From a virus, in the IMG/VR virus record IMGVR_UViG_3300020420_000721, positions 1 to 64,000 of that record: a stretch of 64,000 bases of DNA; one strand, given 5' to 3'. Shown here piece after piece: positions 1 through 64,000 of the stretch. Position 1 is the stretch's first letter, and each line of letters starts with the position of its first letter. A program made the translations under genes and the position numbers. The notes beneath the pieces are model-generated. The model ran no database searches, was not told the origin of the DNA, and worked only from the letters and a program-made list of their open reading frames with translations.

Positions 1-237
1 TATTACTTCTTTGAACTTTTCATCTAACACAGGCATCTTTTTAAATAGTGTATCAATATCACATACTGCTTGAATGTTATTACTTGTATCAGTCCATTTT
101 ATTCTATGGGCAGACTGAAATTGTAGTAAAAGAATTTGTTCTACCTCTTCTTGTGAAAAGAAATTGTTGATAAGTTCAGCTGGTTTGAAATTATCAATAA
201 TATCCTGTCTATGATTACTACAATTTTCTTTATACAT
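1..237 (-). CDS. Hypothetical protein, truncated by window edge; possible 2OG-Fe(II) oxygenase-like N-terminus
   Basis: Read by hand: ATG at 237 overlaps the sufS end; MYKENCSNHRQDIIDNFKPAELINNFFSQEEVEQILL... stays open to base 1; INNFFSQEE resembles 2OG oxygenase N-termini. Confidence 0.55.
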   Translation of the reverse strand, partial: MYKENCSNHRQDIIDNFKPAELINNFFSQEEVEQILLLQFQSAHRIKWTDTSNNIQAVCDIDTLFKKMPVLDEKFKEVI

Positions 238-1468
238 TTTTTAAAATTTTTACTGATTTTTTTAGTGCATCAATAAATTTATCGATGTCTTCTTTTGTAT
301 TATGTATACCAACACTTGCTCTAATTGTAGGTGGAATATCCAGGTAAGTATGTAGTGGTTGAGCACAATGTTGTCCTGCTCTTACACATACCCCGAATGT
401 ATTCATTAGTGTTGCAAGGTCAATACTATTTACTTCTTTGATATAGAAACTTTGTAAACTACCCTTTGATTCACCTTTTCCTATGAATACTATATATGGT
501 AATTCACCTAATCTTGTACATAAGTATTTTAATAAAGCCCTATCATGTTTAACAATAATATCCATACCAATATTTAATAAGTATTCAACTGCCGAACCAA
601 ATGCTATTGTTTCTGCAATAGGAGGAGTACCAGCTTCAAATTTAATTGGATAAGGTTTAAATATATATCCACTAGAACTTACTTCTGCTACTGCACCTCC
701 ACCAAGTCTCATGGGTTCCATTTCTTCTAAAAGATCTGGTTTGCCATACATAAACCCGACTCCACTTGGACCATATAACTTATGTGAACTTGCTACATAA
801 AAGTCGCAATCCAACTTTTGAACATCAACCTTATAATGTACTGCACCTTGACATCCATCAATTACTGTTATAGAATTAAATTCTTTTGCTTTCCTACATA
901 TTTCAAATACTGGAAATGCTGTTCCTAAAACATTTGAAACGTGAGATATTGCAACAATCTTTGTTCGTTTATCAATAAGTTCTTCAAAATGTTTATAGTC
1001 TAGTGTTCCATTGGCATCTACTTTTACGTATCTTAATTCAGCTTTACTAAATTCACATAATCTTTGCCAAGGAATTAAATTAGCATGGTGTTCTGCAATA
1101 CTAATTACTATATTATCTCCCTCTTCGATTCTATGTCGTAATCCATAGCTAATAAAATTAATTGATTCTGTTGCACCTGAAGTAAAGACTACTGTATTTG
1201 GATCTTCTGCATTAATAAATCTTGCTACTTTTATTCTAGCTTCTTCAATTCCGTTTGTGCTTTTAACACTTAGATCATGAACACCACTATGAATGTTACT
1301 GTAATATTTTGTATAGGCTTCATTAAGTTTATCTAGAACAACCTTTGGCTTTTGTGAACTCGCGGCTGTATCAAGATATACTAAAGGCTTTTCCTGTTGA
1401 TTTATAATAGGAAACTCCTGTTTAATATTTTCTAATTCAATTTTGTCTGTGTTAAATTTTACTTTCAT
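230..1468 (-). CDS. sufS: Cysteine desulfurase, SufS type
   Basis: YLDTAASSQKP, EHHAN, SSHKLYGPSGVG (PLP Lys), EAGTP, RAGQHCAQP (catalytic Cys); start moved to 1468 because the track start lies inside tRNA-Ser. Confidence 0.95.
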   Translation of the reverse strand: MKVKFNTDKIELENIKQEFPIINQQEKPLVYLDTAASSQKPKVVLDKLNEAYTKYYSNIHSGVHDLSVKSTNGIEEARIKVARFINAEDPNTVVFTSGATESINFISYGLRHRIEEGDNIVISIAEHHANLIPWQRLCEFSKAELRYVKVDANGTLDYKHFEELIDKRTKIVAISHVSNVLGTAFPVFEICRKAKEFNSITVIDGCQGAVHYKVDVQKLDCDFYVASSHKLYGPSGVGFMYGKPDLLEEMEPMRLGGGAVAEVSSSGYIFKPYPIKFEAGTPPIAETIAFGSAVEYLLNIGMDIIVKHDRALLKYLCTRLGELPYIVFIGKGESKGSLQSFYIKEVNSIDLATLMNTFGVCVRAGQHCAQPLHTYLDIPPTIRASVGIHNTKEDIDKFIDALKKSVKILKNV

Positions 1469-1482
1469 AACATTTCCGTAAA

Positions 1483-1572
1483 TGGCGGAGGGAGTGAGAT
1501 TCGAACTCACGAAAGAGTTGCCCCTTTGCCGGTTTTCAAGACCGGTGCTTTCAACCGCTCAGCCATCCCTCC
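1483..1572 (-). tRNA. tRNA-Ser (anticodon UGA)
   Basis: GGAGGGA acceptor stem, loop CTTGAAA, long variable arm, TTCGAAT, encoded CCA. Confidence 0.95.
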
Positions 1573-1585
1573 TTAAGTTCTGTAG

Positions 1586-1660
1586 TGGAGCGGGCGAACA
1601 GGTTCGAACTGTCGACCCTCTCGTTGGCAACGAGATGCTCTACCACTGAGCTACGCCCGC
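1586..1660 (-). tRNA. tRNA-Gly (GCC)
   Basis: GCGGGCG acceptor stem, loop TTGCCAA, TTCGAAC, TCCA end. Confidence 0.95.
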
Positions 1661-1677
1661 CTTTATTGTTGTGGTAT

Positions 1678-2112
1678 TTATTGTCCGTAACTGTCTAGTA
1701 GGACTTTAAGTTTCTTTTTACTCTTACCTACCATTTTTGTCTTATAGGCATCTTCTATATTTGATATGTCATCTCCTACAATAACTACGCCTATCATACC
1801 CATTGCTTTATGAGGAGTACACCAATATACGTATACACCTGGTACTTCAAATGTATATGAATATTCTTTATTCATTTTACTTTTCTTAATTTTATCTACA
1901 CCTTCAGGTACAGTTTTAAACTCTACATTATGACCTTTTGATGTTGGTAACCAAGTAATTGTATCACCTACTTGTATATCTACTAGCTCTTCGCTATAAA
2001 TCATTTTGTTACCTTTATCATCTTTGTTTAACATTTCAATTTGTATATCTGCAAATGCTTGAGCTGAAATAGTAAACATCGAAAAAATAATTGCAGTTAG
2101 TAATATTTTCAT
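1678..2112 (-). CDS. Pseudoazurin (periplasmic type-1 blue copper protein)
   Basis: Signal peptide; MLNK, GDTITW, GHNVEF, CTPH-x4-M copper ligands. Confidence 0.9.
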   Translation of the reverse strand: MKILLTAIIFSMFTISAQAFADIQIEMLNKDDKGNKMIYSEELVDIQVGDTITWLPTSKGHNVEFKTVPEGVDKIKKSKMNKEYSYTFEVPGVYVYWCTPHKAMGMIGVVIVGDDISNIEDAYKTKMVGKSKKKLKVLLDSYGQ

Positions 2113-2131
2113 ATTGTATTCTTTCCTAGTT

Positions 2132-2207
2132 TGGTAGTCCGTAGGGGAATCGAACCCCTCTTTTCGCCGTGAAAGGGCGATGTCCTGAACCGATAGACGA
2201 ACGGACC
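2132..2207 (-). tRNA. tRNA-Glu (UUC)
   Basis: Cloverleaf, loop CTTTCAC, TTCGATT, encoded CCA. Confidence 0.93.
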
Positions 2208-2210
2208 ATA

Positions 2211-2287
2211 TGGCGAGAGTGAAGGGACTCGAACCCTCGGCCTTCTGCGTGACAGGCAGACGCTCTAACCAACTGAGCTACACCCCC
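2211..2287 (-). tRNA. tRNA-Asp (GUC)
   Basis: Cloverleaf, loop CTGTCAC, TTCGAGT, encoded CCA. Confidence 0.95.
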
Positions 2288-2300
2288 TTCTATTAGTGAA

Positions 2301-2693
2301 CTATTCGTGTTCACCACCTGGATCGTTTTTATCTAACGGAACTCTGTAGGGATTACCGTTTTTATCTCGGTAAATCACATACCCTCTACCTCTACCATAA
2401 GAATGATAGGTTCCAAACAACCAGGGTTTATGTTCTGCTACTTTAAATGTTGCTACTGTAATTACAGTTGCCGCAACCAATAGCACGTGTGCAAGAGCAC
2501 TTACTCCAAATGCCCATACACTTTCTGCGATCATAATCGCAAATACTGCTGACCACATGAATGCTAAAACCTGCATCACCATGTGTCTTACTTGCATATC
2601 AGGGATATGCCTTAACGGATTAACTTCCGAATTCATTACATGATTCCAACAATCATATATAAATTTACGTAATGTATACATAGAGTACTCCAT
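2301..2693 (-). CDS. Hypothetical membrane protein (two TM helices)
   Basis: Two hydrophobic segments; consensus promoter and AAGGA upstream. Confidence 0.75.
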   Translation of the reverse strand: MEYSMYTLRKFIYDCWNHVMNSEVNPLRHIPDMQVRHMVMQVLAFMWSAVFAIMIAESVWAFGVSALAHVLLVAATVITVATFKVAEHKPWLFGTYHSYGRGRGYVIYRDKNGNPYRVPLDKNDPGGEHE

Positions 2694-2710
2694 ATTCTTA
2701 ATATCCTTGT

Positions 2711-2739
2711 ATTATACGTTAACAAACCCATTTTGTCAA
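2711..2739 (-). promoter_or_regulatory. Sigma70-type promoter
   Basis: TTGACA-N17-TATAAT perfect consensus. Confidence 0.85.
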
Positions 2740-2745
2740 CGAAAG

Positions 2746-2772
2746 AAAAAGGAAAGTTTAGAGACTTTTCCT
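2746..2772 (-). terminator. Probable intrinsic terminator after tRNA-Ala
   Basis: AGGAAAAG..CTTTCCT stem followed by a U-tract. Confidence 0.5.
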
Positions 2773-2784
2773 AGGTCTTAATTT

Positions 2785-2860
2785 TGGTGGAGGATAGCGG
2801 GATCGAACCGCTGACCTCCTGAATGCAAATCAGGCGCTCTCCCAGCTGAGCTAATCCCCC
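2785..2860 (-). tRNA. tRNA-Ala (UGC)
   Basis: GGGGGAT acceptor with G3:U70, loop TTTGCAT, encoded CCA. Confidence 0.95.
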
Positions 2861-2866
2861 AAGTTT

Positions 2867-3079
2867 TTATTTTATTTCAGCACCAAAATACTTTTCCAGT
2901 ACTTCTAACTGGTCATGAAATTCAGCAATTTTCATTACTTCCTTTTCGACAGTTTCAATAATATCAGAATGCTCACCTATACCTGCGGGATTAGTGAGAT
3001 ATATTTCAACATTCTGTTTATGTTTACTGATCTGTCCTTTTGCATGATCGACTAGTGCTTGTAACATTTCTTTTCTCAT
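2867..3079 (-). CDS. Small phage hypothetical protein (GIGEH motif)
   Basis: 70 aa helical ORF with NPAGIGEH. Confidence 0.75.
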   Translation of the reverse strand: MRKEMLQALVDHAKGQISKHKQNVEIYLTNPAGIGEHSDIIETVEKEVMKIAEFHDQLEVLEKYFGAEIK

Positions 3080-3232
3080 TTTATAACTTTTCTTCTCTAA
3101 TTTAGTTTGTTTGTGTATGTCCTAATATAGTGTCCTGACACCAAGTCCTATTTTGTACCACCTGTATTCGGTTATACAGGGCAGGAATCTCCTATGTGTT
3201 GTCTACTTTCATTGTTTCGACCTTGTTATAAA

Positions 3233-3317
3233 TGGTGCCCTCGAAGAGACTCGAACTCTTACGCCGTGAAGCACAGGTTCCTAAGACCTGCGTGTCTACC
3301 AATTCCACCACAAGGGC
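3233..3317 (-). tRNA. tRNA-Leu (UAG)
   Basis: Loop CTTAGGA, long variable arm, encoded CCA. Confidence 0.93.
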
Positions 3318-3323
3318 ATTAAA

Positions 3324-3399
3324 TGGTGCTGGCACCAAGATTCGAACTCGGGACCTACTGATTACAAATCAGTTGCTCTACCAGCTGAGCTATGCCAGC
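3324..3399 (-). tRNA. tRNA-Thr (UGU)
   Basis: GCTGGCA acceptor, loop TTTGTAA, encoded CCA. Confidence 0.95.
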
Positions 3400-3418
3400 A
3401 TCTGCTCCTTATAATGTA

Positions 3419-3447
3419 ACAATAGCAAACAATAGAAAAGGTGTCAA
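3419..3447 (-). promoter_or_regulatory. Sigma70-type promoter of the tRNA cluster
   Basis: TTGACA-N17-TATTGT about 20 nt upstream of tRNA-Thr. Confidence 0.7.
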
Positions 3448-3483
3448 CCTATTTTATTATCTGCTACGTTATTTATCTTGAGC

Positions 3484-4014
3484 TTAATGTACGACGTGAA
3501 CATTAACTTTGACAATTACTTCATCGCCAACGTCAAAATGTTTCTTAGTATTAAATTGAACGTGCATTCCGTTATAGTCTACATAAACTGTATAATGTTG
3601 AACGTACTGCTCTTCCTGATTCGTATATGTTGTTGTACACTTGTTAACTCTTTCATACCCAATGATCTCAGTATTAGAATTTTTATTCTTCTGATGTTCA
3701 TTTGCTAGTACGCCACCAACTACTGCACCTACTGTGCCTGCACCTGATGCTCCGCTAACTTTATTTCCTACAACACTACCCAATACACTTCCAATGATTA
3801 TTGATCCAAGATCATCACCACCTTTAGTTCTTTTATATATGGGTACATCAACTTCTGTACAAGTCTTATTAGGAGTTGATACTGTCTTCGTAGTTACAAA
3901 AGGAACAACCTTATATACTGTTGCTACCTTCTGATATGCTTGGCTACCACCGGCAAACGCCGCTGTCGTAGATAGCATTCCTGCCACAATCGCGGCAATC
4001 GCTAGTTTCTTCAT
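3484..4014 (-). CDS. Glycine-zipper 2TM exported protein (YcfJ-like)
   Basis: Signal peptide, GxxxG zipper flanked by a Cys pair, C-terminal beta domain; GGAGG RBS. Confidence 0.8.
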   Translation of the reverse strand: MKKLAIAAIVAGMLSTTAAFAGGSQAYQKVATVYKVVPFVTTKTVSTPNKTCTEVDVPIYKRTKGGDDLGSIIIGSVLGSVVGNKVSGASGAGTVGAVVGGVLANEHQKNKNSNTEIIGYERVNKCTTTYTNQEEQYVQHYTVYVDYNGMHVQFNTKKHFDVGDEVIVKVNVHVVH

Positions 4015-4033
4015 TTTAACCCTCCTAGGTTAG

Positions 4034-4321
4034 TTATGTTAACTCTGGAAACATACGTTTAACGTAATTATGTACGATAATCTTAGTTTCCTGGTTCGCT
4101 TGAGCGCCTTTAGACTTTGGGGCTTCTACTCCTTGTGTAAAGATTTCTCCTTTTGCAAGTCTTAGTAATTCCCTTTTATTAAGTCTCTGGACGCCATCAA
4201 GTGTCACCTGTTCATTTACAATAGCACTTAAAACATATTCGGCAATATCTGAATGTTCCATAGGAATTTCAATTTTCGCATTTATACGTTTTGTACCATC
4301 GTTATATATTTGTGCTCTCAT
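4034..4321 (-). CDS. Hypothetical protein
   Basis: 95 aa ORF with its own promoter and a cUUCGg leader hairpin. Confidence 0.7.
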   Translation of the reverse strand: MRAQIYNDGTKRINAKIEIPMEHSDIAEYVLSAIVNEQVTLDGVQRLNKRELLRLAKGEIFTQGVEAPKSKGAQANQETKIIVHNYVKRMFPELT

Positions 4322-4376
4322 TTTACACCGTTCCAGTTAATGTATACCGAAGTATACTTTGTTTACCAATATACTT

Positions 4377-4418
4377 ACAATAACATATCTAGCCATAATG
4401 TCAAGTAAAATATCTTAC
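4377..4418 (-). promoter_or_regulatory. Sigma70 promoter with adjacent operator-like palindrome
   Basis: TTGACA-N16-TATTGT (TGn extended -10); GTAAAA-TA-TCTTAC at 4405-4418. Confidence 0.6.
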
Positions 4419-4423
4419 TTTTT

Positions 4424-5632
4424 TTACAAATTATTGATTCTGTTCTGAAAGTCAGTAAAATCGGCACTTTCTGAGACTATTTGCTTCAATTCTTCAAGAG
4501 AAATAGCTGAAAGTGTAGGGTCTATTCGGGCTGAATTCTGTGCAGGAAGGGTAGAAGTTGTTACTGGATCACCAGAACTTGTTACTTCTGCTACTGCTTC
4601 TTCAGTAAATCCTATAGGTTTTCCACAATAATCATATACTGTAGTTCTTTCTGTTGGAGTTACTGTATTATCATCTTGGGCTTCTAGTTTAGCAATTAAT
4701 TCTGGCTCTAGTAAATAGTACCAAATATTATTACCATTTTCATCTACTTCATATGCTTTAAGTTGTGGATATAATGTTCTTAGTTGTGATCCAACACTAT
4801 TAGCATCTGATAAAGTTAATCCATCTACTGGAGTAATTAATCCAACATCGGTATTAACTCTGTTTACCGGAGTAAAAATACTACCACCATGATTATTTGC
4901 TGAACTAAAGTTACGTTCAAGATCCATTAAATTTCTTAAATCAGTTACTGACTGATCTAAGTTTAGTTTTATTCTATTTAATTCTTGTTGTATATCTGTA
5001 ATATTACTGTTAAGGATATTATCCCAAACATCTCCAATATCTTTTAGAGCTCCGCCTTGAAAGATTCCAAAGTTTACTCCACCGTCGCCGCCGATACAAC
5101 CTCCGACATCACTATCTAACATTGTTCCAATTCCATCTAAAATGTCTTTTCCGTTTCCGGTAAAACTACCAAACGCCTGACGTAAAACATTTGGAATTGG
5201 TTTTGGATTAATTGGCGTTGCACAGAAATTAATTAAGTTTGATATTGTAGCAATATCACTCATTATTTTATTTAATCTGTTAAATGCTTCATCAATACCA
5301 GTATGCTCCATGAATTCATCCATTGCTTTATTGGCTTCTTCAAGAGCTCCATATAATTCTCCAAGTTCATCTTTTAATCCGTTTTCACTAATTGTTTCCA
5401 ACAGTCTATTTAAATTCACTTTAATACATACTTGCAAATTTCCTAATTTCAAACCATTACCGGCTAAAAGACTACATATTAATTCTTTTAGTGTAATACT
5501 TGATTTCTGAACTTGTACTGGATTGTCTTTATCTGTAGGATCTATATCAACATTAGTTGGCACCTCAATAGTTGTTCTATCAAGATACTCATTAACGTCT
5601 TTTAGTCCGCCTATAAATTCATCTGTTGCCAT
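4424..5632 (-). CDS. Hypothetical protein, probably virion-associated
   Basis: 402 aa directly downstream of PAAR; no catalytic motif recognised. Confidence 0.6.
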   Translation of the reverse strand: MATDEFIGGLKDVNEYLDRTTIEVPTNVDIDPTDKDNPVQVQKSSITLKELICSLLAGNGLKLGNLQVCIKVNLNRLLETISENGLKDELGELYGALEEANKAMDEFMEHTGIDEAFNRLNKIMSDIATISNLINFCATPINPKPIPNVLRQAFGSFTGNGKDILDGIGTMLDSDVGGCIGGDGGVNFGIFQGGALKDIGDVWDNILNSNITDIQQELNRIKLNLDQSVTDLRNLMDLERNFSSANNHGGSIFTPVNRVNTDVGLITPVDGLTLSDANSVGSQLRTLYPQLKAYEVDENGNNIWYYLLEPELIAKLEAQDDNTVTPTERTTVYDYCGKPIGFTEEAVAEVTSSGDPVTTSTLPAQNSARIDPTLSAISLEELKQIVSESADFTDFQNRINNL

Positions 5633-5643
5633 AATAATTAATC

Positions 5644-5937
5644 TTATTCAAATGCAAAAACATTTTCGCTACCCTGAGTAGCATCTGGACCACAATGATG
5701 AACTGGCAATGGACATAAATTATCTGCACTTGCTGTACTTCCATTTACAACCATTTCTCTACCAGCCACAAAAACTGTACCTGGATTAATACTAGCATCT
5801 AAAGATCCACCACCGTGTGAATTTGGATCTCCTTGTACTGATACTAATTTATCATTCACATAGACTGTTTGATTGCCTGCGACCTGTGTCACGGCTCCAC
5901 ATTTTCTTTCGTCTGTGTTTCTATGTACTCCTGGCAT
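5644..5937 (-). CDS. PAAR spike-tip protein (gp5.4-like)
   Basis: MPGVHRNTD..CG, TVYVND, GD..SHGGG, HHC..ATQGSENVF. Confidence 0.85.
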   Translation of the reverse strand: MPGVHRNTDERKCGAVTQVAGNQTVYVNDKLVSVQGDPNSHGGGSLDASINPGTVFVAGREMVVNGSTASADNLCPLPVHHCGPDATQGSENVFAFE

Positions 5938-6230
5938 TATTTCGCTACTGTTAGTCCTGTTGTTGCTTTTATATACATATCCGACGCATCTTTCGCCGTT
6001 TTAACTATACATATAATAGTATTTAGCTTCAACTCGAACTTCGCATCTGGTGCGACAGTAAACATAAATGGCGCTAATCCAGGACCTTTTTGGCCTGCTA
6101 CTAGCATAAATGGTTTTTTGACTATAATTGCGTCATCTTTTATTTCGTCTAGACGTGCTACCATCTCTTCACCACTTGAAATTTTGATGGAGATTGTATC
6201 GCCTACACTATAAGGTGTTTCTATTAACAT
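5937..6230 (-). CDS. Sm-like domain protein
   Basis: ISIKISSGEEMVARL...IIVKKPF resembles the Sm1 motif; 97 aa. Confidence 0.55.
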   Translation of the reverse strand: MLIETPYSVGDTISIKISSGEEMVARLDEIKDDAIIVKKPFMLVAGQKGPGLAPFMFTVAPDAKFELKLNTIICIVKTAKDASDMYIKATTGLTVAK

Positions 6231-6487
6231 TATAAAGTATATCCTGTTCCGTTAAAATTGTTATCTTCAATGTATTTTACTAGTTCATTATATCCACCAA
6301 TATTAGTTCCGTTAATAACAATTTGTGGAAATGTTCTAGCATTTGGAAACGTTTCTAGCATAAACTCTCTGTCAAAGTCTGGGCCTAATATTTTTTCTTT
6401 ATATTTTACGCCTAGTTTGTCTAATGTCATTTTTGCTCTTACACAATAGCCACACTGTGGCTTAGAATAAATTTGTACATCTAACAT
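6230..6487 (-). CDS. nrdC: Glutaredoxin
   Basis: CGYC, RTFPQI, IGGY; coupled to nrdB. Confidence 0.92.
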   Translation of the reverse strand: MLDVQIYSKPQCGYCVRAKMTLDKLGVKYKEKILGPDFDREFMLETFPNARTFPQIVINGTNIGGYNELVKYIEDNNFNGTGYTL

Positions 6488-7614
6488 TAGAGTTCAAACC
6501 CTTTAAACGTTTCTTTATTTACATCTTGTTTTACTCCACCCTGAACGTAAGAAGTTATTTCAGTTTCTTGTGGAGCAACCTGCACTTCAGCACCTGAGAT
6601 CCATTTTTGAGTCCAAGGTAGTGGGTTTGCTTGAGGTACGTCATAAGGACATTTTAATCCCAGAGCTGTCATTCTTTTACAAGCGATCCATTCAATATAT
6701 TGATTTAATAAATCTACATTAAGACCAATCATTGAACCATCTTTGAACAAATACTCTGCCCACTGCTTCTCCTGTTCAACTGCATCTACAAACATCTGTA
6801 ATACTTCTGGTGCACATTCTTTTGATATTTTATCAAAATCAGGATCTTCTTTAGTTAATATTTTAGAGATCATATATTGTGTTGAAGCTAGATGCACGTT
6901 TTCATCACGAGCAATTAGTTTAATAATCTTTGCGTTTCCTTCCATTTTCTTAAGTTCTGCAAATGCCCAAGAACAGGCAAATGAAACATAAAAACGAACG
7001 CCTTCTAATATGTTAACACTATTCAATGTTAACCAAATCTTTTTCTTTAATTCATATTTACTGATTTCAACTGTTTTACCATTTACTGTATGTGTTCCTT
7101 CACCTAGTAATTGGTAGTATTGTTGATACTCAATTAGATCGTCATAATATTTAGAAATATCTCCTGCACAATCTAAAATTTCTTTACTATCCATTAATTG
7201 ATCAAATACAATACTTGGATTACTATATACGTTTCTGATAATATGTGTGTATGAACGACTGTGAATTGTTTCACTAAATGCCCAAGTTTCTACCCAAGTC
7301 TCTACTTCAGGAAGAGTGATAATTGGTAAAAAAGCTAGATTAGGTGAACGTCCTTGAACACTGTCTAATAAAATCTGTCTTTTTAAGTTTGAAGTAAAAA
7401 CGTGTTGTTCTGAATCTGTAAGATCTTTAAAATCTTTTGCATCTTTATATACGTCTACTTCTTCAGGTCTCCAAAAGAAACCTAGTTGTTTATCAGTTAG
7501 TTTCTCAAACTGTTTATATCTAACCAAGTCATAACGTTGCATACCTAAATGTTCGTCAAGAAAGGTATTGCTTTGTGTATGGTGTTTTGTGTTTTCTGTA
7601 TTAAGTACTGTCAT
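6487..7614 (-). CDS. nrdB: Ribonucleotide reductase class Ia beta subunit
   Basis: FFWRPEE, LDSVQ, ETIHSRSY, EGVRFY, DENVH, QETEITSY. Confidence 0.97.
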   Translation of the reverse strand: MTVLNTENTKHHTQSNTFLDEHLGMQRYDLVRYKQFEKLTDKQLGFFWRPEEVDVYKDAKDFKDLTDSEQHVFTSNLKRQILLDSVQGRSPNLAFLPIITLPEVETWVETWAFSETIHSRSYTHIIRNVYSNPSIVFDQLMDSKEILDCAGDISKYYDDLIEYQQYYQLLGEGTHTVNGKTVEISKYELKKKIWLTLNSVNILEGVRFYVSFACSWAFAELKKMEGNAKIIKLIARDENVHLASTQYMISKILTKEDPDFDKISKECAPEVLQMFVDAVEQEKQWAEYLFKDGSMIGLNVDLLNQYIEWIACKRMTALGLKCPYDVPQANPLPWTQKWISGAEVQVAPQETEITSYVQGGVKQDVNKETFKGFEL

Positions 7615-7628
7615 TTTCCTCTTCCTTT

Positions 7629-9941
7629 TTAAATTACACAGCTTTCGCAGTAATCGTCATATTGTTGATCAGTTTCAAAATCCTCTCTTGACTTCTGATC
7701 ATCTTTAAACTCTATCTCACCTTGTCCATCATAAGTGTTAAAGTAATATAACTGTTTGCCACCATACTTGTAAAACATAAGAAGGTGTTGTAACAAAACA
7801 CTCATTGGTATCTTTTCGTCCTCGAAATATTCTGGGTTGTAGCTTGTATTAACACTAATACCTTGATCAATATATTTTTGCAAAACTGCCATAATTTTAA
7901 TATATCCTTCAGGGCTTCGTTGTTGCCACAACAAATCGTATTTATTTTTAAGGCGTGCAAAACCGGGTACGACCTGTCTTAAAACACCATGTTTGGACTG
8001 CTTCACACTTACGAAAGCACGAGGGGGTTCTACGCCATTTGTACTATTACTAATTTGTGCAGAAGTTTCTGCAGGCATAAGTGCCATTAGTGTGCTGTTT
8101 CTTATGCCAGTCCTTTTTAATTGTGTACGTAGACCTTCCCAATCCATGCGTTCGACGTGTGGAACAAGTTCATCAACTTCTTTTTTATAAGTTTGATTAG
8201 GTGTAATACCAAGGCCATATTTAGTTTCATTATTGCCTGAAATCATTCCTTTTTCCTGTGCTAAATCAGCACTTGCTTTAATTAAATAATATGACCAAGC
8301 TTCTGCCCACTCATCTATTTTAGCTAATCCTTTTTCATCTATGTCCTGATATGACATATCATTTTTTGCTATCCAATAAGCCAAGTTAATAATACCGATA
8401 CCTAAAGGGCGCCTTTTCATTGTACTTGCTTCTGCCGCTAGTACAGGATACTTCTGGTAATCTAAAAGGGCGTCTAAGGCTCTCACAGCCAGTTCACAGG
8501 GCTTTTTAAAGTCATCGGGCTTCTTAATATTACCCCAATTAATAGCACTCAATGTACATAAACTAATTTCACCATGCTCATCAACTATACTTTCTAAAGG
8601 TTTAGTAGGTAAGTTAATTTCACAACATAGATTTGATTGTTTAACAGGTGCTACTTTATCATCAAACGCACCATGTGTATTTGCGTGATCTACATTCATT
8701 AAATATACACGACCTGTATTCTTTCTTTCTTCCATAAACGCAGAAAAAATATCAATTGCTTTTACTACTTTTTTACGCAGACGAGTATTTCGTTCTGCTG
8801 TTTCATAAAGACTTTTAAATTTATCATAATCGTTAAAGAAAGCATCATAAAGTCCTGGAACATCATGAGGTGAAAATAATGTAATATCTCCACCAGAAAG
8901 CAATCTTTCATACATAAGTTTATTAAACTGTACACCATAATCTAGATGTCTAACACGATTGTCTTCTGTACCTTTATTGTTTTTAAGTACTAGTAAGTCC
9001 TCTACTTCTAGATGCCATATAGGGTAATACAGAGTACCTGCACCGCCTCTAACACCACCTTGACTACATGACTTAATTGCACTTTGAAATAGTTTATAAA
9101 ATGGAATAACACCAGTATGACTAGCATCACCATTACGTACCTTTGAACCAATAGCACGAATCTTACCAGCACCAATACCAATACCTGCTTTTTGACTTAC
9201 ATATTTAACCACTGCACTTGTAGTAGCATTAATACTATCCAAACTATCATCCGTTTCAATTAGAACGCAAGATGAAAACTGTCTTTGTGGAGTACGAAGA
9301 CCTGCCATTATGGGAGTTGGTAAACTGATATCGAAATGACTGATCGCATCATAAAAATCTTTTACGTATTTCATACGTACATCTTTTTCATAATGACTGA
9401 ATAAAGTAGCTGATATCATCATATAGCAAACCTGAGGAGTTTCATATACCTTGCCTGAAACTCTATTTTGAACAAGATATTTTCCTCTGAACTGTTCCAT
9501 ACCAGCATATGCAAGATCTTCATCTCTATCATGTTTTAGATAAGAATTAAGCTGATCAATTTCTTCCTCGTCATAACTGACAAAAAATTCTGGATCGTAA
9601 TAACCTAGCTCTACATTTGTACGAGCAATTTCACTTAGATGTGGTGGATTAAATTGATTATATACCATTTTACGTAAATGATAGTTAATTAAACGTCCTG
9701 CTACCCATTGATAGTTAGGAGTTTCTTCTGTAATTAAATCTGATGCCGCCTTAATTAATGTTTCCTGTACTTCACTAGTTGAAATACCATTAAAAAATTG
9801 TATATGACTTTTTAATTCTACCTCAGATGCACTTACCCCTGATATACCTTCACAGGCATAAAAGACTACTTTGTGCATTTTTTCTAAATCTAGGGGTTCT
9901 TTCTTTCCGTCGCGTTTTGTTACAATTATTTCATTTGTCAT
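7629..9941 (-). CDS. nrdA: Ribonucleotide reductase class Ia alpha subunit
   Basis: ATP cone (VTKRDG), FSSC, SNLCCEI, LYY, C-terminal CESC. Confidence 0.97.
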   Translation of the reverse strand: MTNEIIVTKRDGKKEPLDLEKMHKVVFYACEGISGVSASEVELKSHIQFFNGISTSEVQETLIKAASDLITEETPNYQWVAGRLINYHLRKMVYNQFNPPHLSEIARTNVELGYYDPEFFVSYDEEEIDQLNSYLKHDRDEDLAYAGMEQFRGKYLVQNRVSGKVYETPQVCYMMISATLFSHYEKDVRMKYVKDFYDAISHFDISLPTPIMAGLRTPQRQFSSCVLIETDDSLDSINATTSAVVKYVSQKAGIGIGAGKIRAIGSKVRNGDASHTGVIPFYKLFQSAIKSCSQGGVRGGAGTLYYPIWHLEVEDLLVLKNNKGTEDNRVRHLDYGVQFNKLMYERLLSGGDITLFSPHDVPGLYDAFFNDYDKFKSLYETAERNTRLRKKVVKAIDIFSAFMEERKNTGRVYLMNVDHANTHGAFDDKVAPVKQSNLCCEINLPTKPLESIVDEHGEISLCTLSAINWGNIKKPDDFKKPCELAVRALDALLDYQKYPVLAAEASTMKRRPLGIGIINLAYWIAKNDMSYQDIDEKGLAKIDEWAEAWSYYLIKASADLAQEKGMISGNNETKYGLGITPNQTYKKEVDELVPHVERMDWEGLRTQLKRTGIRNSTLMALMPAETSAQISNSTNGVEPPRAFVSVKQSKHGVLRQVVPGFARLKNKYDLLWQQRSPEGYIKIMAVLQKYIDQGISVNTSYNPEYFEDEKIPMSVLLQHLLMFYKYGGKQLYYFNTYDGQGEIEFKDDQKSREDFETDQQYDDYCESCVI

Positions 9942-10003
9942 TCTATTAAACCTTCTCTGTCGGACATCTAGTATTATTTAATCCTAAATCTTTGTTGAAA
10001 AAA

Positions 10004-10438
10004 CTAGGTTAACTGTTCTGACGTCCAAGTCTCCATTTTTACTTTTAGTGGTATAGTATCTATAGTGTTAACTTCTCCCCAATTACGGCAAAGTACCCAC
10101 TGGTTATCCACAATTACTACCAGTCCTAGGAAGTCATCTGCATGATCTTGTATCAAACTAACTTCACATTCAAGCCCCAAATAATGTAGTGTATAAAATA
10201 TACCTAGAGCTATTGCGTTCTCATCGAACTTGCCTTCATAAATTAAGTCCCAAGGACTAGGCCAGTCTTGGGAAAAATAAGGATCGATTACTCTTTTATC
10301 GAGAGGAACCATTTTCCACCAATCCACACACTTTTGCAAGTTTTCCGGTGTTGGTAATCCTTCTAAACTTTGTCTAAACTGCCTCCAATTTTGTAGGCGT
10401 TCGCGTGGTGGTAATTGCCATATTAAATTGCTTTGCAT
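10004..10438 (-). CDS. Hypothetical protein
   Basis: 144 aa ORF; TAAATA upstream at 10455-10460. Confidence 0.7.
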   Translation of the reverse strand: MQSNLIWQLPPRERLQNWRQFRQSLEGLPTPENLQKCVDWWKMVPLDKRVIDPYFSQDWPSPWDLIYEGKFDENAIALGIFYTLHYLGLECEVSLIQDHADDFLGLVVIVDNQWVLCRNWGEVNTIDTIPLKVKMETWTSEQLT

Positions 10439-10457
10439 AGTTTAACTTACTAGCTAT

Positions 10458-11135
10458 TTATTCGTTTACGTTATAGAATTCCTGTAATCTTTTCGCCCAG
10501 GAGTCCTCCCATTTCTTAAACTCATCTACTTTAACTTCGAATAATTGCCAATCACAATTTCTACTACACATAAAAATTGCAAGATTTTCAATTTTAGTTT
10601 CATAAAGTTCATTGTGTGCTAGAGCATAAGCCGCACCTTGCAAAAAATAGTCCTCAATCCATTCTCTTCTTTTAGGCTTATTGGTTTGTTTGAAGTCCAT
10701 TATAGTAGGTTTGCCCTTCCACACTCCCAATAAGTCTGCTGTACCTGCATAAAGTTGTGGATAACATAAATTTACTTCACTTCCCCACACTTCATCCAAA
10801 TCTGGTTCAATGTTTTTCTTTACAGTGTCAGCCATTAGCTTTGCCTGTAAAACCATCTTACCAGTGTACTCTTGATTCTTAACCCAGCTTTCTAGAATCT
10901 CATGCATTATTGATCCTACATTAGCCGCTTCAGTAACAATCTTTTGAGCTTCTTTTTCTCCAACCCTTTTTTTCCAATTTGCCAATGCTTTTCTTTTTTC
11001 AGCTGGCTTTGTTTTATCAAGAATTGTAGTTACACTTGGAACTGGATCGCCCCAAGGGTTTTCATACAAACGTTTTCCATTATGATTCTTTCGTTTGAGT
11101 TCCTGATAAGGATATGGAGATGTAATTTTTATCAT
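10458..11135 (-). CDS. PD-(D/E)xK exonuclease (lambda-exo/RecB-like)
   Basis: PSVTTIL, GSIMH, E..YAGTAD..IMDFK, QGAAYA. Confidence 0.85.
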   Translation of the reverse strand: MIKITSPYPYQELKRKNHNGKRLYENPWGDPVPSVTTILDKTKPAEKRKALANWKKRVGEKEAQKIVTEAANVGSIMHEILESWVKNQEYTGKMVLQAKLMADTVKKNIEPDLDEVWGSEVNLCYPQLYAGTADLLGVWKGKPTIMDFKQTNKPKRREWIEDYFLQGAAYALAHNELYETKIENLAIFMCSRNCDWQLFEVKVDEFKKWEDSWAKRLQEFYNVNE

Positions 11136-11141
11136 TCTCTT

Positions 11142-11170
11142 ATACTAACTTACAATTTGTATTAAGTCAA
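11142..11170 (-). promoter_or_regulatory. Sigma70 promoter with leaderless geometry
   Basis: TTGACT-N17-TAGTAT-N6-ATG. Confidence 0.65.
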
Positions 11171-11247
11171 GTAAGTTTTTATAGAATTATTAGAAATATG
11201 TTAATGTTTTGGAGGTTTTTAAAAAATACAACCGATAACTGTGTCTT

Positions 11248-11868
11248 CTACCAGTATATGTGCCATTTAAAGGTTTGACCAGTTGCTGTATTTGTAATTC
11301 TTTCTATCTTATAGCCTAAGTTTTGAAAATATTTTATTACTTCATTCATTTGTTGTATTTTAGCACGATCATTTAATGCACCTTGCCAAGATTGGAAGTA
11401 TTGTACACTAGCTGGATTTGTAGGAATAGCATATACACCTTGTATAAATCCTAAACTTGCATTAGCTGTACCAGCACCAATTTCATAACTCCAAACACTA
11501 TTTGCATGAACATCAATATTTAAAACTAGAAAATTGTTGTCTTTTGTTGCTACTATTCCTGGAAGATTTGCGTTATTGATATCTGCAATAATGCCATCTA
11601 GTGTATTTGCTACTACACCTAATGTCACACTCTGTCCATTAATAATAAATGTATCATTATTGTTTACTACTGGATTATTGATTGTACCAATTTTTTGAAC
11701 ACTTGGTGTTGACGTTGTCATTGTTGTTAAATCAGAAACTAATATGTCAAAATTACCATATCCACTTGCTGAAATTATTTGTTTCATTATTTCATGACAT
11801 TCTTCGAAAATAATCATGTCTTGTGAACTTTTTGCTCTAGCCTGTGCCGCGTTTAATCCTACCGTCAT
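11248..11868 (-). CDS. Hypothetical virion structural protein
   Basis: Beta-rich insert (FIING..VTLG..IADINNANLPGIVA) typical of tail proteins. Confidence 0.55.
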   Translation of the reverse strand: MTVGLNAAQARAKSSQDMIIFEECHEIMKQIISASGYGNFDILVSDLTTMTTSTPSVQKIGTINNPVVNNNDTFIINGQSVTLGVVANTLDGIIADINNANLPGIVATKDNNFLVLNIDVHANSVWSYEIGAGTANASLGFIQGVYAIPTNPASVQYFQSWQGALNDRAKIQQMNEVIKYFQNLGYKIERITNTATGQTFKWHIYW

Positions 11869-12200
11869 TTGTCTAATTCTCTTTTAACTGTCTTACGAGC
11901 CATTTGGTCAATTTTATTATCTGCCTTTTCAGGATCTGATGTCTTATCGAAAGATTTAAATGCCTTACTATGTGTATTAAAATAGACTACATCATCTTTA
12001 ATGTTATCTACTATTGCGAGGTTATTTAAAACATCAAATAGTGTAGCCTTATCTAAATTTATACCTTCTTTTGAAAGTTCTCCTAAAAGAGTTTCTAATG
12101 ATACTGTTCCTATACCCTCTCCTGACATAACTGTCAGTAGATCTATTATAGATTGCTTCGTTGTATCGTCCTCTTTAAAGATTACTTCCGAAATCAGCAT
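11865..12200 (-). CDS. Hypothetical protein, putative internal head protein
   Basis: MLISEVIFKE N-terminus; in late gene block. Confidence 0.6.
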   Translation of the reverse strand: MLISEVIFKEDDTTKQSIIDLLTVMSGEGIGTVSLETLLGELSKEGINLDKATLFDVLNNLAIVDNIKDDVVYFNTHSKAFKSFDKTSDPEKADNKIDQMARKTVKRELDK

Positions 12201-12203
12201 AGT

Positions 12204-12959
12204 TTATGCCTTTCTTAGTTCTTCAAAAGCCTTCTTTAGAAGTTCTTTACTTACTTTGCCATCCTTTTGTGCTTCTTTTACCATTTTAAGAGCTGATAGA
12301 TAAGCGTCTTCTTTCATTTCACGCTCACCGTCCATCTCATCAGCATTAGCCGCATCAACACCTTCAAAATCATCTGTTTCCGGTTCTGCAGGAATTTCAG
12401 GATCTGCTGGAGCATCAAGAGTAGTATCCATTTCCATATCAGTTGGAACTTCTTTACCTTGAGCTGTTAATACAGCATTATCCATTGATTCTTTTGTTGA
12501 CTTAACAGCATCTAACGCACTTTGTAGAGCAGTTTCTGCTGATGCGTTAAACGCTTCAGCTTGTTCAATACCAACTTCTTCTTTCATTTTGTCAGTAATT
12601 GCCATTAGCTCTTCAACTTGCATACTTGCTAGAGTTTCTGCCATTTTTTGTAGGTCTTCAGCCATTTGTTTAGCCGCAAGTAATACTTCTGCTTGGTCTA
12701 ATTCATTTTCCATTACAGTGTTCTTTCTTGTTTCTAATTCCTGATCTAGTCCTTCTTTTACTAATAATAGCTTTTGAAATGACTTGTCAGTGACTTCAAC
12801 ACCAGCGTCACGAAATCTTTCGATCTTTGCTGTTGTTGCTTCTCTAATTTTTTCTAATTTAGCAGTATCGGCCTTAAAATTAAAGTCCATACCGAATATA
12901 CCCTTAAGGGCAGTATCTAACTTCGAAAAGTTTTTATCATTTAATTCATCTAAATTCAT
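12204..12959 (-). CDS. Acidic coiled-coil protein, prohead core/scaffold-like
   Basis: E/D/A-rich helices; start reassigned to 12959 (GAGG RBS, TAAATA upstream). Confidence 0.6.
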   Translation of the reverse strand: MNLDELNDKNFSKLDTALKGIFGMDFNFKADTAKLEKIREATTAKIERFRDAGVEVTDKSFQKLLLVKEGLDQELETRKNTVMENELDQAEVLLAAKQMAEDLQKMAETLASMQVEELMAITDKMKEEVGIEQAEAFNASAETALQSALDAVKSTKESMDNAVLTAQGKEVPTDMEMDTTLDAPADPEIPAEPETDDFEGVDAANADEMDGEREMKEDAYLSALKMVKEAQKDGKVSKELLKKAFEELRKA

Positions 12960-13078
12960 ATGGTTAACCTCGCTATAAGTTATATATAATGTATTTAGCA
13001 AGAAAGGGCAAAATTTAAAGCATAGTTAACGTCTAACCACTCACCTCGATGCTATAATAGCTTTATTTTCAGCAAAAA

Positions 13079-13579
13079 TTACAGTAAATTTTTAATGTGT
13101 GTCTTGCATTCATTCATTCTAGATAATGATTGTCCAAATTTCGCATCAGCAATATCATATTTGTGGTTGTCTTCACCATATTGCTTCATTCTAGACTTAT
13201 GAGTTGCCGCTTCATACATATAATCGGCATATCTCTTATCATAATCAAGTATTCTTTCCACATTAATTTTTGATTTTGATTCACCAACTAGATCTTTTAC
13301 TATAGTCATTGCTGTTTCAAATAAAGAAATATCTTCATATAAAACTTCGTTGTCTTCGTTCTTAATACGATAAAACGTTTTTTCGTATAATCCAACGATT
13401 TTCTCTTTATACAATTCAACCTTAACATCTGCTACTCGGATTGTATCTCCAGTTTTTAGTCCAGTTGCGACTTCTACATTACCATCTTGTACTTCTGTGA
13501 TAACTTGTTTAGTTGCATTAGTTGTAGCTGATTGAAGTCTCTCTAAGATGGCTTTCATCTGTTTAGTATCTTCGTTCAT
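13079..13579 (-). CDS. Hypothetical protein
   Basis: 166 aa, translationally coupled. Confidence 0.7.
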   Translation of the reverse strand: MNEDTKQMKAILERLQSATTNATKQVITEVQDGNVEVATGLKTGDTIRVADVKVELYKEKIVGLYEKTFYRIKNEDNEVLYEDISLFETAMTIVKDLVGESKSKINVERILDYDKRYADYMYEAATHKSRMKQYGEDNHKYDIADAKFGQSLSRMNECKTHIKNLL

Positions 13580-13788
13580 TATAGGCTCCCTTTCTTTCTA
13601 GAATAATAAGTCTTCCCATCCTTCTCTTCACGAGTAAGTATGTTTTTATTACATAGTTGACGGGCTAGTTCAACATCACGTTCGCTGAGATCTTCAGTAC
13701 ACGTTTCTTCTATAATACTCTCATAAACTTTATATTCAAAGTTATTAAGGAATACTGGAATTCCACCTACTGTTTCTACACACTTCAT
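13579..13788 (-). CDS. Small hypothetical protein, possible winged helix
   Basis: LSERDVELARQLCNKNILTR..DGKTYY. Confidence 0.55.
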   Translation of the reverse strand: MKCVETVGGIPVFLNNFEYKVYESIIEETCTEDLSERDVELARQLCNKNILTREEKDGKTYYSRKKGSL

Positions 13789-14288
13789 GATGTTAGCTTC
13801 TTTACTAGTCCACGTAATCTCTCAAGTTCTTGAGAATTCTTTTTTGACGCATCAGCGTTTGAATCTGATTGATCTTTATTATTATCACGCTGAATATCGT
13901 CGGGATCTTTTGGAGCCGTTGTACCTGTAGGTTGAATATTGCCACCTGCTACAGATCGGTCTATTGAATTTTGTCTGGCATATTTTTGTCCTGCAATGCC
14001 AGTTAATCTATCTGTTGATTTTTGTCTAACAGTAGATTGTCTGTTTGTTGCCATACTTGCATTGTTACCGGAACCGGTACCGTATGCTTCAGTCATAGCA
14101 CTTAAATCTATAATTTCTGAAAATCTTTCTTGATCATCGTTTTTAATTGCATCAACAAGAGTAAGAGTCTGTGCAAATGATAAATTTTTAAGTTGATCTG
14201 AAACCATTTCCGCTTTTGGCTCCATTCCAAATCTTATATTTGCATAATCAATAACTGTATCTACTATACTATTATTTTTAATTTCCAT
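13785..14288 (-). CDS. Hypothetical protein, putative internal head protein
   Basis: AMTE-A possible cleavage site then low-complexity tail. Confidence 0.6.
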   Translation of the reverse strand: MEIKNNSIVDTVIDYANIRFGMEPKAEMVSDQLKNLSFAQTLTLVDAIKNDDQERFSEIIDLSAMTEAYGTGSGNNASMATNRQSTVRQKSTDRLTGIAGQKYARQNSIDRSVAGGNIQPTGTTAPKDPDDIQRDNNKDQSDSNADASKKNSQELERLRGLVKKLTS

Positions 14289-14578
14289 TATCTTCTTGCC
14301 TTGTTTAATCTTTGTACAATTTTACTTGCTGGATTCATACGTTTTGTAATTCTAGCTTTACGTTGTAAACGTCCACCCATACTAGCTTTCATACGTTTAA
14401 TAACAAAACGTTTTTTAATATCTATTGGTGCTGTACATTGTTGAGGACTAGAAACTGGTCTTCCTTTTCTTTTTCCTACTGTACAACGAAATTTTCGCAC
14501 CACTTTTTTGCCACGACGAGCAAAAATCATCTTGGCTTCAGTTATAATTCCATTGTATGTCTCATTTACTAGAAACAT
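14288..14578 (-). CDS. Very basic prohead-core-like protein
   Basis: IITE-A site followed by K/R-rich body, reminiscent of T4 gp68. Confidence 0.55.
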   Translation of the reverse strand: MFLVNETYNGIITEAKMIFARRGKKVVRKFRCTVGKRKGRPVSSPQQCTAPIDIKKRFVIKRMKASMGGRLQRKARITKRMNPASKIVQRLNKARR

Positions 14579-14584
14579 AATTCA

Positions 14585-14863
14585 TTATCCTACGGATATA
14601 TTACCGTTCAATGCAATCAACAGTACAACAATAGTTGATAACAGACCTGCAATAAGTGTAGCGGCGCCACCAATTATCATTCTAGTACTGGTTGACTTAT
14701 CATTTGTTCGAGTATCTGTAATCTTATTTAAAGATGTCTCTAAACGGTCAAATCTTTCGTCTAATCTGTCTAATTTATCTTCTAACACGCGATACCTCTC
14801 CGCACACAAATCAACGTGTGCTTCAAGATTTTCACGCTCTAGTCTTGACTGTTGCATTGCCAT
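14585..14863 (-). CDS. Coiled-coil + C-terminal TM protein (XhlA/holin-like)
   Basis: Heptad repeats then one hydrophobic helix; TATAAATA upstream at about 14943-14950. Confidence 0.55.
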   Translation of the reverse strand: MAMQQSRLERENLEAHVDLCAERYRVLEDKLDRLDERFDRLETSLNKITDTRTNDKSTSTRMIIGGAATLIAGLLSTIVVLLIALNGNISVG

Positions 14864-14945
14864 AATCTAATCTCGCAATCTATGTCTCATAAAGAGCCTG
14901 TGATTTTCGTATTATAGCCACTCTGTGGCTTTTTAATATATGTAT

Positions 14946-15392
14946 TTATAACTTTTCGTTGTATATAACATATGTGTTTTTGGTTGTTCCAGTAGTAATA
15001 AATTTAGGGTCAGTTTCCCATGTATTATCTAAATCTGCGTATATTGGAACACCATCTATATCGTCTAATAGGTAAAAACTTGGATCGTCTTTTTTACGCC
15101 AAATATCCGGTTTTTCACTAGCAAATTTTAATACCCAAATATTATGTTTTCCAGAAATATCATCGCCAAAATTATACTCAGATACATCTGTATCTTCTAA
15201 CTTATTAACACTAGAAATAACAGGCAATCCACGCAAACTTAAGGCTTGTATAATACTGTTATAGTTTTGAGCCTGTAGGAAAGTTTTTGAATTACCTTTT
15301 GGGTTTGTATTTCCTGTATTTGTTATATCTATCACAGTATATATAGTGAAAAAATCCATATCACCAGTTAATACTTCTAAGCCTTTAGACAT
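14946..15392 (-). CDS. Hypothetical protein
   Basis: 148 aa ORF. Confidence 0.7.
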   Translation of the reverse strand: MSKGLEVLTGDMDFFTIYTVIDITNTGNTNPKGNSKTFLQAQNYNSIIQALSLRGLPVISSVNKLEDTDVSEYNFGDDISGKHNIWVLKFASEKPDIWRKKDDPSFYLLDDIDGVPIYADLDNTWETDPKFITTGTTKNTYVIYNEKL

Positions 15393-16092
15393 TTATATCC
15401 TCTAATAATTGTGTTATATTTTGTACTATATTTCTTTTTTCTTTTTCTGTATTAGATTTTACTGGTAAATTCCATACATTAATCTGTTCTCTTTTTGGAT
15501 ATTCTGCAAAATCTATATCTGGATTACCTGTAAAATCTTCATATTTGTATATTTTATGCCACTTGTATTTATTTTTTAAATTTTTCAAATGAGTATCACA
15601 TTTAATTAGAAATTTAATATTGTCTAAATGTATATCTCTTTTATAAACAATATTATTAGGTGTCTGTACTTCTGTATTCACCCATTTCTCCGTTTCATAA
15701 GCAATAATCCAGGATAATATTGTATCCAAAATGTTTTCTCTATATAATAATATTGCATTTGTATTTTTTACAATATCTCTTAATACAGATCCTCCTAATG
15801 GCAATAAATGTGTAATATGTGCCTGTCCTTGCCAATCATTTTTTGTTGAAATTAAATTATATACTCTATCTTTTATCTCTTGATTGGAAGAACGTCTGAT
15901 TGTTTGATCTTTTAAATTTCTGGGCCAGTATACTTTTAAAATATTATTATCAAATCTATAAACATCATTAGGATACATATGATGTAAGCATTCTCCTAGC
16001 GGTAATATCTGTAATCTTTGAGCTAATGATTCTGCACAATAATGACTTCCACTTCGAGGAGAAGTTACGATAAAATATTTACCTGTAGTCAT
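15385..16092 (-). CDS. Sulfotransferase (Stf0-like)
   Basis: 5'-PSB loop TSPRSGSHY, 3'-PB motif YRENILDTILS, YEDF. Confidence 0.75.
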   Translation of the reverse strand: MTTGKYFIVTSPRSGSHYCAESLAQRLQILPLGECLHHMYPNDVYRFDNNILKVYWPRNLKDQTIRRSSNQEIKDRVYNLISTKNDWQGQAHITHLLPLGGSVLRDIVKNTNAILLYRENILDTILSWIIAYETEKWVNTEVQTPNNIVYKRDIHLDNIKFLIKCDTHLKNLKNKYKWHKIYKYEDFTGNPDIDFAEYPKREQINVWNLPVKSNTEKEKRNIVQNITQLLEDINV

Positions 16093-16103
16093 TTAGTATC
16101 CTT

Positions 16104-16862
16104 TTAGTAACCTAATAGTTTACCAAGTCCATAACCAGCACCAAATGCGGCTGTTTTTCTAACCACTTGTTTGGCAATTTTACTTTTTAATCCAGGACCT
16201 GCAACCAGCTTGTTAGCATTAGCAAACTGCATAAACAAGGGCATAAGATCGCTTCTACGGGCATTTAATCTATAGTATTTGGCTATTTGTGTTGTTGCCA
16301 AAGTCTGCTGGTTAGTAGATAATGATGACCAATCTTGAATTAATCTACGTGCCGCACGTAATTTTGGATCTTGTATTGCCAATTGTCTTTCTAATCTAGT
16401 TAAAAACACACTAGCCTGAGATGAGCTAACTGCACCTTTTGAAATCTGTAACAGAAACGTCTTCAATCTCTGTGGTTGAAGTTGAATTTTATTGAATAAT
16501 AATGTACTTTTTTCTCCAGGAATATTTTCTGCTTGGAGTGTATGGATTGTTTGATATAAATCAGTTCCACTAGGACTAGGATTATTAAAATTACCAAAAC
16601 GAATTGTACGTTTTGCATATTCACTTGCCATAGGAGCAAAGTCATAATTTTGACTTAATACATATAAAGAAAGAATACCTACAAATGCATGATCTGCAAC
16701 ATCTCTAGCACCTGAATTTTCAATCTGTTTACGTGTTCTAAACATCTTTGCTTCACCAAGTGTTTGTATAAACTCTGCAGGTTTTACTCCGTATTGACTT
16801 TTTAGTTCAGGCACCTCGTGTCCGCCTTCCATACAAGCCTTTTGAAAATCATTAAATTTCAT
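16104..16862 (-). CDS. Hypothetical protein, putative internal head protein
   Basis: MKFNDF N-terminus, TLGE-A site, amphipathic glycine-rich C-terminus. Confidence 0.6.
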   Translation of the reverse strand: MKFNDFQKACMEGGHEVPELKSQYGVKPAEFIQTLGEAKMFRTRKQIENSGARDVADHAFVGILSLYVLSQNYDFAPMASEYAKRTIRFGNFNNPSPSGTDLYQTIHTLQAENIPGEKSTLLFNKIQLQPQRLKTFLLQISKGAVSSSQASVFLTRLERQLAIQDPKLRAARRLIQDWSSLSTNQQTLATTQIAKYYRLNARRSDLMPLFMQFANANKLVAGPGLKSKIAKQVVRKTAAFGAGYGLGKLLGY

Positions 16863-18040
16863 TAGTTGTTCCCCGCACTGTTTGCTCTAGTAAATGTGTC
16901 TCTATTAACTAGTTTGTAATCTTTATCTACAACGTATCCTTCATGGCCACGTTCTCCGTCAGTGTATGCTATTACATCACCGTCCTGTTGATCAAGTTGA
17001 TTGATTACATAATTTTTTATTTTTTGAATCTGTTTTACAAATTGAAAAATAGCTACTAAACCTTTTTCATGTTGTTGTAACCATTGCATTATTCTATTCT
17101 TTTTTGGTTCACTTATATCTGATTGTGAAGTTATCCATTGCCCAAAATCTGAACCTAGTTCATCTAATTTTCCAGCTTTAGTTTTTGAATTTATATACTT
17201 GTACATTAAGTCATTAAAATTTTTCATTTTTAGTTCTGCAGGAATATCTAACATTTTATCAATATCTTGTGAATTAGATTGTAGAAACTGTTCTGATTTT
17301 TCTAAACCCGGTATATCAATATCTGGGGCTTGGGTTACTGTTATTGGTGGAATTACAAATAAATCTGTACTCCCAAATTTATCTTGTGGTGCTTTAGATT
17401 TATTGCCTTCCAAATCAATCATTAGATGTATAACTACACCAGCCTTACTTTGTAGCATACGTTTCCCTAAATCGCTTTTTGCATCGACTTCGTAAACTGT
17501 AGTATTTGGCTTGATTGTAACTTTACCTTTTGATTCAGTTGGCGGACTTGCATATAGTAAATCACCATGTACATATCCTCTAAAATCTTCTGGAACACCA
17601 CCTTCAAAATATGGCCATAAACTAGCCATCTTAGATGCATATACTCTTCTTCCAGGATCGTCTGATTTTCTACCCACCAGCATCGCTTCCAAGTCTTTTG
17701 GATTTGTTACTCTCCCGTTGTATGTAGATGCACCAAAGCCGGATTTATCTGTTAAAACAAATTCACCTTTATCATTACGTCCAAAAATAATTGCTGGTTT
17801 ACCGTCCCATTTAATTGTTGCGGATTGTGGGTTAGATTCTAACTGCCTTAATATGCCGATAGCCTTTTTGCCTCCCTGTGTGCCAGACCAGAGGATTAAG
17901 TCTTCTATATGTTGAATACGAGCGGAATTCGCGGCTTCTGATAGATGTTTATCATATATGCCTTTTCCTTTAATACGATGAAATCTACTGCTACGATGTC
18001 TTCTCTTTTTTGTACCACCTATAATATCTTTTATTTTCAT
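16862..18040 (-). CDS. Ligase-superfamily nucleotidyltransferase-like protein with basic propeptide
   Basis: KWDG (motif I), GDL, EGYVV (IV), KLV (V); HLSE-A after a K/R/H-rich leader. Confidence 0.6.
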   Translation of the reverse strand: MKIKDIIGGTKKRRHRSSRFHRIKGKGIYDKHLSEAANSARIQHIEDLILWSGTQGGKKAIGILRQLESNPQSATIKWDGKPAIIFGRNDKGEFVLTDKSGFGASTYNGRVTNPKDLEAMLVGRKSDDPGRRVYASKMASLWPYFEGGVPEDFRGYVHGDLLYASPPTESKGKVTIKPNTTVYEVDAKSDLGKRMLQSKAGVVIHLMIDLEGNKSKAPQDKFGSTDLFVIPPITVTQAPDIDIPGLEKSEQFLQSNSQDIDKMLDIPAELKMKNFNDLMYKYINSKTKAGKLDELGSDFGQWITSQSDISEPKKNRIMQWLQQHEKGLVAIFQFVKQIQKIKNYVINQLDQQDGDVIAYTDGERGHEGYVVDKDYKLVNRDTFTRANSAGNN

Positions 18041-18285
18041 TTATTATTCCTGATTTTTTTAACACCACGAATAAAACGGTCATTATCCCTATTCTTAATA
18101 CTTAACATAACTCTCTTCGTCAAGTCTTGGGCTAATTCACCATCAAAATTTTGTTCAATCATTTCTAAAAGATTAATTATAGCCGTAATTGCATTATTTC
18201 CACGACTCTCTAATAATTCTACTCTATTACGAGCTGGTGAAATACTATTAATTTCTTCTAGAATTGATTTGGTACGTTTTTCCAC
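18037..18285 (-). CDS. Hypothetical protein
   Basis: GTG start with GGAG RBS; first gene after late promoter. Confidence 0.7.
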   Translation of the reverse strand: MEKRTKSILEEINSISPARNRVELLESRGNNAITAIINLLEMIEQNFDGELAQDLTKRVMLSIKNRDNDRFIRGVKKIRNNK

Positions 18286-18286
18286 T

Positions 18287-18327
18287 TTGGTGTTCTCCTA
18301 TATGTTGTATTTAGCATAAAACACCAA
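18287..18327 (-). promoter_or_regulatory. Late promoter inside an RBS-region hairpin
   Basis: TTGGTGTT..AACACCAA outer stem, TATG/CATA inner stem, TAAATA (18308-18313) in the loop. Confidence 0.6.
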
Positions 18328-18328
18328 T

Positions 18329-19714
18329 TTAATCCTGCCGTTTTAGGATACTACGTAATCTATCGACGTTCTCTACTGCCTTTTCAACAGTATCATTCTC
18401 ACTCATATTCTGATTATGTGTAGGTTTCTTCTTCATTAAGTCATATGCCGCTGTTGCAGAGTTTGTTTCATAGTCTTTTTCACTATCATCTAAGTCAGTA
18501 ATACGTAATCCAGCTATATCAAATGCTAAATCTACTTTGTTTCCTACACCACTACTACTTCTAGTCTTCATAAATTGTACTTGATAACGCCCTCGTTCTC
18601 TCATTACTTGGCTTGTAAATATACCAATAACGTTATCTGCTGTCTGTACTTTACTTAAACCACCAGCAATATGAGAGTGATCAAACTCTATTTCTTCTAC
18701 TGCACTTCTATTCAACTGCGATGCCGTTGCAAATAATAAATCCATTTCAACTGCAAAATTACGTAACTCTTCAGAAACAAACTTATCTTTAATAAACAAA
18801 TCACTTGCACTAATTCTTTTTTGTGCAGGCATCATTAGATCTAAATAATCAAGTAACATACAATCTACTTTAATTCCTGTTTTTACTTGATACTCTCTTA
18901 AATAAGAATTTAATTGATTTACTGTAATACCACTAGGCATTTGTACAATCTGTAAACTACCTGCTTTTTTACCTTGTAGACGTACTTTTAAATCAACATC
19001 TTCTACATTACGAAATACATCTTTTGTAGTATATCCTGTTAGCATACTATCAAGTCTCATACTACATAATTCTTCACTTAATTCTAAACTTACGTATATA
19101 ACATTAAGCCCTTGAAGAGCCCAGTTCAAACCTAAGTTCTGTAAAAATAAACTTTTACCACCACCGGATGCCGCCGCAAAAATATTTAATTCACCTCTGT
19201 TAAATCCACCATATAATTTGTTATCAATATCTTTCCAACCTGTACTAACACCACCACGTTGACTTCTTACTTTTTCAATACGAGCTGAAGGACTTTCCCA
19301 ATAATCTGTCCCCATATGTTTTGCTAGTCCAACCTGAACTGCATCTTTTACTAGCTTTTCTACTGCTGAATATTGTCCTTTTTCTAACATATCAGTACTA
19401 GTTAGAATTGCTTTTTCTAATGCCTTATGCTGACAGAATTGTTCAAACTCATCTATAAACCAATCTTTATGTCTGTCATCTATTTCTGTACTTAAACCAT
19501 TAAGTTCAGTTCCTGTAGTTGCTTTTATCTGTTCTTGGCTAGGCAATGCATTATATTTTCCGGCGTGTTCACGGATAAACTCAACTGTCTTACGTAATGT
19601 TCTATCAAAGAAATCATTTTCAATAATTCCATTCACACGTACAAATAAATCTTGATCATGTGCCAAGAACTCCAAGAATAATTTTTGCATCTCTAGATTA
19701 TAATCTTTTTCCAT
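18329..19714 (-). CDS. Replicative DnaB-like helicase (gp41-like)
   Basis: AASGGGKS Walker A, SLELSE, LLDYLDLM, TASQLNR, KTR; TAATG overlap with primase. Confidence 0.93.
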   Translation of the reverse strand: MEKDYNLEMQKLFLEFLAHDQDLFVRVNGIIENDFFDRTLRKTVEFIREHAGKYNALPSQEQIKATTGTELNGLSTEIDDRHKDWFIDEFEQFCQHKALEKAILTSTDMLEKGQYSAVEKLVKDAVQVGLAKHMGTDYWESPSARIEKVRSQRGGVSTGWKDIDNKLYGGFNRGELNIFAAASGGGKSLFLQNLGLNWALQGLNVIYVSLELSEELCSMRLDSMLTGYTTKDVFRNVEDVDLKVRLQGKKAGSLQIVQMPSGITVNQLNSYLREYQVKTGIKVDCMLLDYLDLMMPAQKRISASDLFIKDKFVSEELRNFAVEMDLLFATASQLNRSAVEEIEFDHSHIAGGLSKVQTADNVIGIFTSQVMRERGRYQVQFMKTRSSSGVGNKVDLAFDIAGLRITDLDDSEKDYETNSATAAYDLMKKKPTHNQNMSENDTVEKAVENVDRLRSILKRQD

Positions 19715-20727
19715 TATGCACAATATCCTTTCATTTTTACTTTTATTTTCACAGGGTTTTTTATAGCATTATCTAGTATAGTTCTTATAGTATAAAGTCT
19801 GCCATATTTTAACATTGCATCTGATGCATCTTTGCAATTACTCCATTCTGGAAAACTAACTTTCCAGCCACGATCAATTGCTGTATGAACTGAATCACGA
19901 CCAGATTCATCTGCATCCGGCAATAGTATAACATCTTTATTTAAGTTGTCAATAATGTCTGCCTGTTGTTCATTTATATTATTATTACCTATGGCTACTC
20001 CATCTGTTACAATAGCATCTATAGGACCTTCAGTTACAATTACTACTTTTTTATCTTTTTGTCTATCTAATCCATAAACAAAATTATTTTTTGGTTGCTG
20101 ATTAAAATATTTAGCAGTACCTTCAGGCACATCTCCAATCCATCGAGCAGTATACCCTACTACTTTTCCTTTATATGTAAATGGTATAATAAATCTTTTC
20201 TTCATTAAGCCAGGTCTGACTGCATCACTATACATAAATCTTTGATCACCAGGATTGAAACCTCTTTTTGCAAGATACTCTATAGCTTCTAACATTTCAT
20301 CTGTAGCTTTATCATCTTCCCATTCAGTAAATGGTTTTGCATTACTAGGAAGTTTCATTTCCTCCCAATCTATAATTACTTTCTTTTTAGCTTTCTTTTT
20401 CTCAATTATAGTAGAAACATCTTCTTCACGTAAAAGTTCTAATGCAAGTCTTTGTATATCAGCTTCTTGCACTCCAAATTGCTGAAGTAACTTTTTTAAT
20501 TTACCACTAAATCTTGAACCAGGTTCCCATCTGGCAGTATAGCCACAATTAAAACAATGATAGCCAAATCCTTCACCATCAAATTTAAATCCGCCTCTAC
20601 CTTTTGAGTCAGGTCTGCTTTCGCCATTTACAATGCATACAGGACAATTTCCATGTATCCATCCACTTGGCGCCTGAGCCCAATTTACAGGAATAAGCTG
20701 TCGTACGTAATCTGTCAATACTGGCAT
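19714..20727 (-). CDS. DNA primase (gp61-like)
   Basis: Zn finger CPVC..HCFNC; TOPRIM TEGPIDA, PDAD..G, KDASD. Confidence 0.92.
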   Translation of the reverse strand: MPVLTDYVRQLIPVNWAQAPSGWIHGNCPVCIVNGESRPDSKGRGGFKFDGEGFGYHCFNCGYTARWEPGSRFSGKLKKLLQQFGVQEADIQRLALELLREEDVSTIIEKKKAKKKVIIDWEEMKLPSNAKPFTEWEDDKATDEMLEAIEYLAKRGFNPGDQRFMYSDAVRPGLMKKRFIIPFTYKGKVVGYTARWIGDVPEGTAKYFNQQPKNNFVYGLDRQKDKKVVIVTEGPIDAIVTDGVAIGNNNINEQQADIIDNLNKDVILLPDADESGRDSVHTAIDRGWKVSFPEWSNCKDASDAMLKYGRLYTIRTILDNAIKNPVKIKVKMKGYCA

Positions 20728-20733
20728 AGTAGT

Positions 20734-20762
20734 ATATTATAGTCTAATTACTACTTTGTCAA
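20734..20762 (-). promoter_or_regulatory. Sigma70 promoter for primase with leaderless geometry
   Basis: TTGACA-N17-TAATAT-N6-ATG. Confidence 0.65.
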
Positions 20763-21564
20763 GTGATCCTTGCCCGTTTTGGTGTTTTGTACGCAGAAAT
20801 TTTAGATTTGATTTTAAACTAAAGGGTTCAATACCAGTTTCATTAGTAAAATAGTGGAATTTTTGTTGTACCGATAGCTCTAGGTCGAACCAATCACTAG
20901 TACTTGGAGAATCACTAGTTGTACCTTGTAAATAAAATTCACCAGTATAGTTATCTGTATATACTGCAAATGTCACTAACCCAGAGTTTTTACCCCAATA
21001 TGTTGGTCCATAAAATACCTTGCTAATACTATAACCATCTCCCTGATCAAAGAAGTCTTTTTCAACCTGTGTTAATAAAGGAATGTAGTTATTTTCGTCA
21101 CTAATCTCACACTGATAATGTGGTGTTAAATTTTGATCTGTAAATAGAGGAAGAGTTTCCCCTCTTTCATTTGTATATGTTAATACAACATCAACTAGAC
21201 TTGGTGCATCTAGTCCATGAATATCAGCTGTATCAATTGTTACTTTTACTTCGCCTCTGTCAGGATCTACTACTTCACATTTTTTATTAACAATACTAGT
21301 TTTTTGCCTACGTGTTACAATACTAATATTAACATGAGCTCCATGTAAGGGAAGTGGTTTTCTGTCTTGATCTCTAACAAAGAATCTTAGAGCATTATGT
21401 AGTCCTTTGAATATTTTTAGTCTTCTATAATTTAAAGGTGACTGAATAGTTGTACCTCTAGCACTACTATATTGGCTAAATCCAGCACGTGTTCTGTTGT
21501 CTTGTAGGGCGAATAAATCACCTGTTTGTGTTATATCATACCCTGTACTAAAGTTTTGACTCAT
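20737..21564 (-). CDS. Hypothetical virion structural protein (two beta-sandwich domains)
   Basis: Beta-rich 275 aa; GGAG RBS. Confidence 0.6.
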   Translation of the reverse strand: MSQNFSTGYDITQTGDLFALQDNRTRAGFSQYSSARGTTIQSPLNYRRLKIFKGLHNALRFFVRDQDRKPLPLHGAHVNISIVTRRQKTSIVNKKCEVVDPDRGEVKVTIDTADIHGLDAPSLVDVVLTYTNERGETLPLFTDQNLTPHYQCEISDENNYIPLLTQVEKDFFDQGDGYSISKVFYGPTYWGKNSGLVTFAVYTDNYTGEFYLQGTTSDSPSTSDWFDLELSVQQKFHYFTNETGIEPFSLKSNLKFLRTKHQNGQGSLDKVVIRL

Positions 21565-21573
21565 CTATTTCTC

Positions 21574-21711
21574 CTAGAATATAGCTTGTAATAGTAATAC
21601 TATTAGAACACCTTTAAAAAATGATACCCAATATATACCGTAGTGAGACATCTTCATCATTTGTCTACACTTCTCACAATAATTCTTATGCCATTGAATA
21701 ATCTTATTCAT
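21574..21711 (-). CDS. 45-aa small membrane protein (not in ORF track)
   Basis: MNKIIQWHKNYCEKCRQMMKMSHYGIYWVSFFKGVLIVLLLQAIF; AAGGAG RBS; TAAATA upstream. Confidence 0.7.
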   Translation of the reverse strand: MNKIIQWHKNYCEKCRQMMKMSHYGIYWVSFFKGVLIVLLLQAIF

Positions 21712-21772
21712 ATCGACTCCTTAATGGTATTTATCCGAAACTCGACTTTCTTCTATGCTAAATAGAAGTAAG

Positions 21773-22144
21773 ATGAAAACAGATTACCAAGAACTTTTAC
21801 AAAACTACCCGTTTTTAACCTTAATCAACTATGCAGAAGTTGAATATTTAGGTATCTTGCAGAATGTAGACACACAAATTGCTAGTATGTATATGTACGA
21901 GCGATTACGTTCTGTAGAGGAAAAAGCAAGATTTCTAAAACTTGGTGAAGAATGGTGGTGGGAAACAAATAGAAAATTACCCATCAATATAGCACTTCTC
22001 AATCGTTGGCCTTTTCAATATGCTATTCAAAGTTTCTCAGTAAAACAAATGGAAATCTTACAAGGACCAACAGTAAAATTAGCAAATTCAATTACGAAAA
22101 GAATTAAAAGACGTTCAATTAGTCTTGTAAAGAAAAACCTTTAG
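21773..22144 (+). CDS. Hypothetical protein (WWWE motif)
   Basis: Plus-strand ORF filling a gap; TAAATA 8 nt before the ATG at 21773. Confidence 0.7.
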   Translation: MKTDYQELLQNYPFLTLINYAEVEYLGILQNVDTQIASMYMYERLRSVEEKARFLKLGEEWWWETNRKLPINIALLNRWPFQYAIQSFSVKQMEILQGPTVKLANSITKRIKRRSISLVKKNL

Positions 22145-22703
22145 TCAACATATTTAATTGTAAAACAATCGCATGAGCATATGCAAACGCATGAGCTTTT
22201 TTAAAGTAATAATCGTCACCCTTTGGCTTGATCCATACTTCATGTAAAATTGTATCCCAATCTTTATCTAATAGATATCTTTTTGCTGGACGGATTACTG
22301 CTAAAACTGCGGCTAATTGTTCTATATTTTGTGGTTTTAGTTTCCTGACTATCTCAAAATGATTGTGTATATGGAATAACTGTTCAACTACTTCTTTATG
22401 TTCTAATAATTCCCACATGGGTTCCATGTCTAATAGTTCATCTAGTTGTTCTTTACTCTCTATATTTTTATAGATACTAACATTAAGAATATCTAATTTA
22501 AAATATCCTAGTTCTTCAGCTTCTTTATAATCAACTGTTGACAAACCATTAAATGGATTTTCAGGAATCTTATGAAAATAAACACCTGTGTTATGTTTTC
22601 TAATCTTATTTTTTTCATTAATAGTTGCCGGAGTATGTTTAATAAGTGTTAGTAACTTATTTCTATCTGCAACATCAATATCAATATCTGTATTAACTAT
22701 CAT
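22119..22703 (-). CDS. Miniature DNA polymerase III alpha (C-family) catalytic core
   Basis: DIDID, KHNTGVY, ELGYFKLDIL, LKP..IRP, YFKKAHAFAYA in DnaE order; ATGA-coupled start. Confidence 0.8.
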   Translation of the reverse strand: MIVNTDIDIDVADRNKLLTLIKHTPATINEKNKIRKHNTGVYFHKIPENPFNGLSTVDYKEAEELGYFKLDILNVSIYKNIESKEQLDELLDMEPMWELLEHKEVVEQLFHIHNHFEIVRKLKPQNIEQLAAVLAVIRPAKRYLLDKDWDTILHEVWIKPKGDDYYFKKAHAFAYAHAIVLQLNMLTKGFSLQD

Positions 22704-23440
22704 ATTTTTAAAATATTCCCACAATAAGCCAAGTATATCTTATACTGTTTTTCCATTTCTTCTGTATATATACATTCTAATTTACTACATAATTCTTTAA
22801 TGTCAAGAGCAAATATATCAACCCATATGTCAGCTGGATATGGATTTGAATTATCAGAAGCTATTTCCAATGCTTTTTCTTTATCTGCATCAGTTACGCA
22901 TCTATCAAATCCCCAATGAAATGCACATTGTAACTTCCAAAAAGGTATAGTATCTTCTTTAAAATAATCAGAATAAGTATCATACATATGTTTTTTATAT
23001 GCTGGATCATCTTGATGATGATCGTGTATATGCATATCAAAGGCTCGTTTTGGATTAAGAATTATTCTTTCCATATAGTTTTTCCACCAATATTTAAATA
23101 CTTTAGGCTTTCCTTTAATACCAAGTTTTATAGCAGGAGTTTCCCATGTATCACTATGCCACATACCATAACTTATTCCCCAAACACCAGGTTGATTTCC
23201 CGAAGCCATTATGTCATTTAGTTTATCAAAACTTGTTTGACTTTCCTGTATTTCAATCCATTTATGTGACCAGTGTTCTGGATCTGCATTATGATTATCC
23301 CAAGGATCACTCTGTGTTGAAGTTAACTGTTCTTCATTACATAAAAAATTATTTGTTTTATAAGAAGGACTTTGTTCAAGAATCCATCCAAGTATTCCTA
23401 CCTCTGCTCCAAATGTTCCGTAGACGTGTACATTTTTCAT
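22700..23440 (-). CDS. Hypothetical protein, possibly degenerate sulfotransferase/P-loop fold
   Basis: N-terminal VYGTFGAEVG strand-loop-helix; W/H-rich; coupled at both ends. Confidence 0.5.
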   Translation of the reverse strand: MKNVHVYGTFGAEVGILGWILEQSPSYKTNNFLCNEEQLTSTQSDPWDNHNADPEHWSHKWIEIQESQTSFDKLNDIMASGNQPGVWGISYGMWHSDTWETPAIKLGIKGKPKVFKYWWKNYMERIILNPKRAFDMHIHDHHQDDPAYKKHMYDTYSDYFKEDTIPFWKLQCAFHWGFDRCVTDADKEKALEIASDNSNPYPADIWVDIFALDIKELCSKLECIYTEEMEKQYKIYLAYCGNILKI

Positions 23441-24111
23441 TTCATTCCTGCCTCTTCTAATACTTTTCCAACCCAATTATAATCTTCTGGACGTCTTTTA
23501 ATTATACTTTTCCAACTGTCTGGATCAATATAATCTAATACCATATTAATCTGTTCTTGGTTAAGTTTACTAATTAATGATTCAGCCTGTGAACTTGAAT
23601 ATATAAGCCATGGACTAATCTTGCCACTACAAATATGAAATACTGCTACATTAGTTGGCACCTGAATAAAATAATTACTCCATTCTGTATTGTTTTGTTC
23701 ACCCCATTCACGTAGAAATAATATAGTTCTTTCTAATGCTCTATCTGCTGATTCTCTCTTTAATCTAGATTTGATCCATGTTTTAAAATGTGTATCTCTA
23801 CCCCAATGATCTAGTTTTACTTGATTCTTTAGTAAATATTCTGTAAAATCTGAGATATCATCAACACGTAAATCTTCACAATAAGTTCCAAACTTACAGA
23901 ATGCTGAATAATATTGACTACCTACAAAGTCATCATATGTTTTATCTGCTTTAGAATTTGTACCAATCTTATAAAATAGTTGATATGCTCTGAAACCTAA
24001 TTGAACTGATTTATCATTTTTCTGTAAATGTCTACGTTTTGGTTCACACGTATGGACTGCCAGAGTATTTTCTCTTTTAAATTCTCTTCCACAATATTCA
24101 CATTTAAACAT
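23437..24111 (-). CDS. Zinc-finger protein
   Basis: N-terminal CEYC-x12-H-x-C; helical remainder. Confidence 0.7.
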   Translation of the reverse strand: MFKCEYCGREFKRENTLAVHTCEPKRRHLQKNDKSVQLGFRAYQLFYKIGTNSKADKTYDDFVGSQYYSAFCKFGTYCEDLRVDDISDFTEYLLKNQVKLDHWGRDTHFKTWIKSRLKRESADRALERTILFLREWGEQNNTEWSNYFIQVPTNVAVFHICSGKISPWLIYSSSQAESLISKLNQEQINMVLDYIDPDSWKSIIKRRPEDYNWVGKVLEEAGMK

Positions 24112-24452
24112 TAATGATTTCGTTTCCCATCAAATACACAGACAAAATAACAACCATCTTTACCTGCATGAACCCTATGAAAGAATCCATCTTTTATTAA
24201 AACTATACTGCCAGGTTCAACATCATGTATTATCTTTTCTGCGTTTGGACTAATTAATTCTATTTTACCTTCACCTTTAACAAAATAGTAAACTTCTTCT
24301 TGTCCACTATGTGCATGACCCGTAGTACTCTTTCCAGGTTTGAGATCAGTACTACTTAACACTAAATTGTTAAGAGTCTTGTTGTCTTTTAATGTATATG
24401 TTTCATTATCTTTTATGACATCTCCTCCGATGTCTAGTACGTTTAATTTCAT
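24111..24452 (-). CDS. Cupin domain protein
   Basis: HAHSGQEEVYYF..G and G..HRV motifs. Confidence 0.85.
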   Translation of the reverse strand: MKLNVLDIGGDVIKDNETYTLKDNKTLNNLVLSSTDLKPGKSTTGHAHSGQEEVYYFVKGEGKIELISPNAEKIIHDVEPGSIVLIKDGFFHRVHAGKDGCYFVCVFDGKRNH

Positions 24453-24916
24453 TTGAATAACTTTTTTACTTCCTTTAATTCCATACCATGTTGTAACATA
24501 AGATCCTGTATTTCCTCTTTTGGTGTCAAAGAAATATATAGATCACACTCATCATCATTCCATTCAGGATTTTGTTCCTTTACCCATTTTAAAACCTTAT
24601 TGTCCTTACCACGTTTGCCTGGAGCAAGCCACGGATGAAATTGTGCTTTACCTAAGCCTACTACTTGCATTAATTTAAATTGTAATTCAGGATGTGTTCT
24701 AAGAATATTAGAATGTGTATTAACTAATTCATTTGTCCATTCAATGTAATGTGTTTCAAAGTCTTTAATACTATGTTTGACACTACTTAGATATCTAGTG
24801 AGTACCCAGATATTAAGACTTTTCTTTTCTTCATCAGTAAGACTATTGTACCACGTTCTATTCTTAGTATCAATAGCCTGCATTTCAGTTTTAATTGTTA
24901 GTGTAGCTTTATTCAT
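24449..24916 (-). CDS. Putative clamp loader small subunit (gp62-like)
   Basis: W..TRYLS..NELVN..LQF..FHPW pattern; replication context. Confidence 0.5.
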   Translation of the reverse strand: MNKATLTIKTEMQAIDTKNRTWYNSLTDEEKKSLNIWVLTRYLSSVKHSIKDFETHYIEWTNELVNTHSNILRTHPELQFKLMQVVGLGKAQFHPWLAPGKRGKDNKVLKWVKEQNPEWNDDECDLYISLTPKEEIQDLMLQHGMELKEVKKLFK

Positions 24917-25417
24917 TTACCATATCTCATTTATAGATAATTGCTCTGGAACCTTATTTGCTTCTTTAATAAACAATGCACATGGAGGATTTGCTCCATC
25001 ACATAATGGCACAACCAAAAAATGTCCAAATTTTAATTTAGGAGCATACCATTTATAATCAGTATATACGTTTTCTATTGAAACGTCAAGATATGAAGGG
25101 TTATACCCTTTAATTGGATTAATAACAAAGGCTGTAAATCCTCTATCATTAAGACTCATTAAACTTACTACTTCTGGTTCCCCAACTTCTGCATCACTGA
25201 TAACGATACTCCAGTCTAACGGCACTTGTATTTTATATTCACCTATAGTCATAACTGCCGCTGGGCTATAGAAGCTCTCTAAGAATACTAAAGGAATAAA
25301 ATAGTAATCTATGTTTCCTGGATTTGAATAGTCTAATATACCATATCTTAAATCTTCTACTTGTTCAGGAACTTCATCTAATTCATAGGTGACGTTTTCT
25401 GCTGTCAATATTTTCAT
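24917..25417 (-). CDS. Hypothetical beta-rich protein
   Basis: 166 aa coupled to uvsW. Confidence 0.7.
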   Translation of the reverse strand: MKILTAENVTYELDEVPEQVEDLRYGILDYSNPGNIDYYFIPLVFLESFYSPAAVMTIGEYKIQVPLDWSIVISDAEVGEPEVVSLMSLNDRGFTAFVINPIKGYNPSYLDVSIENVYTDYKWYAPKLKFGHFLVVPLCDGANPPCALFIKEANKVPEQLSINEIW

Positions 25418-26865
25418 TTATAATTAACCTTTTCTATACTGAATGGATAGTTCGCCTCCTTGTAAAATCGTTTACGTTCAGTTAAATGTTTTTTCGAATA
25501 TTTCGCACTAGACGTTATATCCCAAATCTCGACATGGTCCTTATCTTTTGCCTTACGAACTCCACGTCCTATACTTTGTATTACTCTTACAAAACTTTTA
25601 CCAGGCTCAATGAGAACAAGATTAAAAATACGAGGTATATTAATACCCACAGAGGCAACGCCGTATGTAGCGATAACCACATGATTAGTTCCTTCATTAA
25701 TCTCATCATATGCATCTTTCCTATCTGTTGTTTTCATAACCCCACTAACAAATTGAGCATCAGGAAGATACTCAATTAGTAATTCACCAGCTTTAATTCT
25801 ATCAACTAAAACTAAAGTGTTTCCGCTATCAGATATTCTTTTTATCAATTGGCTGATATATTGCATTCTAATTTTATCTGTAGTCAAGTATGTCAATTCA
25901 GTTTGATAATTATTATATACGGCTGTTTCCAGCATTTGGATAACATTTACATGACATTTAGATAAAACTCCTTTATCTTGTAATTCACTTGCTCCTAATC
26001 TGTGTGTTACTTCACCTAAACTAGAAATAAGTCCACATTGTTCATATTCTTCTTTTGGTATTGTACCAGTTAGTCCCCAACGTAAGGGAACGTTAGAAAA
26101 ATCTTTAGTTAACAATTCTTTTAACACCTCGGCTTTTGCCTGATGTACTTCATCTACTATTACACAAACAACATCTTCAGCAAAATCCTGTAGACTGAAT
26201 TCTGATTGTGCTTCTCTAAATTTCTTTTTAATTTGATTTAAACTTTGCCAAGTACAAATTGTGTGAGTTTTTCCAAAATCTTTTCTATCACCAAAATATA
26301 CTCCAACATCTAATCCCATATTTTTATAGTCTTCATAAGTTTGTGTTACAAGACTTTTATTAGGAACAATAACAATAGTTCTACCATACTGTTCTACTTG
26401 ATGACTAAGAGCGGCTGTGATAAGTGTTTTACCTGCACCTGTAGCAATTTCTTGTAAACAGTGAGGAGTAGCCAGATATTTGTTAATAACTTCTACTTGA
26501 TAATCTCTTAACTCTATAGGTTGTCCTTCTGCAGGATGTCCTTTAGGCCATGATATTTCTTTATATGTGTCTTTTGTAATTTCTGGAAAATCCCAAGTAT
26601 ATTGTTTTCTATTATCTACAATAACTGGTTCATATCCTGCATCTATTATAGTTGGTAATATCTTTTCTAATAGATTAATAAATGTAACCCCACCTACTGT
26701 GAAATAACTGATGCAACCGTCCCAACGTCCTAACTTATAGGCTGGTACATGATAAGCATAAGGCAGAAAGAACTTTAGTTTCTTTTCACACTTTCTCCTA
26801 GTGTCAAGATCCAAGCCCTCAACCTTACAATTTACCTCATCTTTCAGAATTATCTCACATCTCAT
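25414..26865 (-). CDS. uvsW: SF2 helicase UvsW
   Basis: LRDYQ, ATGAGKT, DEVH, GLTGT, QSIGRGVR. Confidence 0.92.
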   Translation of the reverse strand: MRCEIILKDEVNCKVEGLDLDTRRKCEKKLKFFLPYAYHVPAYKLGRWDGCISYFTVGGVTFINLLEKILPTIIDAGYEPVIVDNRKQYTWDFPEITKDTYKEISWPKGHPAEGQPIELRDYQVEVINKYLATPHCLQEIATGAGKTLITAALSHQVEQYGRTIVIVPNKSLVTQTYEDYKNMGLDVGVYFGDRKDFGKTHTICTWQSLNQIKKKFREAQSEFSLQDFAEDVVCVIVDEVHQAKAEVLKELLTKDFSNVPLRWGLTGTIPKEEYEQCGLISSLGEVTHRLGASELQDKGVLSKCHVNVIQMLETAVYNNYQTELTYLTTDKIRMQYISQLIKRISDSGNTLVLVDRIKAGELLIEYLPDAQFVSGVMKTTDRKDAYDEINEGTNHVVIATYGVASVGINIPRIFNLVLIEPGKSFVRVIQSIGRGVRKAKDKDHVEIWDITSSAKYSKKHLTERKRFYKEANYPFSIEKVNYK

Positions 26866-26872
26866 ATTGTTT

Positions 26873-26900
26873 ATTATACAGGTATTACCATAATTGTCAA
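26873..26900 (-). promoter_or_regulatory. Sigma70 promoter for uvsW with leaderless geometry
   Basis: TTGACA-N16-TATAAT followed closely by the ATG, no SD. Confidence 0.7.
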
Positions 26901-26942
26901 TGTATTTAACCGTCTAGAACCGGTTTTAGAATAAAAAAGTAG

Positions 26943-26969
26943 AAAAAAAGGCCCACCGAAGTGGGCCTT
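26943..26969 (-). terminator. Intrinsic terminator
   Basis: AAGGCCCAC-UUCG-GUGGGCCUU plus U-tract. Confidence 0.9.
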
Positions 26970-26987
26970 CCAAGTTAAAAGGGGGAG

Positions 26988-27839
26988 TTAGACCCTTTTC
27001 ATGCAAGTTGCTTGAACCATTGCCTGCCATTTAGCTGACATTGACTTCTTAAGATCAGCAACCTTACAAACCATTCTTAAGGATATTTCTCTCATCCTAT
27101 CCTTATTATCGAAGATGTAATCTAGAATTTCCTGTTCCTCTTCTTTACTGAACTGGTATTCTTTAAGCATACCATCAGCAACAATTTGTTTACATCTTAG
27201 CATTTTCTCCCTAGTAGTATCCATTGTCAAATCCAAATAGTGACATCTTGACATAATAGCATCTAGGTGATCTTTAATTTTACCTCTAACATTATCAAAT
27301 TTAAGGTTAGTAATAAAAATAACTGAACCATTAAATTCGAAAGTATCAGGAATACCTTCACGTCTTAGTAAAGAGGAATCTGTGTTCCAGCTTAACTTTC
27401 TTTTCTTACTTGAGTCTAAAGCCGCCTTAAGTAAGTTCAATGAAGTCTCATCATATAGTACTGTATCACAATCATCAAGTACTAGAACATTAGACTTATC
27501 TGAATATGTGTAAAGTAACTTGTACAAACCAATTGCACTAGCGGCACCTTTTTCAATAGCAAACCTAAGTTTGTTACCAGCAAGTTTGTCAAACAAGTTA
27601 TTCTTTTCTAAAACTTCTTCAACACCAAAACTTTTACCAACACCTGGAGGGCCAGTTACTACCATACCTCTAACAACACCATCTATTGAAGCCTGTGTCA
27701 TTTCAGTTAGTATTTCAAATCTATCTCTCAATCGAGAAATAATCTGTTCATCTGTTTCTTTTGGATTATCAACTGCTTGGTTGACTACCTCTAAAAGAAC
27801 CTCACCTTTTTTATTTTTTCTTTGTAGCTTGGTTTTCAT
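26988..27839 (-). CDS. AAA+ ATPase
   Basis: GPPGVGKS, VLVLDDCD, sensor ITN, SR arginine finger. Confidence 0.85.
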   Translation of the reverse strand: MKTKLQRKNKKGEVLLEVVNQAVDNPKETDEQIISRLRDRFEILTEMTQASIDGVVRGMVVTGPPGVGKSFGVEEVLEKNNLFDKLAGNKLRFAIEKGAASAIGLYKLLYTYSDKSNVLVLDDCDTVLYDETSLNLLKAALDSSKKRKLSWNTDSSLLRREGIPDTFEFNGSVIFITNLKFDNVRGKIKDHLDAIMSRCHYLDLTMDTTREKMLRCKQIVADGMLKEYQFSKEEEQEILDYIFDNKDRMREISLRMVCKVADLKKSMSAKWQAMVQATCMKRV

Positions 27840-27841
27840 TT

Positions 27842-27957
27842 TAACTCCTTTTGTTTAACTTATATATACTACTCTATACTAAGATGCCTTACTTGTCAAG
27901 AAAAAAGTTGATCTATAACCCCTTGATTTTACTGACTTTTCGAAAAAAGTTGAAAAA
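27842..27957 (-). promoter_or_regulatory. Early promoter element, copy 1
   Basis: TTGACA-N17-TAGAGT, spacer palindrome, IHF-like AATCAAGGGGTTA, leader shared with copy 2. Confidence 0.8.
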
Positions 27958-27969
27958 GATTTCACTTTT

Positions 27970-28683
27970 TTATGCATCTAGTACCTTAACTCTGTTAAAC
28001 ATTGTCTCTTTACAACGTGTATATTTGCTAATTTCGTGTTTATTGACTGTACCACGAATCTTAATAATCTTCCCATCTAGTATATCACTAAGATCTGGTT
28101 GATCTCTCCACCAAAACTTAATAACATCTTCCTTATTATGGACAGTAGTAATCATATATACACTACTACTCTGGATAAACTTTACATCAATAACTTCAAC
28201 TTCAATATCATAACGTTTACGAGCATCACCAAAAAACTTACTAGAAGCACGTAACTTTTCATAACGATCTTCAACTTCTGCACGTTTACGATCTATATTA
28301 TGCATATGAGGCAAACTTGCTAGAACACTAACATGAAAGTTTGAAAGCTCTGGAGCATTTAAAGCATCAGCAAGACCTTTTTCAAAACTTTTTAGTTCAC
28401 CACCAAACTTCTTCATCATAAGTTTTCCATTAAACTTATCTACAATAGACTTGGCATCTTCCATAAATGTATCTGCACGTGAACCATTTTCAACTAGTTC
28501 ATTAATAACTGTTTTGTTATCTTTAATAACAGTTTTCTTATCACCATCAACTTTAGTATAACCCTCGCCACTACGAATAAATCCTTGTTTACGATAAACC
28601 TGAAGAGCAAGAGCAGTGATATCCATTGCTGAATAGTCAGAAAATTTATTAGTCTTTTTATTTTTAGGCATTTTCATCTCCAT
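27970..28683 (-). CDS. Hypothetical protein with C-terminal OB-like fold
   Basis: IKIRGTVNKH..ETMFNRVK beta-barrel pattern. Confidence 0.6.
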   Translation of the reverse strand: MEMKMPKNKKTNKFSDYSAMDITALALQVYRKQGFIRSGEGYTKVDGDKKTVIKDNKTVINELVENGSRADTFMEDAKSIVDKFNGKLMMKKFGGELKSFEKGLADALNAPELSNFHVSVLASLPHMHNIDRKRAEVEDRYEKLRASSKFFGDARKRYDIEVEVIDVKFIQSSSVYMITTVHNKEDVIKFWWRDQPDLSDILDGKIIKIRGTVNKHEISKYTRCKETMFNRVKVLDA

Positions 28684-28864
28684 TCCTTTTCATAAGAGCT
28701 TTCCAATCCTCATATGGGATATACATATCTGTATCTGGATCATAATATGATCCTTCTGTGGCATCATAATATACTACTTTGCCAGCGGCAGTTTGGAAAG
28801 GACCCTCAAGTCCTTGCCTTGCTACATATTTCTTTGGGATATCTGGAAGGATATAGTAACCCAT
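28664..28864 (-). CDS. Small hypothetical protein
   Basis: GLEGPF..YYD..EG.YYDP.TD; start at 28864 with GGAG RBS. Confidence 0.7.
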   Translation of the reverse strand: MGYYILPDIPKKYVARQGLEGPFQTAAGKVVYYDATEGSYYDPDTDMYIPYEDWKALMKRNGDENA

Positions 28865-28878
28865 TAAACAATCTCCTA

Positions 28879-29217
28879 TTAGTTTAAGTAAAGTGGACCT
28901 GTCCATCTAACAGTATATCCACCATCTAAAATGTTACCTCTTGGGGCATTCATAGCAGGTGCATTCCAACCTGCGGCTTTTAGGATATCACCTTTTCTAA
29001 ATTTTGGATGATTATCTGTAGCAACAATAAAACCCCAAACACTGTTTTCTCTGATAATTTTAATGTATTTCTTACCCTGCTTCACTTGAACATTATCATA
29101 AAAATTATCTAATACACCTTGGCTATATGAACTAATTTCCCTTTTGCCATTCTGTGTAGTCCAGTTTTCGTAATCTTTTTTGATATCTGCTAAAAGTGTG
29201 TCTATTTGGTTTTGCAT
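28879..29217 (-). CDS. Early phage hypothetical protein
   Basis: GKKYIKI..GDILKAAGW.AP..RGNI; strong RBS and promoter. Confidence 0.8.
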   Translation of the reverse strand: MQNQIDTLLADIKKDYENWTTQNGKREISSYSQGVLDNFYDNVQVKQGKKYIKIIRENSVWGFIVATDNHPKFRKGDILKAAGWNAPAMNAPRGNILDGGYTVRWTGPLYLN

Positions 29218-29219
29218 TG

Positions 29220-29337
29220 TAACTCCTTTTGTTTAACTTATACTCTTATAATATAGTAAGATGTCTTACCTGTCAAGAAAAAAGTTCGATAAAAAAGCCA
29301 ATAAAATCAAGGCCTTTCAAAAAAAGTTGAAAAAAAG
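29220..29337 (-). promoter_or_regulatory. Early promoter element, copy 2
   Basis: TTGACA-N17-TATTAT; perfect GTAAGA-N2-TCTTAC palindrome at 29256-29269. Confidence 0.8.
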
Positions 29338-29338
29338 T

Positions 29339-29968
29339 TTATATTTTTGGAAGTTTTTTGCGAGAGCCAAACCCTATTATGGATAATTTCCAGGGTCCTC
29401 CCATTTTTGAGGGTAGTTCTTTGTCTTTTAAGAACCAACTGCTATTATGCCATTGTTTTGTATTAAAAACATATGCTGTCTGTGTATTCCATTTGTATAT
29501 GTCTAATGCTTTTAAGTCATATACTTGTTTTCTATATTTTACGCCTTTTGGAAAGTGTAAAAATAATTGAGGATCAAAAAATTCTTTAGTCTGCCAATCT
29601 ATTATATTACTGTCATCTTCATTTCTCATTGCATTATGTTTATACATAAGTTTATCTTCTGTAAATTTATCATAACTAATAGTGTATGGGTGTAAACAAG
29701 TCCAGTATAAAGGAATAATAACTCCAGCTACTAACTCATAACCTTTTTCATCTACAGTATAATCAGTGTGTAAACCTACTGGAACACTACTTTGAAAATA
29801 TTCAAAATTCCAGTTAAGTCCTGGCAGTAGATCTATTTTGTCATCTACTGGTGCAAATTTATTTAGATTTTTATATCCACGACGTTTAACTTCTTTAGAA
29901 ACCATTAAGCCCATGGCTTTCTTTTTATGATATTCAATATCTAAATCGTGTTCATATGTACCAAACAT
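29339..29968 (-). CDS. Putative 2OG-Fe(II) oxygenase
   Basis: LHTD (HxD), VIIPL, YVFN..WHNS distal His, terminal KLSI strand. Confidence 0.6.
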   Translation of the reverse strand: MFGTYEHDLDIEYHKKKAMGLMVSKEVKRRGYKNLNKFAPVDDKIDLLPGLNWNFEYFQSSVPVGLHTDYTVDEKGYELVAGVIIPLYWTCLHPYTISYDKFTEDKLMYKHNAMRNEDDSNIIDWQTKEFFDPQLFLHFPKGVKYRKQVYDLKALDIYKWNTQTAYVFNTKQWHNSSWFLKDKELPSKMGGPWKLSIIGFGSRKKLPKI

Positions 29969-30211
29969 TTATTCTTTAAATTTTTCCATTTGTTCTTTAG
30001 TCCATCTATTACCTTTGTAATCTCTATCACGAAAGGGTAAAGGCATTCTGTCTACATAAAGTTTATTAGGACATGAATACTCTTTTAGTGTTCTAGCGAA
30101 CTCTTTTGTTGAGTCTATACATTGATAAAAACAAAGTAGATCTTTTTCAACAATCATTTCATTCTTTATAGAGCATTGTAACATTCCTGCTACTGCTAGT
30201 TCTAATACCAT
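29969..30211 (-). CDS. Small four-cysteine protein
   Basis: C..CFYQC..CP; TAATG-coupled to dadA. Confidence 0.65.
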   Translation of the reverse strand: MVLELAVAGMLQCSIKNEMIVEKDLLCFYQCIDSTKEFARTLKEYSCPNKLYVDRMPLPFRDRDYKGNRWTKEQMEKFKE

Positions 30212-31362
30212 TAGTTATCCTTTCCAATTTGTTTTGCTATCAACGATGCAGTATAAGCTGATAATGTCCAACCTAAATGCCCGTGACCAGTATTATAGTA
30301 TATATTCTTATTGTACTTATTCTGTTTAATTATGGGCATCATATTTGGTGTCATGGGCCTTAACCCTGCCCAAGGAGTAATGTGTTCTGTATTAATTCCA
30401 GGAAACATTCTTTCGCTCCAATTTATTAATGGCATAATTCTACTTCGTATAATATCTGTATTATATCCATTAAATTCTGCGGTACCTGCTACTCTTAATC
30501 TATCCTCACCTAATCTACTTGTAACAATTTTCGCTTCATCGTCTAGCATACTTGTCCATGGTGCTACATCAGGATTTTGAATAGTTATAGAATATCCTTT
30601 TACAGGATATATAGGTAAATCATCACCTACTGTTTTTGCCAATTCTCTACTATGAACTCCTGCACAAACAACAATAGGAATATTCAATCTTATACTTGTA
30701 AGTTCTGCTTGTATATGTTTTACTTTATATTTTGTTTGTAATACATGAAACAAATTAATACAAAATTTATGAATATCTCCTGTAAAGTCAGTTTCGTTAA
30801 AAAACCCACCTAATAGTTTAGGAGGTGGAACTAATGCTGGTTCTATTTCTAAACATTCTTTTGCTGATACTTGCCACCTATCCAGGCCTGCTTTTCTGTA
30901 TAGTTTATTAACTTTTTTAGCATTATCAAATTCTTTTTGATTAGTATAGATATGTAGAATACCTTTTTCAACCATATCAAACTGTATATCTTCTTCTTTT
31001 GCTATTTGTTTATAAAGTGTATGAGCTTTTAATGCCCATTCGCAAGTTTTACTTGTATTATGATTTGCTTCAGGAATAGCTCTTATAAATTTGTAAATCC
31101 AACTGTATTTGTCTATACTAAAACTTGGATTAAACTTTAAAGGAGCATCATCTTTTAGAAGCCATTTAATTCCTTTGCCTATATTCCGCCAACTATTCCA
31201 GGTTTCAGCATTGCTGGCACTGAGTTGACCACCATTTGCATAACTGGTCGCCATTGCTGGATATTTTCTCTTGTCGTAAATTACTACTTCGTGACCTGCT
31301 TTCGCTAGGAAGTAAGCAGTGGTGATACCTGTAATTCCGGCACCAACTACGGCAATTTTCAT
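30211..31362 (-). CDS. dadA: D-amino acid dehydrogenase (FAD)
   Basis: GAGITG, TSYANGGQLS, YPVKGYS, RVAGTAE, WAGLRPMTP, NTGHGHLGWT. Confidence 0.9.
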   Translation of the reverse strand: MKIAVVGAGITGITTAYFLAKAGHEVVIYDKRKYPAMATSYANGGQLSASNAETWNSWRNIGKGIKWLLKDDAPLKFNPSFSIDKYSWIYKFIRAIPEANHNTSKTCEWALKAHTLYKQIAKEEDIQFDMVEKGILHIYTNQKEFDNAKKVNKLYRKAGLDRWQVSAKECLEIEPALVPPPKLLGGFFNETDFTGDIHKFCINLFHVLQTKYKVKHIQAELTSIRLNIPIVVCAGVHSRELAKTVGDDLPIYPVKGYSITIQNPDVAPWTSMLDDEAKIVTSRLGEDRLRVAGTAEFNGYNTDIIRSRIMPLINWSERMFPGINTEHITPWAGLRPMTPNMMPIIKQNKYNKNIYYNTGHGHLGWTLSAYTASLIAKQIGKDN

Positions 31363-31380
31363 GATACATTATTCTCCTTG

Positions 31381-32250
31381 TTATTTGTTGTCCCACTTTT
31401 TGTCAATTAATAGACGCATAGGTAGTCGTGTACCTACATTTATATCATTATGTTTAGCAATATGAATTGCATCTGTTTCTTCTAGTCCTAAATCATAACA
31501 CACTCTTGAATAGGTGTCACTATATTTGTTCCACAAAAAATCGGAACTAAAATGTTCCATCATCTTTATACCTATCCATTGATCACTAACATTGTGATAA
31601 CCATATTCATTCATTATACTAATAGGTCCTTTTATTTTTTCTCTACTGTATCTTATTCCAATACGTTGATTGCCCATTGCTAGGCTTTTACTTAAACTGA
31701 TACTCACTGTTTGGATAGCTGGATGACTACAGTCTAATTCAAAATTACGAACACAACCAAACCAAGCACCATCTATATGTACTGCTATTTTATTATGCCA
31801 ACAATGATCCAACATACTATACATATCTTGAATATAGTTAGTAGTGAAACAATTTGGTAAACTGACAATTAAAATATCCCCTGGCTGTAATTGAGTATAG
31901 TGTTCAATAACTTTTATTTTTTGTTCTAATCTCCAATGATATTTATACTCAAAGTTATATACTGCAATGTTACCTTTATGTAAAAAATGCAATTCATCAA
32001 GAGTGTGTGTTACTCCCAATATTGAATCTTTGTAGGGGAAACTATCAAGACCAAAATATTCACATTGTTTATGACTTTTTATCCAGCTATCAATTTGAGA
32101 TAGAAATTCTGCATTATATTCTTTTCCTCTTTTAGGATAAGTTTCTAATGTTAATTTTTTTCTAAATTTAATAAACTCATCTAAATTAATAGGTCTAGGA
32201 CGATGTGTTCTTAAATCATCTAATGTTATGCTCTGATAGGTTCTTTCCAT
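31381..32250 (-). CDS. Fold-type I PLP enzyme (class I/II aminotransferase-like), short C-terminus
   Basis: SLP, HIDGAW, SLSKSL..GNQRIG. Confidence 0.75.
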   Translation of the reverse strand: MERTYQSITLDDLRTHRPRPINLDEFIKFRKKLTLETYPKRGKEYNAEFLSQIDSWIKSHKQCEYFGLDSFPYKDSILGVTHTLDELHFLHKGNIAVYNFEYKYHWRLEQKIKVIEHYTQLQPGDILIVSLPNCFTTNYIQDMYSMLDHCWHNKIAVHIDGAWFGCVRNFELDCSHPAIQTVSISLSKSLAMGNQRIGIRYSREKIKGPISIMNEYGYHNVSDQWIGIKMMEHFSSDFLWNKYSDTYSRVCYDLGLEETDAIHIAKHNDINVGTRLPMRLLIDKKWDNK

Positions 32251-33137
32251 TTTTCTATTATCGCGTCTAATTTACAAGGACAATATGTTACATTACACGT
32301 TATCTCCTTTTCTGGCATCTCATATTCTCCAAATATATTACCAATTTTTCCGCCAACTGTTTGTGTACATCTATATATGTCACCAGTTTTATCAACAAAT
32401 AATCTCTTTAATCCTGCCATACATTTCCAACCATTAAATTTATGTTGATCATTAGCTTGTAATTCAGCCCAATGTTTTTTGTAGCCATCAACAAAAATTT
32501 TACGTGGAATATCCCATTCAATACCAAACGGTTTTTGTCCAATGTGTCTGGCGTTTATAGCCCAATCTTTTTGTTCTTGATTGAAGTCCATAAGGTCAGG
32601 TTTCTCAATATTTTGCCGTGTTAGTCTAGGTATCACACTTACCTTTAATTGTTTTAATCTGTTATGTAATTTTTTAGCACGTTCAAAGTTTTCTGGAGTA
32701 ACCATTAACGGAACATTTACAGTAGTTCTTTCATGTAATACTTCTGCTACACGATAAAAATGATCATCATCAGCTTCTTCACTATGCCAACTTAAAAAAA
32801 TAAAACAATTCTTTTTAGTATGAAAATTTTCCCAATAACGAATTGTACGACTTGCATTTGTAGAAAATTCTATAAACGTATTGTCGTTACTAATAGTATC
32901 TATGAAATCTGAAAATTTTGGTTGCAATGTTGGTTCGCCTCCTAATATTTCAACATAGACATACTTATTACGTTTTTCAACTTCCTTAATAAAATTTATC
33001 CATGGAGTCCAGTTATCACTCCAACGGTAACTACCATCTCTATGATAATCGTTACAATATGAACAATTATAATTACAGACATTGTGTGTGAATAAAGTAA
33101 CTATTGCACAATCAGGATTATTATTATCTAGACGCAT
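32226..33137 (-). CDS. Radical SAM protein with Twitch/SPASM-like tail
   Basis: CNYNCSYC, GGEP, STN; C.AG..GDIYRC..C..CPC. Confidence 0.9.
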   Translation of the reverse strand: MRLDNNNPDCAIVTLFTHNVCNYNCSYCNDYHRDGSYRWSDNWTPWINFIKEVEKRNKYVYVEILGGEPTLQPKFSDFIDTISNDNTFIEFSTNASRTIRYWENFHTKKNCFIFLSWHSEEADDDHFYRVAEVLHERTTVNVPLMVTPENFERAKKLHNRLKQLKVSVIPRLTRQNIEKPDLMDFNQEQKDWAINARHIGQKPFGIEWDIPRKIFVDGYKKHWAELQANDQHKFNGWKCMAGLKRLFVDKTGDIYRCTQTVGGKIGNIFGEYEMPEKEITCNVTYCPCKLDAIIEKWKEPIRA

Positions 33138-34164
33138 TTTGTTCCTTTGCTAATACTTGTTTGTTAACTAGATATGAACCTTTATCACCACAAGTTAAAA
33201 TACATCTTTGTATATATTCAGGATGTTCAGAATACCATCTGGACTTTAACGTTTTATAAAAATCATTATTTAAAATATCTATAATATTATGTTTGTAAAG
33301 ATTATTCCAACCTTCTGGATAGTTCTCTAACCATTTTATATTTTTCCTAATTGAACCATCAGCAATATAACAACAGGGCCAAACATTACCACTAGCTGAT
33401 ATATAAATTTCTGGAGTATTAAGATGTTTACAAGTTATAGTTGGAATTTTTGAATCTAAAAGTTTGTAATCTCCCTTTGCTGATGCCTTATAAAAATTTT
33501 TAATTTGTGACATATCTTTAGGGTTTACGTGTTGGTCTCCACCATCTCTAATCATTACCTTTTCTGTTTCTTTTTTCTTTGTTTTTAATTTTTTCTTTGC
33601 CGCCCATATAACATTTCTACCACTAGTTCTAACAGTAAAACGAATCCCTAATCTTTCTGCATGAGCTTGAGCTACCGGTAAATCGTCTTGATTGTGTTCA
33701 AAACTAATAAACTGCCAACGGCCATCTCCTCCAGCACCAACAAATGCTTCTAGATTTCTTATAACATTTTGCCATTTAACATTTTGCCTATAGATATGAT
33801 TAGTATGTTCATGTCCATCTATACAAAAATCAACGCCTACTCTAGGAATTTTTGCAAATTCTTTCCACCAGTCAGTAGTATTAATACCACCATTTGTGCT
33901 AATAAAAACTTTGCATTTTTTATCACTAAAAAATTTAACAATTTCGAATAACTCTGGATTTAGAATAGGATCTCCAGATACCCCACATAACTTTATTTCA
34001 ACGCCTTCCATTTCCTCATTTTTAAAAATATTGTATAGAAGATCAAAAGGCAAGTTATTATTACCACGAAGTGGCATATTCAGTCTAGTTCTGATGCATA
34101 ACGGACAAGCCGCATTGCAGTCTGAACTTACTTCTAATTCATACTCTCGGAAATGCTCTAGCAT
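33124..34164 (-). CDS. Radical SAM protein with Twitch/SPASM-like tail
   Basis: CNAACPLC, GDP, STNG; C..IYISASGNVWPCC..C..C. Confidence 0.9.
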   Translation of the reverse strand: MLEHFREYELEVSSDCNAACPLCIRTRLNMPLRGNNNLPFDLLYNIFKNEEMEGVEIKLCGVSGDPILNPELFEIVKFFSDKKCKVFISTNGGINTTDWWKEFAKIPRVGVDFCIDGHEHTNHIYRQNVKWQNVIRNLEAFVGAGGDGRWQFISFEHNQDDLPVAQAHAERLGIRFTVRTSGRNVIWAAKKKLKTKKKETEKVMIRDGGDQHVNPKDMSQIKNFYKASAKGDYKLLDSKIPTITCKHLNTPEIYISASGNVWPCCYIADGSIRKNIKWLENYPEGWNNLYKHNIIDILNNDFYKTLKSRWYSEHPEYIQRCILTCGDKGSYLVNKQVLAKEQNASR

Positions 34165-34181
34165 ATCGATATTTATGCTAG
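34158..34181 (-). promoter_or_regulatory. Late promoter inside a start-codon-sequestering hairpin
   Basis: CTAGCATA-N8-TATGCTAG inverted repeat; TAAATA-N5-ATG. Confidence 0.65.
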
Positions 34182-34183
34182 TA

Positions 34184-34642
34184 TTAGAGTCCTATATCTT
34201 CAAGACCTGCGGCTCTAAGTTTAACTATGTTGTTAATTTGGAATTGTTTAGCATCTAGGGCTTTCATTACACCTAGAAATCTATTACGTACTAGACTAAA
34301 ATCATTAATAAGATATTGAAGCGATACAACATCTTCTTCGCCATCTACATACTTTTCTGCATCTCTACTTGTTAGTGCCTTATTATAATTTTCCAAGTAT
34401 TTACGAAATGTTTTACTTCGTAATTTTCGCATCTCAGTATTTAGATATTCCAGTATCGCTTCTACTTCTTGTAACTGATTAAATCTATGTTCTACAATAC
34501 CTGGCATATCTCTACTCTGCTTTTCTAAATTGCCTTTCATTCCACATTCATATTTTGCTTCATCTATTTGTGCTTCAAAGTATGTAATTGCTGGAACAAT
34601 ATCCGCCATATCAGCAGTAACTTTTCTATACCAAGTACTCAT
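34184..34642 (-). CDS. uvsY: Recombination mediator UvsY
   Basis: Helical; YLENY..LTSRDAEKYVDGE; beside uvsX. Confidence 0.75.
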   Translation of the reverse strand: MSTWYRKVTADMADIVPAITYFEAQIDEAKYECGMKGNLEKQSRDMPGIVEHRFNQLQEVEAILEYLNTEMRKLRSKTFRKYLENYNKALTSRDAEKYVDGEEDVVSLQYLINDFSLVRNRFLGVMKALDAKQFQINNIVKLRAAGLEDIGL

Positions 34643-34643
34643 A

Positions 34644-34916
34644 TTACCATCTATCCTCGTCGTCTTCGTCTATATATTCACCTTCTTCTTCGTATTCATC
34701 TTCCTCTTCTTGCTCTAACCATTCATCTAATGCATCAGATAAAAATGAATCATGATCAGCTATGTCTGCAAAACAAGCCTTAACGTCAAATCCAAAATCA
34801 ACCAGATGTCTGATAAACTCCGTAGCATACTTTTCACGTACTTTATCTTCCATCATGTTGGTTGATGTATCATAAATTGTTAATATAAATTCAATGTCAC
34901 CATCACTCAGATTCAT
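34644..34916 (-). CDS. Hypothetical protein with highly acidic tail
   Basis: EEEDEYEEEGEYIDEDDED. Confidence 0.7.
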   Translation of the reverse strand: MNLSDGDIEFILTIYDTSTNMMEDKVREKYATEFIRHLVDFGFDVKACFADIADHDSFLSDALDEWLEQEEEDEYEEEGEYIDEDDEDRW

Positions 34917-36015
34917 TAACGTTTCCTTCTGTTAAGTTTTCAGGAGCCTCCTCCTGAGGCATCGCATCTTGTATTTCTTCAGGTTGTTTATTCCATTCTT
35001 CCATCATAGTATCTAAAATACCATCTTCATTTAAAGATAATGCTTTACGGAATTTAGCAGTAGCTTCTCCTGTTACTGGACTGGTATATTCTAAACGATT
35101 TCCTGTTTTCTTTAGAATACCTTTTGCTTCAAAGAAATCTACAAGTCCACTATAAGGACTCATTCCAGTTTCATAAGGAATTTCAACCTGTACACTTTCA
35201 AAAGGTTTAGAATATCTTGTTTTCATAACTTTACAAGCCGCTCTAATACCTTTTACATCAGTTGTTTTGTTACCATCTGCATCGATTTTTAATTTAAGTT
35301 TTCGCATTGCAATAACAATACTTGATGCATAGATAAATCCTTGTCCACCTGATATTTTATCATCTGGATCAAACATATCTTGCGAAGCATATGTATGATT
35401 AGTTGCTACAAGACCTACATTAAATTCACCAAACATATTAACACAATTTCTTACAAGTGCGGTTAGTGCTTTAGGTTTTCTACCCATATCACCTTTTAAA
35501 TCACCTTTTCCAAACTGATCAACATCTGTTGGCGTTAATAACATACCTAATGAATCAACTACAAATAAAACTTTTGGACGATCTTCATTTGGTTTCTCTG
35601 CATATTCTGCTTTATAGTCTTTCATAAAGTCTGAAATAACTTTTGCAACATCATCTATCATTGCTAGATTAAGTTTAAGAAGTTTCTTTTCATCTGTATC
35701 AACTTGTAAAGCATGAAGCCATTTTTCATCAAGGGCATTTTCACTATCAATTAGTACAACAAAAATTCCTTGATCTTGTGCATTTTTAACAATATTACCA
35801 GCCGCAATAAAACTTTTACCTGCTCCTGATTCTCCTGCAAGTACTGTTACCTTACCTAAAGGAATACCTTTATTAAAATCATTACTAACTAGTTTATTAA
35901 GTGTATAATTACCTGTGTTTATCCATGTATCTGGATCATTGAAGCCAACACTAAGACCAGGCACTGCCTTAGTAATGCTTTTTCTAAACTTACTTACATC
36001 GAATGGTTTTACCAT
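34903..36015 (-). CDS. uvsX: RecA-like recombinase UvsX
   Basis: AGESGAGKS, IDSENA, VVDSLG, NHTY, GGQG..YASS. Confidence 0.93.
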   Translation of the reverse strand: MVKPFDVSKFRKSITKAVPGLSVGFNDPDTWINTGNYTLNKLVSNDFNKGIPLGKVTVLAGESGAGKSFIAAGNIVKNAQDQGIFVVLIDSENALDEKWLHALQVDTDEKKLLKLNLAMIDDVAKVISDFMKDYKAEYAEKPNEDRPKVLFVVDSLGMLLTPTDVDQFGKGDLKGDMGRKPKALTALVRNCVNMFGEFNVGLVATNHTYASQDMFDPDDKISGGQGFIYASSIVIAMRKLKLKIDADGNKTTDVKGIRAACKVMKTRYSKPFESVQVEIPYETGMSPYSGLVDFFEAKGILKKTGNRLEYTSPVTGEATAKFRKALSLNEDGILDTMMEEWNKQPEEIQDAMPQEEAPENLTEGNVNESE

Positions 36016-36079
36016 GTTTATTATCTCCTTCAAGTAGTAGGAGAGTGTATCTACACTCCCCTTACACTTATATTATTAA

Positions 36080-37093
36080 TTATCCTTCTTTACGTTTACG
36101 GATCATTTGTAAAATGTCCTGTGCAGATGGCTTCTCGCCACTAGCTGAAGGAGCATCAACTGCCGGTTCTACTTTTGCAGGCTGTACTGGAGCCGCTTGT
36201 GCCTCTGCTACTGGAGCAGGAGCCGCCGGAGCAACAGGTGCCGCCGGAGCAACAGGTGCCGCCTTTGGAGTAGAAGTTATAGTAGAACGTTTATTAGGAT
36301 TTTCTACACCATAAGGACGATAGAAATCTGCAAAACGTTCTGGATCATATAATTGACCATCTACAGATGCTTCAAACATTTCAAAAATAGCATTAAGCTC
36401 TTCTGCATTTGGTTTCTTAGGAAGATAATCGTTAAGAGTAAACAACCCGTGTGCATTAATAGCATCACGTTCTGTTTGATCTAAACTTCTCTCCTTACGA
36501 GACCAGTTTGAAGTACTGTAATCAGCATATTGACCTTTAGTAGACTTTATAACTTTAAAGTCTGTACCTGCGTCATAGTCTGTTGGAATTTCTGGGAAGT
36601 CTGGGTCCATCAGTGCTTGAGAAATAATTTTAAAGATTTGTGGACTAATAACAAACCTACGAATTGGATTTTCAGGAACTGTATCTTCTTGAAGTTCACT
36701 GTTAACCACAAAACCTTGGAAGATATAAGATCTCTTCTTCCAATATTTACGACCCATGTCCTCTAGTTTAGGATCTTTAAACCATGGACGAATTTCGGCG
36801 TGTACTGGACACTGATCATTCCACATTTCTACACATGGAACTTGAACAGTTACAGGACGAGATTCCTCGCCACCTTTAACACCTGGGAATTCTAATCGAA
36901 TCATCTGACGCTCTTTCCAAAAGAAAGTATTATTTTCGTCTGCGTCAGGTAAAAAACGCACCACTGCGTTTGTACCTTCTGGAATATTCCAGTGAGGGAA
37001 AATAGCTTTATCGTTGCTATTGTTAGAACTTTTACGTTCTGAACGGGTTTCTTGCTCGAGCAGTTTAGCTCGAATTTCACTTAGAGTAGCCAT
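36080..37093 (-). CDS. Single-stranded DNA-binding protein (gp32-like)
   Basis: VRFLP, C..CP, YWKK, YADYSTS; upstream of uvsX/uvsY. Confidence 0.85.
   Translation of the reverse strand: MATLSEIRAKLLEQETRSERKSSNNSNDKAIFPHWNIPEGTNAVVRFLPDADENNTFFWKERQMIRLEFPGVKGGEESRPVTVQVPCVEMWNDQCPVHAEIRPWFKDPKLEDMGRKYWKKRSYIFQGFVVNSELQEDTVPENPIRRFVISPQIFKIISQALMDPDFPEIPTDYDAGTDFKVIKSTKGQYADYSTSNWSRKERSLDQTERDAINAHGLFTLNDYLPKKPNAEELNAIFEMFEASVDGQLYDPERFADFYRPYGVENPNKRSTITSTPKAAPVAPAAPVAPAAPAPVAEAQAAPVQPAKVEPAVDAPSASGEKPSAQDILQMIRKRKEG
36222..36263 (+). repeat. 18-bp tandem repeat (about 2.3 copies) in the SSB Ala/Pro linker
   Basis: GCCGCCGGAGCAACAGGT x2 + GCCGCC. Confidence 0.9.
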
Positions 37094-37169
37094 AAATTTT
37101 CTCCTTTAATAGCCTATAATAGTATATAACAATCTCTTGATTGTAGTATTTGCCTTTGTTAGCCTTTAC

Positions 37170-37197
37170 AGTATATAGTTTTTTTGCCTACTGTCAA
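37170..37197 (-). promoter_or_regulatory. Sigma70 promoter of SSB-uvsX-uvsY
   Basis: TTGACA-N16-TATACT. Confidence 0.7.
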
Positions 37198-38450
37198 GCA
37201 ATTTTTTTGTATATATTTGCTTCTACAATTGACTCAATTGCAGATTCTTGCTTTTTTCTGCCAGTTACCTTAGAATTATTTCTAAGATACTTAACAATTT
37301 TTACCACAAACTTCTGTTCTTTAGGATTCATGTCCCCAAAGTCAGACGACATTTGTGCTAAACCGTTTGATAGTCCATCGTTTTTAGTGTTATCACCTAA
37401 AAAGCTGATCATAGCAACCATTTTTGCATATTCACCCATTGGACCACTGTACTTTACAGGATCTTCATTATTCGGATGGTCTGGATCATTGACATCATAT
37501 GTAATTCCTAGATCTTCTTTTCTGTTGATAATATCTACAATACGTTGTAAGTTCTCTCTACGTAATTCAGCCATTTTGTCAGCCTCTGCAACAATTATAC
37601 CAACTCTGTCAAGGACTTTAGCAAAATCCTCTTTAGTAAACGTATTATATAAGAATTTGTCCTGTATGTCAACACCTTTTTCATCTTTTTCTTCATTAAC
37701 TTCAAAAGAGCTATATCCTCTTTGTGTTGATAAGTTATCAATGCTATGTTTTAAGTTGCTGTATTTTGTTTTCACTGCATCTACGATATCTTCATTTGTC
37801 TCATTTACTAGTTTATTTGTTCTTACGTGTCTTAAAAACTTATTTAGATCTGCAATTTCTTCACACATTGCAAGAATAGAAGTTCCTTTTTCATCATAGG
37901 GTGTACCACCATTACTTACGTGTGTTGTCATTGCTTTAGCACCACTCATATACTTGAATGGAAACTTAAATTTTTCACCCTGTGAGTTTTCAATAAACAA
38001 AGAATGTATGTTACGACTACGTGAGCCTTTAACCTCTTCGTCAACTGTTTTTGTATGTTTAATTATTAATTTTGTTGCATTTGGAAATTGTCTATAACTA
38101 GTCTTTGTTGATCCAAATGCAGGACCAAAGCCTTCAGCAACAAAGTCTTTTGGTTCAATTTTTTTATTAAATTTTCTCACAGTAAACTCTCCTAAATTTT
38201 TGTGTGCAACCTTTTTTAAGATATTAAGTAAATCTTGGTTACTTGTAAAGTCATAATCTTGGCCGCCTTGTGCAAGTACTTCTATATCTGTACCTTCAGT
38301 ACGAATAGTGATCATTAAATCCTGATCATAAGCATAGAAACGTGTAGCTAATGCAGGGTCTGTTACAGATTGCCCATTTGTATCATATAGCTTAATTTTA
38401 TACTTTTTACCTTTTAGTATATTAAATATTTCTTTGCTTATTTCTTCCAT
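37194..38450 (-). CDS. Hypothetical late protein, probably head-associated
   Basis: 418 aa; TATAAATA and AAGGAG upstream. Confidence 0.65.
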   Translation of the reverse strand: MEEISKEIFNILKGKKYKIKLYDTNGQSVTDPALATRFYAYDQDLMITIRTEGTDIEVLAQGGQDYDFTSNQDLLNILKKVAHKNLGEFTVRKFNKKIEPKDFVAEGFGPAFGSTKTSYRQFPNATKLIIKHTKTVDEEVKGSRSRNIHSLFIENSQGEKFKFPFKYMSGAKAMTTHVSNGGTPYDEKGTSILAMCEEIADLNKFLRHVRTNKLVNETNEDIVDAVKTKYSNLKHSIDNLSTQRGYSSFEVNEEKDEKGVDIQDKFLYNTFTKEDFAKVLDRVGIIVAEADKMAELRRENLQRIVDIINRKEDLGITYDVNDPDHPNNEDPVKYSGPMGEYAKMVAMISFLGDNTKNDGLSNGLAQMSSDFGDMNPKEQKFVVKIVKYLRNNSKVTGRKKQESAIESIVEANIYKKIA

Positions 38451-38485
38451 TGCACTCTCCTTGTATCGTATTTATACAAAACTGC

Positions 38486-40048
38486 TCAAATAAGCATCGG
38501 CATAGGATCTATATAGTCATCATCATCGCCCTCACCGTCATTTAACAAAGAATTATAACTTCCTTCATCATATTTTGCAGTTTCATGGGCCATTCTAACT
38601 ATTAATACCAAAGCCATAACCAAATCATCAGTTTCACCTTCCTTGGCCGCATAACTATTTCCCCTAGCTATAAATGTCTTAATTTCACGTAAAAGATTTT
38701 TACTTGCTACTTCAATTTTACTTGTTTCTATCCAATGTTTCATTTTTGAACAAGCTGATATTTTAGATTTGTGTGTTGTAGTGAATCCTCTTCTATTTAG
38801 ACTAGGTCTTCCTTTTCTTTTAGGTTCTGACAAAAATGTTCCGTATATATTGTCTTCACCAAGTTCGTCAATTACTACTAATGCCGCTTCTCCTAGTGTA
38901 TTGTTTTCAACACTGTAGTATATTTCAGCTTTTCCATCTGTTTCATCATTAATATATTTACATAGCTGTTGAATTATTCTAACTTGTCTTTGTACTGGTG
39001 TCCTATTATGTTGCCATTCTGCTACTTGTTTCATAGAAGGTAATTCATAAACTTGTAGAGCCGCATAGTCTCCACCTGTACCTAAACTTGGATCAAGAGC
39101 TACCAAATATATTGCTCCTGGCTCTGGATTCTTATACCATCTTATTTCACCATGTTTAGCAATAGGATCTCTTCCTTGCATATTTGATAATTTTATACTA
39201 TCAACTAGAGTTTCATCAAATGCAATAAATTCATTTAAGTGTTCACGTCTAAATCTTTCTTCACCAATTTTACCACGCTCTTCATCTGCCCATTCCTGAT
39301 CTCTATCTGGATGCTGTTTCCAATCTGCTGAAAATGCCTTAAATCCATTTCTACCTAATTTTACATTATTGCCGTGATCATCAATAGTCCTATTTGCATC
39401 ACGCCAAATCTGTGCAAACTGATCATCGTCCTGATTGGGAGTACTTGTAATAATACATTTACCACCTGTACTTAATGTTGGAGAAAGTGAGGTCCAAAAT
39501 TCTCTGGCTATATTAGGTCTAACGAATGCAAACTCATCTAGATATGCTAATGAAATAGATAAACCTCTACCAGTATTTTCTGTTGTTGCTTGTGAAATAA
39601 TACGTGAACCGTTATCAAATTCTAAACTTCCTTTATTGTAACTTGTAACACCGGCACGTATAAAGTTTGGTAGAGTTTCATATGCAAATCTTATACGTTG
39701 CATAATTTCCTGAGCACCTGAATATTTGTGTGCCGCTATAAGAATAGTTTGATCAGGATTAAACATAGCATACCATAATAGATATCCAGCCGCCGCTGTT
39801 GACTTTCCCATTTGTCTAGAAATAAGAGCAATGCTATATTTGTTATCGTGATATGTATCTACTAATCCTCTTTGAAAATCAAATAGATCAAATTTCATAC
39901 GCCCTTTTGTTGGGTGTTGAATATAACAATACTTTGTAAGGAAATATTTTGGATCTTTAGCACATTTGGCTATTTCTTCAATATCCTGTTTTGTATATTG
40001 TTCTTTTGTATATGGTGCTTTTGTTAATTTTGTATCTTGTGTACTCAT
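38486..40048 (-). CDS. terL: Terminase large subunit (gp17-like)
   Basis: SRQMGKS, YLDEFAF, TSTP, ALDPSLG..DY, DDLVMA. Confidence 0.95.
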   Translation of the reverse strand: MSTQDTKLTKAPYTKEQYTKQDIEEIAKCAKDPKYFLTKYCYIQHPTKGRMKFDLFDFQRGLVDTYHDNKYSIALISRQMGKSTAAAGYLLWYAMFNPDQTILIAAHKYSGAQEIMQRIRFAYETLPNFIRAGVTSYNKGSLEFDNGSRIISQATTENTGRGLSISLAYLDEFAFVRPNIAREFWTSLSPTLSTGGKCIITSTPNQDDDQFAQIWRDANRTIDDHGNNVKLGRNGFKAFSADWKQHPDRDQEWADEERGKIGEERFRREHLNEFIAFDETLVDSIKLSNMQGRDPIAKHGEIRWYKNPEPGAIYLVALDPSLGTGGDYAALQVYELPSMKQVAEWQHNRTPVQRQVRIIQQLCKYINDETDGKAEIYYSVENNTLGEAALVVIDELGEDNIYGTFLSEPKRKGRPSLNRRGFTTTHKSKISACSKMKHWIETSKIEVASKNLLREIKTFIARGNSYAAKEGETDDLVMALVLIVRMAHETAKYDEGSYNSLLNDGEGDDDDYIDPMPMLI

Positions 40049-40075
40049 ATGTTTACCATTAATTATCTATAGTTA

Positions 40076-40123
40076 TATTTATACATCATGAAAATGGCGT
40101 TGTCAACCGAAGTTAACAACGCC
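40076..40123 (-). terminator. UUCG hairpin terminator followed by TATAAATA late promoter for terL
   Basis: GGCGTTGTTAAC-TTCG-GTTGACAACGCC (40096-40123); TATAAATA at 40076-40083. Confidence 0.7.
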
Positions 40124-40135
40124 TGTGCCTGGGGA

Positions 40136-41146
40136 TTATTTTTGAGATTCGTTTTTCTTAGCCTCGTATGCCGCTTTCATATTATCAACTGTATGTGTTG
40201 CTTCTTTAATTTGAACGCCCATATCTTTAGCTTTTAAATATTTTTTTAAACTTAAATTTACTGCTTGAGCAAATTCATAGTTATCTTCGCCGCCATGAAC
40301 TCTAGGCTCAATTTCACCTACGCCTGCAGGTGTATTAGCCCATTCGTCAAGTTTTTTATTAATTTGTTCTTCGTTCATTCCTGCGTTTTTTAATAGTGTA
40401 ATTAGTTGTGTTGTATCCATTGTTGGTGCCTCTTCAATTGTTTCGGAATCAGTTTTTTCTTCAACTGCTTCTGATTTTGTTTTATCACCAGTAACTTTAT
40501 ATTTTTTACCGTCGATTTCAAACTCATCTTTACCAGCATCAATAGCATCTTGTCTAGCTTTAGCAAACTCATTACCTTCTTCAACATCTTCTTCTGGTAA
40601 TACTTCTTCAGCTGGTGCTTCACTTTCACTTGTTTCCATTTCAATATACTTGTCGCACATATCTGGATCAACGCCATACTTTTCACAAGCCTGATCGTGT
40701 GCGTCTTCTGGTTCCATACCTTTGTCAACTAAATCCATTTTCATTTTTGAAATCATAGGATATACTTTTGCAATTTCATGATATTGATCAATGTCTGATT
40801 CGTTTGCAAGTTCTTCTGCTTCTGCTTCTACTTCTACAGCTTCTTCTGGATTTTCTACTCCATTACCAAAATCATGAACTCTACGATACTCGTCTACAAA
40901 GTCCTTAATTGTATCACCATCTAAATATCTAATTAGATCACTGTATACTGGATGCTCTGCTTCACAACCTAATTCATCACATAAATCATAAATTGGATCT
41001 GCAAATTTACCTACTGCTTCAGTAGCTGGTGCTTCTGCAGGGATACCTGTATCTTTTAATTCTCTCTCGCTAGTCTCTTCTTTTGCCACCTCATTATTGT
41101 CAGCAACAAGACCAGCAAGTGTTTTAATTCTATTTGTTTCCATCAT
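40136..41146 (-). CDS. Acidic prohead core/internal protein
   Basis: E-rich; several I/V-x-E sites; AGKDEFEIDGKKYKV. Confidence 0.6.
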   Translation of the reverse strand: MMETNRIKTLAGLVADNNEVAKEETSERELKDTGIPAEAPATEAVGKFADPIYDLCDELGCEAEHPVYSDLIRYLDGDTIKDFVDEYRRVHDFGNGVENPEEAVEVEAEAEELANESDIDQYHEIAKVYPMISKMKMDLVDKGMEPEDAHDQACEKYGVDPDMCDKYIEMETSESEAPAEEVLPEEDVEEGNEFAKARQDAIDAGKDEFEIDGKKYKVTGDKTKSEAVEEKTDSETIEEAPTMDTTQLITLLKNAGMNEEQINKKLDEWANTPAGVGEIEPRVHGGEDNYEFAQAVNLSLKKYLKAKDMGVQIKEATHTVDNMKAAYEAKKNESQK

Positions 41147-41627
41147 TGCCTTTTTCCTTTTCTTTGCGTAGCTTTAATAATTCTTGAACGAATGAAGTAT
41201 TATACTTGTCACCGTAAAAGTCGTCGGTCTTTACTTTTTCTGCATCAGAGTATTCGTCATCTTCAAGAACTGATTTAGCTTCTTTGTCGGTAGCAGGTTG
41301 TTCGTCTGGCTCATGTGCGCCACGAACTTTCATCAAACCATCACCTATACCAATTAGTTTTTTTAATTCTTCTTGTATTTGAAATGCACTAGCTGGTAAT
41401 GCTGTAGAAAATTCAATTACTTGAATTTCAATTCCACGCATTGTTGGGAAATCTTTATGTTCGCTCTGTAACATAAGTTTTTTAGGTGCTGAAAACTTTT
41501 GTACATCATACTTTAACAAGTGTCTTTCAATTCTATCTACTTGTTCGTCTGTACATCCTTTTGCAATTTTGATACGAAAATCGTATGTATGTTTTGCTTC
41601 TTTTAAATATTGTTTATATGACTTCAT
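41130..41627 (-). CDS. Putative internal head protein with capsid-targeting leader
   Basis: MKSYKQYLKE-A resembles the T4 capsid-targeting sequence MKTYQEFIAE. Confidence 0.6.
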   Translation of the reverse strand: MKSYKQYLKEAKHTYDFRIKIAKGCTDEQVDRIERHLLKYDVQKFSAPKKLMLQSEHKDFPTMRGIEIQVIEFSTALPASAFQIQEELKKLIGIGDGLMKVRGAHEPDEQPATDKEAKSVLEDDEYSDAEKVKTDDFYGDKYNTSFVQELLKLRKEKEKGNDGNK

Positions 41628-41648
41628 AATATGGTTCTCCCGACAATA

Positions 41649-42197
41649 CTATTTATCGTCTTCCTTAATTTTGGACATGATTTCGTTCACAAGGGACGTT
41701 CTATCGCCCATTAATTGCCCGTCTACGATGTCTACCGTCTCATCTTTTACATCTAATTTAGCATCTGTACGTCTAGTCTCTAATTCTATCTTTGCTTGAC
41801 GTTGCTGAAGCTCTAACATCTTTAATTTTTTATCAATTTTAGCTTGTTTAGCTTGTAATGCTCCGTTTAACATTTTGCTGGCACTATCAAATATAGGCCC
41901 TGCGTGTCTATCCTCAACGTTTCTACCTAAATCAACTAAATCTTCAAATGTTTCCATTGCTTTTTTAGCATATTCATCCATCTCACGTTCTAATGTATCT
42001 AGTCCTTTGACTACTGGTAATGCTATATCAACTCTTTCTGATACTGCTAATTCGTTATTGATAGTTTCTATTTCTCTCTTAGAGTCTTCAACTGTTTTTT
42101 CTTCTACCTCATTATCCTTTGATTTTTCTTCTAAATCTTTAGGATCAATATTTTCTATTGGAGGTAAGTTAAATTCATCTTCTAATTTTTTTGTCAT
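41649..42197 (-). CDS. Putative terminase small subunit (gp16-like)
   Basis: Helical hairpin/coiled coil near terL. Confidence 0.45.
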   Translation of the reverse strand: MTKKLEDEFNLPPIENIDPKDLEEKSKDNEVEEKTVEDSKREIETINNELAVSERVDIALPVVKGLDTLEREMDEYAKKAMETFEDLVDLGRNVEDRHAGPIFDSASKMLNGALQAKQAKIDKKLKMLELQQRQAKIELETRRTDAKLDVKDETVDIVDGQLMGDRTSLVNEIMSKIKEDDK

Positions 42198-42640
42198 TAC
42201 TTCTTCCTCTTACTGTTTTGAGGTTTATTAAATATTTCTCTTTCCGTTAAAACACGAAAACCTAAACCATGTTTTCTACACCACGCTCTGGCCGCCTCCC
42301 ATTTAGCTTGATTTAAAACAGCCGCCATTTTTTGTTGTTGAGTTTTAGCTTCTCCTAGTATCTGTTTACTTGGTTTTATCTCAACCATTTCAGCGTGTTT
42401 TTGTCCATCTCTATCATGATATACCATGAGTAAATCAGGAACATATCTTGAAGGTCTTCCTGTTAAAGGATTCCTATATGGAATACTATGTGTTTCACTT
42501 CCCCATCCTAATATTCCTGGATGATTATCACACATACGAAATACTGCTAATTCCCAACCTGATCTATATGTGGGTATTCCTTTTCCTATATACTTTTTAG
42601 GATTCTTAGGAGTATATCTTCCTTGTTGAAACTTTGCCAT
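42197..42640 (-). CDS. Head completion nuclease (gp4-like)
   Basis: PKNPKKY, YRSGWE, YVPD, EIKP, KWEAA. Confidence 0.9.
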   Translation of the reverse strand: MAKFQQGRYTPKNPKKYIGKGIPTYRSGWELAVFRMCDNHPGILGWGSETHSIPYRNPLTGRPSRYVPDLLMVYHDRDGQKHAEMVEIKPSKQILGEAKTQQQKMAAVLNQAKWEAARAWCRKHGLGFRVLTEREIFNKPQNSKRKK

Positions 42641-42651
42641 GTTAGTATTTA

Positions 42652-43302
42652 TTAACTTGAAATACTAGTTGGCATATTGCCAGATCTTGTTTCAATGTTA
42701 TAACCTGAATATTGTATACTTAAATTATATTGAACAAAATCACTGTTAGAATACTCTAACTGATCGTGATCTACTGAACCAATAAAAGGTTCATAGACTG
42801 TAACTACATTATGCTCGTCAGCTATATCTTGACGAAAAATTTCAATCTTCTCAAAGAAATGTTTATCAAAAGGAAGTTTATAACCTCTGTTACTTGATAT
42901 ATCTCCGGGAAATTCAAAACTATTTAAATTCTTATCTGTTGCTTTAACTGTAAAACCTTCATTATAATAATGAAGCGAATACTTTCTAATAAAATCTTCT
43001 AACCTACCATCTCTATCTTCAAGTAGTCTAATACTAATTGGTTGATAATCAACACCAGTTTGAATTGTTACTCTTCTATTATATGCGTTTAGTGTATTTG
43101 TACGAAAAGCGACACTCGGCATTTGTACCGAGGTCGCTGTTTCAAATAGTGTTGATGTATAACCACCAGTTGAGTCTAGGTGTGTAAAAGTAACTTGGTA
43201 ATTAAATTTATGCCTAGGTAAAAGTGACTGTACTTGATTGCCACCTTGAGGAGATTCACCGAAATATACACGAGTTGCATGATCTCCCAAGAACTTAGAC
43301 AC
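42652..43302 (-). CDS. Tail tube-like/baseplate tube initiator
   Basis: SVQMP, YNRR..QTGVDYQPI, QLEYS; next to tube gene. Confidence 0.7.
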   Translation of the reverse strand: MSKFLGDHATRVYFGESPQGGNQVQSLLPRHKFNYQVTFTHLDSTGGYTSTLFETATSVQMPSVAFRTNTLNAYNRRVTIQTGVDYQPISIRLLEDRDGRLEDFIRKYSLHYYNEGFTVKATDKNLNSFEFPGDISSNRGYKLPFDKHFFEKIEIFRQDIADEHNVVTVYEPFIGSVDHDQLEYSNSDFVQYNLSIQYSGYNIETRSGNMPTSISS

Positions 43303-43317
43303 CTAGTTACTCCTAAA

Positions 43318-43938
43318 TTATGCTGGTGCTCCACCAGCTGGGTTAGAACCTGTTTCATCAACCGCTACGGCTGAAAGTAAGTCAGTACTTGATCCAGTTA
43401 GTGTGTGCGATGCGTTATCGAAACGTATAGTTGCTGTAATTTGTACCATATCACTTGATGAATAGTTTAAATCACCGTATGTAATTGTTGGTATAAAACA
43501 ACCAGCTAGTGTCCATTTATCTAAAACGTTAGCGTCTTCGATTGGACCGTTAGCACCATCTAGTGTCTCGATGTGCATTGCAAATTTATAGTTACCACCT
43601 GCTTGTGGTGATGATTGAGTATTGTGGTTAACTTGTCTTGATAATTGTTTATCAAAAAGAGTTACGACATTACCATCTACGTCATCACGAAGAATAAGTG
43701 TAATATCTTGCCACGTATGTTTTCCTAACATACGAATTTTTGAGTTGTATGTATCAATTGTTACATCTTCATGGTCAATACCTGGACGTGTAATTGAAAT
43801 AACGTTAGAAGTAGCAAGGTTACCTGATGAACCTGATACACCTAAGTTTTCAAATGTTACTCTAAAACGATACTGAAGTTTAGGCATCAGTGTCGAAGAA
43901 GAACCAGTTGATAGACCAAAATTGCTAATTACTGCCAT
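43318..43938 (-). CDS. Tail tube protein (gp19-like)
   Basis: PKLQYRFRV, GKHTW, W.L.GCF, LNY; follows sheath. Confidence 0.85.
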   Translation of the reverse strand: MAVISNFGLSTGSSSTLMPKLQYRFRVTFENLGVSGSSGNLATSNVISITRPGIDHEDVTIDTYNSKIRMLGKHTWQDITLILRDDVDGNVVTLFDKQLSRQVNHNTQSSPQAGGNYKFAMHIETLDGANGPIEDANVLDKWTLAGCFIPTITYGDLNYSSSDMVQITATIRFDNASHTLTGSSTDLLSAVAVDETGSNPAGGAPA

Positions 43939-43999
43939 TGTTAATCTCCTTTTTTATTAAACAGTGTATATCTGTTATATTGTATTTATCGTTTTTGTC

Positions 44000-44036
44000 A
44001 AAAAAATAGCGGTGCCCTTATTTGGACACCGCTTTT
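44000..44036 (-). terminator. Intrinsic terminator after sheath gene
   Basis: AGCGGTG stem with U-tract. Confidence 0.7.
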
Positions 44037-44046
44037 ATATTGTATT

Positions 44047-46467
44047 TTAGCTTAATTCGCCTGTATTTACGATACGTACCGGAATATAGATAAATTCTGC
44101 TGATTTAGTAGGTTCTACTGCTACATCAATATATAATTCATTTCTATCGATTCTTGCAGGAGTGTTGTTTGTTTCATCACAAACTACAGCATAATCATAT
44201 ACACCTCTTTGAGCTAAGATATTTGCTAAGAAGCCGTTAAATGTTGAAGCCGCATTAGCACGAGTTTGAGTGTCATTTTGCTCGAATAAGAATGGACGAC
44301 CAATAATTGCAAATCTTTCTCTTAGATATGCAGTTAGACGTGCCACGTTTACACGATCAAGAGCACTTGCCACTGGGCTTAATGTTTTCTGACCATATAC
44401 AATAACACCATCACCTGGTAAGTTAGCGATTGGGTTAAGTTCAGCTTCGTACATAACATCTCTGTGACCTTGTGTTAGTGAAACTGGAGTAAACTCACCT
44501 TCACTATTTAGGTAACCAACATTTGATGCATTCTGTACTATACCACGAGTCAAACCTGCTGGTGCAAACCATTGGAATGATACGTTATCACTGTATGCAT
44601 ATGTGTATAGTGCTGAGTGTGATGCCGGAGCAATAACACTTGCACCTGATACTGGATCAGTTGTTAGAACTGGTGGATAGTAAGCCGCCGCGTATGCGTT
44701 TTTGCTTACAAGACCATCTACACCGTTCTCTACGGCGCCATTTCCGTTAACCCATTGAATTGCTTCTGTTGGGTTTAGTTTAAATGGAGTATCAATAATA
44801 ATAAATGCAGTTTCATTTCTGTCTGCATTTAAAGTTGTCATTTCATCCATTAGCTCTGGATATCCAGGAGCCGCTAATAAACGGAATTGAATTGTTTCTT
44901 CACGTATTTGTTCGCCAGCAAATGATGCCTGCATACCCATTACAATGACTTTACGTTGAGCTTTTGAACCAAAGCTACCTGCGCCTGACATTGCATTTGA
45001 TGCCGCGTTTCTCCACTTCCAAGAAGTAGTTGCTGATGCGTCATAAACACGAACTGTATTTGCTGAACGACACATATTAATCGCTGACATACCAACTGGG
45101 TAGAATAATGGATCTGGACCATCAGCAATAATATCTGCTGAGCCAACGAATGAGTTCGCCGCTTTTGCATCTGCTGTAATGTCACCAAATACTACACCAT
45201 CTGGAGTTGATTGGTCTGTGTTGTTCTTCGCAACCCACGCACTACCATTGTATCTGTAAATTACTGGATATGCTGATTCGTTTGTATCAACCCAATAATC
45301 ACCGTCAGCCAATGCACCACCTGATGAATTAGTTAGTGGAGCCGCTGAACCGTAAAGTACGTGTTCTACTTTTTTCCATTCCTGATCTGAACCATTCATA
45401 GCCACTTCAAAAATGTCTAAGTTGTTCAATGCATCATCAAACCAATATGTTCCATTAGCTGGATTACCAACAGGCATTGCTGTTGCTACGTTCATGATAT
45501 AGCCACCAGTTGATGCTGAAGCATCTGTGCCTACCATATCCCACTCATTTTGTACTGAGTCCCATCTTTTGAAAACAATTTTACCATTTACTGCGTCAAC
45601 AACAAGAGCTAAATCGCCTTCTAGTAGTGTTCTACCAGAGTTTGCTGAACCATCATGTAAAACGTCTGATGCCGCACCAGTTGGATCAAAGTCCTGTGCG
45701 TATAAGATTTGTTGCTCAACAAATGAACCTGCTGAAGTAGTGTATAGACGTGCGTCTAAATCTAAACCACCGCCAGGTGTTGTTGTTTTTACCCACATAG
45801 AAGTTGCTGGAACTGCATAGTGAGGAGCAAAAGTGATGTCAGCTGTAATTGGATTCCAGCCTGCACCATCATGTTTGTAATATTCTATTTCTGTTTCTGT
45901 TGCACCGTTTACTATCGCTACTAGATAGTCTCCAGAAGTACCTGAAGAAGTTGGTGCTCCGCCTGAAGTAATTTCTACCACAGGAGTTTTTGCATTCCAG
46001 TCCTGACCGTCATATTCGAAAATTCCGAATTTTGAAGTAGATGGATTCATCCAATATGTATTGTTTGCCGCAGGACCTTTAGGTTCTGCTGATACTGGAC
46101 GAAGTGCTACTGAATCAACATCAGCTCTTACAATGTAAGCCGCTGAAGATTGGCCTAGGAATGAATATGCGGCAAGCAAACCGTAGTCATTAGTCTCATC
46201 GCCCTGTACAACCGCTCCGCCAACAGTACGAAAGTCAACTTCACCGAAGTATTGTGTTAGTTCACGTTGAGATGTTACAAGAACTGGTTTGCCGGCATTA
46301 GCTGATTTTGTGTATTTTGCAATACCGTCAGCCTCTGTGCCAGTAGGATCTACTTTGTCTTGGCCAGTTGCAATGAATAACATTGGCACTGTACCAGAAC
46401 CAGCTGGACCGTATACTGACTCATCTGTTACTGATACCTGGACACCAGGTGAAACTAGATTTGCCAT
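44047..46467 (-). CDS. Contractile tail sheath protein (gp18-like)
   Basis: LVSPGV, WFAPAG..RG, GQKT, DRVNVARL, FEQND, CDETNN. Confidence 0.95.
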   Translation of the reverse strand: MANLVSPGVQVSVTDESVYGPAGSGTVPMLFIATGQDKVDPTGTEADGIAKYTKSANAGKPVLVTSQRELTQYFGEVDFRTVGGAVVQGDETNDYGLLAAYSFLGQSSAAYIVRADVDSVALRPVSAEPKGPAANNTYWMNPSTSKFGIFEYDGQDWNAKTPVVEITSGGAPTSSGTSGDYLVAIVNGATETEIEYYKHDGAGWNPITADITFAPHYAVPATSMWVKTTTPGGGLDLDARLYTTSAGSFVEQQILYAQDFDPTGAASDVLHDGSANSGRTLLEGDLALVVDAVNGKIVFKRWDSVQNEWDMVGTDASASTGGYIMNVATAMPVGNPANGTYWFDDALNNLDIFEVAMNGSDQEWKKVEHVLYGSAAPLTNSSGGALADGDYWVDTNESAYPVIYRYNGSAWVAKNNTDQSTPDGVVFGDITADAKAANSFVGSADIIADGPDPLFYPVGMSAINMCRSANTVRVYDASATTSWKWRNAASNAMSGAGSFGSKAQRKVIVMGMQASFAGEQIREETIQFRLLAAPGYPELMDEMTTLNADRNETAFIIIDTPFKLNPTEAIQWVNGNGAVENGVDGLVSKNAYAAAYYPPVLTTDPVSGASVIAPASHSALYTYAYSDNVSFQWFAPAGLTRGIVQNASNVGYLNSEGEFTPVSLTQGHRDVMYEAELNPIANLPGDGVIVYGQKTLSPVASALDRVNVARLTAYLRERFAIIGRPFLFEQNDTQTRANAASTFNGFLANILAQRGVYDYAVVCDETNNTPARIDRNELYIDVAVEPTKSAEFIYIPVRIVNTGELS

Positions 46468-46565
46468 TTTGGAGTTCTCCTATTTTTCATATTTAATCCT
46501 ACATACTTATAGTATGTTTCGTATGTGTATTTATTTGAAATTAAGGAAAAAGTGCTATTATAGAA

Positions 46566-47195
46566 TTAACTTAATAGTTTAATTGTCTGTGTTTCTAGCG
46601 ATTCTAGGGTATCTGTGTTGCTAAGGGTAACATCAAAGTTCCAACCTGCCCAACGCCATTCTGACTGATGAACATCAGGAAATACCACTTTCATAGTATG
46701 ATTTGAATTAGGATCAACGTTATTTGTGTTTATATTTTCCGCAGTAGCCCACCATTCTGGTTTTTCATGCCTCCATACAACGGCAGTTGTACCACCTAAT
46801 TTTTTAATTGCTTTTAATTCATTAAAAAAACGGCAGTCACTAATTACTACATTTTTTTCAGATTGTAATACTTGTCTTTCACAAGCCGCAACCCATATAT
46901 CAGGATGAAAATGTGTTCTTAAAACATCAGTACCTATAAATTGTAGTACATATCTAGGAGTAAGATTTGGAATATCTAAACGATTAGCCCACCATTTATC
47001 AACTGTTTCACGCCATACTCTACTTTCTGGAGTATTACCTTCTAATAATATTCTATCCCAACCAAATAATGAAGATACTGTATCTTTTAAGACACCTGCA
47101 AAACTAATTCTGTCATAACCATGTTTAATTAAAGCACCGGCTACACTATCTTTACCATGTCCTATTAGTCCACATATCCCTACAATTTTTTTCAA
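46566..47195 (-). CDS. Deoxynucleoside monophosphate kinase (gp1-like)
   Basis: GLIGHGKD, SFA, PR..LQ..GT, SDCRF.NE, H.SE. Confidence 0.9.
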   Translation of the reverse strand: MKKIVGICGLIGHGKDSVAGALIKHGYDRISFAGVLKDTVSSLFGWDRILLEGNTPESRVWRETVDKWWANRLDIPNLTPRYVLQFIGTDVLRTHFHPDIWVAACERQVLQSEKNVVISDCRFFNELKAIKKLGGTTAVVWRHEKPEWWATAENINTNNVDPNSNHTMKVVFPDVHQSEWRWAGWNFDVTLSNTDTLESLETQTIKLLS

Positions 47196-47519
47196 TTAAG
47201 TTACCTTTATTACAATATTAAATAATATTACTGTTACAATTAGTCCTAGTGAAACACTATACCAAAAACCTATATGCGTAACAGTATAACTAAAGATAAC
47301 AAAAAATATTAAACTTGTCAAGACAAATTTTATAGTTTCCCACGCCCATTTAGCCATTTGGGCATCTGCAATTCCTTGATAATGCATAAAAACCATTGCA
47401 ATTAGGGCAGTTGTAGGAATACCCATAAGTATTGCCGCCAATGTTATATTTCTTTGACTTATTATACTAATCATAGCAATGATAACACCTGCAACCAGGC
47501 TTTTTATTACAAGTTCCAT
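47196..47519 (-). CDS. Four-TM small membrane protein
   Basis: Four hydrophobic helices in 107 aa. Confidence 0.7.
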   Translation of the reverse strand: MELVIKSLVAGVIIAMISIISQRNITLAAILMGIPTTALIAMVFMHYQGIADAQMAKWAWETIKFVLTSLIFFVIFSYTVTHIGFWYSVSLGLIVTVILFNIVIKVT

Positions 47520-47527
47520 AATGTAGA

Positions 47528-48265
47528 TTAACCTATTACGAATCCAAGACCAGTTGAACCATCATTAAACAATGTTAGTTCTTGTTCTAGCTTGTCTATT
47601 TCTGTTTGAGCATCCTGACGAAGTTGATCTGCGTTCATTGTAGTACCACCTTGTGGGCCTGCTATCTGTGCAAACTTACCACGAGCTTCAGCTAACATTA
47701 AACGACATTGAGCAAAGGCATAATCTTTTAGCCAAGGACCTGAATATGTGTCTGTTAGTAAACTTTCATCTGGACGATAATTATAACAATGTAGGTATAC
47801 ATTGTCTGCTGATTTAATTTTTCTTTGTAATATTAATTTGCTTTCCTGTGGACGCCAAGTAAACATAATTTCTGCACCAAATAATCTTCCCATTGTTTCT
47901 CTATTTTGCATTAAGAAATCAAAACTTGATAATCCACCACGTCTATGTGATCCTAGGAGATAAGTGTTCATATAAGCCGCCTGAAAAGGTTCTATATCAT
48001 TTCCTGAATTACTACTTACACCAGTTGTTCTTCTGTAAATATCTTTTACTTCCATTACCTCTTTTGGTAATGTATATTCATTTACATCTTCAACTAATGT
48101 TAATCCTAGAAAACTTTCTTCTACGGCATTTTCAGCACGTTGACGATATTTCTGTAATGATTTATTAACTGCTAGTTCATAATGTTCTGGATCTAGCTCA
48201 ACGTCAACCATGCCTCCACCGAGACGTAGTTCCATTTCTTTGATTAAGTTATCATATGCGGCCAT
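47528..48265 (-). CDS. Neck protein (gp13-like)
   Basis: LRLGGGMVDVEL, WLKDY..A, KF..GPQGG; TAAATA and GGAG upstream. Confidence 0.8.
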   Translation of the reverse strand: MAAYDNLIKEMELRLGGGMVDVELDPEHYELAVNKSLQKYRQRAENAVEESFLGLTLVEDVNEYTLPKEVMEVKDIYRRTTGVSSNSGNDIEPFQAAYMNTYLLGSHRRGGLSSFDFLMQNRETMGRLFGAEIMFTWRPQESKLILQRKIKSADNVYLHCYNYRPDESLLTDTYSGPWLKDYAFAQCRLMLAEARGKFAQIAGPQGGTTMNADQLRQDAQTEIDKLEQELTLFNDGSTGLGFVIG

Positions 48266-48288
48266 AATATTCTCCTATACTGTATTTA

Positions 48289-49566
48289 TTAAAATACCGC
48301 CAAGAGAATCGTATCTGCATTTATACGCCCATTCATTTTAGTATCTGTTGTTTTTAACCCATCAAATAGTTTAAGTGTTTTAGGTTTTGTAGCTTTTCTA
48401 AGCTCTGGTAGTAGTTCATCGGGCTTACGGATAGTCTTCTGTAAGCTCTTTTGCTCATCATACCCTGTTATAGTAGTACCTTTAACATTAAGCCCTGTAC
48501 CAGCTCTTTGAAGCTTCTGAGGGTCTATTACTTTAGCATGATATATACCGAACTTTCTGGTTTTAGTATTGAATACTGCTAGTACTTCACATTTTGGAAT
48601 CTTTACAGCCGGAACACTTGCTAGTCCATACTTCTCATCTGATTGTTTGTACTTTAGCTTTTTAACTACTTGTTCAGCTGACTTTTCTTTAACTTTTCTT
48701 GGTTTACGATTAGCCTTACTTTCTGCTTCTAAAATATCACAAGCATCTAAAATCTTTTTGTATAATTCTAAGGATAATTTTTGACTTTTCTTATCCATGA
48801 ATTCATATGCTTCTTTTAACTGTGACCATTGATCCTGTTCCCATTCACTTAACTCTTTGAGTCTGGAAGATGTTGGATAATTAATCAGGTTAAAATATTC
48901 TTCATATGCAGGTTGATAGTAATTACGAATAATCTGAGCGTGTTTTCCTTTACAACCTAATCGTCTCAACATCACAACAGGACGAAAATCTTTAACAGTT
49001 TTTTCGTTATAATTCTTTTCCCATTTAAAAATTTCTTCTTCTAAAGGATCAGTCATAGCCATAGCTGACTTATACATTACCTGCTGAATAGAAGGTTTTG
49101 CTAATTCAATCTTTTGTTCTTTTTCTTGCTTTTCCTTTTTTTCCTGTAAAATCACTTTACCTCTTTTTATGTTATCTTCAGTTTGTTTTTTCATATAATC
49201 TGTAACAGGTTTAACATTTCCCATTGTACCCGCTAACGTCTGCCAGTAGTCATCTTCCTTTTGGTTGAAGTCTGGCATACCCGTTTGTAGTTGACGGGCA
49301 TATACGCCCATATACGGGCTACTCTTGATGCATTTTACAGCACTTATGTCTTCTTTACTGTACTTTTCTGCTTTTAACCATTCATGGTAGTAGGTTTCGA
49401 GCTTTTCCCTTGGAACTTCAGTATAATAACTTTGTGTTGACCATTGTCTTTTACGATGGTATTGTTCACCAGTCCATTCTTGCCATCCGTCCCAATTAAC
49501 TTCTTCAAAACCAAGTTTCCGATGTACGGTACGAGGCTTCTTTCTTCTCACCTGTTTTAAAGGCAT
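48289..49566 (-). CDS. Basic hypothetical protein
   Basis: 425 aa; VKGTTI..RKP..NGRIN C-terminal domain; TTGACA at 49630-49635. Confidence 0.7.
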   Translation of the reverse strand: MPLKQVRRKKPRTVHRKLGFEEVNWDGWQEWTGEQYHRKRQWSTQSYYTEVPREKLETYYHEWLKAEKYSKEDISAVKCIKSSPYMGVYARQLQTGMPDFNQKEDDYWQTLAGTMGNVKPVTDYMKKQTEDNIKRGKVILQEKKEKQEKEQKIELAKPSIQQVMYKSAMAMTDPLEEEIFKWEKNYNEKTVKDFRPVVMLRRLGCKGKHAQIIRNYYQPAYEEYFNLINYPTSSRLKELSEWEQDQWSQLKEAYEFMDKKSQKLSLELYKKILDACDILEAESKANRKPRKVKEKSAEQVVKKLKYKQSDEKYGLASVPAVKIPKCEVLAVFNTKTRKFGIYHAKVIDPQKLQRAGTGLNVKGTTITGYDEQKSLQKTIRKPDELLPELRKATKPKTLKLFDGLKTTDTKMNGRINADTILLAVF

Positions 49567-49654
49567 CGATACTACTCCTAATATAAATTACAATCAGTAT
49601 ATATCATACTACGGCATGACATACTGTCTTGTCAACCTTTTTTAGAGTTTTCGG

Positions 49655-50830
49655 TTAATTATGTGTCCAAGAGTATAGTTGAGGATTCACTTCTTTGAGT
49701 GTAAACTTTGTTCTAGGATCGAAAACTTCTGTAAATTTTCTAAATGCTAACAAGTGTTTTTCTTCCATCTTAACTTGTTTTGCATTTAGTTGTCGACAAA
49801 TAAAATCTTTTGTTTTAACATTATATATCGATTCTACAATTTTCTTACACTCTTCTATTTGTTTTTCTGTTAATACTTGTCTAGCATTAACTATTGCAGG
49901 GTTATATGTCCATGAATCAAATACCCTACCCATATAGCCTGACTTTTTAGCCCAGTCATCAAACTCATTTACTTTATTAATACTCCAAATAGTATGAGTT
50001 GCCTGGATTCTTGTTTTAATATTTGTATGTTGCTCTGATAATTCCATCCATTTGTTGGTATTTTTTTCAAATAAATTCCAATTCAATCCATTTCTAATAT
50101 ATTCTGCTAAATTTCCAACAGCTTCAGTACTACATCTTAAATCAACTTTGCCAAATTTACAAAGAATATCTAAAATTTTCTGTTTTGGAAATATAGTAGC
50201 ATTAGTATTAATCTGTATTTGTAAATTGGATAATTTTGTTTTTTCTGCTAACATATCAATAAACGTTTCAAAATTTCTAGTCATAAAAGGTTCGCCTCCG
50301 AACACTCCTACGTGTGCTAACCATCTTAAATCTGCGTTTCTTAATTCTTCAATTAATTTTAATTCAAATTTAAATGTATCTTCTTTTCTTAATGTGATTT
50401 CTTTGTTTTCTAAAAAATCTAAATCAATATTATTTTCTTCTGCCCATTCTATTTCGTCATTCCATGAAGTACTTTGAGCAGGACCACAATATTTACATTT
50501 TAGATTACAAAAACTACTAAATCCTGCTTGAATTTGAACTAGTTTGCCTGGTGGATACTTTACTCCTGTTCTTCCAAAACCTTGTTGCCTTAAAGAAGTA
50601 ACATTAGACTCTTCAGCTATTCGACATCTACTACAAGAAGTATCTTTTAAATTTTCATATGAATATGTTGGATCGTTTACTGCTTTGTCTAGCATTTCTT
50701 CTAGATCTTTATGCCTATAAGTCATCCTACAACAAGATGTAACGTACCCAGATTCCTGTGCTGAAGGTCTAAAATGGACTCCGTTTGTAAGCCAGGCACA
50801 TCCTTTATCAGTTGATAACATATTTTTCAT
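49655..50830 (-). CDS. Radical SAM protein with N-terminal Twitch-like Cys domain
   Basis: C..CC..C..C..E..SLR then CNLKCKYC, GGEP, NTN. Confidence 0.88.
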   Translation of the reverse strand: MKNMLSTDKGCAWLTNGVHFRPSAQESGYVTSCCRMTYRHKDLEEMLDKAVNDPTYSYENLKDTSCSRCRIAEESNVTSLRQQGFGRTGVKYPPGKLVQIQAGFSSFCNLKCKYCGPAQSTSWNDEIEWAEENNIDLDFLENKEITLRKEDTFKFELKLIEELRNADLRWLAHVGVFGGEPFMTRNFETFIDMLAEKTKLSNLQIQINTNATIFPKQKILDILCKFGKVDLRCSTEAVGNLAEYIRNGLNWNLFEKNTNKWMELSEQHTNIKTRIQATHTIWSINKVNEFDDWAKKSGYMGRVFDSWTYNPAIVNARQVLTEKQIEECKKIVESIYNVKTKDFICRQLNAKQVKMEEKHLLAFRKFTEVFDPRTKFTLKEVNPQLYSWTHN

Positions 50831-50831
50831 G

Positions 50832-51308
50832 CTAATATTTATAAGAATATATGAACCAAATAATACCTATCAAAAGAGCAGATAACATAAGAAGTAGAGC
50901 TACTATAAAAACACCTTCCAATATACTTCTCTTTAACTCCTGTATTCTATAAACTTCTTTATCACGTTTCTTTTTAATCTCGCGACGTAAATCTATCATT
51001 TCTTTCCAAGTACCATACCCAAATCTATAGTTTAAAAGAGCCGCTAATTCTTTTTCTTGTTCCTGTAGCTTTTTTTCATGAATAATAAGTTGTAAAGCCT
51101 CAGCTTCTACACTTCCTGATGCTAAAAAACGTTTATATAATGGAGGATTATTATTGTATGATTGTGCTTTTCTTATATCTGAAGCCGCTGAATACCATTT
51201 GGAGAGTTGTCCGACACACCTTTCTAGATCCTGGCCGTGTGAAACCAGCGATTGGATGCTTTTGTAAGCCGCGGTAGCCGCCGCGATTGCACTTATCGGG
51301 TCCAACAT
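50832..51308 (-). CDS. Hypothetical protein with C-terminal TM
   Basis: Start reassigned to MLDPIS (TAAATA-N5-ATG). Confidence 0.7.
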   Translation of the reverse strand: MLDPISAIAAATAAYKSIQSLVSHGQDLERCVGQLSKWYSAASDIRKAQSYNNNPPLYKRFLASGSVEAEALQLIIHEKKLQEQEKELAALLNYRFGYGTWKEMIDLRREIKKKRDKEVYRIQELKRSILEGVFIVALLLMLSALLIGIIWFIYSYKY

Positions 51309-51313
51309 ACAAG

Positions 51314-51360
51314 TATTTAAGTAATCCACTCACTTATAAACAAACCAGTTAATATAAATA
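51314..51360. promoter_or_regulatory. Divergent pair of late promoters
   Basis: TAAATA on minus at 51314-51319; TATAAATA on plus at 51353-51360. Confidence 0.7.
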
Positions 51361-51382
51361 CACTATATAAAAGGAAGGATTC

Positions 51383-52447
51383 ATGCCAAGATTAAGTTTA
51401 TATAAACCATACAAAGGTAATGACTATAAGTTTCTTGATCGAAATATCAAAGAACAATTTGATATAGGTGGAACCGCTGTTCACGTTCACAAATATGCAG
51501 GACCTAAAGTTCAATCAGACAAGGGAGATCCTAGTGAACCAAATTATAGTGGTGGCACAGAAACAGATCCATTAGGTAACGAAAGTAATCCAAGTGGAAC
51601 AATCAATGAAACTAAGATTCAAGACTTATTATTTATGGAAAACCGAGATCGTAAATACGAACCAGATATTTACGAGTTAAGAGGTATATATAATGTAAGT
51701 GATAATGACTTTGACTTATCTCAATTTGGTCTTTTCTTAACAAATGATACTTTATTCATTACGTTCCATATCAACGATATGATAGATAAATTGGGACGTA
51801 AACTTATGCCAGGTGATGTTTTAGAATTACCCCATTTACGTGACGAATTACTATTAAGCCAAGACAGGAATGCTGTAAATAAATTTTATGTAGTACAGGA
51901 CGCCGCACGTGGAGCAGAAGGTTTTTCACAAACTTGGTTCCCTCATATTTGGAGAGTTAAGGTAGCACCACTAACAGATACACAAGAATACGCAGATATA
52001 CTTGGTACTGCTGATGATCCTAATTCATTAAAACAGGATCTATCATCATACAAAACTGAAATTAATATTTCAGATGCTATTGTTAAGAGTGCTGAAACAA
52101 ATGATCCAAAAGGTGAACCATTAAGAGATCACCTATTTAACGAACCAGAAAAAGTTGAAGAATATCAACATGGCGAAGCTATTCCGTCAGGAGATCAGTT
52201 TCCAGTACAACCAAATGAAGGTGACTACTTTATAAGAAATGATTTTGTTCCTAACAGAATGTTTGTTAGAAGAGGATCAAGATGGCATAGACTATATGAT
52301 AATATAGTTGAACAAACCTGGACTGATAAAACTTATAATGCTTCTGGATTTATTAATAATGAAAATACAGTTGTTGTTGATGATGTTGAAAAACCAGAAC
52401 GTCAAGCATTAAGTAAAGTAATTAAACCTAAGAGTGATTTTGAATAA
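51383..52447 (+). CDS. Neck protein (gp14-like)
   Basis: LF.ENRDRKY, LSQFGL, PGDVLELP; precedes gp15-like gene. Confidence 0.7.
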   Translation: MPRLSLYKPYKGNDYKFLDRNIKEQFDIGGTAVHVHKYAGPKVQSDKGDPSEPNYSGGTETDPLGNESNPSGTINETKIQDLLFMENRDRKYEPDIYELRGIYNVSDNDFDLSQFGLFLTNDTLFITFHINDMIDKLGRKLMPGDVLELPHLRDELLLSQDRNAVNKFYVVQDAARGAEGFSQTWFPHIWRVKVAPLTDTQEYADILGTADDPNSLKQDLSSYKTEINISDAIVKSAETNDPKGEPLRDHLFNEPEKVEEYQHGEAIPSGDQFPVQPNEGDYFIRNDFVPNRMFVRRGSRWHRLYDNIVEQTWTDKTYNASGFINNENTVVVDDVEKPERQALSKVIKPKSDFE

Positions 52448-53802
52448 TGGCTGAGATGCAATATTTTTATGATAAACAGGTACGTAGGTACATTCAACAA
52501 TTTATAAGATTGTTTAGTGGCTTTAGTGTACAAATGGGTGAAAGTGATGAAAAATTACCTGTCATGCAAAAAGTTCCTGTGCGTTATGGTGATATTAATA
52601 GAATGGCGGCACATATAACTCGTGAAAATTCTGAGAATATTGTAAATACTGTTCCATTTATTTCATGTTATATTAATACACTTAATCTAGCACCTGAACG
52701 TAGAACTTATCAACAAAGTGTTGATAGTGTACAAGTTTTTGAAAAGGCAACAGATGAGTCTACTGGAGAATATACAGATAATATAGGATCAACATATACT
52801 GTACAAAGACATAATCCAGTTCCTTATATGATGGAAATGAATGTAGATGTATGGACTTCTAATACAGATCAAAAACTTCAATTACTTGAACAGATATTAG
52901 TATTATTCAATCCAACATTAAATATTAGAACTAGTGATAATCCATTTGACTGGACTAGTTTAAGTTATGTTGAAATGACTAATATACTTTGGAGTAGTAG
53001 AAGTATTGGTTCAACAATCGATGATATTATTGATGTTGCAACAATGACTTTTCAGGTTCCAGTATTAATTACGCCACCAGCAAAACTTAAAAAACAAACT
53101 CTTATTCATACTATTATTGATAAGTTACATAATACAGATGATCCGAACTTAGATTTATTTAGAGAGAACGAACCATTTGAAGCTCAAACAAATTATGTTG
53201 TTATAGCATTTAAAGATAGAAGATTAGAATATATAAATGGTGTTGCTAGAATATTAAACAATGCAGGTAAACCATTAAATGATGATGGTACTTCTTTAAC
53301 CTGGGAACAAGTATTAAAACCTTATGGTCAATTACGTCCTGGAATTAGTCAAGTACGTTTAAGAAAAAGTAACGATATAGAAGATGCTTCAAATGATATT
53401 GTTGGTAAATTATCTTTTTCAACAAATGATAATGAACTAGCTGTTGATATTGATACTGATACATTACCAACAAATACTCTAAATCCTGTAGATGGAGTTT
53501 TAGATCCTACAAAAAATATTCCTGGTCAAGGAAATGTCCCTAGTCCTACTATGGGAAATCGTTATATTATTACTAAAGACTTAACTGACATTGCTATTTG
53601 GGGAGGATTAAAAGCCAAAGCAAATGATATTATAGAATATAATGGCAGTGATTGGGTAGTTAGTTTTGTAAGTAGTCAAGTATCATTACAACAATATGTT
53701 AAGAATATTAAGACTGATGATCAATTAGAATGGAATGGTTCTGATTGGTTTAATAGTTTTGAAGGTTTGTATAAACCTGGTTTTTGGCGTATATATCTAT
53801 AA
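52447..53802 (+). CDS. Tail terminator/sheath stabiliser (gp15-like) with C-terminal extension
   Basis: YFYD..RRY..F..LF, VPVRYG, PVPY, QLLEQIL..FNP. Confidence 0.85.
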   Translation: MAEMQYFYDKQVRRYIQQFIRLFSGFSVQMGESDEKLPVMQKVPVRYGDINRMAAHITRENSENIVNTVPFISCYINTLNLAPERRTYQQSVDSVQVFEKATDESTGEYTDNIGSTYTVQRHNPVPYMMEMNVDVWTSNTDQKLQLLEQILVLFNPTLNIRTSDNPFDWTSLSYVEMTNILWSSRSIGSTIDDIIDVATMTFQVPVLITPPAKLKKQTLIHTIIDKLHNTDDPNLDLFRENEPFEAQTNYVVIAFKDRRLEYINGVARILNNAGKPLNDDGTSLTWEQVLKPYGQLRPGISQVRLRKSNDIEDASNDIVGKLSFSTNDNELAVDIDTDTLPTNTLNPVDGVLDPTKNIPGQGNVPSPTMGNRYIITKDLTDIAIWGGLKAKANDIIEYNGSDWVVSFVSSQVSLQQYVKNIKTDDQLEWNGSDWFNSFEGLYKPGFWRIYL

Positions 53803-53820
53803 TAATTAAGAACAATAACA

Positions 53821-54270
53821 ATGGATAAAAGAGTTATAAAAGCCAGTGGCTGTCTTGTACTAGCAACCGATACTGGAAGAATATTAATGCAACAACGGGG
53901 TGTAGAAGCAAATCATCCTCGTACCTGGTGTTTCTTTGGTGGTAAAAGTTATAAAGGTGAAAGACCAATCCAAACATTAAAAAGAGAATTAGAAGAAGAA
54001 ATAGGAATGATTCCAGATATGGAAAAAATTATTCCTGTTCATCAGTATACTAGTGGTGATAAAAAGTTTGTCTATAATACTTTTGTTGTATTGGTACAAG
54101 AAGAATTCTTGCCTGTTCTTAATAATGAGAGTGATGGATATGCCTGGATAAAAGTAAATAACTGGCCTCGCCCTCTTCATCCAGGAGTTAAAAACCAGTT
54201 ATTCAATAAAGAGTTTATAAAAAAGGTACAAACTGTTATAGAAAGTAATGTTAGTGGTATACTAAATTAA
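53821..54270 (+). CDS. Nudix hydrolase
   Basis: G-x5-E-x7-RELEEEIG Nudix box. Confidence 0.9.
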   Translation: MDKRVIKASGCLVLATDTGRILMQQRGVEANHPRTWCFFGGKSYKGERPIQTLKRELEEEIGMIPDMEKIIPVHQYTSGDKKFVYNTFVVLVQEEFLPVLNNESDGYAWIKVNNWPRPLHPGVKNQLFNKEFIKKVQTVIESNVSGILN

Positions 54271-55364
54271 TCAGTTCTTACTTTCTTTTTCATAGACTCA
54301 ACGAATTGCGTTCTCAGCCATTCGTAATCATTAATCTTGTTTAGTTCTTCAACATTATCCTTATTAGCTTCACCAAAAGCTCTACCCTCTAATGCACCTT
54401 TAATACAATATCTACCAAAACGTCCGCCATTGTCAACTGTACACCATGTGTCAAGACGTTCTGTTGTATCTTTACTAGGAGCATTTGGATTAATCTTTGA
54501 TGCTAATTTAGCACATTCACGGAAAGCACTTCTCCATGTTCTATAAGGATCTTTATTAAATGCAGTTGTATTAGATACTTCTTTAACAGGTTGGTAAAAA
54601 GATACTCCTGTTGTATAGTCTGGAAGTTCATGACCTAAATCAACTAGTTGTTGTCTTGGAAATAATTTTACTGCACCATATCCATAAACAAGATCATTAA
54701 TAGGATTTCTTGCCTGCCATACATAAGTTGTATTAGCTCTTTTATTCATCGGTGGTATGTAGTCAAATTTAAAATCATCTGCAATAAGAGCATCAGCATC
54801 AACAATATAAACCATTTCTGATTTAGATTTAATACCTGCTTCTCTGTGTGCATTTCCTATACCCTGAACATTTTTAATATGTTGGATATCTGGAAAACGT
54901 TGTTTAAGTTTTATAAAATTTTGGTCTGCTTCTTCTTCATGGAATGAAATCATAAAGATATCAAAGTCTGCTTCATGATAACTTCCGATAATATTACTAC
55001 TGATGATGCCTAAGTTTGCACCGTTTGTTGGTACAAGTTTAATATCTCCGTAGTCTACTGGTCGACGAGTACGTCTTACTACTCTTGGGAATTCATGTAT
55101 AACTGCACGTTCAAGGTCATTTGGTCTATAGTGCCACGGAAAGTCATCTCTTGGAGTTGCTTTTTCATCTACAACCCAAGCCATATCACTTTCACCTCTA
55201 TGTCTCCATGCAAGTTGAAGAGCATCTTCTTCTGTTTTTGTACGAGGTGCGGTAACAACCGGATATGAACCAAAAATATGTTTCTTTAATCTGTCCCAAG
55301 GTGTAACAACGTTTTGTCCTGTGTACTCAAAAAGTTGAGTATGTTTCATGTTAAGTTTCTTCAT
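54267..55364 (-). CDS. Glycosyltransferase-like protein with tandem GT-A domains
   Basis: VDAD in C-terminal copy; degenerate N-terminal copy (VDEK). Confidence 0.65.
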   Translation of the reverse strand: MKKLNMKHTQLFEYTGQNVVTPWDRLKKHIFGSYPVVTAPRTKTEEDALQLAWRHRGESDMAWVVDEKATPRDDFPWHYRPNDLERAVIHEFPRVVRRTRRPVDYGDIKLVPTNGANLGIISSNIIGSYHEADFDIFMISFHEEEADQNFIKLKQRFPDIQHIKNVQGIGNAHREAGIKSKSEMVYIVDADALIADDFKFDYIPPMNKRANTTYVWQARNPINDLVYGYGAVKLFPRQQLVDLGHELPDYTTGVSFYQPVKEVSNTTAFNKDPYRTWRSAFRECAKLASKINPNAPSKDTTERLDTWCTVDNGGRFGRYCIKGALEGRAFGEANKDNVEELNKINDYEWLRTQFVESMKKKVRTD

Positions 55365-56010
55365 TGCAATCACCTTGTATTGTGTAAGCTCTAGTTCCTA
55401 CATGAGCAACCTGCTTACTTATATCTTGTTCAAGCCAGATATCAAATCCAGCTTCTCGGGCTTTAAAACAGAAATATATATCCTCGCCCATTAATGAAGT
55501 ATAATCATCTAACCATTTTACACTAAAGAATGGTTTTTCTAGTTTTTCAAATACTTCTCTTTTTACTAGCATGGCTCCCATGCCAACTGCTTCTACCATT
55601 TCTAAACCAGTACCATCATAAACACGTTTATCTAAATTATAAACATCTTTAAATGCAACCGGTTTATGTGGTGGCACTCTTGTACTATAGTTACAAGCAA
55701 TAATGTCTTTCTTGTGTGATAAAAGTGCCTGTAATAAGTTACTAGGAAATCTCATATCACTATCTATCCAAAGTATGTGTGTAAAATCTGTTTCAGCTAA
55801 TGCATCAACGGCTAGTTGTTGTCTTTGCATTGCTACTTCACTTCCTTGTAACATTCTTAATTCAATATGTTGACCATCTTGTCCACATTTTTTCATTAAG
55901 TTTGCAATAGAAAATGTATAAGCAGAAGTTACATAGTCCCTTACTGGAGTTGCTATTATAACCTTTGTGTTAAGTACTTTTTCATAATGAAACTTTGGTA
56001 CTGTTACCAT
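55351..56010 (-). CDS. GT2-like glycosyltransferase
   Basis: IATP, ILWIDSDM, GMGAMLV, GEDIYFC, HVG. Confidence 0.85.
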   Translation of the reverse strand: MVTVPKFHYEKVLNTKVIIATPVRDYVTSAYTFSIANLMKKCGQDGQHIELRMLQGSEVAMQRQQLAVDALAETDFTHILWIDSDMRFPSNLLQALLSHKKDIIACNYSTRVPPHKPVAFKDVYNLDKRVYDGTGLEMVEAVGMGAMLVKREVFEKLEKPFFSVKWLDDYTSLMGEDIYFCFKAREAGFDIWLEQDISKQVAHVGTRAYTIQGDCNEET

Positions 56011-56018
56011 TACTTACC

Positions 56019-56450
56019 TTACTTTGCAAGTTCATCTGGTACTAGATCACTTCCAAGTTCTGCTTCAATTTCTTTAACAGATGTATTTAATGATTTTGCC
56101 AAAGTAGTTGCTGACTTAACTGTTGATGCAAATGCTTCATCAGAAAGTGCAACCATATAATTCATATGTTCTGGCTGTACTTTACCAAGTGTCAAAATAT
56201 CAATAGCGGCTAGTTTTGCTAAACGCTCTACCCAATATTGTTCTTCTTCTGATTCAATTGATTTTAGTAGATCTTCTACATTGTGTTCTTTTGAGAACTC
56301 CTCATATACTTCTTCGAGTACTGGGAGGTCTGGATGATTTTGCTCACGTGCTTGGTTTAAGTCAGCTATCAAAGCCTGTGCTTTACGAGCTGGCGTTGGA
56401 TGAGCACCAAGGACGAAAGTTTTAATTTCGAATTTAGTACGAATACTCAT
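56019..56450 (-). CDS. Hypothetical protein (possible fibre assembly chaperone)
   Basis: EEQYW..RL motif; between fibre and GT genes. Confidence 0.55.
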   Translation of the reverse strand: MSIRTKFEIKTFVLGAHPTPARKAQALIADLNQAREQNHPDLPVLEEVYEEFSKEHNVEDLLKSIESEEEQYWVERLAKLAAIDILTLGKVQPEHMNYMVALSDEAFASTVKSATTLAKSLNTSVKEIEAELGSDLVPDELAK

Positions 56451-56509
56451 TGTTTTCTCCTATTAATTTCTGGCTGAGTTTACAGTTTATATTAGATATA
56501 ATCATATTT

Positions 56510-56561
56510 ATTATATGTAAATTGTAGGAGGTTGTCAATATATTTATTGACAAACCCCCTA
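56510..56561 (-). promoter_or_regulatory. Consensus sigma70 promoter with its -35 inside an inverted repeat
   Basis: TTGACA-N17-TATAAT; TTGTCAATA-N4-TATTGACAA palindrome. Confidence 0.75.
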
Positions 56562-56571
56562 ATAATTCTAT

Positions 56572-56829
56572 TTAGTAGTTTGATGAGCCTGGTTCATCTA
56601 GTGACGGATCTACGCCTGAAGATGTACCCCATTTATTCTGGTTTTGCCAGCCACCAAATGTAGCTGAAACTTTAATGTTAGTCAGTACTTGCGGACTAAT
56701 GAAAGCACCAAGTGTATATAGTGAAATTTGACCACTTAACCCAAAATAATTACGGATAGAACTCATTGACAACATACTACCTGTTGCTGGTAGCGATGTT
56801 CCTGTGTAATCTTGTGTTGTTGTTGACAT
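56572..56829 (-). CDS. Small fibre-associated structural protein
   Basis: LPATGS..SMSSI..F pattern; follows the chaperone-bearing fibre; start at 56829. Confidence 0.6.
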   Translation of the reverse strand: MSTTTQDYTGTSLPATGSMLSMSSIRNYFGLSGQISLYTLGAFISPQVLTNIKVSATFGGWQNQNKWGTSSGVDPSLDEPGSSNY

Positions 56830-56977
56830 TAGGCTTTCTCCTATAGGATTTTTTTGCAAAAATTAGAGCTATATCTTCACGATTTTGCTCACAATGTATT
56901 TATACATTTATAAAATATAAAACCACATTGTTAACTTAAAAATACTATAATTTGTACGATATTTAGCTCAAAAGAAT

Positions 56978-57007
56978 GGAGGGTGAGCACCAAGCAGTTC
57001 ACCCTCC
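56978..57007 (-). terminator. Intrinsic terminator after fibre gene
   Basis: GGAGGGTGA..TCACCCTCC stem then ATTCTTTT. Confidence 0.7.
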
Positions 57008-57063
57008 TAATATTTTTAACCCTTATTTGATCAATACCTGGCCGTATAAATCCAAGGTCCTAA

Positions 57064-59157
57064 TTATTTCTTAGCTTTTAGCTCAGCTACCTGTGCAGAC
57101 AGCTCTTTTACAGCTTCAATTAGAAGACCTGTAATGTTACCATATGCTACTGATTTTAAACCATGTGCGTCAGTTTTCACAGCTTCAGGAAGTACTGCTT
57201 CAAGTTCTTGAGCAACAACACCAGTTGATGTTGAACCGTCGTTAATTCTATCAAATGTGATACCACGGATTGATTCAACTTTACCTAGTGCGCCATCAAT
57301 AGTTTTGATGTTTGTTTTTAAGCTCTCGTCTGAGTATGCTGTAACATCACCTGTTGCATATACAGAACCGAATGTTACATCTGAAGTAGTTGTAACGTTT
57401 TGGTTCATTGCATCTGCGTATGCGTTATCAGTAAATCTACCGTCTAAGTCAACTGTAAGATCGCCTGATGTACGTGTGAATGTAACTACACCTGTACCTG
57501 TATTAAATGATACACCTGTAATATCACGATTGTCTGAGTGTGATGTTGCCGCTGTTTGAGCCGCATTCGCTTTTGTAGTTGCGTCTGCTGATGCTGTTGA
57601 AATTGCATCTGCTTCTGCCGCATCTGCTTTAGTTGTTGCGTCAACTGATGCAGTTGAGATTGCTTCTGCTTTCGCTGTTGCAATATTGTTAACTACTGTT
57701 GCTGAGAAGTTTGCATCATCGCCCATTGCCGCCGCTAGTTCATTTAGAGTATCTAGTGCGCCTGGAGCAGATGCAATTAAGTCTGCAATTTTTCCGTCAA
57801 CGTATGATTGCGAAGCCATATCTGAACCACCTACTGACATACCTGTACCTGATGCTGAAATGTCTACACCACCTAGGTCAATTGTTGAACCTTTTAGGAA
57901 TAGTTTGTTCCAACGTTTATCAGCTGAACCTAAGTTATAAGTTTCAGTTGCTGAAGGAAGAATGTCTGCATCAACATAACCAAGTTTAGTGTCTACTCTA
58001 TCATTTGTAAAGTATAGGTTAGTTGTACCTTCTGCTACGTCATCAGTTGTAAGAGCATTAATTACTGCTGTAATTGCTGTCTCACGAGCATTTGTGTATG
58101 TCTCTGCTGTTGAAACTGCGTCTGCTTCTGCTGTATCTGCGTATGTTTGATAAGCTGAAGTAATTGCTGTCTCACGTGTGTTTGTGTACGCTTGAGCTGT
58201 AGCCGTTGCGTTTGCTTCTGCGTTGTTAGCTTTAGCAGTTGCGTCTGCTGAAGCTGTAGATATTGCGTTTGTAATTGCTGTAGAATTTGCCGCAATGTCA
58301 GTTGCATTGTTAGCTGTTGTAGTTTGTAACACGCCGATTGCCGCTGTGTTAGTTGCAATGTTTGTATTTGCTGTAGTGATATCACTGTCGTTGCCAGCGA
58401 TTTCAGTTTTCAGTTCGTTAATTGCGCCTGTTACATTCTGTGAAGTTGTATTAAGTGTCGCTGTACCCATAGTAAGTTCTAGGGCATCAATGTCACTTTC
58501 AACACCTGTTAGCTGTGATGAAACATCGATTCCTGCTATCTGAGCATCTACATAAGCAATAGAAGCCTTAGCCGCTAATGCTGTTGTGATAGTTGAAGCA
58601 TAGTTAGCGTCGTCACCTAAAGCCGCCGCCAACTCATTTAGAGTGTCGAGTGCCGCTGGTGCTCCGTTAATTACGTCATCAAACTTATCATCTACGTATG
58701 TTTTGTTGGCGGCGTCTGTGCCGTCAACTGGTGTTGTAACGTTAATAATTCTATTCGAATCCATGTCAATTTTATCACCAAATTTAACAGCTGAACCAGC
58801 TGAGTCAGTGATTGCTGATCCTGTTTGGATCTGCATTGTTGACATTATTTGAATGTTACCGGTACCTGCAGGTAGTAGTTCAATAGAACCAACACCTGTT
58901 GTTTTGAAACGTAGATCTTGGTCTGCGTCAGTTCCTAGTGTAATAGTATCGCTATCATCTTCGATAACTTTTTTACCATTAACATATAAAGAACCTGGAC
59001 CTACGTACACGTCTTTCCATTGCTTCGTCGGCGAACCTAAGTCATATGTGATGTCCGCTGAAGGAAGAATGTGACCTGTCATCTCAAGATTACCAGTGAT
59101 AAGCGAATCATCATTTACGCTAAATCCACCGTCGATAATAAATCTTTTTTGTGCCAT
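57064..59157 (-). CDS. Tail fibre with C-terminal intramolecular chaperone (peptidase S74)
   Basis: YSDESLKTNI, GVVAQE..PEAV, LIEAVKEL; ALDTLNELAAA repeats. Confidence 0.88.
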   Translation of the reverse strand: MAQKRFIIDGGFSVNDDSLITGNLEMTGHILPSADITYDLGSPTKQWKDVYVGPGSLYVNGKKVIEDDSDTITLGTDADQDLRFKTTGVGSIELLPAGTGNIQIMSTMQIQTGSAITDSAGSAVKFGDKIDMDSNRIINVTTPVDGTDAANKTYVDDKFDDVINGAPAALDTLNELAAALGDDANYASTITTALAAKASIAYVDAQIAGIDVSSQLTGVESDIDALELTMGTATLNTTSQNVTGAINELKTEIAGNDSDITTANTNIATNTAAIGVLQTTTANNATDIAANSTAITNAISTASADATAKANNAEANATATAQAYTNTRETAITSAYQTYADTAEADAVSTAETYTNARETAITAVINALTTDDVAEGTTNLYFTNDRVDTKLGYVDADILPSATETYNLGSADKRWNKLFLKGSTIDLGGVDISASGTGMSVGGSDMASQSYVDGKIADLIASAPGALDTLNELAAAMGDDANFSATVVNNIATAKAEAISTASVDATTKADAAEADAISTASADATTKANAAQTAATSHSDNRDITGVSFNTGTGVVTFTRTSGDLTVDLDGRFTDNAYADAMNQNVTTTSDVTFGSVYATGDVTAYSDESLKTNIKTIDGALGKVESIRGITFDRINDGSTSTGVVAQELEAVLPEAVKTDAHGLKSVAYGNITGLLIEAVKELSAQVAELKAKK

Positions 59158-59278
59158 TTTTCGATTCCTTTATTTGATCAAATAAAAGCGTTGCTCATGC
59201 AACGTAGTATTTAGTTGCTAATTCTTCGTATTAAGTACTTTGCTAATATAATTGGTGTTTTCAAAGTACTTTTTAGCC

Positions 59279-59306
59279 AAAAAAAAGGGCGGTGTTTCCA
59301 CCGCCC
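59279..59306 (-). terminator. Intrinsic terminator
   Basis: GGGCGGTG-GAAA-CACCGCCC followed by U8. Confidence 0.9.
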
Positions 59307-59325
59307 CAAAGTTTTAGTCTACTTA

Positions 59326-62300
59326 TTATACATCTATGTAAGTTGAGATAACTTTAACAGTTACATTACCGCCATTTGATGTGTAGAATAGCTGTACGTC
59401 ATTACCATTCATTGCTACTGTAGCATCACCTAATAGAGCCGCTCCTGTGTATACAAGTGCATACTCAGTGATGTAGGCTGTTGTTCCATCGTGTACTACT
59501 AGAGCTTCACGAGTTTCGTATTCACCTGCACCATTGTCTACTTGAATGATGTATTTTGCTGAACGATATGCTGTACCAGAGAAAGTATCAACTGGTGTAC
59601 CGCCATTAGTTGCTGTTACTGCTGATTGCTGTACATATGCTTTGATATCTGCAGAAAACTTATCGAATGTTACAGAAGCTGTTTCTAAGTAAGGTACCGC
59701 TCCTAACATATGGGAGATAACAACCGCTTGAGAGCCAGTTGGAATTGGATCAGTAAATGTGATCGTACCCGCTGTACTGTCAATTGAGTAGTGAGTTGTT
59801 GGATCCTGTACAACACCGCCTACGAAAACCATCGCCGCGACTTGAGTTGTATCAAAGCCTAGTGCGAATGTTTGTGTAGTGCCATCACCATTAATAGTGA
59901 TACGATTTGCGTTAGCAAATGCAAGGTGTGAAACATCGATTAGTTCCATTCCAGTTTCTGCGCCATTTACGGCAAGAACTTTACCTTCTTGACCAGCAAA
60001 TGTAGTATCTGTGACATCAGTAGCATCTAGTACTGAGTGGTCTGCATTAACACTGATAACACCTGTTGAGCTGTCGTATGAAGCAACGCCACCACGTGTT
60101 GTTGAGTCTACAAGCGAAATAGCCGCTCTTGAACGTGAGTCTAGGTAGTATAAGTTACCTGCACCCTCAGCAAGATCATCAGACGTAAATGCTGAGATAT
60201 GTTGTGAGCTTAGGCTTGATGTTAAGTAACCTAGGTTGACTGCATCACCCGCAAGTGTTGGAGCCGCCACGTTAGATATGCCATTTGAACCCATGTCAAT
60301 TGCACCAGCCATTGTACCGCCTGCTTTTTCTAGTCTAGCCGCAATAGCTGTATCATGAGCCGCATCAGCCGCTTTGTAAGCTGTGTCAACTGCTTTAATA
60401 GCAGTATCTAAAGCTTCGTCTGCGTTTGATAGACTTGATGCTGTAGCAAGATAGTTTGTTCCTGCTGGTGCAGTATACGTACCATCTGTGCCTAAACCAG
60501 CACCAGTTTCGATTGCATTGATTTCGTTTAAGTTTGCAGTAACGAGACCTGTAAGTGTTGAGTCTGCATTCTGGAACTCTGTAACGATTTCAGTTAATGA
60601 ATCGAGAGCCGCTGGATCAGTGTTTGAAATGATGTTGTTGATTGATGCTAGGTTAGTAGCAATATCACCTTCTGCTACTGTAAGTCTTGCGTCAATAGCA
60701 TCTGCTTCACCATGCATTTCATTAACCGCGCCTGCTAGTGTAGCTGAAGTTGTATCTAGAGCAGTACCTTCACCTGTGAAAGTTTGTAGAGAATCTACTT
60801 CACCTTCAGCAGTTGTTAGTCTTGTATCTAGAGCACCTTCTGCCGCTATCGCACGGTCATCTGCTGTTTTAAGAGCAGTATCTAGCTTCTTGTCAGCGTC
60901 TTTTAGCGAAGTACCTGCTGACAGATAGTTAGTAGTTGCATCTGCCGCATATGTACCGTCTGCCGCTAATCCAGCACCAGTTTGTGTTGCTGTAATTTCG
61001 CCTTCTGCTGAAGTTAGACGAGTATCAAGTGCACCTTCTACGCCTTGAGCACGAGCTGATTCAGCATCGATATTGTTTTGTAAAGTAGTATCAGCATTTC
61101 CTCTTGCTGTTGCTTCTGCTGTTACTGCTGAAATTCTATCTGCAATTTCAGTTGTAAGATTATCAGCATTCGCTTTAGCTTGAGTATCTAATGCTACTAG
61201 ACCTGCTTTAACTGTAGCAGTTGTGCCTAAGTAGTTAGATGTTGCTGGTGCAGTGTAAGATCCATCTGCGTTTAAGCCGATTGAACTTTCTGCTGTATCG
61301 ATAGCTTGAGTTAGTACAACGTCTGCCGCTTCGTAATCTGAGACTATGCCTGCATCAGCCGCTTGGAAAGCAGTTGTTACAGCCGCATCACCAGTTGTGA
61401 TAGCATTGGCGTTAGTTGCAATAGCTGAGTCAAGTGCTGTTAGAGCACCCTTCATAGTTGTTGCATCATCTAAGTGGTTTGAACCAGTATGTGCTGAGTA
61501 TGATCCGTCAGCGTTTAGTCCAAGTGCCGCTTGAGTATTAGCAACCTCTGTTAAGTTAGCATCTATTTCTCCGTGAATTTCATTGATAGCACCACCAAGT
61601 GATGTTGCTGTAGTTGCTAACGGTGTAGAAGCGACATCACCAACTAGTGCTTCTAGTGATGAGATATCGCCTTCAACTGCATCCATTTCATTATTTAAAG
61701 TTGTAATGGCTGTGCCGTTGTTTGTTATTAGTGTTTGTAGACTTGAATCCGCCGCCGCAAATGCGTCGCCGATTTCTTTCAACGTATCTAGAGCGCCATC
61801 AGCACCTTGAAGGATATCGTCAATTCTTCCTTTTTCAATGTTGATGTTACCTTCTGCTGTAGTCATTCTTCCGTCTAATGTTGTAATATTACCAGCATTA
61901 GTTAGAATGTCAGCAGTATGTACTGCGTCTGCCGCTGTAGAACGAGTTACTTCGTTATCAATTTTAGTTTCGATACGAGCTTCTTCGCCTTCTGCACGTG
62001 CTTGTTCTGCATCTACATCAGCTTCACGATCTACTATTTCTGCCGCGATAGCATCTGCATTAACTTTACTTTGCGTATCTAGTTTTTCTGTAGCATCTTT
62101 TAAAGATGTTGCAGTTGGTAGATAGTTAGTTGTTGCATTCGCAACATAAGAACCATCAGCCGCTAGACCTGCGCCTGTTTGAGTATCATCTACTTCACCA
62201 GAAAGTGTGTCAATGTTACCTTGTAATGTTAAGTCAGCCGCCGCAAATTCAGAACGGATATTTGCTCTGTCTGTTGTTGCTGAAGCGATATCGCCTTCGT

Positions 62301-63999
62301 TAGTAGTTACTCTGCCTTGTAAAGCAGTCATTTCGCCATCAGTAGTTGCGATTTCAGAATCTAAATTATCTTGTACGACTTTAATCGCCGCATCTAATTT
62401 ATTATCTGCATCAACCATTGATGTTGCTGTTGAAATGTGGTTAGCAGTAGCTGACGGTGTGTATGAACCATCTGCACCAATACCGAGACCGGTTTGTGTT
62501 GCATCTAATTCAGTTTGAATTGCACCTTCTGCCGCTGTAGCACGAGTTTCCTCTGCATCTACATCTGCTACTCTTGCTGTAGTTTCCGCCGCGATAGCAT
62601 CTGCATTTGTTTTAGCTTGAGTATCAAGTAATCCTAATGCCGCTTTTGTTGACGTTGCTGAGTCAATGTAGTTAGATGTTGTGTGAGGAGCATAAGTTCC
62701 GTCAGCATTTAAGCCAACAGATGCTTCTACAGTATTTACAGCCGCCGCGTTTGCGTTAACTAAACCAGTTAGAGTTGTATCAGCTGTTTGGAATGCTGAA
62801 ACGATCTCTGCTAGTGAGTCTAGAGCCGCTGGGTCTGTATTTGATATAATGTCGTTGATTGACGCTAGGTTAGTTGCAATGTCGCCTTCTGTAGTTGTTA
62901 GACGTGTGTCTAATGCATCTACTTCGCCGTGTACTTCATTGATAGCACCGCCAATAGTTGTAGCAGTTGTATCTAATGGAGTAGAACCTAAGTCACCAAG
63001 TACATCTTCAATAGCTTGGACTTCAGTCTGTAGAGTGTCAACGTTTCCTTCTTCAGTAGTTAGACGTGTATCTAAATTTCCGTCTGCTACAATACGAGCA
63101 TCTTCTTCAATTGCTAAAGATGAGTCTAATACTTCAATAGCACTTTTAAGTGATACTGCCGCACCTACATAAGTTCCTGTAGCAATCGGCATGAATGAGC
63201 CGTCGTCTTCTAAGCCTGCGCCTTGCTGTGTTAAATCAAGTTCGCCTTGAATGTTGCTGTCCGCCGCCGCAAAATCAGTTCTTATTGATGTATCTGCCGC
63301 CGCTCTTGCGTTAGTTTCAGTCACCAAGTTAGCCGCAATTACGCCTTCTGCTGTTAGTGCTCTTGAAGCTTCGGCATCTACTTCGCCGTGTACTTCGTTT
63401 AAGCCAGCTGATAAGTCAGTAGCTGTAGTATCTAGAGCCGCTGTACCAATCTTGTTAGCGTTTGCTGTAATTGATGTTTGTAGTGTAGTGTCTGCCGCTT
63501 TGTATGCAGTATCAACAGCTTTAAGAGCCGTGTCAATTGCTACAGTTGCGCCATGAAGCGAAGTTGAAGTTGCGATGTAATTGGCTGTGCCAGAAGCAGT
63601 ATAACTTCCGTCTGCCGCTAAACCTGAACCTACTTGTGTTGCGTCGAGTTCTGATTGTGTTGCATCTACTTTGCCTTCTATACGTGCTTCTTCGCCAGTT
63701 GCACGTGTAGTTTCTGTAGTAATTAATCCAGTGTTTGCTATTACAGAAGCTTCTAATGCAGTATCAGCTGTTTGAAAAGATGATACAATTTCTGTTAGCG
63801 AGTCAAGTGCCGCTGGATCAACATTGTTAGTTATGAAATCAACCTGGTTTTGTAGACTTGTATCAGCCGCCTGGTATGCTGTGTCTACTGCCTTGATTGC
63901 CGCGTCAAGTTTACCATCTGCATCAACTAATGAAGTTGCTGTTGCTAGATAGTTAGTTGTCGCATCTGCAGAGTACGTACCATCTGTACCTAAACCTGC
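59326..63999 (-). CDS. Giant repeat-rich coiled-coil fibre protein, 5' end outside window (at least 1557 aa)
   Basis: Translated by hand: frame stays open from 63327 to the window edge; three interleaved repeat modules. Confidence 0.85.
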   Translation of the reverse strand, partial: AGLGTDGTYSADATTNYLATATSLVDADGKLDAAIKAVDTAYQAADTSLQNQVDFITNNVDPAALDSLTEIVSSFQTADTALEASVIANTGLITTETTRATGEEARIEGKVDATQSELDATQVGSGLAADGSYTASGTANYIATSTSLHGATVAIDTALKAVDTAYKAADTTLQTSITANANKIGTAALDTTATDLSAGLNEVHGEVDAEASRALTAEGVIAANLVTETNARAAADTSIRTDFAAADSNIQGELDLTQQGAGLEDDGSFMPIATGTYVGAAVSLKSAIEVLDSSLAIEEDARIVADGNLDTRLTTEEGNVDTLQTEVQAIEDVLGDLGSTPLDTTATTIGGAINEVHGEVDALDTRLTTTEGDIATNLASINDIISNTDPAALDSLAEIVSAFQTADTTLTGLVNANAAAVNTVEASVGLNADGTYAPHTTSNYIDSATSTKAALGLLDTQAKTNADAIAAETTARVADVDAEETRATAAEGAIQTELDATQTGLGIGADGSYTPSATANHISTATSMVDADNKLDAAIKVVQDNLDSEIATTDGEMTALQGRVTTNEGDIASATTDRANIRSEFAAADLTLQGNIDTLSGEVDDTQTGAGLAADGSYVANATTNYLPTATSLKDATEKLDTQSKVNADAIAAEIVDREADVDAEQARAEGEEARIETKIDNEVTRSTAADAVHTADILTNAGNITTLDGRMTTAEGNINIEKGRIDDILQGADGALDTLKEIGDAFAAADSSLQTLITNNGTAITTLNNEMDAVEGDISSLEALVGDVASTPLATTATSLGGAINEIHGEIDANLTEVANTQAALGLNADGSYSAHTGSNHLDDATTMKGALTALDSAIATNANAITTGDAAVTTAFQAADAGIVSDYEAADVVLTQAIDTAESSIGLNADGSYTAPATSNYLGTTATVKAGLVALDTQAKANADNLTTEIADRISAVTAEATARGNADTTLQNNIDAESARAQGVEGALDTRLTSAEGEITATQTGAGLAADGTYAADATTNYLSAGTSLKDADKKLDTALKTADDRAIAAEGALDTRLTTAEGEVDSLQTFTGEGTALDTTSATLAGAVNEMHGEADAIDARLTVAEGDIATNLASINNIISNTDPAALDSLTEIVTEFQNADSTLTGLVTANLNEINAIETGAGLGTDGTYTAPAGTNYLATASSLSNADEALDTAIKAVDTAYKAADAAHDTAIAARLEKAGGTMAGAIDMGSNGISNVAAPTLAGDAVNLGYLTSSLSSQHISAFTSDDLAEGAGNLYYLDSRSRAAISLVDSTTRGGVASYDSSTGVISVNADHSVLDATDVTDTTFAGQEGKVLAVNGAETGMELIDVSHLAFANANRITINGDGTTQTFALGFDTTQVAAMVFVGGVVQDPTTHYSIDSTAGTITFTDPIPTGSQAVVISHMLGAVPYLETASVTFDKFSADIKAYVQQSAVTATNGGTPVDTFSGTAYRSAKYIIQVDNGAGEYETREALVVHDGTTAYITEYALVYTGAALLGDATVAMNGNDVQLFYTSNGGNVTVKVISTYIDV

Positions 64000-64000
64000 A

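Follow-up and report, generated by a model that had tools for sequence, protein, structure and literature searches.

A 194-amino acid open reading frame in the window, the 64,000-nucleotide stretch of the virus record IMGVR_UViG_3300020420_000721 that was analyzed here (86,039 nt in full), very probably encodes the C-terminal subunit of a two-gene minimal DNA polymerase III (Pol III) α of the group 2.2 jumbo phages (RaK2/PA5oct/Atu_ph07-like and related to T4). The 194-aa chain carries the metal ligands D6, D8, and D71, the palm lysine K69, and a cut-down set of fingers (RP and FKKxH). The palm would be opened by a distantly encoded protein of ~170 aa, seen in relatives and presumed for this phage, on which the motif GVGRGSS lies. 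One active site would thus be shared by two polypeptides that are not covalently joined. A first-pass annotation had located the frame, leaving its strand (minus) unstated, and had read it as a miniature polymerase; the features of the locus are collected in Table 1.

The gene runs from an ATG at 22703 to a stop codon at 22121–22119. An in-frame TTG at 22724 is an alternative start that would give 201 aa; the ATG is favored because the lengths of relatives, counted from the aligned start, cluster at 194 aa (exactly so in 51 of 79 IMG/VR relatives, the others measuring 190–195 aa). The chain begins 5 residues ahead of the DxDxD motif, the first two aspartates of which we take to be E. coli D401 and D403, an assignment based on the structurally aligned range (397–788). 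All of the DnaE-like motifs quoted in the first-pass annotation were found in the same order, and the profile and structural comparisons below put the match well beyond chance. The KHNTGV region lies on a strand (residues 33–42) in the AlphaFold2 model.

Table 1. Features of the window in and around the 194-aa gene; residue numbers refer to the 194-aa protein.
Feature	Position	Strand	Remarks
Probable C-terminal (Mg2+- and template-binding) subunit of a split minimal Pol III α	22119..22703	-	194 aa plus stop; phrog_11778, profile, model, VIA-align
DIDID, residues 6–10	22674..22688	-	Catalytic aspartates one and two (D6, D8); also D10
KHNTGV, residues 36–41	22581..22598	-	Palm strand resuming where the DnaE thumb is gone
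GYFKLDIL, residues 66–73	22485..22508	-	Invariant K69 and third catalytic aspartate, D71
QLFH, residues 108–111			
LKP, residues 122–124			
IRPAK, residues 137–141	22281..22295	-	"RPG" motif of the fingers, with a conserved lysine specific to the family
YYFKKAHAFAYA, residues 165–176	22176..22211	-	Counterpart of the DnaE fingers motif FNKSHSAAYA
ATGA overlap	22700..22703	-	Stop of upstream 258-aa ORF on the start codon of the 194-aa gene; read from the sequence
Convergent 129-aa ORF, phrog_11637, function unknown	21755..22144	+	Overlaps the 3' end of the 194-aa gene by 26 nt
C2H2 zinc-finger protein, phrog_11058	23437..24111	-	E 8.7e-61; zf-C2H2 below its cut-off; upstream, part of the replication block
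UvsW-type helicase, phrog_16	25414..26865	-	E 1.4e-76; first gene of an apparent operon ending with the mini Pol III gene
DnaG-type primase	19714–20727	-	Downstream; in 73 of 80 related loci
DnaB-type helicase	18329–19723	-	Downstream; in 69 of 80 related loci
Sigma-70 consensus promoter (TTGACA, 16 nt, TATAAT)	26873..26900	-	Ahead of UvsW; 12/12 match

Taken as a single sequence, the protein offers weak evidence of kinship with DnaE. The only Pfam model reached was DNA_pol3_finger, below threshold (E 0.03, 14.1 bits against a cut-off of 22), and matches to the NCBIfam DnaE models had E values of 0.0026–0.14 and scores of 10–16 bits, where the cut-offs are 434–1,653. Matches to IRE1 kinase in a phmmer search of the PDB (E about 0.1) were dismissed as chance. 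The protein matched phrog_11778, labeled "DNA polymerase," with an E value of 4.1e-69, and when a 90-member family profile was searched against the PDB, the nine best sequences were all Pol III α (E 1e-5 to 3.2e-4). In the HMMER profile alignment, K69 and D71 fall on K553 and D555 of E. coli α, RP falls on residues 640–641 (within FRPG, 638–641), and FKKxH falls on FNKSH, with the YYFKKAHAFAYA motif set against E. coli 753–766.

The structure prediction agrees with the alignment. The AlphaFold2 model of the 194-aa protein has a pLDDT of 95.5 and a pTM of 0.87, and the best 16 Foldseek matches in the PDB were all C-family polymerases, with E values at or below 0.001 in only 2 of them. Among 579 chains compared by VIA-align, the best 13 were all DnaE or PolC (Z 6.4–10.1), and the next fold followed at Z 3.2. 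These 13 alignments took in 184–194 residues at an rmsd of 3.3–4.1 Å, covered 397–788 in the case of E. coli α, and were headed by DNA-bound ternary complexes (3f2b, Z 10.1; 3e0d, Z 9.9). About 190 of the ~390 residues across that E. coli span are kept. No PHP, HhH, or OB domain was found in the Pfam scan of the 194-aa protein, the thumb is missing, and ~100 fingers residues (E. coli ~641–739) are gone, which bears out the losses proposed from the sequence at the outset; a full-length DnaE reference of 1160 aa (L120), by comparison, contains PHP, DNA_pol3_alpha, finger, HHH_6, and OB domains. The missing stretch of fingers holds, in DnaE, arginines that bind the incoming dNTP, and its loss may alter how nucleotides are bound or leave the enzyme a weak polymerase.

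These reductions raise the question of whether the two pieces form a templated polymerase at all. Enzymes of the Pol β fold include many with non-polymerase activities, and heavily reduced fingers, an absent thumb, and the full PolB replicase that these phages already own would all suit a two-piece nucleotidyltransferase of another kind, such as an enzyme of untemplated tailing, a synthase of nucleotide signals or modified nucleotides, or a counter-defense factor. Such an activity is nevertheless improbable: the fingers motifs that were kept (RP and FxKxH) are specific to DnaE, the whole chain superposes on DnaE and PolC and does so best on the DNA-bound ternary complexes, and the gene occupies a fixed place within the UvsW–primase–helicase block. 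With the polymerase reading preferred, the assembled enzyme of ~360 residues would be a DNA-templated polymerase lacking a proofreading domain of its own.

Conservation across the family matches the motif assignments. No substitution of D6, D8, K69, or D71 occurs among 90 diverse relatives or among 80 close ones, so that the three catalytic aspartates noted in the first-pass annotation do persist in homologues. Conservation of at least 90% across the 90 applies to D10, H37, G40, R138, and K141, all of which are also present in every one of the 80 close relatives, and to K168, H171, and A176; P139 is invariant. The gene is intact in all 80 close relatives, the stop in one of them (L050) being the normal stop reached two codons early (192 aa). 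For dN/dS, the 194-aa gene was compared with its counterparts at 78 loci, leaving out L050 and a partial match (L089). Of 3,081 pairs, the 692 whose dS lay in the range 0.1–1.5 gave a median of 0.126 and a maximum of 0.43; synonymous sites are saturated in the pairs that include the 194-aa gene itself (dS 1.1–2.0). In an independent DNA sample from 2025 the gene was again intact, with 4 differences, every one synonymous. The 194-aa gene is under purifying selection.

It is hardly credible, then, that the gene is what decay has left of a full-length dnaE of phage or host origin, or that it persists in the replisome as an inert structural relic. Decay has a precedent in the literature, where genome papers call the partner protein "truncated" (CBB_328, 172 aa against 1120 aa; PMC5259590), and such labeling of the partner is what can be said for decay. 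Against it stand the intact frames, the low dN/dS, the invariant catalytic residues, deletions that are clean and in frame, and the size of the family: clustering at 90% identity gives at least 7,947 protein clusters and clustering at 50% identity 433 representatives, nearly all ~190–215 aa long. The 194-aa protein is genuinely homologous to the palm and fingers of DnaE, in streamlined form, and no decayed remnant, and the choice of streamlining over decay made from the sequence at the outset was sound.

What the chain lacks is the hG[GS] nucleotide-binding element. The first-pass view of a complete miniature polymerase does not hold because a Pol β-type active site also needs this GS motif, which in relatives lies on a separate N-terminal half. 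There the N half is an ORF of its own, of 177 aa in Phosso, 169 aa in Paride, and 168 aa in a marine relative (G001), and each matches PF07733 (DNA_pol3_alpha) above its cut-off (46.5, 35.6, and 38.6 bits, respectively). GVGRGSS is invariant in 23 of 23 N halves, which run on to EFL[NK] and then stop, and C halves begin 2–8 residues before DxDxD, so that the protein from the one gene would end exactly where that from the other begins. These boundaries (N halves stopping at EFL[KN], C halves starting 2–8 residues before DxDxD) also dispose of a split intein: there is no space for intein halves, and the two pieces would therefore have to associate without covalent joining.

The two halves also occur together. 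Among cultured phages, grouped by host genus, tblastn records for the C and N halves, respectively, numbered 34 and 34 in Escherichia, 11 and 11 in Pseudomonas, 11 and 10 in Klebsiella, 8 and 8 in both Erwinia and Salmonella, and 4 and 4 in both Xanthomonas and Yersinia, with at least 20 records common to the two tables. The genes lie 4.6–182 kb apart in relatives. The suggestion that the protein is the catalytic subunit of a multichain enzyme was right in direction, and in relatives the missing piece does not come from the neighboring ORFs put forward as partners. On the 86,039-nt record, ~23% complete by CheckV, no N half was found with PF07733, two N-half protein queries, or a six-frame motif scan, a result that does not amount to absence in so small a part of the genome, and one was present in 1 of 5 long marine relatives (34–60% complete). 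The partner's occurrence in this phage is what we infer from its relatives.

A self-sufficient 194-aa enzyme, able to bind dNTP and primer-template and to carry out nucleotidyl transfer with no partner, is very improbable, less likely even than a non-polymerase role for the pair. The chain does carry all three acidic ligands and K69, it folds confidently by itself in the model, and its own record shows no partner, all of which would fit self-sufficiency. The absent hG[GS] element is, however, invariant on a separate protein that co-occurs with it genus by genus, natural fusions unite the two halves, and the end of the N half and the start of the C half fall inside one Pfam domain, since a single PF07733 match (residues 97–207, E 4.8e-16) crosses the fusion junction.

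These natural single-chain forms make up three clusters of 375–376 aa (two from ENA and one from Logan) that are 78–81% identical to one another, and they came from an exhaustive HMMER search and a follow-up search. No fused form was found in a scan of IMG/VR or in a word-based protein search with the window protein, the latter being weak evidence, and a scan of one metagenome gave no fusion, its matches being one C half on its own and two bacterial dnaE genes of full length that fitted the pattern by chance. A tree of 59 rows was built from every second row of the 90-member family (45), 10 near relatives of the fusions, the 3 fusions, and an outgroup segment taken from a cellular DnaE; P0283, which has an odd tail, was excluded. 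In it the fusions group together (SH-aLRT 100) within a clade that holds 8 stand-alone C halves (98). This quick tree, computed without bootstraps and with a very long outgroup branch (4.67) and many forks open, hints that the single-chain forms may have arisen by secondary fusion. MAFFT aligned N halves on top of C halves whenever the latter were numerous, and the alignment used to model the fused form had 32 rows (9 C halves, 20 N halves, and the 3 fusions). The resulting single-chain model is poor (pLDDT 65.8, pTM 0.42, with palm core residues 180–262 below 50) and uninformative as to the interface, and its confident parts align to the DnaE palm (e.g. 2hnh, Z 10.8, 131 residues, rmsd 3.2 Å), residues 82–222 being placed against E. 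coli 279–547; the first ~80 residues of the N half lie outside the aligned part.

The T4-like background of group 2 is present around the gene in the form of UvsW helicase, DnaB helicase, and DnaG primase. UvsW is found in 76 of 80 related marine loci and the phrog_11058 gene, on the same strand, in 78, whereas the convergent phrog_11637 ORF is on the opposite strand in 79 of 80; the synteny of UvsW, primase, and DnaB extends to the isolates Phosso and Paride, which also have phrog_11637. The primase/helicase, zinc-finger, and UvsW neighbors named in the first-pass annotation were thus recovered, but its "gp62-like" label is without support for any ORF between 23.4 and 25.4 kb, and a Hint-like identity for the 166-aa ORF found no support in Pfam. 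ESM Atlas look-ups of the 166-aa and 224-aa neighboring ORFs gave nothing usable. Besides phrog_11058 and phrog_11637, the small neighbors that are conserved include phrog_11758 and phrog_11279. A terminator-like hairpin (26946–26971) lies just before the sigma-70-type promoter of UvsW; promoter-like matches overall were not above chance (59 found, 55.6 expected), and TATAAATA is absent from 18000–29500. Sequence of the gene is present in three metatranscriptome libraries at a contig depth of 2–4, for which DNA carry-over is possible, and one RNA-library contig (X15, 22470–22738) spans the junction with the upstream 258-aa ORF.

No family B polymerase was found in the window, as had been noted from the sequence, or on the 86,039-nt record, an absence put down to the fragmentary state of that record (~23% complete). 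The proposed search for PolB elsewhere located it in Phosso, Paride, and two of the five long marine relatives (G001 and G002), with none seen in the three shorter ones (34–40% complete). A DnaQ-type exonuclease, a possible proofreading partner, gave an unambiguous match in Paride (66.3 bits) and one below threshold in Phosso, and none was found on the record of this phage or in G001 or G002, so no consistent partner emerges. The mini Pol III would work beside a T4-type family B replicase of the phage, and its likeliest role would be an early replication task, e.g. primer extension or gap filling, because its place is fixed beside the genes for primase and helicase and it follows a sigma-70-type promoter. 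A bolder reading is possible but doubtful: that the pair of ~170 and ~194 aa, with GS on one chain and the three aspartates on the other, is the smallest working C-family DNA polymerase known and an enzyme dedicated to primer extension or gap filling in the replisomes of T4-related jumbo phages, from which the family B replicase would take over.

The gene is one more marine, uncultured copy of a family already described from sequence in 2021. Its members would be C-family polymerase cores with about one-third of the usual catalytic span, split within the palm domain, and the phages concerned have a family B replicase of eukaryote-like type as well. What is added here are the rare 375–376-aa single-chain forms, the closely kept synteny with the genes for primase and helicase, and the occurrence of the gene in metatranscriptome libraries. 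A search of the main texts of the literature turned up no bench experiment, biochemical or genetic, on any member of the family. Should the pair prove to work, it would bear on the minimum size of a replicative-type polymerase and on the origin of Pol III, and it would be a phage counterpart of the division of labor between DnaE and PolC in Bacillus. By the cluster count above, the family would be very abundant in the sea, and the 375-aa fusions could serve biochemistry as a ready-made single-chain minimal Pol III.

Compared with DnaE (E. coli, T. aquaticus, and M. tuberculosis) and PolC, the 194-aa protein has the same Pol β-type palm with three aspartates and the palm lysine and the same fingers motifs (GxFQ-like, RPG, and FNKSH). 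A full-length DnaE or PolC is one chain of ~1,000–1,400 aa, whereas this one has 194 aa and is without PHP, thumb, HhH, OB, and clamp- or τ-binding parts, and the GS motif and DxD aspartates would be on different polypeptides, judging by where GS lies in relatives. In the cyanobacterial split-intein DnaE, the products of dnaE-n and dnaE-c are joined by protein trans-splicing; that system too makes a C-family polymerase from two distant genes, but the phage genes have no intein halves and their split point is elsewhere, inside the palm. In Bacillus subtilis, DnaE works beside PolC and extends RNA primers, and the phage enzyme may by analogy be a second, non-proofreading C-family polymerase beside the main replicase, with the difference that the main replicase of the phage would be of family B.

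The closest likeness is to the split minimal Pol III α of group 2.2 jumbo phages, described from sequence by Iyer, Anantharaman, Krishnan, Burroughs, and Aravind (2021, Viruses 13:63, PMC7824862). No published account had been known to the first-pass annotation, yet this paper describes the family explicitly and calls the C-terminal unit the "Mg2+- and DNA-template-binding" half. The 194-aa protein resembles that unit in size, motifs, fold, and T4-like replication context; in its relatives, the N-terminal NTP-binding half is encoded by a distant gene and PolB is present. It has homologues in RaK2, 121Q, PA5oct, Atu_ph07, XacN1, and SCTP-2, all of them phages that group 2.2 of the paper covers. 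In contrast to the cultured copies, it belongs to an uncultured marine lineage with at most 51.6% identity to any cultured phage copy, and neither the N half nor PolB was found on its 86-kb fragment (~23% of the genome). The family is described there as split, with no mention of single-chain forms in the available text, whereas three fused clusters were seen here.

A clean ORF of 194 aa encodes the mini Pol III C half, and its translation contains every motif quoted in the first-pass annotation in the order described there, which confirms the observation of a DnaE-like ORF. Translation likely begins at ATG 22703 rather than at TTG 22724, because this ATG overlaps the stop codon of the 258-aa ORF immediately upstream as ATGA and because exactly 194 aa are obtained from the same aligned start in 51 of 79 IMG/VR relatives. 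Gene order, counted over 80 related marine loci, places the gene within a strongly conserved one-strand block, the order of which is the same in Paride and Phosso.

Positions of genes, motifs and signals of the C-half locus, and of the two halves in relatives
Feature	Position	Properties	Related loci
Order 1, AAA+ protein			67/80
Order 2, UvsW			76/80
Order 3, phrog_11279 protein	24917-25417 (-)	166 aa, E 4.2e-52	76/80
Order 4, phrog_11758 protein			76/80
Order 5, C2H2 zinc-finger protein		phrog_11058	78/80
Order 6, mini Pol III C half	ATG 22703 to stop 22121-22119 (-)	194 aa	80/80
Order 7, convergent ORF	21755-22144 (+)	129 aa, phrog_11637, E 5.2e-29	79/80
Order 8, 275-aa protein			75/80
Order 9, primase			73/80
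Order 10, DnaB			69/80
258-aa ORF	22700-23476 (-)	between zinc-finger gene and C half	8/80
Cupin	24111-24452 (-)	113 aa, Cupin_2 E 1.2e-7	5/80
Sigma-70 consensus promoter	26900-26873 (-)	TTGACA, 16 nt, TATAAT	
Terminator-like hairpin	26971-26946 (-)	11-bp stem	
DIDID	C-half residues 6-10		
KHNTGV	C-half residues 36-41		
GYFKLDIL	C-half residues 66-73		
QLFH	C-half residues 108-111		
LKP	C-half residues 122-124		
IRPAK	C-half residues 137-141		
YYFKKAHAFAYA	C-half residues 165-176		
Phosso N half	97.5 kb	177 aa	
Phosso C half	321 kb		
Paride N half	59 kb	169 aa	
Paride C half	15 kb		
G001 N half	~33 kb	168 aa	
G001 PolB	~52 kb	897 aa	
G001 C half	~150 kb		

Given their rarity, the 258-aa ORF, which has no PHROG or Pfam match, and the cupin inside the block are variable inserts. 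The phrog_11279 protein had no Pfam match, and nothing informative was obtained for it from the ESM Atlas. The phrog_11637 ORF overlaps the 3' end of the C-half gene by 26 nt, an arrangement also found in Paride and Phosso; this fixed tail-to-tail overlap might reflect antisense control or a functional link. A perfect sigma-70 promoter lies ahead of UvsW, with a strong terminator-like hairpin immediately before it, and no T4 late-type TATAAATA was found within 18-29.5 kb; as consensus matches only, these signals would fit early expression of the block. A search for a DnaQ-type 3'-5' exonuclease (RNase_T) gave a clear match in Paride (L122, 50409-50870, 66.3 bits), a sub-threshold one in Phosso (L123, 15.9 bits) and none on the window's record or in either of two marine relatives of 56-60% completeness. 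With a clear match only in Paride among the genomes checked, a proofreading partner of this kind is not a constant companion.

Judged from the single C-half sequence, the link to DnaE is weak: Pfam DNA_pol3_finger matched under its cut-off (E 0.03, 14.1 bits), and the NCBIfam DnaE models far under theirs (E 0.0026-0.14). A phmmer search of PDB sequences returned kinases only, which were rejected as chance matches. Decisive for the family assignment is the phage library, in which phrog_11778 ("DNA polymerase") matched over nearly the whole length (E 4.1e-69), followed by the full-length phage DnaE family phrog_405 (E 1.7e-4). An exhaustive HMMER search (E <= 0.001) gave 433 representatives at 50% identity, from which 90 diverse members were aligned. 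When this profile was run against PDB sequences, the nine best matches were all Pol III alpha, from E. coli, T. aquaticus and M. tuberculosis (E 1e-5 to 3.2e-4), with K69/D71 falling on E. coli K553/D555, RP on 640-641 and FKKxH on FNKSH. Comparison with a full-length bacterial DnaE by hhalign gave 70.5% probability (E 3.9e-5, 86 columns).

The confident AlphaFold2 model of the C half (pLDDT 95.5, pTM 0.87) pointed the same way. All 16 best Foldseek matches in the PDB were DnaE or PolC, only 2 of them with E <= 0.001, and the 13 best of 579 chains in VIA-align were all C-family polymerases (Z 6.4-10.1; 184-194 residues aligned, rmsd 3.3-4.1 A), the next fold scoring Z 3.2. The model spans E. 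coli alpha 397-788, T. aquaticus 458-846 and PolC 968-1303, so that ~190 residues stand against a span of ~390 in the full-size enzyme; the thumb and ~100 residues of the fingers (E. coli ~641-739) are cleanly absent.

Such losses might be read as those of a remnant, a reading that several lines exclude. Among the 90 diverse members, D6, D8, K69, D71 and P139 never vary, and D10, H37, G40, R138, K141, K168 and H171 are each conserved in at least 90%; the close set of 80 sequences (the window copy plus 79 IMG/VR loci) retains all of them without exception. None of those 80 is disrupted, one relative (L050) simply ending two codons early at a normal stop. Of 3,081 pairs, 692 had a usable dS; across these, Nei-Gojobori dN/dS peaked at 0.43, with a median of 0.126. 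A 12.5-kb contig from an independent 2025 seawater DNA run spans the locus with four in-gene differences, all synonymous and at third positions, and contigs from metatranscriptome libraries (three, from three studies) match the 5' part of the gene at 99-100% identity, which records its presence in RNA libraries but falls short of proving transcription. Together these lines show a working gene.

The first-pass annotation had proposed a miniature polymerase, either self-contained or completed by its neighbours. Its streamlined, selected DnaE core of a multi-chain enzyme stands; a complete polymerase does not. The C half has just five residues ahead of the DxDxD strand; the glycine-serine nucleotide-binding element, which precedes that strand in Pol-beta-fold transferases, is therefore missing from it, and in relatives lies on a separate N half. 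Sinorhizobium phage Phosso and Pseudomonas phage Paride, whose genomes are complete, each carry, at a distance from the C-half gene, a separate small ORF in which PF07733 (Pfam DNA_pol3_alpha) scores above cut-off and which closes with ...GVGRGSS..., then a helix, ...EFL[NK] and the stop codon. The marine relative G001 (204,772 nt; C half 73% identical to that of the window) has N half, PolB and C half in three separate genes. All 23 aligned sequences, N halves or fusions, carry GVGRGSS unchanged.

Among cultured phages, tblastn retrieved 96 records with the C half and 119 with the N half, the surplus including, in the rows shown, full-length DnaE genes of Bacillus and other phages. Genus tallies of C and N halves match: Escherichia 34 and 34, Pseudomonas 11 and 11, Klebsiella 11 and 10, Erwinia 8 and 8, Salmonella 8 and 8, Xanthomonas 4 and 4, and Yersinia 4 and 4. 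The spacing between the halves is 31-44 kb in 121Q, RaK2 and PA5oct, 116 kb in SCTP-2 and 182 kb in Atu_ph07; in Ralstonia phage RsoM2USA (MG752970.1, 133447-138534) it is just 4.6 kb, with both genes on the same strand. The missing part is thus encoded far away in relatives, and the idea that neighbours supply it was wrong. Neither an N half nor PolB was found on the window's own record (86,039 nt), which, at only ~23% complete, is uninformative either way; five long marine relatives (34-60% complete) yielded an N half in one and PolB in two. The meaning earlier read into the missing PolB accordingly falls away.

N-half residues 1 to ~80 (e.g. P0272; P0198 1-80) lie outside the PF07733 match and had no structural match in a low-confidence fused model; they may form an unrecognised extra domain. 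The same two small ORFs follow the N-half gene in Phosso (L003 1761-2576), Paride (L004 1738-2407) and G001 (L091 744-1522), the second of which looks by eye like a GroES/gp31-type co-chaperonin.

The window copy is a marine member of a family already known. Iyer et al. (PMC7824862), who described the split minimal Pol III from sequence, suggest that it may cooperate with PolB in one-strand synthesis or repair; in earlier genome papers the N half was noted as a "truncated" alpha subunit (CBB_328, 172 aa; PMC5259590) and as a predicted alpha subunit (Atu_ph07 gp316; PMC6102473), and a marine survey of jumbo phages found one cluster in which PF07733 alone among the distinguishing genes occurred in half of the members or more (51.9%; PMC9123017). 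Literature searches turned up no biochemical or genetic assay of the split enzyme, and the text of a 2026 preprint on a split phage polymerase, with an abstract about chimalliviruses, contains no Pol III or DnaE. The C half is only half an enzyme; the predicted polymerase activity of the two-piece enzyme, and its putative role beside primase and helicase, concern the whole family rather than the window copy alone.

That two separate halves act as one is argued, classically, by natural fusion. A single-chain form of 375 aa, one among the 150 listed of the 433 representatives, carries the C-half match at residues 190-373; its first half is the N half, and ...EFIK leads through a 10-residue linker to DFDID. 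One PF07733 match crosses this junction (residues 97-207, E 4.8e-16), and two further clusters of 376 aa from other sources are 78-81% identical to it. A quick tree groups the three fusions in a single clade within the stand-alone C halves, which suggests secondary fusion; the root sits on a very long outgroup branch, which makes this direction tentative. The fusion, modelled from a shallow alignment as a stand-in for the two-chain complex, gave a poor model (pLDDT 65.8) whose confident parts, residues 82-222, still map onto E. coli alpha 279-547 (Z 10.8), putting the N half where the palm begins.

N halves end right after the EFL[KN] helix and C halves begin 2-8 residues before DxDxD, leaving no space for intein halves. 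Split-intein trans-splicing is thereby ruled out, and the halves must associate without covalent joining. In the cyanobacterial split DnaE, the pieces are joined by trans-splicing, unlike the phage N and C halves, which carry no intein halves and would have to associate non-covalently.
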